The position numbers and the translations under genes are program-made. From assembly GCA_046497275.1 (NCBI GenBank), contig JAWOFX010000054.1, forward strand, positions 108,095 through 140,094: a stretch of 32,000 bases of DNA, read 5' to 3'. Under the pieces are notes generated by a model that worked only from the letters and a program-made list of their open reading frames with translations, was not told where the DNA came from and did no database searches. The DNA comes from Promethearchaeia archaeon (GTDB lineage: Archaea > Asgardarchaeota > Lokiarchaeia > Sigyniarchaeales > SOKP01). Positions 1-32,000 of this stretch are shown piece after piece (the first letter of the stretch is position 1; each line of letters begins with the position of its first letter).

Positions 1-339
1 AAATATCAAAATTACTAATCTAATATTTGTAATCTTCATTTCTTCTTTAAAAAAATTAAGTAAAAAGAGAAGATAGAAAATAACACCAAAATAAAATAGA
101 AATACGGATAAATAATATAAAAATAAAACTAAATAGCTGAATTCTAATAATACTATGACCGCATTATTTAAGGCGAGAAAACTTTCAATTATAAAAAAAA
201 TTCCAAGATATAATGAGGTTTGAATGAATTTCCGCTTTAATACTTTATAAGATAATACTAAAAAAACGATTCCCATTCCTAATTGGAATATAAAAACAAA
301 ATAAATTCGTGTCCAATCAGGATTAACTGTTAGGATCAT
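1..339 (-). CDS. Polytopic membrane protein, N-terminal part (runs off the left edge; absent from the ORF track)
   Basis: Manual translation from ATG at 339 gives 113 stop-free codons to position 1 (MILTVNPDWTRIYFVFIFQLGMGIVFLVLSYKVLKRKFIQTSLYLGIFFIIESFLALNNAV...), with at least 3-4 hydrophobic segments. Confidence 0.8.
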   Translation of the reverse strand, partial: MILTVNPDWTRIYFVFIFQLGMGIVFLVLSYKVLKRKFIQTSLYLGIFFIIESFLALNNAVIVLLEFSYLVLFLYYLSVFLFYFGVIFYLLFLLNFFKEEMKITNIRLVILIF

Positions 340-524
340 CTTTACTCAATTCTTAACTCATAAATAAATAATTAATATTAAGCATAGATCTATTTAAGAA
401 TTCCCTTCGGTAGTATTGAGATATCAAAAATGGACTACATTTAATTATTATAAGATAATTTTTTCTAATTATTTGAAGAGAATTTCATTTTTGAAAAATA
501 AAAACTAATAATTCTTGATGTAAA

Positions 525-752
525 TTGAATTCTACAGGGAATCGGGATAAGTTTGATTTTGAAAAATTAGATATTATTAAAAGATATTTTTCAAGAAGAT
601 ATACCGTTGTCTCTAAAGATGTGAGAGAAATTTTACTAAAATTAGAGGTTTCTAAAAAAGAATTGAAAGAAATATTGAAAGCAATAGCATTTTTACCAGA
701 AGAGAAACAAAAGGAATTTTTATCAGAATTAATAGATGAGAATGAAGATTAA
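525..752 (+). CDS. Small charged, probably helical hypothetical protein (75 aa)
   Basis: TTG start, protein-like amphipathic pattern, occupies otherwise empty intergenic space; no recognised motif. Confidence 0.6.
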   Translation: MNSTGNRDKFDFEKLDIIKRYFSRRYTVVSKDVREILLKLEVSKKELKEILKAIAFLPEEKQKEFLSELIDENED

Positions 753-910
753 AAATACCTTACATGGAAATATTTAATTATAATATAGACATTATTTATA
801 TTCTCTAGCTTTTAAAAATTTTTAATGGAATAGAAAACTAGTCCTTCAAAAAATTTTAAAAATAGATTTCGGTTTTTATAAATTATTCAAATACATTCCT
901 ATATTTAATG

Positions 911-918
911 AAGGTGAG
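911..918 (+). promoter_or_regulatory. Shine-Dalgarno-like AAGGTGAG ahead of the putative ATT start of the histidine kinase
   Basis: AAGGTGAG at 911-918, 4 nt before ATT 923; no comparable SD just before ATG 989. Confidence 0.5.
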
Positions 919-988
919 ATAGATTAAAAAGGAAAAGAATGAAACATTACGGGCTCTCATTGATAATACACCGGTATCAATCGCATAT

Positions 989-2008
989 ATGGATAAGAAT
1001 TTCAATTTTCTACGTGTAAATAAAGCTTATGCTGAAGCTGATGACAAAAATATCTCTTATTTCGTTGGAAAAAATCATTTTGAATTATACCCAAATAAAG
1101 AAAATGAGAAAATCTTCAGAGAAGTGATTAACTCTGGGAAACCTTTTTATATAAGAGGTAAACCATTTATTTATCCTAACAATCCAGAGCGCGGCTTAAG
1201 CTATTGGGATTGGAGCTTAATCCCAGTTAGAAATAAACATAAACGAGTGAATAGTGTAGTACTCACTTTACGTGATGTAACAGACCGAGAAATAGCAAAA
1301 CAGAAATTAGAACAATCCTATAAACGTACTAATTTTTATAAAGACTTACTTGCCCATGATATGAGAAATATTCTTTCCTCAGTTCAATTATCTATAGATT
1401 TACTCAAGAAAAAGACGAAAAAACCTTTAAAAGTATATGATTTAACATCAGTTTTTAAAAATATCGAAAACCAAGTTGAAAAGGGAGCTGCTTTGATATC
1501 AAATGTCCAAAAGTTATCAAAGATTGACGATAAAACTATTTTGATAAAAACCATCGATCTTAAGGAAGTTTTAAAAGAAGCAATCTCTTTAATTCAAGGA
1601 TTAATTAAAAAAGAAAACATCAATCTAAATATTAACTTTTCAGATACCCCCATTAATGTTAAGGGAGGGGAATTACTGCTTGATGCATTTGAAAATATTC
1701 TAATAAACGCAGTCAAGCATAATACCAATAAGAAAAAACATATTTGGATTAATATATCTAAAACTAAAGAAAATGACGATGAATATATTAAATTGGAATT
1801 TAAAGACAACGGGACAGGATTTCCTGATAAAAATGTTGAAATTTTTAGCGGAGAATACAATTCTCCAAGTTCGGGCGGAATGGGGATTGGATTGACACTA
1901 GTGAAGGCTATAATCAAAGCATATGGGGGACGTATCTGGGTGGAGGATCGTATAGGAGGAGATTACACCCAAGGCAGCAATTTTATTATCTTGCTACGAC
2001 CCTCCTAA
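989..2008 (+). CDS. Cytoplasmic PAS-domain sensor histidine kinase (PAS-HisKA-HATPase); true start probably upstream at ATT 923
   Basis: H-box AHDMRNILSS, N-box FENILINAVKH, G1 FKDNGTGF, G2 GMGIGLTLV; N-terminal PAS/PAC (MDKNFNFLRVNKAYA...YWDWSLIPV...VVLTLRDVTDR). The frame is open upstream to 923 and supplies the first PAS helix/strand. Confidence 0.92.
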   Translation: MDKNFNFLRVNKAYAEADDKNISYFVGKNHFELYPNKENEKIFREVINSGKPFYIRGKPFIYPNNPERGLSYWDWSLIPVRNKHKRVNSVVLTLRDVTDREIAKQKLEQSYKRTNFYKDLLAHDMRNILSSVQLSIDLLKKKTKKPLKVYDLTSVFKNIENQVEKGAALISNVQKLSKIDDKTILIKTIDLKEVLKEAISLIQGLIKKENINLNINFSDTPINVKGGELLLDAFENILINAVKHNTNKKKHIWINISKTKENDDEYIKLEFKDNGTGFPDKNVEIFSGEYNSPSSGGMGIGLTLVKAIIKAYGGRIWVEDRIGGDYTQGSNFIILLRPS

Positions 2009-2159
2009 AACTAATTGAGTTAGATCTAAAATTAATTTTAAATAACATAAGAAAACAAAAAATATCGAAAGGGATATTTTTTAATCCAAATATAGGATTA
2101 GAAGTTTTTTGAAAATTTTAAGACAAAAGTCTTGATAGATTAAAGAGTTTTTAAAATTG

Positions 2160-3086
2160 TTAAATTCTTCTTTTAATATCCTTGGCACGACTTCTTAAAG
2201 TTACTTCTGTGCACTTAGCCACTTCTGCTACTTCTGCTTGGGTTTTTCGCTCATTAGTTTCTTTTGCTGCCATATAAATAACCGACGCTGCGAGTCCTTT
2301 AGGGTCTTTTCCTGTTCTGATGAGTCCGTTTCTCGTAGCTGCTACCAGCATATCAACCGCTCGCTTTTGAGTCTTCATTGTAAGATCTAAATCATTCCCG
2401 AATCTAAAAACAAGCTGTTCAGCGGTGATTGGACGATATTTTAGATTTAATTCAGGTAAAATTTCTTTCACAATCATTCCTAAAGAACGAATAACTGTGC
2501 GCCTAGAAGTCATAGAGGCATCACTTACTTCCTCAAGTAATCGTGGAAATTCATGTACCCGGATTGCGGCATATAACGCAGCAGCAATGAACCCATCAAT
2601 CGAACGACCCATTGTTAATTTCTTTTTTGCTACTTCTGAATATATTTTCCAAGCCGTTTCTTTAATATATTCTGGTATATTCATTTTCGAGCATAACATT
2701 TTTAATTTCGGTTTTGCCTCCCAGAAATTACGCTCGATACTTGAAATTAATGATTGTTGAATTTTCGATAATCGCGAAAATAATGTTTTTCCTTTCGCAC
2801 CTAAAGACCGTCCTTTTGAGTCTGTCTTAGGATTTGCTATCGTTGTCCGAGGGCCAAATTCTCGCCAACGAGGTTCAGTTCGTCTTCTCTTTTCAATCTC
2901 CTCAACAGTATAGGCTCTTCTTTCATTTCCAACAAGATCTCTGCCTATAACCATCCCGCAATTAATACATACCGAATTCCCATCTCTTGTTTCAATGCAA
3001 GGGTCATCACAGCAACGGTAATGAGTAGATTCTTCGACTCCTTCAGAAGGTTTTGTTCGGAGTCGTTTTTTATAATCATTTTCCAT
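2160..3086 (-). CDS. tfb: Transcription initiation factor IIB (TFB), possibly an alternative paralogue
   Basis: N-terminal Zn ribbon CCDDP...CINCG, linker LFSRLSKIQ, two cyclin repeats (GRSIDGFIAAALY; GKDPKGLAASVIY), C-terminal HTH TQAEVAEVAKCTEVTLR. Confidence 0.95.
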   Translation of the reverse strand: MENDYKKRLRTKPSEGVEESTHYRCCDDPCIETRDGNSVCINCGMVIGRDLVGNERRAYTVEEIEKRRRTEPRWREFGPRTTIANPKTDSKGRSLGAKGKTLFSRLSKIQQSLISSIERNFWEAKPKLKMLCSKMNIPEYIKETAWKIYSEVAKKKLTMGRSIDGFIAAALYAAIRVHEFPRLLEEVSDASMTSRRTVIRSLGMIVKEILPELNLKYRPITAEQLVFRFGNDLDLTMKTQKRAVDMLVAATRNGLIRTGKDPKGLAASVIYMAAKETNERKTQAEVAEVAKCTEVTLRSRAKDIKRRI

Positions 3087-3180
3087 AATTCTTCACATGT
3101 GAATGTTGTTAAATTGAACTTTAGTTGTAAGTTCAAATCAATTACAAATAATCTTGGGAAAGTAATAAAAGTTTTATTTC

Positions 3181-3197
3181 TTCCCATTCATTTCCCA
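3181..3197 (-). promoter_or_regulatory. Direct repeat TGGGAA-N5-TGGGAA upstream of tfb (candidate regulator site)
   Basis: TTCCCA at 3181-3186 and 3192-3197 on + (11-nt period); same arrangement at 15587-15603. Confidence 0.35.
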
Positions 3198-3363
3198 ATA
3201 AAACTCAGAAATTATTGGTTAATATCTATATAAACCAAACACCTATTTATAGTTTATACTTATAAAGTCTGTTTCGTATCATTGAAACGATTTTTGCACT
3301 AAAATTTGCGTATGATACTGGCATTGATAAGCTAAAAAGCTCTTAAGGAAAAATTCTCAGAAG

Positions 3364-3966
3364 TTATTGTTTATTACAAAATTCAATTTCTCTTTTCCAC
3401 CTTCGATCTATGATGATCAGTGTCTCTTCATTTCTTTGAATAAACCACTTTAAATTTCTGCCTCCCATTTGATATGCTAAAAAATCATATTCTTGATAAG
3501 TCATATCAATTCCTATAAGTTTTAAATTTGTATGAGAATCGAATTTTTTAAGAATTTTAGGATGGGAAAGCAGTCTCTCAAAATAGTGATCTATATGAAA
3601 CCAATATATTTGACCTCGAGGGAGTGTCTTTGCTAATTTTAGTAATTTCTTTTCGGACACATCTTTGCATTCTACCCAAATACCCACATCTTTTTTCAAA
3701 CGACGGGGGATCTCTGATGGGATGAGTTGAAGAAGATCTGGTTTATATCCTTCAACCCTATAGTTAGGCTCTATAATAAGTTCTCTTGGCTCATCCCAGA
3801 AATAGCAATACGCTAAAAATTTAAGAAGGAGATGATGGAAGGTTTCTGAATGCCCTTTTCTAAAAAACGGCTTTCGGCTTTCTCGATTTTCCTCGTTTTT
3901 TTCCATTGTGACTATAATCTCAAATTGATAAGACAAATTTAATTCTTCATAAGTTATTTGATTCAT
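3364..3966 (-). CDS. YaeQ-like protein, PD-(D/E)xK nuclease fold
   Basis: GHSETFHHLLLKFLAYCYF resembles the YaeQ HPSET...LLA segment; YKPDL and WVECK match the PD...(D/E)xK core. Confidence 0.65.
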   Translation of the reverse strand: MNQITYEELNLSYQFEIIVTMEKNEENRESRKPFFRKGHSETFHHLLLKFLAYCYFWDEPRELIIEPNYRVEGYKPDLLQLIPSEIPRRLKKDVGIWVECKDVSEKKLLKLAKTLPRGQIYWFHIDHYFERLLSHPKILKKFDSHTNLKLIGIDMTYQEYDFLAYQMGGRNLKWFIQRNEETLIIIDRRWKREIEFCNKQ

Positions 3967-4341
3967 TTTATCTTTTCTGATTATTTTTGAAATTATGCTT
4001 CTTTTAAATATTTAGAATAAAACCAATCGGATGCCTTTAAAAAATTTTTTTTAATTAATAACATGTAGATTTCTCTTCTCTCATCAATATTAAAATAGGA
4101 AATATAATCTTCCAAACCTATTCTATGAAAATTTTTCAATTTATAAATTTAAAAAGAATAAATCTTAACCTTCTCATTTAAATTGGTTATCAAATATCAA
4201 AGAATAAATTTTTATTAAAAACTTCTTTTTCCTAAGTAGATTAATTATTTGAATGTTTGATCAAACGCAAACTAGTAGCTTAATTTTTCAAGAATATACT
4301 CAAATCAAGCTATTACCAAATTATATGAGATTTGAATTAAA

Positions 4342-4956
4342 ATGAGCGATAATGTAGAAAAATATATTAAACGTAAGACCTACAAGGGCACAAGCGATGA
4401 AATATCTGATAAATTCGTTGATGCGGGCTTAGAAAAAATACGCGCGTGTATTAATTGCGGAACCTGTACTGGGAGCTGTCCATCAGGGAGAAGAACCGCT
4501 TTACGAACTCGAAGTGTGATTCGGAAAGCGTTAGCCGGAGATGTAACAGTGCTTCAAGACATCGATATATGGTTATGTAGTACGTGCTATTATTGTTATG
4601 AGCGTTGCCCAAGAGATATCCCCGTAACTGATATGATTATCAAACTAAGAAATATAGCAGTTGAAGAAGGACAAATTTTGGATAATCATTTAGTCTTAGC
4701 TGATGATATTTTCTATAAAACATGTCATGGAGTACCTGCTAACCAGCCAGATCAACAAAAATGGAGGGATTTACGAGAATCTTATGGTCTACCCGCTTTG
4801 CCTCCCACCGTGCATTCATACCCTGAGGCAGTTGAGCAGTGTCATGAATTAATGGAGATGACTGGTTTTCGAAAGTTATTAGACCATGCAAGAGAAGTTA
4901 AAAAAAGGGAAAAGGAAGAACAAGAAAAGCAAGAGGAGGATAAAAAGGATGAGTGA
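4342..4956 (+). CDS. hdrC: Heterodisulfide reductase subunit C
   Basis: Two 4Fe-4S motifs (CINCGTCTGSCP; CSTCYYCYERCPR), WLC motif, first gene of hdrCBA. Confidence 0.95.
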   Translation: MSDNVEKYIKRKTYKGTSDEISDKFVDAGLEKIRACINCGTCTGSCPSGRRTALRTRSVIRKALAGDVTVLQDIDIWLCSTCYYCYERCPRDIPVTDMIIKLRNIAVEEGQILDNHLVLADDIFYKTCHGVPANQPDQQKWRDLRESYGLPALPPTVHSYPEAVEQCHELMEMTGFRKLLDHAREVKKREKEEQEKQEEDKKDE

Positions 4957-5911
4957 GCTCTCCAAAGATTCTCAATATAAATGGAGATATGGATTCTTTC
5001 TGGGTTGTGTTATTCCTAATCGGTATCCAATGATTGAACGAAGTATTCGTGATGTGTTTGACGAATTAGGAGCAGAATTGTTAGATTTACCTGGAGCATC
5101 ATGTTGTCCTGCACCAGGAGTATTTCGCGCATTCCATATTCCAACGTGGTTAGTTCTGGCCGCAAGAAATATAGTAATCGGAGAAGAGCTCGGAGTGAGT
5201 ACGATCACTGGTTGTAATGGTTGTTATGGAACATTACGAGATGCATGGTACGATCTTGAGCATAATCCCGAAGAAAAAAAGAAGGTAAATGAGTATTTAG
5301 CGAAAGTTGGAAGAAAATATACTGGAAAATATGAACCTAAGCATATCGTACAAGGTTTATATTTGGATATGGGACTTGATTATGTAAAGGATTTCATAAA
5401 ATACAAATTCTCTGATTTAAAAGTTGGGGTACATTATGGATGTCATATAGTTAAACCAAGCGATAAGCGTCCTTGGCATGGACAATATGAAAATCCACAA
5501 TTTCTTGATGAATTAGTGGAAATTACGGGAGCTAAAAGTATTCCATACAAGGATAAATTTATGTGTTGTGGGGCTGGAGGTGCCGTTCGAACTGCAGTAA
5601 AGGAAGTTGCAGCAGATTTTACCAGAGAGAAGTTAGTGAATATGAGAGACGCGGGGGTTGATATTATCGTCAATTGCTGTCCATTCTGTCACTTGCAATT
5701 AGATCTAGGACAAGTAGAGGTTAATAACTTCTATAAGGACATCATTGGTGAACCATTCAAGATACCTGTAATATACATAACACAATTACTTGGCGTTGCG
5801 ATGGGTATGGATCCAAATCATTTAGGTCTTGTAAAGAATCATGAATTAAGTGGTGTCTCTCCATTTATTCCAATAGAACCATTTTTAGATATAGTAAAGG
5901 AGCAAATTTAA
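4949..5911 (+). CDS. hdrB: Heterodisulfide reductase subunit B (320 aa from ATG 4949)
   Basis: Two CCG domains (FLGCVIP, SCCPAPG, CNGC; HYGCH, CCGAGG, CCPFC). ATG 4949 follows SD GAGGAGG and overlaps the hdrC stop by 8 nt. Confidence 0.95.
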   Translation: MSELSKDSQYKWRYGFFLGCVIPNRYPMIERSIRDVFDELGAELLDLPGASCCPAPGVFRAFHIPTWLVLAARNIVIGEELGVSTITGCNGCYGTLRDAWYDLEHNPEEKKKVNEYLAKVGRKYTGKYEPKHIVQGLYLDMGLDYVKDFIKYKFSDLKVGVHYGCHIVKPSDKRPWHGQYENPQFLDELVEITGAKSIPYKDKFMCCGAGGAVRTAVKEVAADFTREKLVNMRDAGVDIIVNCCPFCHLQLDLGQVEVNNFYKDIIGEPFKIPVIYITQLLGVAMGMDPNHLGLVKNHELSGVSPFIPIEPFLDIVKEQI

Positions 5912-5923
5912 GGAGGATAAAAA

Positions 5924-7939
5924 ATGACAGAAAGTAAACAAGTAGAAGAAATAAAGGTTACTGGCAAGGAAAAACCAAGAGTTGGCGTATATGTTTGCCA
6001 TTGCGGAATCAATATTGCTGGGGTAATTGATGTAGAGAAATTACGAGATTATGCCAAAACTTTACCTGATGTGGTTCTTGCGAAAGATTATTCTTTTATG
6101 TGCTCAGATATCGGACAAAATATGATTAAAGAGGATCTTGAAGCAGGAAAAATCAATAGAGTTGTAGTAGCTGCGTGTTCCCCTCGAATGCATGAGCCTA
6201 CGTTTCGAATGGTATGTAAAGAATCTGGTCTTAATCAATTTCTTTTTGAGCAGGCGAATATTCGAGAGCATGCCTCGTGGGTAAATATGAAAGATCCAGA
6301 AGGAGCGTATGATATAGCGGAGGATCATATTAGAATGGCAGTGGCTAAAGTACGGAAATTAAAGCCCTTAGAAGTGCAGAAGGTTCAAGTAGAACCAAAA
6401 ACCTTGGTTATCGGTGCGGGAATTGCAGGGATGAATGCTGCCTTAGATTTAGCAGATGCTGGCTATAAAGTATACTTAGTGGAAAAAACTCCGACTATTG
6501 GAGGTCATATGGCTCAGCTTGATAAAACTTTTCCGACAATGGATTGCTCTTCTTGTATTCTGACGCCACGGATGGTTGATGTTGCGAGGAATGAAAATAT
6601 TGAGATTATGACCTATTCGGAGGTTGTAGACGTGAGTGGTTATGTTGGTAATTTCGATGTACGAATTAAGAAGAAACCTCATTATATTGATCAAGAAGCG
6701 TGTACCGCATGTGGTGCATGTGTTGAAACTTGTCCCATTACCGTTGGAAATGAATTTGAATTAGGGATGGGGACCAGAAAAGCAGTATATATTCCATTCC
6801 CACAAGCAGTTCCAGGTCAATACACAATAGATATGGATCATTGTATTCAATGCGGTATTTGCGCACGACCAGAAGTATGCGAACCAGATGCAATTCGTTA
6901 TGATGATAAACCAGAATATGTGGATGTAAAGGTTGGCACAATAATTGTGGCTACCGGCTGGGATTTATTTGATCCAACTAGCTTAGAGCAATATGGTTAT
7001 GGAAGATATCCTAATGTGATTACGAGCTTTCAAATGGAACGTCTGTTAAGTTCTTTTGGACCTTTAATGGGAAAACCCGCACGACCATCAGATCTTAAGG
7101 CACCACATAGTATAGCATTCCTCCAGTGTGTAGGGAGTCGATATTTCCGAGAGGATGGAAATTCTTATTGTTCTCGAGTATGTTGTATGTATGCTACGAA
7201 GCAAGCTCGTCAGTATAAAGAAAAGCATCCAGAAGCGGAAGTATATATCTTTTATATTGACATTAGAGCATTTGGAAAAGGATATGAGGAGTTCTATGAA
7301 TCTGCCCAAAGAGAATATGGTATTAACTACATTCGAGGAAGAATCGCAGAAGTAACTGAGGATGAGGATCACAATATCATCATTCGATCAGAAGATACAG
7401 TAATGCAACAACCAATTGAATTAAAAGTTGATTTATTTGTGCTTTCATGTGGCTTAGAGCCCAGCGAGGATGCTGATAAAATTACCTCATTACTAAGCAT
7501 ACAGCAATCTTCCGACGGATTTTTTATGGAGGCACATCCCAAATTAAGACCAGTTGATACATTAACAAATGGTATTTTTGTTGCTGGAGTATCTCAAGGA
7601 CCAAAAGATATTCCTGATACAGTTGCCCAAGCAAAAGGTGCAGCAGCTGGAGCAATAGCATTAATGGCAAAGGGAGAGTTTGAAATTGAGCCATATTATG
7701 CTGTGGTTCTAGAGCATGTATGTAGTGGATGTAAAACATGCCAATCACTTTGCCCCTTTGGAGCCATAGAATTTGATGAATTCAAGAATGTTGCGAGAGT
7801 AAATCCTGCACTATGTAAAGGATGTGGAACATGTGTGAGTGCGTGCCCATCCGATGCATTAATACAAAATCACTTTTCTGATATTCAACTATTTTCAATT
7901 ATAGATGTTGAAAGAGAAAAATCTACTGCCCAAAACTAA
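5924..7939 (+). CDS. hdrA: Heterodisulfide reductase subunit A (FAD, flavin-bifurcating family), Cys form
   Basis: N-terminal CHCG/CS/AACSP, Rossmann VIGAGIAG, KTFPTMDCSSC, inserted 2x4Fe-4S, CVGSR and CSRVCC, C-terminal 2x4Fe-4S; SD AGGAGG at 5911-5916. Confidence 0.97.
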   Translation: MTESKQVEEIKVTGKEKPRVGVYVCHCGINIAGVIDVEKLRDYAKTLPDVVLAKDYSFMCSDIGQNMIKEDLEAGKINRVVVAACSPRMHEPTFRMVCKESGLNQFLFEQANIREHASWVNMKDPEGAYDIAEDHIRMAVAKVRKLKPLEVQKVQVEPKTLVIGAGIAGMNAALDLADAGYKVYLVEKTPTIGGHMAQLDKTFPTMDCSSCILTPRMVDVARNENIEIMTYSEVVDVSGYVGNFDVRIKKKPHYIDQEACTACGACVETCPITVGNEFELGMGTRKAVYIPFPQAVPGQYTIDMDHCIQCGICARPEVCEPDAIRYDDKPEYVDVKVGTIIVATGWDLFDPTSLEQYGYGRYPNVITSFQMERLLSSFGPLMGKPARPSDLKAPHSIAFLQCVGSRYFREDGNSYCSRVCCMYATKQARQYKEKHPEAEVYIFYIDIRAFGKGYEEFYESAQREYGINYIRGRIAEVTEDEDHNIIIRSEDTVMQQPIELKVDLFVLSCGLEPSEDADKITSLLSIQQSSDGFFMEAHPKLRPVDTLTNGIFVAGVSQGPKDIPDTVAQAKGAAAGAIALMAKGEFEIEPYYAVVLEHVCSGCKTCQSLCPFGAIEFDEFKNVARVNPALCKGCGTCVSACPSDALIQNHFSDIQLFSIIDVEREKSTAQN

Positions 7940-7942
7940 TAA

Positions 7943-7969
7943 TTCTTTATCTTTTTTATCTATTTTTTT
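7943..7969 (+). terminator. T-rich archaeal-type terminator after hdrA
   Basis: Oligo-T runs (TTCTTTATCTTTTTTATCTATTTTTTT) right after the tandem stops TAATAA. Confidence 0.5.
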
Positions 7970-8134
7970 AATTACCTTTATAAGATGGAATGTTATTTTC
8001 AAATATAAATAAAAAGGCAATTTTCATATATCTTTAATATTGATATATTCTGTTTTTTATTTTCTATAATTGGAAAGTTAAAATTATTTAATTGTCAATT
8101 AGAATTAATAAATATTTTTAAAAGGTGTAAACTC

Positions 8135-8521
8135 ATGGGAGAAGAAAATAAGAATTGTTTAGTATTCATATTTAATGCAGACAGTGGAGCTATTAATTCT
8201 GTCAAGGATTTCTTTCATAAAATGGTAAAGCCAAGCACGTATGAATGTAATTTATGCGCAGTCACCTTTGGTAATTTCGGTATGAAAAAGGAATGGGCAG
8301 AATATGTAAGTGATCTAGAAAATGAAGTGAATATTGAATTTCTTCATAGAGATGAATTTGAAAAATATTATCCTAATACAAAGGATGCAAAATATCCTTC
8401 TGCGTATATTGAACAACCTTATGGTTTAGAAGTGTTTATATCGCAAGCAGAAATGAATAATGTTGAATCGGTGGAAGGTCTTAAAAATTTAGTTAATAGA
8501 AGACTTCAAAAATATATTTGA
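8135..8521 (+). CDS. Hypothetical protein with CxxC motif (128 aa)
   Basis: Motif-like segments FNADSG, YECNLCAVTFG, FLHRDEF; clean ORF with ATG start. Function not assignable. Confidence 0.8.
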   Translation: MGEENKNCLVFIFNADSGAINSVKDFFHKMVKPSTYECNLCAVTFGNFGMKKEWAEYVSDLENEVNIEFLHRDEFEKYYPNTKDAKYPSAYIEQPYGLEVFISQAEMNNVESVEGLKNLVNRRLQKYI

Positions 8522-8579
8522 ATCAAATTTTATTTTTTCTATTTTTTGTGCTGATGAATTGGCTAATTTAATTATTTCT

Positions 8580-10664
8580 TCATTTCCATTTTGGATCCAT
8601 AAAATTTAGAAGTTCTTCTATAGAATTAGTTGGGGTTTTACATGTCTTATCTACGCATACATATCCCGTTGGCTTTTCGTTAATTTTATCAAAATATCTA
8701 ATATAATCTGAAATTTCATCTATTTTCGGGTTAGACTCATCCGCAGGTCGAAAAATAAATGTTTTATTTGGTAAAAAGTATCTATTTATTTCTTTAAGTA
8801 TTTTTTCCGTCTCTTTCATTTCATTATTGCCTACAATAACTAAAGTATATGAAGGACCTATAGCAAAATCAAGGGCAGTCATTAAATGAGTAAATGCCAC
8901 TGGATTTTTGCGTATTAATTCGGCAAAGACCATTCCTATATATTCAGCTTTTTTCTCTAGTTCATGATCACCCGTGAAAAAACTTAGCCGTAATAAATTT
9001 AACATTGAAACAGAATTTCCAGAAGGGATAGCTCCATCATAAAATTCTTTCTGTCGAACTAATAGTTCCTCATTCTGATCTGAGGTGAAATAAAAAGCAC
9101 CGATATTATCATCCCAGAAATTATCTATTTGTTTTTGATTAAAATTGAGTGCGAGTTTTATGTATTTAGGATTAAAAGTGGTTTCATATAATTCGATTAA
9201 TCCCCATATGAAAAACGCATAATCATCAAGATATCCTTCAATCCCCGCCTCCCCTTCCCTATAACGATGAAATAATCTTTCTTCAGAAGGTTGTAAATTT
9301 TCTAATATGAATTCAGTTGCCTTAATAGCAGCGTCAGAATATTTTTTTTCATTAAGAATTCGAGCACCTTTTGCCAGTGCTGCAATCATTAATCCATTCC
9401 AATCCGTTAAAATTTTATCATCCTTACCAGGATGTACTCGTGTTTGTCTATATTCAAATAATCTTTGTCGAATTTGTTCAATTCTCATTTTAAGCTCATC
9501 ATAAGTCATATCAAAGTTAACTGCTAATTGGGAAAATGATTTGTTTCTATGTAAAATATTTTTCCCCGTATTTTTTCTAGTAGCTTCTTCAAGATAATTT
9601 CCACTTTTTTCTACATTATACACACTTACAATTATTTTTGCGTCTTTTTCATTCAAAATCTCATGAAGATCATTGTGCTCCCATACATAGAATTTACCCT
9701 CAACCCCATCACTATCCGCATCTTCAGCTGAATAAAATCCACCTTCAGATGATGTCATATCCCGAAGAACATATGTGAAAATCTCGCGAGCGGTCTCGGC
9801 ATAAAATTCTTTATTTGTTGCTTGATATGCTTCTAAATATGCGATGGCTAAAAGAGCTTGATCATACAACATCTTTTCAAAATGAGGGACTAACCACTTT
9901 TGATCTGTTGAGTATCTATGAAAACCGAATCCGATTTGGTCAAATATTCCTCCCATTCGCATATTATTTAAAGTCTTTTCAACCATTTCAAGAGCATGGT
10001 TATCATTTGTTCTTTTCCAGAATCTTAAAAGAAATGAAAGTTGATGTGGAGAAGGAAATTTAGGAGCTTGTCCAAATCCCGCATATTTATCATCAAACCG
10101 CATCGATAATTGATTGAATGCTTTACTTAAGGTTTTTTTATCTAATTTATTTCCGGGTTGCTCATCAGCAACTTCTTGAACAGCATTAATTATCTGCTGA
10201 GTACCCCTTAATAATTCATCTCGCTCATTTTCCCATAGATCTTTAATTTTTTTTATGAGATCAATTAAACCTGTACGACCGAATCGACTTTCCTTAGGAA
10301 AATATGTGCCTGCGAGGAATGGCTTTTTATCTGGTGTCATAAAAATAGTTAACGGCCATCCCCCAGACCCTGTTAAAACTTGACAAACTGTCATATAAAC
10401 TTTATCAATATCAGGTCGCTCTTCTCTATCAACTTTTATTGAGATAAAGGTTTCGTTCATTAATTTAGCTACTTGTGGATCCTCAAAAGATTCATGGGCC
10501 ATGACATGGCACCAGTGACAAGTCGAGTAGCCAATTGAGAGGAATATTGGTTTATCCAGCTCTCTAGCTTTATTAAAAGCCTCCTCTCCCCATGGATACC
10601 AATCAACGGGATTATTTGCATGTTGAAGTAGGTAAGGACTTTTCTGATCTGCTAATTTATTCAT
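8580..10664 (-). CDS. yyaL: YyaL/SPATA20-like protein (DUF255 thioredoxin-like domain plus alpha/alpha barrel)
   Basis: Hallmark [88 protein letters not shown]. Confidence 0.93.
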
Positions 10665-10684
10665 AATTATATTATATCTCGATC

Positions 10685-11257
10685 TTATTTTTGATTCAAT
10701 TTATTTCCATAATCATTAATATAACAAAATTCACTTAATTCTTTTCTTGGAGGTCTTTGTTTCTCTCCTAATTTCATATTATCTGATAAATCAGGATTTA
10801 TGGTATCCGAGTGTTTTCCAATATTTACCAATGTAATTAATCGCATATTTTCAGGGATATTCAAAATTCTTTTTGCTTCTTTTTCATCATAGCCTGCAAT
10901 AGGATGTGCCACCAATCCTAATTCAGTAGCTCTTAAAATTATAAAAGCGGTCGCTAATCCCGTGTCAAATAAGTAATATTTTCGCTCATTTATGAGACAA
11001 TCATCTTCTGGTTTACTAAAAACGGCTATTATCATTGAAGCCTTTTCAATCCATTTATTTGTTTTAGTTAAGGTTTTAAAAAGACGTTCAAGCTGTTGTT
11101 TTTCATATACAAAAATGAAATTCCACGGTTGTTTATTAAAGCAAGAGGGCGCGATTTGCGCAACATGAGCTAAATCATTTATTAAATCCTTATTGATCTC
11201 TACAGGATCGAGTGAACGGTAGGCTCTTCTTTTTTCGATAGCTTTTTGAACATTCAT
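10685..11257 (-). CDS. Nitroreductase family protein (FMN-dependent)
   Basis: RRAYRS FMN-binding start, [17 protein letters not shown]...ATELGL; 20 nt upstream of yyaL on the same strand. Confidence 0.9.
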
Positions 11258-11503
11258 ATCGATTTTTCTCTTTATTTTAATTGAAATCTACATCTGATAA
11301 TAAGGGATAAAAGATATGAAATTGACCTTTATAATCTATTAAAGCTTTTTAATCAAAAGAGAAAAGAAATTATAATTTAAGGAGAGAATTTAATAATTTA
11401 TAAATTTAGATATAAAATAATGCATTTCTAAAACAATTAAAGGTAGTAAACACAAAATTACTTAATATTAATAAAAATAAAGCATAATAAAGAGGATATT
11501 TAA

Positions 11504-12682
11504 TTGTTAAATAATCACTCATTATTGAATAAAATTGTTTGTACTGAATGTGGTTCAGAATATAATATTACCGATTTGCATAATTTATGCACATCTTGTG
11601 GAAAAGTTCTATTCCCTCAATATGATTTAGAAAAGGCAAAAGAATTTCTTTCTAAAGATCAGATCCAGCAAAAAAAAGTCTATAACATCTGGCGTTTGAA
11701 TGAAATAATGCCTGTTAACAACTCTAAATATAGGATATCTCTTGGAGAAGGTTGGACTCCAATCATAAAAATAAATAATTATGGAAAAAGTATCGGCTTA
11801 AACAATTTATATATTAAAGACGAGGGTCAGAATCCAACTGGAACCTTTAAGAGTCGTGGTCTCTGTGCAGCAGTTTCCAAAGGATTAGAATTAGGTGTAA
11901 AAGATTTTGTAATGCCCAGTGCAGGAAATGCAGGAGCAGCTTTATCCGCATATACGGCTCATGCTGGAGTTAACGCCCATATTTTTGCTCCCAAAGATGC
12001 TCCGGAATTTATTCTAAAAGAAATAGAAGTTATGGGAGGAGATCTTGTATTAGTTGATGGGTTAATAGACTATGCTGGAGAGAAAGCGAAGATTGCTCAA
12101 CAAGAAAATGGTTGGTTTTCTGTTTCCACTCTAAAAGAGCCTTATCGGGTAGAGGGAAAAAAGACGATGGGATTAGAATTAGCGGAACAATTCGATTGGA
12201 CTTTACCTGATGTCATAATTTATCCCACTGGAGGCGGTACTGGAATCGTTGGAATGTGGAAGGTATTTTCTGAATTAGAAAAACTTGGATTAATAGGGAG
12301 TGAAAGACCTCGTATGGTTTCTGTACAACCCACAGGATGTCAACCTATCGTACGTGCATTCAAAGAGGGTAAAAAATATGCGACCAAATGGGAGGATGCA
12401 CATTCATTTGCTGGAGGGATAAGAGTACCAAGTGCAATAGGTGATTATTTAATATTGGAAGCCCTTAAGCAGTCCAATGGTACTGCTATTGCTGTACCTG
12501 ATTCAGATATCAAAATAGCTATGTATGATTTAGCGAGAATTGAAGGTATTATGCTTTGTCCTGAAGCAGCAGCAACCGTGGATGCAGCAAAAAAATTAGT
12601 AGAAAGAGGATTTTTAGACAGTGATGAGAATGTTGTATTATTTGGAACAGGTTCTGGTTTAATCACTCCGAATGATTGGTAA
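11504..12682 (+). CDS. thrC: Threonine synthase-like PLP enzyme (fold type II)
   Basis: Zn-ribbon CTEC/CTSC, SLGEGWTP, PLP lysine in NPTGTFKSRG, SAGNAG, PTGGGTG, PEAAA; TTG start with SD GAGGA. Confidence 0.82.
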   Translation: MLNNHSLLNKIVCTECGSEYNITDLHNLCTSCGKVLFPQYDLEKAKEFLSKDQIQQKKVYNIWRLNEIMPVNNSKYRISLGEGWTPIIKINNYGKSIGLNNLYIKDEGQNPTGTFKSRGLCAAVSKGLELGVKDFVMPSAGNAGAALSAYTAHAGVNAHIFAPKDAPEFILKEIEVMGGDLVLVDGLIDYAGEKAKIAQQENGWFSVSTLKEPYRVEGKKTMGLELAEQFDWTLPDVIIYPTGGGTGIVGMWKVFSELEKLGLIGSERPRMVSVQPTGCQPIVRAFKEGKKYATKWEDAHSFAGGIRVPSAIGDYLILEALKQSNGTAIAVPDSDIKIAMYDLARIEGIMLCPEAAATVDAAKKLVERGFLDSDENVVLFGTGSGLITPNDW

Positions 12683-12755
12683 AATTCGTTAAATTTCTTA
12701 TATACAAAAATTGAATATAGATAAAAAATTTAAAAATAAAAGATATTGAATTTAA

Positions 12756-14243
12756 CTAGGGATCATTACGAAGAGGATGTCGCGCATTCTCTTTATTTTC
12801 TAATGCTTCATTTACGTCGGGATTTCCTTCTAAAGCTTTCCTAATAGCATTTCTAGTCGCTTTATAATTATTGATGAAAACTCTTTTCCTTCTACTCGCA
12901 GTGGGATGGACGAATACATTTATAATTATAACCAATTCCTCTGTAAGTTCAGAGGGGATGATTCCATCTTCCACACATTGCATAATTGCCTTTCCTATCG
13001 CTGCTTGTGCTGGACCATAGACTAAACTTGAATGGCGAAGTGATGAAACTTTTACCGTTGGAATCATAATGGATGCAGGTTTAACTTGCATGTTAGGCTC
13101 TAATATCACTTGAAGACCTTCTACATCTTTTTTTGAGTGGGATAAAGCTAGAGCATAAGCCTCTCCTACTGGACCATCTTTTCTTCCTATAATTAGATCA
13201 ACATGGGCTAATTCAGCTCCTTCTCCAACAAGTGATTCTCCTACTTTTAAATTGAAATTTTCAATCTTTTTTGGAGTAATTCCTATTGAATAGAATTTAC
13301 TTGAAATTTCTTTTTCTTTGAATTCAAATTTCAGTTCTTTTTTCTCGATATAACCTATCTTTTCCAATTCTACCCGCAGTTCATCCCTTATTTCATAAGA
13401 TAATGTGTCACCTAATATTACTGGTTTTCTTGTAACTCCTACAGGAATTCCCATCATATTTAAACACTCTTTAGCACCTAGGGCTCCACTGTTAATCAAT
13501 AGTCTGGCTAATTTTTGGATCTTTTTTTGATGAGTTTGAGCTTCCTTTAACTCATTTTTTTTAACATGATTATATATCTTAAGCCATTCTTTTGGAAGAA
13601 CATTCGCCGACCCTAAAATCGCGCCAGCCGCACCTCCTGCTAATGCTCCTAGAAAATTTTCATCCCATCCTATCAACACAGATATTTTATCACTTAGCTT
13701 CTCTAATAAAGCAGAAAAATATTTATAATCTCCACTAGAATCTTTGATTCCTACGAAATTTTCAATTTCTGCAAGATCTTCTACAACTGTCCAAGGTAAT
13801 TCTATCCCAGTACAAACTGGAATGTTATAAATAACAATAGGAATATCTGTATTATCAGATATTTCATAATAATGATCATACAACCCTTTTGCTTTAGGCT
13901 TTAAATAGAAAGGTGTGACAATTAAAACCGCATCTGCTCCTATATCTGTTGCCTTATTCGTAGCTTCTATTGTGAGTTTAGTACCAGAATCCCCTGTTCC
14001 GGCAATCACCGGTACTCTCCCATTTGCCTCATCAACAACAATTTCAATAACTTTCAATCTTTCTTCCCGTGTCATATTGACAAATTCTCCTGTGGTACCA
14101 GATGGTACAAGACCTGTGACACCTTGATCGATGAGATAGTTTACTAAATTTCTTAAATTTTCTTCATTAATCGATTCATCCTTATTAAAAGGAGTTACCA
14201 TTGCTGGCATAACTCCCGTTGGTCTAAAATCAAATTTTCCCAT
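12756..14243 (-). CDS. fae: Fusion: DapA/NAL-family class I aldolase (aa 1-~298) plus formaldehyde-activating enzyme Fae (aa ~331-495)
   Basis: DapA part: GTTGE (T50,T51), YNIP (Y139), Schiff-base KDSSG (K167), GWD. Fae part: GESLVGEGAELAHVDLIIG, KPAS, YGPAQAAIGKA, VFVH, NYKAT, terminal HP. One continuous 495-codon frame. Confidence 0.9.
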   Translation of the reverse strand: MGKFDFRPTGVMPAMVTPFNKDESINEENLRNLVNYLIDQGVTGLVPSGTTGEFVNMTREERLKVIEIVVDEANGRVPVIAGTGDSGTKLTIEATNKATDIGADAVLIVTPFYLKPKAKGLYDHYYEISDNTDIPIVIYNIPVCTGIELPWTVVEDLAEIENFVGIKDSSGDYKYFSALLEKLSDKISVLIGWDENFLGALAGGAAGAILGSANVLPKEWLKIYNHVKKNELKEAQTHQKKIQKLARLLINSGALGAKECLNMMGIPVGVTRKPVILGDTLSYEIRDELRVELEKIGYIEKKELKFEFKEKEISSKFYSIGITPKKIENFNLKVGESLVGEGAELAHVDLIIGRKDGPVGEAYALALSHSKKDVEGLQVILEPNMQVKPASIMIPTVKVSSLRHSSLVYGPAQAAIGKAIMQCVEDGIIPSELTEELVIIINVFVHPTASRRKRVFINNYKATRNAIRKALEGNPDVNEALENKENARHPLRNDP

Positions 14244-14262
14244 TTTTTTACTTCTCTCCTTT

Positions 14263-15543
14263 TTATTTATGTAATTTTCTAGCTGCGATAAATGCTAATC
14301 CATTTTTTGTGAGTGCTTTAGCGGTAGAATTCACTGCTCTATATCTATCTAAATGTGTTGTGCGGTGGTATTCCCATAATCCTTGATCTTTAATTTCTTC
14401 TTTAGTCATAAAATATTCCAAAATATCGCTAGGATGTTCTCGAGATCTTTCAACCTCAATGTCACCACCCTCATGTTTCGCGCTTATATTTTTTACATTT
14501 TTTGCTAAATCAATTAATTCCTCTCTTCTATCATAAGGTTGTCTAACTATTGATTTCCACGTTTCTACAATATGATGTTCTAATCTAATAACATCTTCGA
14601 ATCCAAATTTTTTTCGAATGTAAGCTGATAGTTCAATAGTTTCGTTGTTTACTGAATTAGAAAGATTAAAACCTATTAATGGACTGGTTCCATCTTCCCG
14701 AGCAAACAACTTCGCGGTCATAAGAGTCCATAAGCATGAATAAGGATTATCATTTCCCATATAGACAGAAATTTTAAATTCATTATTGATTCCTAACTTA
14801 TAAAGCATATAACCCAATAAAACAGTCCCTGGATTAACGTTGAGAACTTGTTTAATTCCATAATTAGTATAATAATATAAATACTCGTCTATCCAATTTA
14901 AGGCAAATTCATTTGGTTCTCCTACACCTCCAAAATATCCTGTAATTGTTTCTGGACCACCTAAATGTACATTAACAGGCAGACCATCTGACCCCAGAGC
15001 AGTCCCCTTAGTATCTAAAGTTTCAACCCATGATGCTCCAATAACTTGCATTGCGGCTGACATTGCTAATAAATCCCCATCTTTTTCTTGCTCTTTCATT
15101 TTCCTTACTCGAATAATTCTTGCAGGCATCAAATTCTGATTGTCTATCGCTGCTTTTGCTATAGCAATCAAAAATGGAAAGTATTGACAAGCTGAGAGTT
15201 CTAAGGTGACAGCATAATCTTCATTAAAGGAAATTTCAGAATATTTATCTCCTAAAATTTTTTTGCGATATTCTGAAATACTGATAAAAGCATTTGAATC
15301 TCTTTTTTCAATTAACCAATCCAGATCCTCAATATAATCGGCATTAACTTTCTCAAGTTTATGATATATTTTCTCTAATTTCATAGCTTCTTGAGCTTTC
15401 TTATTAATCTCTTCAATTCCACCATATTTTTCAATTATTTCGAACAATCTATTGATTAATGGATTATTCTCATCTAATAGAAAATCATTGATATCTTGAA
15501 GAGATTCTTTTGATAATTTTAATTTATTACGTAGATTTTCCAT
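14263..15543 (-). CDS. Enzyme-like protein of unknown function (426 aa), co-transcribed with the DapA-Fae fusion
   Basis: Long clean ORF with Gly/His/Glu-rich motif-like segments (ETLDTKG, HLGGPETITGYFGG, EHH, KHEGG); 19-nt gap containing SD AGGAGA before dapA-fae. Confidence 0.85.
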   Translation of the reverse strand: MENLRNKLKLSKESLQDINDFLLDENNPLINRLFEIIEKYGGIEEINKKAQEAMKLEKIYHKLEKVNADYIEDLDWLIEKRDSNAFISISEYRKKILGDKYSEISFNEDYAVTLELSACQYFPFLIAIAKAAIDNQNLMPARIIRVRKMKEQEKDGDLLAMSAAMQVIGASWVETLDTKGTALGSDGLPVNVHLGGPETITGYFGGVGEPNEFALNWIDEYLYYYTNYGIKQVLNVNPGTVLLGYMLYKLGINNEFKISVYMGNDNPYSCLWTLMTAKLFAREDGTSPLIGFNLSNSVNNETIELSAYIRKKFGFEDVIRLEHHIVETWKSIVRQPYDRREELIDLAKNVKNISAKHEGGDIEVERSREHPSDILEYFMTKEEIKDQGLWEYHRTTHLDRYRAVNSTAKALTKNGLAFIAARKLHK

Positions 15544-15586
15544 TTCACATCATTTTTTTATTATTTATCTGAGTAATAAGTTCGAT

Positions 15587-15603
15587 TTCCCAAGAAATTC
15601 CCA
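15587..15603 (-). promoter_or_regulatory. Direct repeat TGGGAA-N5-TGGGAA upstream of the 426-aa/dapA-fae operon
   Basis: TTCCCA at 15587-15592 and 15598-15603 on +; same spacing and gene-relative orientation as the copy upstream of tfb. Confidence 0.35.
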
Positions 15604-15771
15604 CATATGGTAATTCCTTTCAATTAAATCTTTTACTTGTTATATTAGAATGAATCTATTTTAAATTTAATGTGTTAAAAATAATTGTATTGGTAATATT
15701 CTCAAAATTTCTGACAAGATCATAGCCAAAAAAATATGAAAAAAATTTCTTAAATGGGTGATGGATTAATT

Positions 15772-17346
15772 CTATAAAGAGTTTATTCTTTTAGTGGTTT
15801 CCCATCTCATAGGATAGTCTAAATATTGCTCTAACTGACTTAAGATTCTGATGGTGTTAATTATATATCCATAAAATAATTTATAAGCAATTATATAAAA
15901 AATTATTTTTAGCTTTTCTTCCTCATCAACACATATCGCATAGGCATTTATCAAGGTATCTAATATCCATATAAAAAAGAACCAAAAAATGTAAATTTCT
16001 ATATACATTAAAAATCCTGAAATGGGATTTAATACAAATAAAAAGAGCCACAGGACAGTGATAAAATTTAACCAAGAAAATATTAATCCATTTAAAAATA
16101 TCCAAGGGATCATAAATAATCCTGTAATTCCATATTTTGGATTAAAAAGCATATCTTTATGCTTAATTATTACTTGTAGCAACCCTCTATACCAGCGATA
16201 TCTTTGCTTAGCTAAGTCTATAAGAAAAGCTGGAGCTTCAGTATACCCTATTGCTTTAGGTTCATATTTTATTTTATATCCAGCTTTTAATATTTTTAAA
16301 GTGAGATCTGCATCTTCTGCAAAAGTATCTCCACTATAAAAACCAACTTGGTTAAGTATAGATTTCCTAAAAGCTCCCAAAGGACCTGGAACTACACTTA
16401 CTTTATTAAAATATGCTTCGGTTCTTCTTTGAATATTCAAATCTGATATATATTCTAAAGCTTGTAATTTTGTTAAAAATTTATCTCGGTTTCCTACTTT
16501 TACATTACCAGCTACAGCACCAACTTTATTATCATTGAAATTTTTAATTAAAGGAATTATTGCGTCTTTATTCAAAATTGTATCAGCATCAATGCAAACT
16601 AAGATATTTCCCTTAGCCTTTTCTATTCCTTTATTCAAGGCACTCCACTTTCCACCATTTTTTTTCTTTGAAATTACCTTAAGAACATTACTTTTTTTCA
16701 TATTTTTAGCAATCTTTAAAGTTTCATCTTTAGAACCATCATCTACAAGAATAATCTCCTTCTGATTATAATTTAATTTAAATAGCGAATTTATAGTTTT
16801 TTCAATTACTTTGCCTTCATTATAGGCTGGGATAATTATTGATACTAAAGGTAACTCTTCTGGTTTTTTATTGGTTGAGTGAAATAATATAGAAAATGGG
16901 ATGTTAACTATTATTCTTATACCTAGAAATATTGCTGAAATGATAAATATTATATTAGATAATTTAAAGAATATTTCTCGAAAAAATATAGATAGTAAAA
17001 ATTGACTGAATCCTAAAGTGATTATTACCATTAATATAAATTTAAAAGAAGAAATTGATCCTTTTTTAACGGGTGAGGAAAACCTTTTTCTAACTTTTCC
17101 ATACCAAAATACTATAATAAAAATAGCTAAAAACCCAATTATAGCAGAGATATAAGTAATCCAATATAATATTGGATAAATATATGGATAGCTAATTATG
17201 TAAAAAAAGATATCTCCTATAAATGAAATAAATAGTGATAAATAATATCCTATAACCCATAAGTGGTCCTTATAGATAAAGGAGAATAATAAGAGGGTCG
17301 AAATAATTATGATAATTATAATAATAAATTTTTTTTTTAATGTCAT
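15772..17346 (-). CDS. Membrane-embedded processive glycosyltransferase family 2 (PgaC/IcaA/HasA/cellulose-synthase-like)
   Basis: IIIPAYNE, VDDGSKD, DADT (DxD), GPLGAFR, AEDADL, QRYRW (QxxRW); multiple TM helices on both sides of the catalytic domain. Confidence 0.92.
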   Translation of the reverse strand: MTLKKKFIIIIIIIISTLLLFSFIYKDHLWVIGYYLSLFISFIGDIFFYIISYPYIYPILYWITYISAIIGFLAIFIIVFWYGKVRKRFSSPVKKGSISSFKFILMVIITLGFSQFLLSIFFREIFFKLSNIIFIISAIFLGIRIIVNIPFSILFHSTNKKPEELPLVSIIIPAYNEGKVIEKTINSLFKLNYNQKEIILVDDGSKDETLKIAKNMKKSNVLKVISKKKNGGKWSALNKGIEKAKGNILVCIDADTILNKDAIIPLIKNFNDNKVGAVAGNVKVGNRDKFLTKLQALEYISDLNIQRRTEAYFNKVSVVPGPLGAFRKSILNQVGFYSGDTFAEDADLTLKILKAGYKIKYEPKAIGYTEAPAFLIDLAKQRYRWYRGLLQVIIKHKDMLFNPKYGITGLFMIPWIFLNGLIFSWLNFITVLWLFLFVLNPISGFLMYIEIYIFWFFFIWILDTLINAYAICVDEEEKLKIIFYIIAYKLFYGYIINTIRILSQLEQYLDYPMRWETTKRINSL

Positions 17347-17499
17347 TTCTTTTTATCTTATCAATATTTATTTTATTCAGATTAACTCTGCGTGAAATCT
17401 CTTTTAATGGATTCGAAAAAAGAATATTATTTTCTCGTTAGTCTACTATTATCGTTGAATTCAAGTAATTAGACAAATAAAGAGTACTTATAAAACGTT

Positions 17500-17519
17500 T
17501 AGGGATAAAATTTTCCCTA
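17500..17519. promoter_or_regulatory. Imperfect palindrome TAGGGA-N8-TCCCTA between divergent GT2 and ugd genes
   Basis: GC-containing inverted repeat in an otherwise very AT-rich divergent intergenic region; function untested. Confidence 0.25.
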
Positions 17520-17764
17520 TTTATAATTTTATAAGATTAAGTCTTTCATATTATTTATTAATAAAGCCCAATTTCTACTATTTTATCAGAATGATTATGT
17601 TTTATTACTTATTTCTCGGATAATTGAAATTATTTTTGAAAAAATTATCAGTATTGAACATAGGAATAATGAACAACTTTATTAAATTTAACGAATTGGA
17701 AAAATTTTAAGTTTTGTTGATACTATTTTATACACTTAATACAAATAAAAATGAAAAATTTAAT

Positions 17765-19117
17765 ATGTATAAATATAGTGTTTCAATACTGGGAACTGGT
17801 TTTATAGGTCTCTGCTCTGCTGCTTGTTTTGCTAATAAAGATATCAAAGTTTTAGCCTCAACACATAATCAAAAGAAAGCAGAATTAATAAATAAAGGAA
17901 AGGCTCCTTTTTTTGAAAGTGGATTAGATGAAATGTTAGAGGAAATCAATAAGAACGATCCAAGTTTGTTGACATGTGTCTTAGATCAAGAAAAGGCTGT
18001 TCTTGAAACAGATATCTCTATGATAACTCAAGGAACTCCTATGAGAGAAGATAAGAGTATCAGATTAGAGTTCATTGAGAGTACAGCAAAAGAAATTGGT
18101 CAAGCATTAAAATCAACAGATAAATATCATTTAATCGTTGTTAGATCGACTGTTGTTCCGGGAACAACAAGGAATCTCGTAGGAAAGATAATTTCAGATA
18201 TCTCTGGAAAGGAACCAGGAAAAGATTTTGGTTTATGTATGCAACCAGAGTTTCTTGCTGAAGGTCGGTCAATAGAGGATACCCTTTATCCAGATAGAAT
18301 TGTTATAGGAGAATTTGATAAAAAGAGTGGTGATATTTTACAGGAATTTTATGAATATTTTTATGGTGATCATCTTGATAACTGTCCTATTCTTAGAATG
18401 AATCTTGAGAGTGCTGAATTAGTTAAATACGGAAATAATTGCTTACTTTCAAGCAAAATAAGCTATGCTAATGAATTTGCTAATTTTGCTGAACTCGTAC
18501 CAAATGTCGATGTTTCTGAAGTTATGAAAGGAGTTGGTTTAGACTATCGTATTAATCCGAGATTTTTGCGAGCTGGGGTAGGGTTTGGAGGATCATGCTT
18601 TCATAAAGATGTTAATGCAATTAAAGCATGGGCAAAATCCCGAGGGTATGAATCGAGACTATTAAACGCGGTTTTAGATATTAATGATGATCAAGCAATC
18701 CATATAATAGATATAGCTGAAGAATTAATAGGAGATTTGAAAGGAAAAAGAATAACCTTATTAGGATTAGCGTTCAAACCTGGCACCGATGATATGAGAA
18801 ATGCTCCTAGTATTCGCGTAGTAAATGAATTAAGAAAAAGAGGATATACTGACATAATAGGTTATGATCCTATAGCCAAAGAAACTGCGAGTAAAGTTTT
18901 TGGAGATTCAATAGAATATGCTGATTCAATTGAAGAAGCATTAAAGAACTCTGAATTGGCACTTTTAATTACAGAATGGGATGAATTTAAAAAACTTACA
19001 ACTGCTGATTTTAAAAAGTATATGAAACAGCCTAATCTCGTTGACGGGCGTATAATATATCCTTTTGAAGAATTTAAAAAGGAGCTTAATTTTAGATCCA
19101 TAGGACGTACTCAATAG
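17765..19117 (+). CDS. ugd: UDP-glucose/GDP-mannose 6-dehydrogenase family protein (450 aa from ATG 17765)
   Basis: GTGFIG Rossmann motif, QGTP, VRSTVVPGT, QPEFLAEG, AELVKY, catalytic GFGGSCFHKD, GLAFKPGTDDMR, DGR. Confidence 0.92.
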   Translation: MYKYSVSILGTGFIGLCSAACFANKDIKVLASTHNQKKAELINKGKAPFFESGLDEMLEEINKNDPSLLTCVLDQEKAVLETDISMITQGTPMREDKSIRLEFIESTAKEIGQALKSTDKYHLIVVRSTVVPGTTRNLVGKIISDISGKEPGKDFGLCMQPEFLAEGRSIEDTLYPDRIVIGEFDKKSGDILQEFYEYFYGDHLDNCPILRMNLESAELVKYGNNCLLSSKISYANEFANFAELVPNVDVSEVMKGVGLDYRINPRFLRAGVGFGGSCFHKDVNAIKAWAKSRGYESRLLNAVLDINDDQAIHIIDIAEELIGDLKGKRITLLGLAFKPGTDDMRNAPSIRVVNELRKRGYTDIIGYDPIAKETASKVFGDSIEYADSIEEALKNSELALLITEWDEFKKLTTADFKKYMKQPNLVDGRIIYPFEEFKKELNFRSIGRTQ

Positions 19118-19118
19118 A

Positions 19119-19151
19119 CTTTTTTTACATTTACTTTTTTTATTTCTCTTC
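19119..19151 (+). terminator. T-rich terminator after ugd
   Basis: Two T7 runs immediately after the TAG stop. Confidence 0.45.
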
Positions 19152-19227
19152 ATATATTACTCAAAAAGCTTTTATTTTGGAAAGTTAATATTATTTTAAT
19201 TAAATATAATGATAATTCTCGAAGAAA

Positions 19228-20535
19228 TTGAGTGTTAGTGAGAAAATTGTTTTAATAGGAGCGGGATCTTTACAATTTGGTTTAGGTTGTGTCGGTAATA
19301 TTCTTAAAAGCAATATATTAGAAGGATGCAAGATCACCTTACACGATATTGATCCGAAGGGTCTAGAATTAACTTATAAAGCTTGCAAGTCAGCTATAAA
19401 TGAAAAAAATCTTAATTTTATGATTGAACAAACCACTGATAGAGAGGAAGCTCTTAATAATGCTACTTTTATCATAAATTCAATCGAAATTCCTCCACGT
19501 TTTAAATTGTTAAATTATGATTATCGAATTCCTCTGCAATTCGGATGCATGCAAATATCGGGAGAGAATGGAGGACCAGGAGGACTATTCCACTCTTTGC
19601 GTGTTATTCCACCCATCCTAGAAATTTGTGAAGATATAAGTAGAATATGTCCCAATTCCATTCTCATAAATTTTTCCAATCCTATGAATAGGATATGCTT
19701 AGCAATCAAAAGAAAATTTCCAAATATGAAATTTGTTGGTCTTTGTCATGAGTATCAAAATTTCTTACCGTATTTAGAAAGAATATTAGGAAGGAAAGAA
19801 CAAGATCTTGAAATAATTGCAGGGGGATTGAATCACTTTGGAATCCTAATAGATGTTAAATATAAAGAGACACTTAAGGATGTATATCCAGACATTAGAA
19901 AAAGGGGTCCAGAATTTTTATATTCCTTGAAATCTTATGATGGATTTAAATTCATAGCATTTTTTTTGGAGACCTTCGGCTATCTTCCTTATACAACAGA
20001 TAGTCACTATGGAGAGTATATTCATTGGTCTTGGAAGAAAGCGGATATTCCTGCAGTAAGAAATTTTTGGAGTTCATATGAAAAATTACTCAAAAGAGGG
20101 CAAAATAAATTACTGAATAAGATCAAACGGGAAAAAGGAGCGAGTTTAGTAAATCCAGACGAAGAAAGAGCAATTCCAATAATTGAAGGTATAATAACTG
20201 ATGCAAATTATATTGAGCCCTCTGTAAATATCCCTAATGAGAATATCTTTTCAAATTTACCAAAAGATCTAACAGTGGAAGCACCCGCTTTAATCAATAA
20301 AAAAGGGATAAATCCAATAGAATTAGGGGAATATCCAATAGAAATTACTCCATTAATTAAACAACAAGCTGCAATTCAAGATCTTGTATTAGAAGCAATA
20401 TTTAAAAAATCAAAAGATTTAGTTTTGCAAGCCCTATTAGCAGACCCGGTTATTGATAGTCCTTGGCAAGCGAAAAAGATTCTCAAAGAATTACTTCGAT
20501 TAGAGAAAAATTATATTCAAATTGATTTAGAATAG
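19228..20535 (+). CDS. Glycoside hydrolase family 4 (NAD+/Mn2+-dependent alpha-glycosidase)
   Basis: IGAGSLQF, GENGGPGG, NFSNP, GLCHEY, GLNHF, DSHYGEY, VEAPA, QALLADP. Confidence 0.9.
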   Translation: MSVSEKIVLIGAGSLQFGLGCVGNILKSNILEGCKITLHDIDPKGLELTYKACKSAINEKNLNFMIEQTTDREEALNNATFIINSIEIPPRFKLLNYDYRIPLQFGCMQISGENGGPGGLFHSLRVIPPILEICEDISRICPNSILINFSNPMNRICLAIKRKFPNMKFVGLCHEYQNFLPYLERILGRKEQDLEIIAGGLNHFGILIDVKYKETLKDVYPDIRKRGPEFLYSLKSYDGFKFIAFFLETFGYLPYTTDSHYGEYIHWSWKKADIPAVRNFWSSYEKLLKRGQNKLLNKIKREKGASLVNPDEERAIPIIEGIITDANYIEPSVNIPNENIFSNLPKDLTVEAPALINKKGINPIELGEYPIEITPLIKQQAAIQDLVLEAIFKKSKDLVLQALLADPVIDSPWQAKKILKELLRLEKNYIQIDLE

Positions 20536-20571
20536 ATTTCTATATATTATCTTATTTTTTCTAAAAATTTT

Positions 20572-21588
20572 TTATCGATATTCATCTCCACAATCACCAA
20601 TGATTTCTAAAAGATTTCTTGATTTTGACCTTACTCTATTGAGACTATCGAAATCTTCTTGATCTAATGAAAAGTTGAATACTCGAAGGTTCTCTTCGAT
20701 ATGTTCTGATAATCCTAGTCTCACACCAATAATTGCACCTGCTACCGCTGGGTTTTCTAAAACATAGCGAACAGCTACATTTGCTATACTAACATGATGT
20801 TTATCTGCAATTTTTTTAATAATATTCAGATATTGCTGGAATAAACTCCATCCTCCCCACATATTAACCATATTTTTATATTTATGAAGGCTGGCAGTAT
20901 TTAATTGTGAGGTGAAAGGTTCACTTTTATTTAAAAATCTATCTGTAATAAGTCCACCTCCTAGAGTTCCATATACGAATAAGTTAATATTTTCCTTTTC
21001 ACATAATTCTTGCATCAAAGATTCTGGACGCGTGTCTATTAGAGAATATTGAACTTGGTTAGAAATTATTTTTATGCCCATATCAATAAATTCTTGAAGA
21101 TGTTTAGTATCAAAATTAGTTAATCCTAAATACTTTATTATACCTGCTTCTCTTAAATCATCCAAATATTCAATAGCTTTCAAATAATTTTTATCATTAT
21201 AATCCCACCAATGGAATTGAAGCATATCCAAAGAATTCATACCCATCCTTTCCCTTGATATATTAACTGCCTCTTCTACTATTTCCCTAGTAATTTTTTG
21301 AGGACGAGGTACCCATTTGGTAAAGAACTGCAATTTTTCAAGTAATTCTATTTCTCCTTGATCCTTAAGTTTTTCTCGGAAAATTTTTACAAAATTTTCA
21401 GCAGGGCCATAATGGTCTGCTAAATCCCAAGTAATGAGGCCATTTTCTACATGATTTTTCATACTTTTTATAGCATCTTTCTTGTTAATATTTCCATGAG
21501 CTCCAGAAACTTGCCACATTCCATTAATTATCCGGGAGATTTGAGTATCTTTATCTATATTATATAAAGTAATTTGACTTAGATTCAT
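20572..21588 (-). CDS. Aldo/keto reductase
   Basis: NGMWQ, DLADHYG, FTKW, LDMLQFHWWDY, GLTNFD, SNQVQYS; catalytic D/Y/K/H tetrad present. Confidence 0.92.
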   Translation of the reverse strand: MNLSQITLYNIDKDTQISRIINGMWQVSGAHGNINKKDAIKSMKNHVENGLITWDLADHYGPAENFVKIFREKLKDQGEIELLEKLQFFTKWVPRPQKITREIVEEAVNISRERMGMNSLDMLQFHWWDYNDKNYLKAIEYLDDLREAGIIKYLGLTNFDTKHLQEFIDMGIKIISNQVQYSLIDTRPESLMQELCEKENINLFVYGTLGGGLITDRFLNKSEPFTSQLNTASLHKYKNMVNMWGGWSLFQQYLNIIKKIADKHHVSIANVAVRYVLENPAVAGAIIGVRLGLSEHIEENLRVFNFSLDQEDFDSLNRVRSKSRNLLEIIGDCGDEYR

Positions 21589-21726
21589 CTTTTTCCATCC
21601 TGATATAGTAATATTATGGTTAGAAATTATCTTCTACTCTTAAATGAATTCTATAAAAGTTATAATTTCATTATTTAAATGTACAAATTATTGAAATAAT
21701 CATAATATTAGAGATCTAATCAATTG

Positions 21727-22926
21727 TTATTTCTTTTTTCTAAGTTGAAAAAATACTTTTACAACCAAAATTAAAGAAAAGATAACAAGAAAAGAATTAA
21801 AAAGGAAAGGTGCCTCAAAACTTACATATTCATATAAAATGCCCGCTATGAATGGACCGGGGATTAAGGCGAGACTAGCAGCCGATTGAGCAATTCCCAT
21901 ATACTTTCCTTGCTCCTTTTCACTTTTAATTCTTGATATAAGCCCGGGTATGGCAGTTCTCATGAATCCACTGCCAGTAGATAAAATTGCGACTAAAAAA
22001 TAGAATAAAAAAATATAAGGTAAATAAGGCATCAGAACAATTCCTATTGAAATCATAATCACTCCAATAATGATTAAATTCATTTCTCCAACTACTTTTG
22101 AGAGCTTCTCCATAAGAAAGCCTTGAATTATGAATTGTAATACGCCAATAAAAACAAATACGAGAGCTAAATCCAACTCTGTAAAACCAAAAAATGCTTG
22201 AGAAACATATGGAATAAGTATAGGGATTGCTGCGAAAGCATAGCTTACTATGAAAAAAATAACCAATAAAGAAGGAATAATCGGTTGTCTTAAAGCTTCT
22301 TTGATATTTTTAAATTTACTTTTATCGTTTTTGATCAACCTATTTTTATTTCCTTTTTTTTTAGGAACTGTTTCGGGTAAGAAGAAATATGCAAATATCA
22401 GATTTATTAATGTTAAAATGATTGCTAGTAAACCTGAAGCCCAATAACCGATAATACTTAGGGCACCTCCAATAAGTGGACCAAAGATGAACCCCACTGA
22501 AAATGCAGCTCTTACTTTTCCTAATCCCGACGTTCTTTTTTCATTGCTAGTAATATCGGCCATGTAAGCTTGTGCTATGGATACCTCTGTAGCAATACCT
22601 GATAAAATTCTTGAAGCTAATAAAAACCAATAGGAAAATGCAATTGTAAACATAAAAAAACTAAGACTTGATATTCCTATAGAGAGAATCAATAATTTTC
22701 TTCTTCCATATGTATCAGATAAGTTTCCCATTATTGGGGAAAAAATGAATTGCATCAATGCAAAAACCAACATTAATAAGCCTAATCCCGCAGCTCCGAC
22801 GCCAAACGATTCCGAAATAAAAGGCAATAAAGGTATTATCATAAAATACCCAGTAGCGTCAATAAATACTGTCAAAAGGATAATAGCCTTTTTTAAGCGT
22901 GATGACTCTGAATTTATCTGATCCAA
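21727..22926 (-). CDS. MFS transporter, TetA/DHA1-like drug:H+ antiporter
   Basis: About 12 TM segments, motif A GNLSDTYGRR, antiporter motif C GFIFGPLIGG, LPET; TTG start. Confidence 0.9.
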   Translation of the reverse strand: MDQINSESSRLKKAIILLTVFIDATGYFMIIPLLPFISESFGVGAAGLGLLMLVFALMQFIFSPIMGNLSDTYGRRKLLILSIGISSLSFFMFTIAFSYWFLLASRILSGIATEVSIAQAYMADITSNEKRTSGLGKVRAAFSVGFIFGPLIGGALSIIGYWASGLLAIILTLINLIFAYFFLPETVPKKKGNKNRLIKNDKSKFKNIKEALRQPIIPSLLVIFFIVSYAFAAIPILIPYVSQAFFGFTELDLALVFVFIGVLQFIIQGFLMEKLSKVVGEMNLIIIGVIMISIGIVLMPYLPYIFLFYFLVAILSTGSGFMRTAIPGLISRIKSEKEQGKYMGIAQSAASLALIPGPFIAGILYEYVSFEAPFLFNSFLVIFSLILVVKVFFQLRKKK

Positions 22927-23073
22927 ATTAAATTCCCTACCTAATTAAAATGATATATCTATACAAAATATACCTTTAAAATGAAAATCTATGAGATCTT
23001 AAGAAATTTACTTCTCTAAAAAATTAGTTTTATGAATTTATATATATTATAAAAAAATAAAATAAATAAGAAA

Positions 23074-23934
23074 TTAAATAGAATCTAAGAATTTTTTCAT
23101 TTTTTCCAAGCGCTCTTCTCGAGACATTCTGTTTTTAATAGGATGATGCTCTCCATGAAGCGCTTTATGAAACGCTGGCTTTTCTTTATTCTGATAGATG
23201 ACTCCGATTGGATATTTATCTTTTGTCTTAGCTAATTTCATAGCTCTATCGTAGTCTTTTCCATTATCTTCGATTATTTCAGTTTTTTTGTTGTAAAGTG
23301 CCCAGGTGTTAACATAAGCAACCGCTGGTTGGAGTACTTTAACAAATGAGAATCCTTCATGTTCTATAGCTTTAACAAGTGTATTTACCATATGGTCTAA
23401 CTTACCTGGAAATACTTGGGCAACAAAAGTGGCATTTGCTTCTAAAATAAGAGATAAAGGATTAAAAGGCTCTTCGGGACTACCTTCAGGAGTGGAGGGT
23501 CCTTTATATCCTTTTTCACTAGTTGGTGTGAATTGTCCAGTAGTTAAAGCATATACATTATTATCATGCATAACTAGAGTCATATCTGAATTTCTTTTAG
23601 CGGCAAATATTGTATGAGAGATTCCTTCCGCCAAGGCATCACCATCACCCGAAAATGCAATTACTTTAAGATCCGGATTAGCGATTTTTATACCTTGGAC
23701 AGTTGCCGTAGGTCTTCCATGTAAAGAATATAATCCATGTAATCTAAGATAATCCCATATTTTTCCATGACATCCAATTCCAGCAGATATGGCAAAATTC
23801 TCTCGTTTATAACCTTTCTCCTCTAATTTTACTATAACCTGTTTTATAGATTGCAGAATGCCAAAATTTCCACATCCTGGACACCAAGTATTCTCAGCAT
23901 ATGTGTCTAATCCTTCTTGTAGTTTCATTCTCAT
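23074..23934 (-). CDS. korB: 2-oxoacid:ferredoxin oxidoreductase beta subunit
   Basis: WCPGCGN, GIGC, HGR, TPP motif GDGD...DNNVYALTTGQ; 4-nt overlap with the alpha gene. Substrate specificity not determinable. Confidence 0.92.
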   Translation of the reverse strand: MRMKLQEGLDTYAENTWCPGCGNFGILQSIKQVIVKLEEKGYKRENFAISAGIGCHGKIWDYLRLHGLYSLHGRPTATVQGIKIANPDLKVIAFSGDGDALAEGISHTIFAAKRNSDMTLVMHDNNVYALTTGQFTPTSEKGYKGPSTPEGSPEEPFNPLSLILEANATFVAQVFPGKLDHMVNTLVKAIEHEGFSFVKVLQPAVAYVNTWALYNKKTEIIEDNGKDYDRAMKLAKTKDKYPIGVIYQNKEKPAFHKALHGEHHPIKNRMSREERLEKMKKFLDSI

Positions 23935-25598
23935 AGCACCTCCTTTAATCTTTTTGATAATTCAATTGGATCAAATGGACGAGCATTATACTGGTTAATT
24001 AATTTCTTAACTTCAATTCTTGCTTTTTCTTTGATAATTTGAGTGAATTGTCCCCATTTATTTAATTCTACAGAGATTACAGGTTGATTTTGATATTTTT
24101 GAATTTCCCAAACGGGAAATGGTCGGAGATAGATTGGTTGAACTACAGTAGCGTCAATATTACCAAATTTCAGGGCTTCTAATACACTCATAGTTGTTGA
24201 CCCCCATGTAAAGATTAAAGGACCGCTATCCCCATATACATTTACAGTTTTCAAGTTATTCTTCATATATTCAATCATCGCCTCTCTCTTTCGATAACGC
24301 TTATCATGCATCTTTGCTGTTATATCTGGATCCTCAGTAGTTATTCCTAATTCGTCATGTTCATAACTATTCCATTTGACTAAATCATCTGATGGAATAA
24401 ATTTCATTGGAGAAATTCCATCTTCTGTATCTAAATATCTTTTATATTCGCCTTCTCCCTCAAATAATTTAGGTTCTGCCCATTTAGTTTTTTTTAAATC
24501 TAAATCAACAGTTATATGACTTTCAGAGAGGTGTTTAGAAGTTAGAATAATCGCAGGAGTTTGAAATCGATATGTTAAATCAAATAATTCGGAAGATAAA
24601 TAGAATGCTTCCTCCATAGAAGCGGGAGAAGCAACAATTCTAAGAAAATCTCCATGACCACTATTTAATGCATATTGTAGATCTCCTTGTTCAGTGTATG
24701 TTGGGACTCCACTTGCTGGTGCTGGACGACTTGTGAGTACTACAACAAGCGGTGCTTCTGACATCCCAGCTAATGAATATCCTTCATTCATGAGTGCGTA
24801 TCCTCCGCCACTTGAAGCAACCATCGTTTTCGCTCCCGAAAATGAAGACCCAATCGCCATATTAATTACAGCAATTTCATTTTCGGGCTGAACAACAGAA
24901 AGATTGAATTCTTTTTTGTGAGCTGCGAGGAAGTGAAGTATTGAAGAAGCTGGAGTCATTGGATATGCAAAATAACAATCTAAACCCCCAGCAACTGCTC
25001 CTAAAGCAAGAGACTCGTTACCAGTTAATATAGGTCTTTTCTTATCACCTTTATCTAATTTAAATTTTCCCCCTATTTTTGAGTCTACAAAATTATATAT
25101 TTCAGTAGCATAAGCAATATTATCTTCCCAAGTTTTCTCTGGAAATTCCTCTCTTAATATTTCTTCTAACATATCTTTTGATTGTCCAGTAGCAGATGCT
25201 AAGACAGCAAATGCTCCAACTCCAAACATTAGTTCCTTTGCCTTATATTCTTTAGCTTTTGATGAAAATGGAGCTCCAATTCCGTTCGCATCTTCTTGTT
25301 TATCTGAGTTAAATATTAGAATTCCATTTTCACCTATCTTTTCTTTGTGATTATTATAACTTCTCTCATCTGAATTGACTATTAACTCCACTTCATTCTC
25401 ATACTGACTACTTATCCATCTATTTGCGGTGCTTACTACAGAATAATTATGGCCTCCTTGGATCAAAGACATATAGTCATCTCTTTGAAAAATTTGCCTT
25501 CCCATTTTAGTAAATAGTTTAGCTGCGATTGATCCCGATTTCTTAACTCCTTCACCAGCTTTCCCACCAACAATAAACGTAAATACATCTTTTACCAT
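23931..25598 (-). CDS. korA: 2-oxoacid:ferredoxin oxidoreductase alpha subunit (gamma-alpha fusion)
   Basis: GKAGEG, GGHN, TGNE, YPMTP, QPENEIA, SSGGG, EAP, PTYTEQGD, EHDELG, WGST. Confidence 0.93.
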   Translation of the reverse strand: MVKDVFTFIVGGKAGEGVKKSGSIAAKLFTKMGRQIFQRDDYMSLIQGGHNYSVVSTANRWISSQYENEVELIVNSDERSYNNHKEKIGENGILIFNSDKQEDANGIGAPFSSKAKEYKAKELMFGVGAFAVLASATGQSKDMLEEILREEFPEKTWEDNIAYATEIYNFVDSKIGGKFKLDKGDKKRPILTGNESLALGAVAGGLDCYFAYPMTPASSILHFLAAHKKEFNLSVVQPENEIAVINMAIGSSFSGAKTMVASSGGGYALMNEGYSLAGMSEAPLVVVLTSRPAPASGVPTYTEQGDLQYALNSGHGDFLRIVASPASMEEAFYLSSELFDLTYRFQTPAIILTSKHLSESHITVDLDLKKTKWAEPKLFEGEGEYKRYLDTEDGISPMKFIPSDDLVKWNSYEHDELGITTEDPDITAKMHDKRYRKREAMIEYMKNNLKTVNVYGDSGPLIFTWGSTTMSVLEALKFGNIDATVVQPIYLRPFPVWEIQKYQNQPVISVELNKWGQFTQIIKEKARIEVKKLINQYNARPFDPIELSKRLKEVL

Positions 25599-25988
25599 TT
25601 TTAATTGAACCTTTTATTGAATTTTAGCATTATTTCACTTATAATTACATTAAAGACTTATCTATTTGAAAAATATTTAAATTTATTGATTATAAATTTT
25701 TAATCCTTTACTTTTGAAACGATTGTTTAATTTAATAAGCGAAAATTCTCTAGTCTATAAAATAAATGACTGCCATTAGAGATTTACCTCAATCTGTTAA
25801 AAATATTATCAAATAATCTGCTATTAAATTAATTTATCGATTAATAAATGAGATAATACTCCTTTGGGAGGGAAGTTATGATTGGAGGGTTCTAATCCAT
25901 TTTTTAACTTTTTCGAGAAAACCCATGATTCTATTTATTCCATTATAATAATCGTCATTTCTTAGATTTTTTTAATTATTGGAAGATT

Positions 25989-26415
25989 TTAATTCTTTTT
26001 TCTGCTAAATTCATCTAAAACACGTTCACAAGCTTCTAGAACATTCTCAATATCATCTTTTAGAATAAAAGCATCTTCCTTAAAATTTTCCTTAGAAATG
26101 CCTTCAATATACCCATATGCCGCAGGACCTCTTTTATCGACTAAATTATTTAAAAGTTTAGCATAGAAATCCAGATTATCTGAAAAAAATACAGGTAAAT
26201 CTTTTTGCTTTAAGTGAATTAAGATATTTGAGATATCATGCTTTTTAGGGTATTCTATACCATATAAAATTAAAATTGCTTTAAGAGCTTGTTCTATTGC
26301 CATCTCATAAGAATAAATAACATCATCCCATCTCTCATCGTCTAATGCTCGAATTGCACTCTGATACCATTCTTGCCCTCTGTAATCCTCTTCGACTTGT
26401 TTCAGAATTTTTCAT
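25989..26415 (-). pseudogene. HEPN-domain toxin-like gene, frameshifted near 26373
   Basis: ATG 26415 overlaps the MNT stop (ATGA) and reads MKNSETSRRGLQRA, stopping at codon 27. The HEPN body (EWYQSAIRALDDERWDDVIYSYEMAIEQALKA...YPKKHDI) lies in the +1 frame and continues into track ORF 25989..26303. Confidence 0.75.
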
Positions 26416-26929
26416 AGTTCTATTATATCACCCCTTTTTATATCCCCTCGTTCCCAATAAAAATCGTTTTTGTCTACAAAAACTCGTTTTAAATTCTTTT
26501 TATTAATCCGTTTTTTATATTTTTCGATAAATCCGATACCTATATCTTTAGGATCATAAAGAATAATTCCATCAATGGCAATATCGTAAAATAGGGTTCT
26601 AAATCTTTTTAATTCCTCTTTTTTTAGAGACAATATAGATAGTGGATGATTTTTCATTTTATTATAAAGTTCAGTCCCATAAATTTCATTATAGAATTCT
26701 ATAGTGAGTTTAGATATATCAAAATCAGTATTTTTTTTTTTAATTCATTTGAAAGGATTAAAAACAAGTCGACATCGCTCTCTTCATTCCATATATCTCG
26801 CGCAACGGATCCATATAAGATTAATGATAATAAATTTTCATTTATTCTTTTTTTGAGGTGTTGAAGATATAATTTTAAATATTTCCTAAAAAATTCAGGT
26901 ATCTCAGAAATATTTTTCTTAATTTTCAT
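26412..26929 (-). pseudogene. Minimal nucleotidyltransferase (MNT) antitoxin-like gene split by a -1 frameshift in an A11 run
   Basis: 5' part has GSVARDIWNEESDVDL. At the A11 tract (26741-26731) the -1 frame reads on without stops (NTDFDISKLTIEFYNEIYG...) into ORF 26412..26657 (DIAIDGIILYD); joined product 172 aa. Confidence 0.8.
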
Positions 26930-27172
26930 TTCGGTGATTAATTCTTTTCTACTTTAATATAGTTTTATATCATATGAGAATTTTAATTTAATGGTTTTCT
27001 TTATTCTTGTTCAATTTACTGCATATAATCTAAGAAATATGTGAAATTTTTTCTTAATATCTTGTCGATTTAGGAATTATTGAAATTTTAGATAATTTTA
27101 AATTAGAATTCTTTTTTGATTATTTTAATATTTAGACATTTTTAAGAATATATAGTTTAAAGGGGTTTTTAT

Positions 27173-28861
27173 TTGAGTTTTAATGATGATATTCTCTTTG
27201 AGAAATTTACGAATATGGAACCTGATAAAGCATCAGAATTAGTCTTGTCGATTTTATTAACTTCAAATCCTCCAGAACGGAGGGAAAAAGCAGTTCAAAA
27301 ATTGATAGAGATTAACGACAATCATCATTTTCAAGAAATTAAAAGTGCCTATTTAAATGAAACTCATTCGAACGTTAAATTAAGTTTTATTAAATTAATT
27401 TCTAAATTCTATGGCGAAGAAGGAATAGAATTTCTCAAAATGCAATATAAAAATGAAAAAGATTGGAAAATAAGAAAAGAAATAGTAATCTCTGTTGGAG
27501 ATAGAACCCAAGATGAAAATTTAGATTTCTTTCTAGACGCTTTAAAAGATTCTAATATAAGGATAAAAAAGAAATCGATTCAATATCTGGGACAAATAAG
27601 AGATTCAAAGGCGTTTGACGGGCTTATGGACTTATTAAAATATGGTAACACTGAATACCATAGAGATCTAATTAAATCAATAGTTAATATCATTAGAAAT
27701 TCAGAAGAACAATTAATATCGAAATATATTGAGGATAGCAATATTCATATTCAAAGAGCAATACCCCTAATCTTAAGGCGTATTGAAAATGATGAGTCAA
27801 TCGGATATTTAGTGGACTTATTAAATCAAAATGATTCAATTATTAAAGAAAATTGCTTGAGGGCTTTAAGAAAATTTAAGAATTCGGATGATCCAAATAC
27901 AGTTAAAGCAATAATTGAAGAACTAAACAATAAATCTTCAAAAGTGAAACAAGAGGCCATTAAAGCATTAGGAAGAATTGGGAATAAAGCTGCGACCGTT
28001 CATTTATTAAAAGAACTTAAAGATAAAGACGATTTGACCAGGAAATATGCTATAGATGCATTAAAAAGCCTTATGAAAGATACGAGTTCTATCAAAAGAT
28101 TGCAGAATTTATTAGTTAGTCGTAATATAATCGAGCGGATTGCAGCAATTAAATTAATAGGAAAATTAGGAGATAAAACCTCCTTGGAAACATTGATAAA
28201 TTCCCTAAATAGTAATAACTCAAAAGTTAGACATGCATCTTATAATGCTATATTAAAGATCGTGAATGGAGAATCTCTTGATAACATTGTTGAAAATCTC
28301 AATGCAAGCGAATCGCAAATCCGAAAATGGAGTGCAAAAATACTTTTTAATAAGATGAAAAAAGAAAATGAAGAAGAAATCATAATCCATCTACTTAATT
28401 TATTGGAAGATACTAAAAGTAATGTGAGAAGGTCTGCTATTAACTTTTTGTCAAAACTTGATAATCCACTTATTTTAGATCATATCAATAAAAAGCTAAA
28501 AAATTCACCCAACTGGAAAATGCGACGTTCATGTATTCGTTTACTTTCTAAAATCAATAGTCAAAAAACATTAAAATTGTTAGTACAATATATAGATGAC
28601 GAGGACTTTTTTATCCAAAATTGGGTATTGAAAGCAATTGGAAGGATAAAAAATTTTGAAAACATAACCCTTATCATAGATTTACTTAATAATAAAGATG
28701 AGAGAATCAAAATAGCAGCAATAAAATCCTTAGCTAAAGTTGGAGATAATAGCGATATATCCTCTTTAGTTGAACAATTGGGTGATACCAATTGGGAAGT
28801 GAGGAAAGCTACGGAAAATGCCTTAAATAAAATAAATCCAAACTGGATGGATACTATTTAA
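27173..28861 (+). CDS. HEAT-repeat (PBS-lyase-like) solenoid protein, 562 aa
   Basis: About 15 repeats of ~31 aa (e.g. SSKVKQEAIKALGRIG, NIIERIAAIKLIGKLG, DERIKIAAIKSLAKVG, NWEVRKATENAL); TTG start. Confidence 0.9.
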   Translation: MSFNDDILFEKFTNMEPDKASELVLSILLTSNPPERREKAVQKLIEINDNHHFQEIKSAYLNETHSNVKLSFIKLISKFYGEEGIEFLKMQYKNEKDWKIRKEIVISVGDRTQDENLDFFLDALKDSNIRIKKKSIQYLGQIRDSKAFDGLMDLLKYGNTEYHRDLIKSIVNIIRNSEEQLISKYIEDSNIHIQRAIPLILRRIENDESIGYLVDLLNQNDSIIKENCLRALRKFKNSDDPNTVKAIIEELNNKSSKVKQEAIKALGRIGNKAATVHLLKELKDKDDLTRKYAIDALKSLMKDTSSIKRLQNLLVSRNIIERIAAIKLIGKLGDKTSLETLINSLNSNNSKVRHASYNAILKIVNGESLDNIVENLNASESQIRKWSAKILFNKMKKENEEEIIIHLLNLLEDTKSNVRRSAINFLSKLDNPLILDHINKKLKNSPNWKMRRSCIRLLSKINSQKTLKLLVQYIDDEDFFIQNWVLKAIGRIKNFENITLIIDLLNNKDERIKIAAIKSLAKVGDNSDISSLVEQLGDTNWEVRKATENALNKINPNWMDTI

Positions 28862-28944
28862 CTTATATTTAAGGTAATTATAGAACCTAATGTTGTTTTA
28901 AATGAATAAGGAACCAAACTGAGAAGAAAAGTTTCTATTAAACA

Positions 28945-29352
28945 TTAATACGTAATTATTTCTAAAGATTCAATCCTTTCAAAATGTCGTTTATTTCTTG
29001 TAATGATTTTATTAATTCCATTAGATAACATGATACTAGCAATAAGAATATCATTGGCTTCAATAATTTTTCCTCTGGAAGATAATTCATCGTATATTTC
29101 TGAAGATTTCATCGTTTCTTTAATCCCTAAAGGTATAAATTGCATATTTGAAATCATTTTATTCCAAATTTTTTATAGCTCATCATATCTCTCTTTTGAT
29201 CTTTTTCTCTTTATTCTTTCTAAATCAATAAATATTTCATAGATGCTGACTGTAGTAATACCAAAGATATCGATTTGCTCATCCAAAAGGTTTTTAAGAT
29301 CTTTATCCCTCACAAGATAATCTATTCACGCAGTAGAATCAAGTATAATCAT
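28945..29352 (-). pseudogene. vapC: VapC/PIN-domain toxin with two in-frame stops
   Basis: MIILDSTA*IDYL...SIYE...YDEL*KIWN...ANDILIA...ITRNKRHF in one frame; TGA at 29328-29326 (codon 9), TAA at 29175-29173 (codon 60); PIN acidic residues retained. Confidence 0.85.
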
Positions 29353-29353
29353 A

Positions 29354-29587
29354 TTAATCCTCAAAATTGGGTTTTTTCCATATCTTTCCTTTTCTTTTTG
29401 TTATAGGATCCCAAATCTCTCTCTTTTCTTCTTCTGTAAGATCCCATGTTCCAAAAACCTCTTCTAAATTATTTTTCTGTGAATTTAATAATCTAAGAAA
29501 GAGTTCTGAAAAACTCTCATCCTCCCGCTTTATTTTAACTAATTTATTATACACTTCTTCGGTTATATTAATATCTTTTGACGCCAT
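29354..29587 (-). CDS. vapB: Archaeal VapB-family antitoxin (intact)
   Basis: MASKDINITEEVYNKLVKIKREDESFSELFLRL is the typical archaeal antitoxin N-terminus; ends 1 nt before the vapC start. Confidence 0.85.
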   Translation of the reverse strand: MASKDINITEEVYNKLVKIKREDESFSELFLRLLNSQKNNLEEVFGTWDLTEEEKREIWDPITKRKGKIWKKPNFED

Positions 29588-29847
29588 CTTATTTTACATA
29601 AACACATATTTATACCTGATTCTTTTATTATCATAACACGTCTTTTTTATTTAGATATTTTTAAATTCTCAGTATTATTTAAGAGTTATTTCACTTGCAC
29701 TCTTTTAAATTTCATACTTAACAATTCCTTTAATAAATTTTTTATAATTTTTACTATTTCCCAATATAGTTTATAATCATTTAATTGGAATTAAGTATTT
29801 TAACAATTAAATTAAACCTAATCTTAAAATTACTATAACTGAGAATA

Positions 29848-30279
29848 ATGACGGAAAATAAAGATTTTGACCCATACATCTTGGGGATCTGTTGTAACTG
29901 GTGTACTTATGCTGGAGCTGACCAAGCTGGTACTTCGAGAATGCAGCGCCCCGCAAATTTGCGTATCATGCGTGTTATGTGTGGTGGGCGAGTTGATCCG
30001 CAATTTGTTTTAGATGCGCTAACTAATGGTGCGGATGGGGTTCTTGTATCTCATTGCCATCCCGGAGATTGTCATTATGTGGAAGGGAATTTGAAAACAA
30101 TTAGGAAATTACCTATGCTCCATCGTTATCTTGAACAATATGGTATAAATCCTAAACGTGTAAAATATACATTTGTATCTGCATCAGAAGGAGCTGAATT
30201 AACGGAAATTGTGCAAGAGTTTGTACAAGAATTAAAAGAATTAGGGCCAAACCCATTAAGAAGGGAGGGGAAAAAATAA
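29848..30279 (+). CDS. mvhD: Hydrogenase/Hdr-associated 2Fe-2S subunit MvhD, Cys form
   Basis: CCNWCTYAGAD, RVMCGGRVDP, GADGV, CHPGDCHY, VSASEG, LGPNPL. Confidence 0.95.
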   Translation: MTENKDFDPYILGICCNWCTYAGADQAGTSRMQRPANLRIMRVMCGGRVDPQFVLDALTNGADGVLVSHCHPGDCHYVEGNLKTIRKLPMLHRYLEQYGINPKRVKYTFVSASEGAELTEIVQEFVQELKELGPNPLRREGKK

Positions 30280-30537
30280 ATGCAAGTTTATAAAATTAAA
30301 GTAAACCATAATCTCTGTACAGGATGTAATGTATGTGTAGTTTCATGTCCCGTTAATTTTGATAAATTAAAAAAAGAGGGAAAGCTGACTGAGGGGAATG
30401 CTGTAATATTAGTAAAAGATGGGATCGCCAGACCGATTTATAATGAAGAACGGAAGATTAATTGTGATGGATGTGGGGTCTGTAGCGAGGCCTGCCCTCA
30501 AAATGCGATAAGAATAGAGATAATTGAGGTGGAATGA
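30280..30537 (+). CDS. fwdG: Formylmethanofuran dehydrogenase ferredoxin subunit G
   Basis: 85 aa with CTGCNVCVVSCPVN and CDGCGVCSEACP; FwdG-like size and CPVN motif; fwd operon context. Confidence 0.8.
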   Translation: MQVYKIKVNHNLCTGCNVCVVSCPVNFDKLKKEGKLTEGNAVILVKDGIARPIYNEERKINCDGCGVCSEACPQNAIRIEIIEVE

Positions 30538-30544
30538 AAGAAAA

Positions 30545-31273
30545 ATGTCATTTCCTAAAATATCAAGAGAAATTTCAAAAGAACAAGAAAAAGTTCAAGT
30601 AAAATATTTAACTGAAGAATTTGAATTGATATTGAACAGAACCAAATGCGTTGGCTGTGGAACGTGCGCACGAGTCTGTCCAAAAGACGCAATTTCCAGG
30701 GGACCAGTTGGTATGTCCCGAAAGTTTCCTACAACAGAGGATATTATCCCAGAAGTATATGATCCAAAAAAATGTGTGTTTTGCGGAACATGTGTGATTA
30801 TGTGTCCATTTGGAGCGCTAACTCTCAAAAAGAATGGAAAAGAAGTGCCTTTAGATGAATTAACGTTAATTTCAGAGCATGTAATCCCAAAAATCGAATT
30901 TGATGCAAAAAAAATCAAAAGCAATGAAGGAACTGAACGAGTTGTTAAGCAATATACTAAAGGAGAGATAGAAATTGTCGATGAGGAATGCGCTGGTGGT
31001 TGCGAGACATGTGCAGATGTATGTCCAAGTGGAGCGATAACTGTCCCTGAAAGGCCTAAGAAAGGGTGGGAAAGTGTACCTAATGTTGTTGTAGACGAAG
31101 AAAAATGCGTGTTCTGTGGTGCTTGTGATAATGCGTGTCCAACTGGGGCGGTTAAGCTAAGGATTACAGATGTTAAATGCTCAGGCGATTATAATGAAAT
31201 TTATTGGGACCCATTAATTGAGAGATTAAAAACTTTAAGATGGAGTGAAGAAGAGGAGGGTAGTGAAAAATGA
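30545..31273 (+). CDS. fwdF: Formylmethanofuran dehydrogenase polyferredoxin subunit F, short 4-cluster form (242 aa from ATG 30545)
   Basis: Four 4Fe-4S motifs (CVGCGTCARVCP, CVFCGTCVIMCP, CAGGCETCADVCP, CVFCGACDNACP); lies between fwdG and fwdD. Confidence 0.75.
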   Translation: MSFPKISREISKEQEKVQVKYLTEEFELILNRTKCVGCGTCARVCPKDAISRGPVGMSRKFPTTEDIIPEVYDPKKCVFCGTCVIMCPFGALTLKKNGKEVPLDELTLISEHVIPKIEFDAKKIKSNEGTERVVKQYTKGEIEIVDEECAGGCETCADVCPSGAITVPERPKKGWESVPNVVVDEEKCVFCGACDNACPTGAVKLRITDVKCSGDYNEIYWDPLIERLKTLRWSEEEEGSEK

Positions 31274-31665
31274 GTTTAAATGACCTTCGATTATTAACTG
31301 GACGAACTATTAATCAAGGTATTGCCTTAGAAGGTGGGAAGACTACAAAAGAAAATGTAAGAGCTGCAGCTATTTGCATGTTTGATAAGGAGGATTTTAA
31401 GAAGCTGGATTGTTTAGTCGGTACACCTGTAAAAGTAAGCACTGATCATGGTCATGTGACTGTGTATTCCACTATTTCTGAGGAAGGTCCGCACCCAGGC
31501 ATAATATTCATTCCAATGGGACCATGGGCAAATCAATTAGTCAATCCTGATTCTCAATCTTGTGGCACTCCGACTTTTAAGGGAATGAAGGCAAAAGTAG
31601 AAGTAGCAGAGGGAGCTAAAGTTATGGATGCATTAGAATTAATAAAACAATTAAAGGAGGCATAA
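31270..31665 (+). CDS. fwdD: Formylmethanofuran dehydrogenase subunit D (molybdopterin-binding domain)
   Basis: LLTGRTINQG, GIIFIPMGPWAN, GTPTFKG; ATGA overlap with fwdF. Confidence 0.93.
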   Translation: MSLNDLRLLTGRTINQGIALEGGKTTKENVRAAAICMFDKEDFKKLDCLVGTPVKVSTDHGHVTVYSTISEEGPHPGIIFIPMGPWANQLVNPDSQSCGTPTFKGMKAKVEVAEGAKVMDALELIKQLKEA

Positions 31666-31668
31666 AAA

Positions 31669-32000
31669 ATGGTAGAAAGAAAAATAAAGACCGTTTATGA
31701 TGTAGTTTGCCCATTTTGTGGGACTTTATGTGATGATCTTGAAGTAGATGTAAATATTGGGGACCAAGAAGTAATAGAAGTAAGAAATGCATGTCAAATT
31801 GGGACAGCTAAATTTTACTCTTCAAATCCTAGCGAACATAGATACACAAAACCCTTAATTAGAAAGGACGGCAAATTAGAGGAAGTTTCATGGGATGAAG
31901 CGATTGAAAAAACTGCAGAAATCTTAGTTAATTCAACTCGACCTTTATTATATGGATTTGCCAGCACAGAATGTGATGCACAAGGAAAAGGAGTTGAATT
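31669..32000 (+). CDS. fwdB: Formylmethanofuran dehydrogenase subunit B, N-terminal 110 codons (runs off the right edge; absent from the ORF track)
   Basis: Manual translation: MVERKIKTVYDVVCPFCGTLCDDLEV...RNACQIGTAKF...VSWDEAIEKTAEILVNSTRPLLYGFASTECDAQ; CPFCGxLCDD is the FwdB signature. Confidence 0.93.
   Translation, partial: MVERKIKTVYDVVCPFCGTLCDDLEVDVNIGDQEVIEVRNACQIGTAKFYSSNPSEHRYTKPLIRKDGKLEEVSWDEAIEKTAEILVNSTRPLLYGFASTECDAQGKGVE

Follow-up and report, generated by a model that had tools for sequence, protein, structure and literature searches.

An archaeal DapA-family aldolase fused to a formaldehyde-activating enzyme: a candidate link between keto-acid and H4MPT one-carbon metabolism

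What is the role of a protein that joins, in a single chain, a class I aldolase of the DHDPS family and a formaldehyde-activating enzyme (Fae)? The question is raised by gene P0001 (positions 12756..14243, minus strand, 495 aa), which lies within the window, that is, the whole stretch of 32,000 nucleotides of Promethearchaeia DNA that was analysed. Profile searches with Pfam and NCBIfam bore out the sequence-only reading, which had described a DapA-family aldolase and a complete Fae in one 495-aa frame. Residues 8-294 (13362..14222, minus strand) match the Pfam DHDPS model (E = 2.9e-77). Residues 334-491 (12771..13244, minus strand) match Pfam Fae (PF08714) over profile positions 1-158 of 159 (E = 1.2e-53), and an alignment with the solved M. 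extorquens Fae, 1Y5Y (E = 3e-31), spans this part from one end to the other; with the NCBIfam model one_C_fae (TIGR03126), P0001 scores 184.6 bits against a cut-off of 118. Alignment places a linker of about 39 residues (295-333; 13245..13361, minus strand) between the domains, and its length differs among relatives.

The signature residues that had been read from the letters are all present. The aldolase domain carries T50 and T51 (in GTTGE), Y139, a YNIPVCTG motif with C144 (codon 13812-13814, minus strand), the Schiff-base lysine K167 in KDSSG (codon 13743-13745, minus strand) and a GWDE motif, and the Fae domain carries AHVDL with H347 (codon 13203-13205, minus strand), GPAQ, VFVHP, NYKAT and a C-terminal HP. 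Across 121 sequences of the close family of P0001, residues T50, T51, Y139, C144, K167, D168, E195 and H347 are invariant.

An architecture search, as the sequence-only reading had proposed, found the fusion to be widespread. More than 120 clusters (90% identity) share the 495/496-aa architecture, and about 13 further clusters (50% identity) also combine aldolase and Fae; because the same architecture recurs in independent assemblies, an assembly join is ruled out. The holders comprise many Asgard families, Bathyarchaeia and one lineage labelled Korarchaeota. Full-text literature searches for the fusion and related terms returned no description of it, in agreement with the earlier impression of novelty. 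Public records almost always label these proteins "4-hydroxy-tetrahydrodipicolinate synthase".

Under that label, P0001 would be a genuine DapA carrying an added domain. The annotation arises because P0001 exceeds the cut-off of the NCBIfam dapA model (TIGR00674; 232.6 versus 206.15 bits), and the closest solved relatives by sequence are indeed DHDPS enzymes, at about 40% identity to the aldolase domain. However, R138 of E. coli DapA binds the carboxylate of aspartate semialdehyde, and the aligned position in P0001 is C144. Among the roughly 13 distant clusters, this position holds C, V, L or A wherever the motif aligns and Arg was seen in none, the two most degenerate sequences not aligning there. 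Phylogenetic analysis of the aldolase domains placed all fusion rows (16/16) in a single clade with Arg-less KDSSG proteins (SH-aLRT 99), outside the DapA clade and far from the genome's own DapA. The latter, encoded by a canonical dapA (YNVPSRTG), adjoins dapB on a separate contig (C28) of the same genome. Loss of the Arg, a separate clade and a dapA-dapB pair elsewhere together outweigh the TIGR00674 score. Judged by its sequence, the fusion is not the lysine-pathway DapA, as had been proposed from the Cys-for-Arg exchange, and the public annotation is extremely improbable.

What, then, does the aldolase act on? Fold, Schiff-base Lys, Tyr and Thr-Thr are common to the fusion and to DapA/DHDPS, NanA, KDG aldolases, YagE/YjhH and HOGA, whereas the missing DapA Arg, the separate clade and the additional Fae domain set the fusion apart from these lyases. 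The substrate could be a larger 2-keto-3-deoxy acid of the KDG or sialic-acid type, with the Fae domain acting separately or merely protecting, and with no coupled C1 transfer. Consistent with this, P0001 has a GxDE-type motif (GWDE, or GHDE in most relatives), which in the sialic-acid lyase subfamily presumably binds hydroxyl groups of larger substrates and whose presence fits a one-carbon aldehyde poorly. The closest relatives that stand alone are Arg-less KDSSG aldolases, themselves uncharacterised, and NCBIfam scores for models of this kind are sizeable though all below their cut-offs: 191 versus 281 (PRK04147) and 170 versus 382 (TIGR00683) for the NanA-type equivalogs, 197 versus 397 for the HpaI-NOT-DapA model, 118 versus 374 for KdgD and 113 versus 390 for archaeal KDG aldolase. 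Yet two or three archaeal phyla have retained the fusion, which speaks for coupled chemistry, and the sole known fusion partner of Fae releases formaldehyde. Furthermore, the surroundings of the fusion show no conserved sugar-acid genes at the loci examined, and the neighbours of the partner family described below (PanB and a homoserine-dehydrogenase-like protein) suggest C4 hydroxy acids rather than sugars. We regard a larger substrate without C1 coupling as unlikely.

Tandem copies bear on whether the aldolase is catalytic at all. Many lineages carry two consecutive fusion genes, the upstream paralog having a degenerate Fae domain that lacks the AHxDL histidine and the HP tail. In one lineage (L012), both copies have lost the aldolase Thr-Thr, Tyr and Lys, and the downstream copy keeps an intact Fae (AHVDL, VFVHP, NNYKA and the HP tail); aldolase chemistry is thus dispensable there. 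Such a pair is what would be expected if Fae activity alone mattered and the barrel served mainly as an oligomerisation scaffold or a regulatory module for a second cellular Fae. Against this stand the invariance of T50, T51, Y139, K167, D168 and E195 in the 121 close sequences and the retention of the aldolase catalytic residues by both copies of seven other tandem pairs, which together indicate selection on catalysis. The genome, moreover, already has a putative Fae-Hps. A purely structural or regulatory barrel therefore appears very unlikely.

Directly upstream of the fusion lies an orphan gene, P0122 (14263..15543, minus strand, 426 aa), and the two form part of a conserved two- or three-gene module that the earlier reading had not seen. 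The ATG start codon of P0001 follows the stop codon of P0122 by 19 nt, and this gap holds a ribosome-binding site (GGAGAG, 14254..14259, minus strand); site and spacing together imply a single transcript. Among the best 80 loci in species genomes, a full-length fusion lies within 7 kb of a P0122 homologue in 51. In Asgard genomes the fusion is directly downstream of the P0122 gene, and in Bathyarchaeia it adjoins a P0122 homologue with divergent transcription. Within the fusion genome's own family, the two genes are also absent together, from 14 genomes. The association is not universal: the two genes are unlinked in families f8 and f17, and some families have either gene without the other. 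In five other Asgard families, a 315-aa orphan stands upstream of the fusion instead; its comparison with the P0122 barrel (hhalign probability 39%, E = 3e-4) suggests a possible distant kinship. The linkage of fusion and P0122 and the tandem pairs with a degenerate upstream Fae are the points new in this analysis.

P0122 matches no Pfam or NCBIfam family, and sequence profiles found no match to it in the PDB. Its AlphaFold model, which comprises an N-terminal helical domain and a TIM barrel, reached a pLDDT of 87.8 and a pTM of 0.88 with 20 homologs (pLDDT 39 from the single sequence). Searches with this model returned class II FBP aldolases in the PDB by Foldseek (E about 1e-4 but TM 0.33), a flat list of matches at Z about 12 by VIA-align and U32-like barrels in the ESM Atlas (TM 0.56), so that the predicted fold appears to resemble generic TIM barrels only. 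The idea that P0122 is a very diverged paralog of the aldolase-Fae fusion was rejected (hhalign probability 0.5%). A predicted complex of fusion and P0122 scored 0.00, a value informative in neither direction.

Of 68 metagenomic loci with room to judge, 49 encode PanB directly upstream of the P0122-family gene and on the same strand, and an amino-acid dehydrogenase::CBS gene is often the next one. In Thermoplasmatota, the P0122-family gene opens an operon that also encodes a homoserine-dehydrogenase-like protein, an ALDH or AOR and an aminotransferase. All three contexts, that with the fusion included, involve 4-hydroxy-2-oxo or 2-amino acids. On the other side of the fusion, a threonine synthase gene (11504-12682) was considered as a functional neighbour and rejected as coincidental: it is not conserved in L005 or L006, and no member of the threonine-synthase family is among the conserved neighbours at the other fusion loci examined.

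PanB, ketopantoate hydroxymethyltransferase, is a metal-dependent 2-oxoacid hydroxymethyltransferase that uses methylene-tetrahydrofolate. It resembles the fusion in occupying the same genomic place, immediately beside a P0122-family gene, and in the reaction type that we propose, in which a formaldehyde-level C1 unit would pass between a reduced pterin and C3 of a 2-oxoacid. The two differ in having no sequence relationship (PF02548 is absent from P0001 and from the whole genome) and in construction, PanB being a single domain with methylene-tetrahydrofolate whereas the fusion would combine a lysine Schiff base, a Fae domain and H4MPT.

This resemblance raises the prospect of a strict substitute for PanB, in which the fusion would hydroxymethylate alpha-ketoisovalerate, drawing the C1 unit from methylene-H4MPT, and so supply ketopantoate for the making of coenzyme A, and P0122 would act next in pantoate synthesis. 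Besides the succession of PanB and P0122-family genes at the 49 metagenomic loci, the genome itself (98.9% complete) speaks for such a role, having a phosphopantothenate synthetase without a PanB match; its genus-mate G183 and genera g4 and g10 likewise carry the module without PanB. However, PanB is present in 192 of 251 Asgard genomes, and most fusion-bearing ones are among them, so that the two show no phyletic complementarity. Four g3 genomes, three of them 98-100% complete and the fourth 89%, encode phosphopantothenate synthetase and yet lack PanB, the fusion and the P0122 gene alike. In addition, the characterised members of the DHDPS family act on pyruvate or on small 3-substituted analogues; a 3,3-disubstituted donor would be atypical. 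Given the co-occurrence and the g3 genomes, strict displacement of PanB is unsupported, and we retain it as a minor and quite unlikely rival.

Coupling to H4MPT presupposes the cofactor. The genome encodes an RFAP synthase match above cut-off, two Ftr genes, an Mch fragment at a contig end and a Mer-like match below cut-off. A separate 432-aa frame on contig C43 is read as a putative Fae-Hps from its N-terminal Fae match. Across the 251 Asgard genomes, Fae-domain genes and Ftr have a nearly identical family distribution. By this gene content, the organism has the H4MPT system. In family f8, several near-complete genomes carry the fusion without an Ftr match.

Fae-Hps offers a second comparison. 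Both proteins are single chains from archaea that use H4MPT, each uniting a complete Fae with a TIM-barrel aldolase, and they presumably share a logic in which the aldolase liberates or consumes formaldehyde next to the enzyme that attaches it to H4MPT. In contrast to Fae-Hps, where Fae is N-terminal, the fusion carries it at the C terminus, and in many lineages the fusion is doubled in tandem, the Fae of one copy being degenerate. The partner also differs: the Hps barrel is OMP-decarboxylase-like, whereas that of the fusion is a class I Schiff-base DHDPS barrel, and the substrate would therefore be a 2-oxoacid rather than a sugar phosphate. The joining of Fae to a formaldehyde-releasing aldolase in Fae-Hps is an established precedent (Goenrich et al. 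2005, cited in PMC8407382).

The reaction that we propose has a counterpart in engineered metabolism. In its account of the synthetic homoserine cycle, PMC8879981 presents the condensation of pyruvate and formaldehyde to 4-hydroxy-2-oxobutanoate as a promiscuous activity of E. coli RhmA and other aldolases, and the product as non-native in E. coli. The fusion would catalyse the same reaction, differing from RhmA as a dedicated natural enzyme coupled to H4MPT.

Collectively, these observations favour a bifunctional 2-oxoacid/formaldehyde aldolase coupled to H4MPT through Fae and working with P0122, a reading to which we assign a probability of about 0.5, with its substrates, coupling and direction of flux inferred. 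In this model, the Schiff-base lysine of the N-terminal domain would bind a 2-oxoacid, most likely pyruvate, and the aldolase, with formaldehyde as its aldehyde, would form or cleave the bond between C3 and C4 of a 4-hydroxy-2-oxoacid, for which 4-hydroxy-2-oxobutanoate is the likeliest candidate. The Fae domain at the C terminus would condense formaldehyde with tetrahydromethanopterin or release it from methylene-H4MPT. The net result would be an H4MPT-dependent hydroxymethyl transfer to or from a 2-oxoacid, a counterpart of PanB with methylene-tetrahydrofolate and a parallel to Fae-Hps. P0122 would probably make or consume the 4-hydroxy-2-oxoacid alongside the fusion.

An aldolase of this kind tied to H4MPT was the core proposal of the sequence-only reading. 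It gains independent support from gene context, because the P0122-family gene elsewhere follows the gene for a 2-oxoacid hydroxymethyltransferase, PanB; what that reading had missed is the module and the residue loss at L012. Several points count against the model: besides the GxDE likeness, these are the loss of aldolase residues at L012, the f8 genomes lacking Ftr and the unlinked genes in f8 and f17. The assembly of the fused chain is also hard to picture, since the solved enzymes of the DHDPS family form tetramers or dimers, and Fae forms a homopentamer whose active sites lie between subunits.

Both active site and genomic surroundings point towards a hitherto undescribed connection of keto-acid with one-carbon metabolism. 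Asgard archaea, to which eukaryotes are more closely related than to any other known group, and the sediment-abundant Bathyarchaeia commonly carry the fusion, and metabolic reconstructions probably miscount it, because it is publicly labelled as a lysine-biosynthesis enzyme. If the proposed function is correct, the fusion would be a second natural example, after Fae-Hps, of an aldolase with a direct connection to the H4MPT one-carbon pool, and the natural counterpart of a reaction for which engineers of synthetic methanol or formate assimilation now turn to promiscuous enzymes. More tentatively, and rather less probably, Asgard archaea and Bathyarchaeia may possess a dedicated natural route that connects central C3/C4 metabolism, via 4-hydroxy-2-oxobutanoate, with the Wood-Ljungdahl pathway at its H4MPT branch, with the P0122 family processing this compound further; to our knowledge, both compound and pathway have elsewhere appeared solely in designs of synthetic biology, namely the homoserine cycle. 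The fusion also offers a handle on the very large, highly conserved orphan enzyme family of P0122, whose chemistry can be narrowed, from its three alternative partners, to that of 4-hydroxy-2-oxo or 2-amino acids.

Pfam domain analysis of the 495-aa open reading frame on the minus strand at 12756-14243 (P0001) revealed a DHDPS-family domain at residues 8-294 (E 2.9e-77) and a formaldehyde-activating enzyme (Fae) domain at residues 334-491 (E 1.2e-53; 158 of 159 profile positions covered). The sequence-only reading had placed both domains in one frame; these matches bear it out, and every residue it had listed was found at the number it gave. No gaps interrupt the alignment of its Fae region with the solved Methylobacterium enzyme (1Y5Y). 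Among NCBIfam models, the protein scores 184.6 bits against one_C_fae (cut-off 118) and 232.6 bits against dapA (cut-off 206), and because the latter score exceeds its cut-off, public copies are named 4-hydroxy-tetrahydrodipicolinate synthase. The fusion is real and not an assembly join: over 120 clusters (90% identity), drawn from independent assemblies, share the 495/496-aa architecture.

The aldolase domain had also been proposed not to be a DHDPS, and three lines of evidence agree, contradicting a true DapA function. First, Cys144 replaces the arginine with which DapA binds aspartate semialdehyde; it is invariant across 121 sequences of the close family, and wherever the motif can be aligned in distant members, the residue is C, V, L or A. 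Second, the genome encodes another DHDPS-family protein (299 aa) with the motif YNVPSRTG, its gene immediately adjoining dapB. Third, in a 142-row phylogenetic tree, all 16 fusion aldolase domains fall within a single clade (SH-aLRT 99), joined by a few short rows that include fusion fragments; its neighbors are uncharacterized Arg-less KDSSG proteins, and the DapA of this genome is placed far away, among the DapA sequences. The fusion also scored below the NCBIfam cut-offs for NanA, HpaI-like, KdgD and archaeal KDG-aldolase models.

When 1.84 billion cluster representatives were searched, approximately 13 more fusion clusters were recovered, with identities of 36-50%; more distant members are publicly named as, among others, Thorarchaeota, Korarchaeota/Thermoproteota and one Anaerolineae MAG. 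Ten Asgard families (f1, f2, f8, f10, f13, f14, f17, f19, f22 and f28) in a 251-genome sample have frames of ~490-530 aa with a match starting in the linker, and the fusion is also present in Bathyarchaeia loci. A 757-aa protein, P0140, carries an aldolase domain 47% identical to that of the fusion (YNIPQCAG and KDSSG) with a transglutaminase-like domain in place of Fae; this could be a distinct fusion or an error of gene calling.

Two fusion subtypes were distinguished: one retains the complete Fae signature (AHxDL, VFVHP, NNYKA and the C-terminal HPxxxxP), and the other has lost the Fae histidine and tail. Our genome carries a single copy of the canonical subtype; both subtypes stand in tandem, the degenerate copy upstream, at three loci (L010, L011 and L012) and in Asgard families f8, f10 and f22. 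The aldolase catalytic residues are retained in both copies of seven of the eight tandem pairs. The pair at L012:8544-11449 (genome G253, ~1.0 Mb) lacks Thr-Thr, Tyr and the Schiff-base Lys in both copies, which read LADSSG and ILDATG at the lysine motif, while the downstream copy retains an intact Fae signature. This pair is consistent with a role for the aldolase barrel as a scaffold only, but elsewhere the catalytic residues are invariant, which argues against that role.

Directly upstream of the fusion, on the same strand, lies an orphan gene for a 426-aa TIM-barrel protein (P0122; 14263-15543, minus strand), its stop separated from the fusion start by a 19-nt gap containing a GGAGAG site. 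P0122 matched no family in Pfam or NCBIfam. A database search nevertheless returned at least 8,000 relatives at E 1e-5, and identity across Asgard families is 60-80%. Its AlphaFold model, built with 20 homologs (pLDDT 87.8), comprises a helical N-terminal domain and a TIM barrel, and fold searches retrieved generic barrels only. In 51 of the best 80 loci from species genomes, the barrel gene is no more than 7 kb from a full-length aldolase-Fae gene. The fusion is immediately downstream of the barrel gene on the same strand in Asgard loci and adjoins it in divergent orientation in Bathyarchaeia loci. Persistence of the linkage in two phyla despite the altered gene order provides good evidence that the two proteins share a function.

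Within the family of our genome, 14 genomes lack both genes. The two are unlinked in f8 and f17, the barrel gene occurs alone in f6 and f23, and the fusion occurs alone in f13 and f14. Upstream of the aldolase-Fae gene or genes in f10, f13, f14, f19 and f22 is instead a ~315-aa orphan without a Pfam family (L028:11313-12260, minus strand; aligned with copies in L027, L030, L035, L037 and L038), separated from the aldolase-Fae gene by one gene in L027. With an hhalign probability of 39%, it may be distantly related to the P0122 barrel.

On the other side of the fusion, a convergent threonine synthase gene (11504-12682, plus strand; NF006050, E 5.7e-166) is not adjacent to the fusion in the related loci L005 and L006. 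Downstream of the fusion, a nitroreductase-family gene and a gene for a 694-aa thioredoxin-like DUF255 protein (Thioredox_DsbH; 8580-11257, minus strand) form a pair that recurs in both loci, probably reflecting shared ancestry, not function.

The tetrahydromethanopterin (H4MPT) carrier is present in our genome, which encodes an RFAP synthase scoring over its cut-off, two Ftr genes, an Mch fragment at the end of a contig and, separately, a 432-aa protein read as Fae-Hps; a Mer-like match fell below its cut-off. In the 251-genome Asgard set, families that have Fae-domain genes also have Ftr, and those lacking one lack the other, with few exceptions. These include several near-complete f8 genomes with the fusion but no match to Ftr (PF01913); in G027, G037 and G046, which carry an aldolase-Fae pair, either the H4MPT pathway is incomplete or Ftr was missed.

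The barrel family occurs in three alternative conserved contexts, aldolase-Fae being one. A motif search yielded 120 metagenomic loci (L137-L256), 114 of which encode a homolog at 52-69% identity. Upstream sequence of at least 700 nt is available for 68, and in 49 of these the gene for ketopantoate hydroxymethyltransferase (PanB) lies directly upstream on the same strand; an amino-acid dehydrogenase of the Glu/Leu/Phe/Val type fused to CBS domains often follows, with aminotransferases, a Cys/Met-family PLP enzyme and 2-oxoacid:ferredoxin oxidoreductase nearby. The third context is found in Thermoplasmatota, where 14 of 151 genomes carry the family and a ~340-350-aa gene adjoins the barrel gene in 9 of 13 fetched loci (L124-L136). 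Both such genes scanned are homoserine-dehydrogenase-like, followed, among the genes scanned, by an aldehyde dehydrogenase or aldehyde:ferredoxin oxidoreductase and a class I/II aminotransferase.

Strict replacement of PanB by the fusion in pantoate synthesis would fit our own genome (98.9% complete), which encodes the archaeal phosphopantothenate synthetase (G000:C34:4667-5194) and has no PF02548 (PanB) match. However, most fusion-bearing Asgard genomes encode PanB as well, and genus g3 has this downstream CoA enzyme without PanB, the fusion or the barrel gene, which weakens that explanation. A larger sugar-acid substrate is suggested by a GxDE-type motif in the aldolase but finds no support in the gene contexts.

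Full-text literature searches found no description of a DHDPS-family aldolase-Fae fusion. Fae-Hps links Fae with an aldolase that releases formaldehyde (Goenrich et al. 2005, cited in PMC8407382), the same logic as proposed here; the present protein is a Fae-aldolase fusion with a partner of a different aldolase class, within an undescribed module. The aldolase lysine would form a Schiff base with pyruvate, and the enamine would attack formaldehyde, or the reverse cleavage would occur, with the Fae domain supplying or removing formaldehyde as methylene-H4MPT. This aldol reaction is otherwise known solely as a promiscuous activity, exploited in the synthetic homoserine cycle. Its product is described in a 2022 review as a non-native metabolite in E. 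coli (PMC8879981).

Collectively, the barrel gene accompanies enzymes for attaching or removing a hydroxymethyl branch at a 2-oxoacid (PanB or the fusion), as well as enzymes for 2-oxo/2-amino acid interconversion and for oxidation of a 4-hydroxyl via the aldehyde to the acid. This company points to a 4-hydroxy-2-oxoacid as the simplest common intermediate, which, with a pyruvate-type class I aldolase, would be 4-hydroxy-2-oxobutanoate. In net terms, a hydroxymethyl group would be transferred in an H4MPT-dependent manner, which would make the fusion the PanB counterpart of H4MPT users.

Follow-up and report, generated by a model that had tools for sequence, protein, structure and literature searches.

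A conserved, unnamed protein family with a predicted TIM barrel, encoded beside DapA-Fae aldolase fusions in archaea and beside PanB in bacteria

In the non-phosphorylative Entner-Doudoroff and Dahms-type pathways, a sugar-acid dehydratase is paired with a DapA-family 2-keto-3-deoxy-acid aldolase, followed in archaea by an aldehyde:ferredoxin oxidoreductase (AOR). Aldolases of the DapA family use pyruvate as the nucleophile. In methanogens, formaldehyde-activating enzyme (Fae) is fused to 3-hexulose-6-phosphate synthase (Fae-Hps), and formaldehyde is handed to tetrahydromethanopterin (H4MPT). The aldol of pyruvate and formaldehyde is 4-hydroxy-2-oxobutanoate (HOB), the keto acid of homoserine. 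The locus described here, part of a 32,000-nucleotide stretch of the genome of a Promethearchaeia archaeon (the window), encodes a DapA-Fae fusion directly downstream of a 426-aa orphan protein, labelled c0:

14263..15543 (-), c0 gene; ATG start, 426 aa (ORF list and translation)
14244..14262 (-), spacer between c0 and DapA-Fae, 19 nt with AGGAGA (sequence)
12756..14243 (-), DapA-family (class I pyruvate-type) aldolase fused to formaldehyde-activating enzyme, 495 aa (PF00701, PF08714, TIGR03126)
12721..12742 (-), oligo-T tract just 3' of the DapA-Fae stop (sequence)
15544..15616 (-), candidate 5' leader of c0 (RNA-library contig, X2 record 16, covering 15466-15616; contigs cannot show a transcript start)

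The orphan gene and its homologues

The original prediction, made from the letters alone, placed an enzyme-like gene of 426 codons at 14263-15543 on the reverse strand. This ORF is real, with its ATG start and translation checked; the existence of more than 8,000 homologues (90%-identity relatives at E ≤ 0.001, 75-80% identical along their full length) and of a single copy in the genome shows that it is no chance frame. All six segments quoted as motif-like were found in the translation: RIIRVRKMKEQ (residues 142-152), ETLDTKG (174-180), HLGGPETITGYFGG (193-206), FKISVYMGNDNP (256-267), EHHIVETWKSIVRQPY (322-337) and KHEGG (356-360). The impression that similar proteins occur in other anaerobes was also correct. 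Relatives are present in at least 586 species genomes, at 60-80% identity, among Asgard lineages, Bathyarchaeia, Thermoplasmata and some bacteria, including a common gut bacterium; the bacterial form is 61-65% identical to c0. Among protein families without a name in sediment archaea, the Asgard relatives of eukaryotes included, this is one of the better conserved. Its distribution within a genus is patchy (12 of 14 genomes in genus g5, three of five in g2), and some 100%-complete genomes have no c0. Four short proteins, P0234 (pieces of AOR, PanB and c0), P0135 (c0 with a piece of a BKACE protein), P0142 and P0180, are chimeric or frameshifted; they were judged to be assembly or frameshift artefacts and left out.

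Comparison of c0 with Pfam and NCBIfam gave sub-threshold noise only, with no Pfam match at E ≤ 0.1. PDB sequences gave no match, either to the single sequence or to the family profile, and the ESM Atlas feature searches returned values of 0.84-0.85, which is noise level. A literature search found no paper on the c0 family or on a DapA-Fae module. Alignments of class II aldolases, DHDPS, PanB, Fae and U32 proteins were compared with the c0 alignment by hhalign, and none exceeded a probability of 1.1%, a comparison of limited power with Neff of about 2 for the c0 alignment. Several families were rejected as relatives in this way: DHDPS/DapA (PF00701; no Pfam match, 0.6%), Peptidase_U32/UbiU-TrhP (PF01136; no Pfam match, 0.1% against 11 Asgard U32 proteins, and no invariant cysteine in c0) and PanB (1.1%), which is a functional neighbour and no relative. 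For class II aldolases (PF01116), the Pfam search was likewise negative at E ≤ 0.1, and hhalign against eight Asgard members gave 0.5%. The sugar-acid dehydratases (IlvD/Edd, the enolase superfamily and UxuA) had no Pfam or NCBIfam match in c0.

Predicted fold and conserved residues

The AlphaFold model of c0 (pLDDT 88) consists of a helical cap and a TIM barrel:

15235..15543 (-), N-terminal all-helical domain, residues 1-103 (DSSP on the model: seven helices in 2-103, pLDDT >90)
14266..15225 (-), TIM-barrel domain, residues ~107-426 (model strands and structure matches spanning 107-423)
14911..14967 (-), glycine-rich loop HLGGP..GYFGGVG.PN, residues 193-211 (invariance and low-confidence model)

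Residues W76, L77 and F86 of the helical domain are invariant. The barrel has the complete (beta/alpha)8 arrangement, with eight strand/helix units in 112-357 and strands at residues 112-117, 142-145, 171-175, 232-234, 255-258, 289-293, 320-326 and 353-357; all top structure matches are TIM barrels (Z 11-12.8). In the model combined with the alignment, the C-terminal ends of all eight strands carry invariant polar residues (His, Glu, Asp, Lys or Arg). In addition to R142 and R320, the invariant positions comprise, after strands 1 to 8 respectively, E115/S117; R147; T178/H193; N235; K257/S259/D265; N293; E322/H324; and K356/H357/E358. These strand-end residues may have a catalytic role. The original prediction had proposed metal binding by clusters of His and Glu, and in the model the invariant His, Glu and Asp appear correctly placed for a TIM-barrel active site with a putative metal. 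Residues 188-210 are modelled at pLDDT below 50, yet G202, G205, G206, G208, P210 and N211 are invariant; the glycine-rich loop is possibly a mobile lid of the active site.

The fold search proposed with the original prediction thus gave a fold but no pointer to one solved family, all matches being tied. No structural neighbour of c0 stood above the generic TIM-barrel background in VIA-align, where unrelated families scored Z 11-12.8 and a designed TIM barrel ranked first, and for this reason the fold does not tell whether c0 is a lyase, an isomerase or some other enzyme. Class II aldolases came first in Foldseek (E 1.4e-4, TM 0.34/0.46) but were tied with many unrelated barrels in VIA-align, and c0 is not assigned to them. 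BKACE/DUF849 entries (PF05853; 3c6c, 3chv, 3lot, 2y7d, 3no5, 5zmu and 9hnf) matched the barrel at 107-423 with Z 11.2-12.2, tied with unrelated barrels; UxuA (3ban, Z 11.3) and methylaspartate ammonia-lyase (1kko, Z 11.5) lie in the same tied background. The best shape match in the Atlas was a 316-aa cluster (TM 0.56/0.74) with PF01136 in only 36% of its members, and the enolase-type rows there had TM of about 0.40-0.41 by query.

Gene neighbours and transcription

The arrangement described in the original prediction, two genes on the same strand with a 19-nt gap containing AGGAGA, was borne out: the c0 stop codon TAA occupies 14263-14265, and the DapA-Fae gene starts with ATG at 14243. Its product matches PF00701 over residues 8-294 (2.9e-77) and PF08714 over 334-491 (1.2e-53), and TIGR03126 is above its cut-off at 184.6 bits. 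In 32 related loci the same-strand gap clusters around 19-22 nt. In four metatranscriptome runs from salt lakes, belonging to two studies, contigs cover both genes at ≥99% identity, and one contig, at 14090-14365, bridges the spacer, which is compatible with a single transcript rather than proof of it. The oligo-T tract at 12721-12742 is likely to be an archaeal terminator for the pair. None of the four runs contains contigs over 15659-16000, a stretch in which the upstream GT2 gene ends; this hole proves nothing in itself, but may reflect a start of the pair's own near 15617-15658 and libraries that are not simply DNA.

A survey of the neighbourhoods of homologues had been set beforehand as a test of the linkage. 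In the best 80 of approximately 586 species with c0, together with some bacterial genomes, 84 non-redundant loci were counted. DapA-Fae adjoins c0 in 50 of them, in two arrangements: directly downstream on the same strand in 32 (34 within three genes), or divergently upstream in 16. Within the Asgard family of the window (f1), both genes are present in 17 genomes and both absent from ten; the two mismatches occur at contig edges. Conserved adjacency and shared presence and absence make c0 an operon partner of DapA-Fae. Besides, one natural protein of 759 aa (P0292) consists of a DHDPS-family domain, in which the KDSSG lysine is retained, and a full-length c0 after it, with no Fae.

The two genes also occur apart. 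DapA-Fae is found without c0 in several Asgard families (11 of 14 genomes in f12, all three in f13), and c0 is found without DapA-Fae in families f5 and f21; neither enzyme strictly needs the other. In Thor genomes the two genes are unlinked. The idea of a two-gene C1 module, put forward in the original prediction, is therefore upheld as to linkage, by the adjacency in 50 of 84 loci, the co-occurrence in f1, the fusion P0292 and the presence of PanB in bacteria. It does not hold in its strict form, since each gene stands alone in some Asgard families and a second set of partners exists.

This second set, an aminotransferase, homoserine dehydrogenase and AOR, neighbours c0 at loci that lack the aldolase. 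Loci of Heimdall/Hod-type genomes, Thermoplasmata and some Bathyarchaeia show c0 followed by a class I/II aminotransferase, an equivalog-level homoserine dehydrogenase and AOR, in this order. In one such genome the homoserine dehydrogenase beside c0 is the sole copy, and aspartate-semialdehyde dehydrogenase was not found. The latter enzyme is encoded in none of 17 genomes of family f5, none of 14 of f12 and seven of 32 of f7, and its distribution across Asgard genomes shows no complementarity that would single out a role for c0. Canonical ThrB is absent from all 61 genomes of the window's family, with or without c0. ThrC of the window's type occurs in three of 29 genomes of that family and does not track c0, so that in Loki-type genomes the ThrC gene seen next to the pair in the window is probably a chance neighbour. 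Genes for transport proteins border c0 in three settings unrelated to each other: an ECF S-component in Thor, an MFS protein in locus L006 and a Liv-type ABC system in locus L002.

In bacteria, c0 adjoins equivalog-level PanB in three different arrangements. PanB is a folate-dependent analogue, standing in bacteria at the position of the archaeal DapA-Fae. In both bacterial clades its score exceeds the equivalog cut-off for panB, and the gut-type clade has c0 with panB on one side and an equivalog-level ilvD on the other, in the order panB-liv-c0-ilvD in the gut bacterium. Other bacterial surroundings are of a sugar-acid type, with an IlvD/Edd dehydratase, MBL hydrolase, kinases and AP_endonuc_2; one locus (G039) has no informative neighbours. 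The lack of homoserine dehydrogenase in one bacterium with the c0-panB pair is ascribed to assembly incompleteness, as the gene is present in relatives.

The PanB and IlvD neighbours score as true pantoate and valine-pathway enzymes, and a branched-chain or ketopantoate substrate for c0 is possible. c0 could then belong to the pantoate/pantothenate branch, acting as an unrecognised reductase, a ligase or in a beta-alanine-forming step on ketopantoate or a near intermediate, made by PanB in bacteria or, without PanB, by DapA-Fae in archaea. In the bacteria with the c0-panB pair, neither PanC (0/6) nor archaeal PPS (0/5) was detected, which leaves room for a new enzyme; the same absence argues against a pantothenate role for the PanB beside c0. 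The window's genome, 98.9% complete, has no PanB, and its KPR-like and PPS genes stand together on contig C34. However, 115 of 151 Asgard genomes encode PanB whether or not they have c0 and DapA-Fae, and PPS is found in 131 of 151 whatever the c0 status. A genus without PanB (g3) also has neither c0 nor DapA-Fae, so there is no complementary pattern. Moreover, the nucleophile of DapA-family aldolases is pyruvate, and the homoserine dehydrogenase, AOR and aminotransferase neighbours are out of place in pantothenate synthesis. A pantothenate role for c0 is regarded as quite unlikely.

A methylene-pterin or formaldehyde half-reaction is the most obvious property common to DapA-Fae and PanB. c0 might accordingly work on the C1 side instead of on the keto acid, freeing formaldehyde or a methylene group from another donor or handling the pterin, which would explain its pairing with two unrelated pterin-coupled enzymes. 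Methylenetetrahydrofolate reductase barrels are indeed among the tied structure matches (Z about 11), but the match is no better than that of dozens of unrelated barrels. The fusion P0292 joins c0 to an aldolase domain without Fae, and the context of aminotransferase, homoserine dehydrogenase and AOR contains no C1 enzyme. Such a role is improbable.

A possible step at the HOB node and its closest known counterparts

The best explanation, given a probability of about 0.5 as a whole, is that c0 is the first member of an enzyme family that has no name and evolves slowly, with a helical cap and a TIM barrel, and that it and an aldolase catalyse successive steps, the aldolase transferring a C1 unit between a pterin carrier and a 2-oxo acid. 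HOB would be made or used, and c0 would most likely be an entry enzyme for an imported compound, a direction favoured by the transporter genes beside c0 and by its sugar-acid-type surroundings in bacteria. The aldolase partner would be coupled to H4MPT in archaea (DapA-Fae) and to tetrahydrofolate in bacteria (PanB), and HOB would be the metabolite common to all c0 gene contexts. In the proposed sequence, c0 would turn an imported or salvaged small polar compound into HOB in a cofactor-light, probably metal-assisted lyase or isomerase reaction in the barrel; the simplest candidate is the loss of water from a C4 2,3-dihydroxy acid, for example erythronate or threonate. The DapA domain would then split HOB into pyruvate and formaldehyde, and the fused Fae domain would trap the formaldehyde as methylene-H4MPT. 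In lineages without the aldolase, HOB would be converted to homoserine, aspartate semialdehyde and aspartate by the aminotransferase, homoserine dehydrogenase and AOR. The suggestion of the original prediction that c0 makes or uses the aldolase substrate thus stands in so far as a functional unit with the aldolase-Fae protein passed the linkage test, though not as to the reaction itself.

The same node could be run in the opposite direction. The aldolase (from pyruvate and methylene-pterin) or the aminotransferase (from homoserine) would make HOB, and c0 would be the common sink leading to a further product in a C1-assimilating or homoserine-consuming branch. The gene contexts are symmetric as to direction, a HOB-to-homoserine route would be useful to the many Asgard families without aspartate-semialdehyde dehydrogenase, and the strong conservation suggests non-trivial chemistry. 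On the other hand, the patchiness within genera would be more typical of an accessory catabolic gene than of a biosynthetic one, the adjoining transporters in three contexts point to an imported substrate, and no candidate product or downstream enzyme recurs beside c0. A sink role is unlikely.

Against c0 as an entry enzyme stands its unusually strong conservation, which would be expected of demanding chemistry more than of a simple dehydration. c0 probably marks an undescribed metabolic step. More tentatively, its reaction may be absent from the enzyme catalogue and, with the non-homologous pterin-coupled aldolases (DapA-Fae with H4MPT, PanB with folate), may form a module, present in archaea and bacteria alike, tying the homoserine/HOB C4 pool to the C1-carrier pool. 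If true, this module would be a natural counterpart of the formaldehyde-pyruvate step of the engineered 'homoserine cycle' and would fill a gap in the carbon metabolism of Asgard archaea and Bathyarchaeia.

The partners of c0 place it where keto-acid, amino-acid and one-carbon metabolism meet, a junction that is blank in current metabolic reconstructions of these organisms; standard enzymes, for example aspartate-semialdehyde dehydrogenase or homoserine kinase, are missing from many of their genomes. Once identified, the c0 reaction would allow thousands of 'hypothetical proteins' to be named and the lysine-pathway label 'DapA' of the partner to be corrected, and it might provide a natural enzyme set for the formaldehyde-pyruvate chemistry now engineered for C1 bioconversion. 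The question is directly testable, as the protein is soluble, of single-domain size and has bacterial homologues.

Among known enzymes of similar shape, the class II fructose/tagatose-bisphosphate aldolases share with c0 the TIM barrel, and c0 has three invariant histidines (H193, H324 and H357) and a conserved flexible glycine-rich loop. Class II aldolases employ a zinc-binding His triad and mobile loops, which these features of c0 may recall at the level of the family. Unlike them, c0 bears an extra helical domain of 100 aa, and its Z of about 11 in VIA-align is no better than for unrelated barrels. The BKACE/DUF849 zinc TIM barrels, such as 3-keto-5-aminohexanoate cleavage enzyme and cis-epoxysuccinate hydrolase, are the most recurrent family among the tied matches, whereas c0 has no sequence or Pfam match to them and the scores are not above background.

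As a system, the locus comes closest to the pairs of a sugar-acid dehydratase and a DapA-family aldolase. A gene that putatively makes a 2-oxo acid likewise immediately precedes the gene of a class I pyruvate-type aldolase, AOR is a repeated neighbour, and transporters, kinases and an IlvD/Edd dehydratase occur in bacterial c0 loci. In contrast to these pairs, c0 has no sequence relation to IlvD/Edd, the enolase superfamily or UxuA and would be a dehydratase only by analogy, and the aldehyde set free would be formaldehyde, trapped by the fused Fae. In this last respect DapA-Fae resembles Fae-Hps, in which an aldolase that releases or uses formaldehyde is also fused to Fae and formaldehyde is passed to H4MPT. 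It differs in that the aldolase is a DapA-type pyruvate aldolase, accompanied by an additional unrelated enzyme, c0, which is absent from Fae-Hps systems.

Genomic locus and distribution of the 426-aa protein

The 426-aa protein (c0) is encoded by a gene present in one copy in the window's genome, which is 98.9% complete, and all the motifs quoted in the original prediction were found in its translation. The 19-nt gap with AGGAGA, also noted earlier, was confirmed between the c0 stop codon and the same-strand ATG of a 495-aa gene, the product of which is referred to below as DapA-Fae.

Features of the c0 locus
14263-15543, minus strand: c0, ATG start, 426 codons
12756-14243, minus strand, 3' of c0: DapA-Fae, a DHDPS/DapA domain (PF00701, 2.9e-77) fused to a complete formaldehyde-activating enzyme (Fae; PF08714, 1.2e-53)
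11504-12682, plus strand: threonine synthase (ThrC; NF006050, 552 bits), convergent with the DapA-Fae gene
15772-19117, upstream of c0: membrane GT2 glycosyltransferase

The Fae part matches TIGR03126 above the cut-off, and past its stop codon the DapA-Fae gene is followed by an oligo-T tract. Of 29 other genomes of the family, only 3 have a ThrC of the type seen in the window, and its occurrence is not correlated with that of c0, so its position beside DapA-Fae is probably incidental. Most related Loki loci have a UDP-glucose dehydrogenase gene as the immediate, divergently oriented neighbour of c0, and the GT2 gene of the window is an insertion into this conserved arrangement. Ten runs of salt-lake metatranscriptomes contain words of this stretch. 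Contigs of four runs (two studies), aligned to the window, cover both genes with at least 99% identity, and a 276-nt contig (14090-14365) bridges the spacer, extending more than 100 nt to either side. These RNA-library contigs are no more than supportive, as contigs can neither prove one transcript nor exclude DNA carry-over.

No significant match to c0 was found in Pfam or NCBIfam, and no match among PDB sequences, using either the single sequence or the family profile. The search of 5.8 billion proteins yielded at least 8,000 scored candidates, the best 120 of which are 74-80% identical over the full length and annotated at source as "hypothetical protein" of Promethearchaeota, Loki-, Thor-, Heimdall-, Hod- and Hermodarchaeota. 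When single representatives of the 50%-identity clusters were searched exhaustively with HMMER, only a few full-length ones emerged (P0123, 61%; P0125, 51%; P0126, 42%), the remainder being fragments, and no remote relatives. The family thus forms a compact, isolated group. With one genome scanned for each species, a c0 relative was present in at least 586 species; the best 80 (63-77% identity) include Asgard lineages, Bathyarchaeia, a Thermoplasmata archaeon, a Thermoflexia bacterium and a bacterium labelled Bacillota. A divergent clade (P0278, 41%) was encountered on over 600 contigs that seem to derive from gut-type metagenomes. Among 151 Asgard genomes, 76 contain c0, in one copy each, with a distribution that is patchy even within genera, which makes c0 an accessory rather than a core gene. 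The homologue P0125 (L007:8001-9158, 385 aa) is encoded in a 41-kb contig whose name marks it as a viral prediction of VirSorter category 3, with small unknown ORFs, an RFC-like clamp loader, ERCC4 nuclease, Vsr endonuclease, ThiF and a radical-SAM gene as neighbours; an archaeal virus may carry it as an auxiliary metabolic gene.

Predicted fold and conserved residues

Structure prediction and a fold search, which the original prediction had proposed, identified c0 as a TIM barrel. The AlphaFold2 model, built from a 26-sequence alignment (mean pLDDT 88, pTM 0.88), contains seven helices in residues 1-103, followed by a (beta/alpha)8 barrel that extends from about residue 107 to residue 420. 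With the 41% clade in the alignment, the polar positions that stay invariant are E115, S117, R142, R147, T178, H193, N235, K257, S259, D265, N293, R320, E322, H324, K356, H357 and E358. They map to the C-terminal ends of the eight strands or immediately behind them, where the active sites of TIM barrels are located. The Gly-rich segment 193-211 is invariant, yet it is the sole low-confidence part of the model, and it may be a mobile lid. The three invariant histidines and several Glu/Asp residues are compatible with the putative metal binding of the original prediction. The alignment has no invariant cysteine, which makes a U32- or ThiC-type Fe-S cluster unlikely.

The structure searches with the model agreed on the fold but not on the family. 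The top Foldseek matches were class II fructose-bisphosphate aldolases (E about 1e-4, TM 0.34/0.46), and the Foldseek-independent and second-look alignments gave flat Z-scores of 11-12.8, with a designed barrel, ThiC, BKACE/DUF849 enzymes, CutC, B12-mutase barrels, U32, transaldolases and MTHFR among the tied matches. The best shape match in the ESM-Atlas was an unnamed 316-aa cluster (TM 0.56/0.74, 269 residues at 2.9 A). Profile-profile tests against alignments built here were negative for class II aldolase, DHDPS, PanB, Fae and U32 alike. A likeness of c0 to U32 is rejected.

Association of c0 with the aldolase

ORFs were called on 87 loci (84 non-redundant), the neighbours were clustered, and recurrent clusters were named by Pfam and NCBIfam. 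Five recurrent arrangements were found.

Recurrent arrangements of c0
Type A: c0 then DapA-Fae, same strand; 34 loci; Loki-type and some labelled Heimdall, Odin or Bathyarchaeia
Type B: DapA-Fae and c0 divergent; 16 loci; Bathyarchaeia
Type C: c0, class I/II aminotransferase, homoserine dehydrogenase and aldehyde:ferredoxin oxidoreductase (AOR), often in that order; 14 loci; Heimdall/Hod-type, a Thermoplasmata archaeon, some Bathyarchaeia
Type D: ECF-type S-component then c0 (upstream, ThrC-like-PadR fusion; downstream, rubrerythrin and seryl-tRNA synthetase); 12 loci; Thor
Type E: PanB adjoining c0; 2 loci and further bacterial cases; Bacteria

The genes are directly adjacent in 32 type A loci, with a spacing of mostly 19-22 nt, and three loci unite type A or B with type C. 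The linkage is kept despite the change of orientation between phyla, which is good evidence of a functional tie between c0 and DapA-Fae. Within f1, the family to which the window belongs, 17 sampled genomes have both genes and 10 have neither, the two mismatches concerning genes at contig edges. In the Thor family (f7), both were found, unlinked, in 31 of 32 genomes; the Thor DapA-Fae-like proteins are two tandem paralogues, about 42-47% identical to the window's and encoded in a locus separate from c0 (e.g., G458:C27:7348-10216). Type C genomes of families f5 (c0 in 13/17) and f21 (7/7) possess c0 without DapA-Fae, and families f12 and f13 possess DapA-Fae without c0. The tie is therefore strong, though not obligatory.

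A natural fusion of 759 aa (P0292, L114:2979-5258) was found among longer proteins, in a 5.4-kb Logan contig of a high-GC organism. Residues 22-273 constitute a divergent DHDPS-family domain with the KDSSG Schiff-base lysine motif kept, residues 342-759 represent full-length c0 (55% identity), and the Fae domain is absent. Its domains stand in the opposite order to the window's genes, so it is no read-through artefact. A rival explanation assigns c0 to the C1 side, but this fusion, a single record, links c0 to the aldolase half and not to the C1-carrier half.

In Thor, the gene of the fusion of a ThrC-like PLP domain with a PadR DNA-binding domain (about 500 aa; L072:5663-7150, with equivalents in L057, L063, L076 and many Thor genomes) is divergent from the ECF S-component gene, which is followed by c0. 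Unlike the window's ThrC, it is consistently linked with c0, and it looks like a ligand-sensing regulator of the S-component/c0 pair. In Thor (e.g., L086:1814-3133) as in one unrelated bacterium, G039 (L111:11350-12663), seryl-tRNA synthetase is encoded no more than about 1.5 kb from c0, which may be a coincidence.

Candidate metabolite and direction of the pathway

Enzymes of the DapA type join pyruvate to an aldehyde or cleave the product, and Fae couples formaldehyde to tetrahydromethanopterin (H4MPT). The two together would interconvert 4-hydroxy-2-oxobutanoate (HOB) and pyruvate plus methylene-H4MPT. With methylene-tetrahydrofolate as the donor, PanB moves a methylene onto a 2-oxo acid and is thus a bacterial, non-homologous analogue performing the same kind of reaction. 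HOB is the keto acid of homoserine, and the type C gene order would correspond to its conversion to homoserine by the aminotransferase, then to aspartate semialdehyde by homoserine dehydrogenase (above the NF004912 equivalog cut-off) and to aspartate by AOR. Combined, DapA-Fae, the PanB analogy and the type C neighbours point, on the basis of gene context, to HOB as the single metabolite common to all c0 contexts, with a probability of about 0.5.

One type C genome has no homoserine dehydrogenase other than the type C one, and a search for aspartate-semialdehyde dehydrogenase in it was negative; across its family, the archaeal Asd model matched none of 17 genomes. The archaeal enzyme was not detected in many genomes of Asgard families (0/17, 0/14 and 7/32), and canonical ThrB (homoserine kinase) was detected in none of 61 genomes of the window's family. 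It seems that standard aspartate-family biosynthesis is incomplete or replaced in these Asgard lineages.

Forms of the PanB linkage
Form 1: c0 then panB, isolated pair; an order whose genomes measure 5-8 Mb; present in 4 of 5 checked
Form 2: panB then c0, followed by MFS, GntR, two PfkB kinases, AP_endonuc_2 and ROK
Form 3: panB, livKHMGF, c0, ilvD, MBL hydrolase, dak1, dak2; the gut-type clade

The bacterial order with c0-panB is represented by genomes G001, G014, G021, G027, G032 and G039 (loci L097-L101 and L112). PanC was found in none of six c0-panB bacteria and archaeal phosphopantothenate synthetase (PPS) in none of five, which suggests that their PanB does not serve pantothenate synthesis. 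The adjacency of panB brings up a rival role of c0 in the pantoate branch, but PanB occurs in 115 of 151 Asgard genomes irrespective of c0, and PPS is nearly universal there. PanB is absent throughout the window's 98.9% complete genome, where a KPR-like (ApbA) gene adjoins the archaeal PPS gene (contig C34, L088). The replacement of PanB by DapA-Fae and c0, first suggested by this genome, is not supported by the wider sample, in which a genus without c0 and DapA-Fae is also without PanB.

Transporters adjoin c0 in three unrelated settings (ECF S-component, MFS and Liv-type ABC system), and sugar-acid-type genes surround it in bacterial loci. Together with the patchy distribution, this favours c0 as an entry enzyme that would convert an imported compound to HOB. 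A further rival explanation is the reverse, anabolic, direction at the HOB node. For the entry role, c0 could dehydrate erythronate or threonate, giving HOB directly, although a dehydratase is a specific guess and rather improbable. That the chemistry and the pathway are new is a real, if minor, possibility. Within the searchable library, the literature search returned no paper describing the c0 family or a DapA-Fae module. The protein c0 is a TIM-barrel enzyme upstream of an aldolase, without a detectable family and with an unusual pterin-coupled partner. The layout of c0 and DapA-Fae resembles the pairs of a dehydratase and a DapA-family aldolase (AOR in archaea) known from non-phosphorylative sugar-acid routes.
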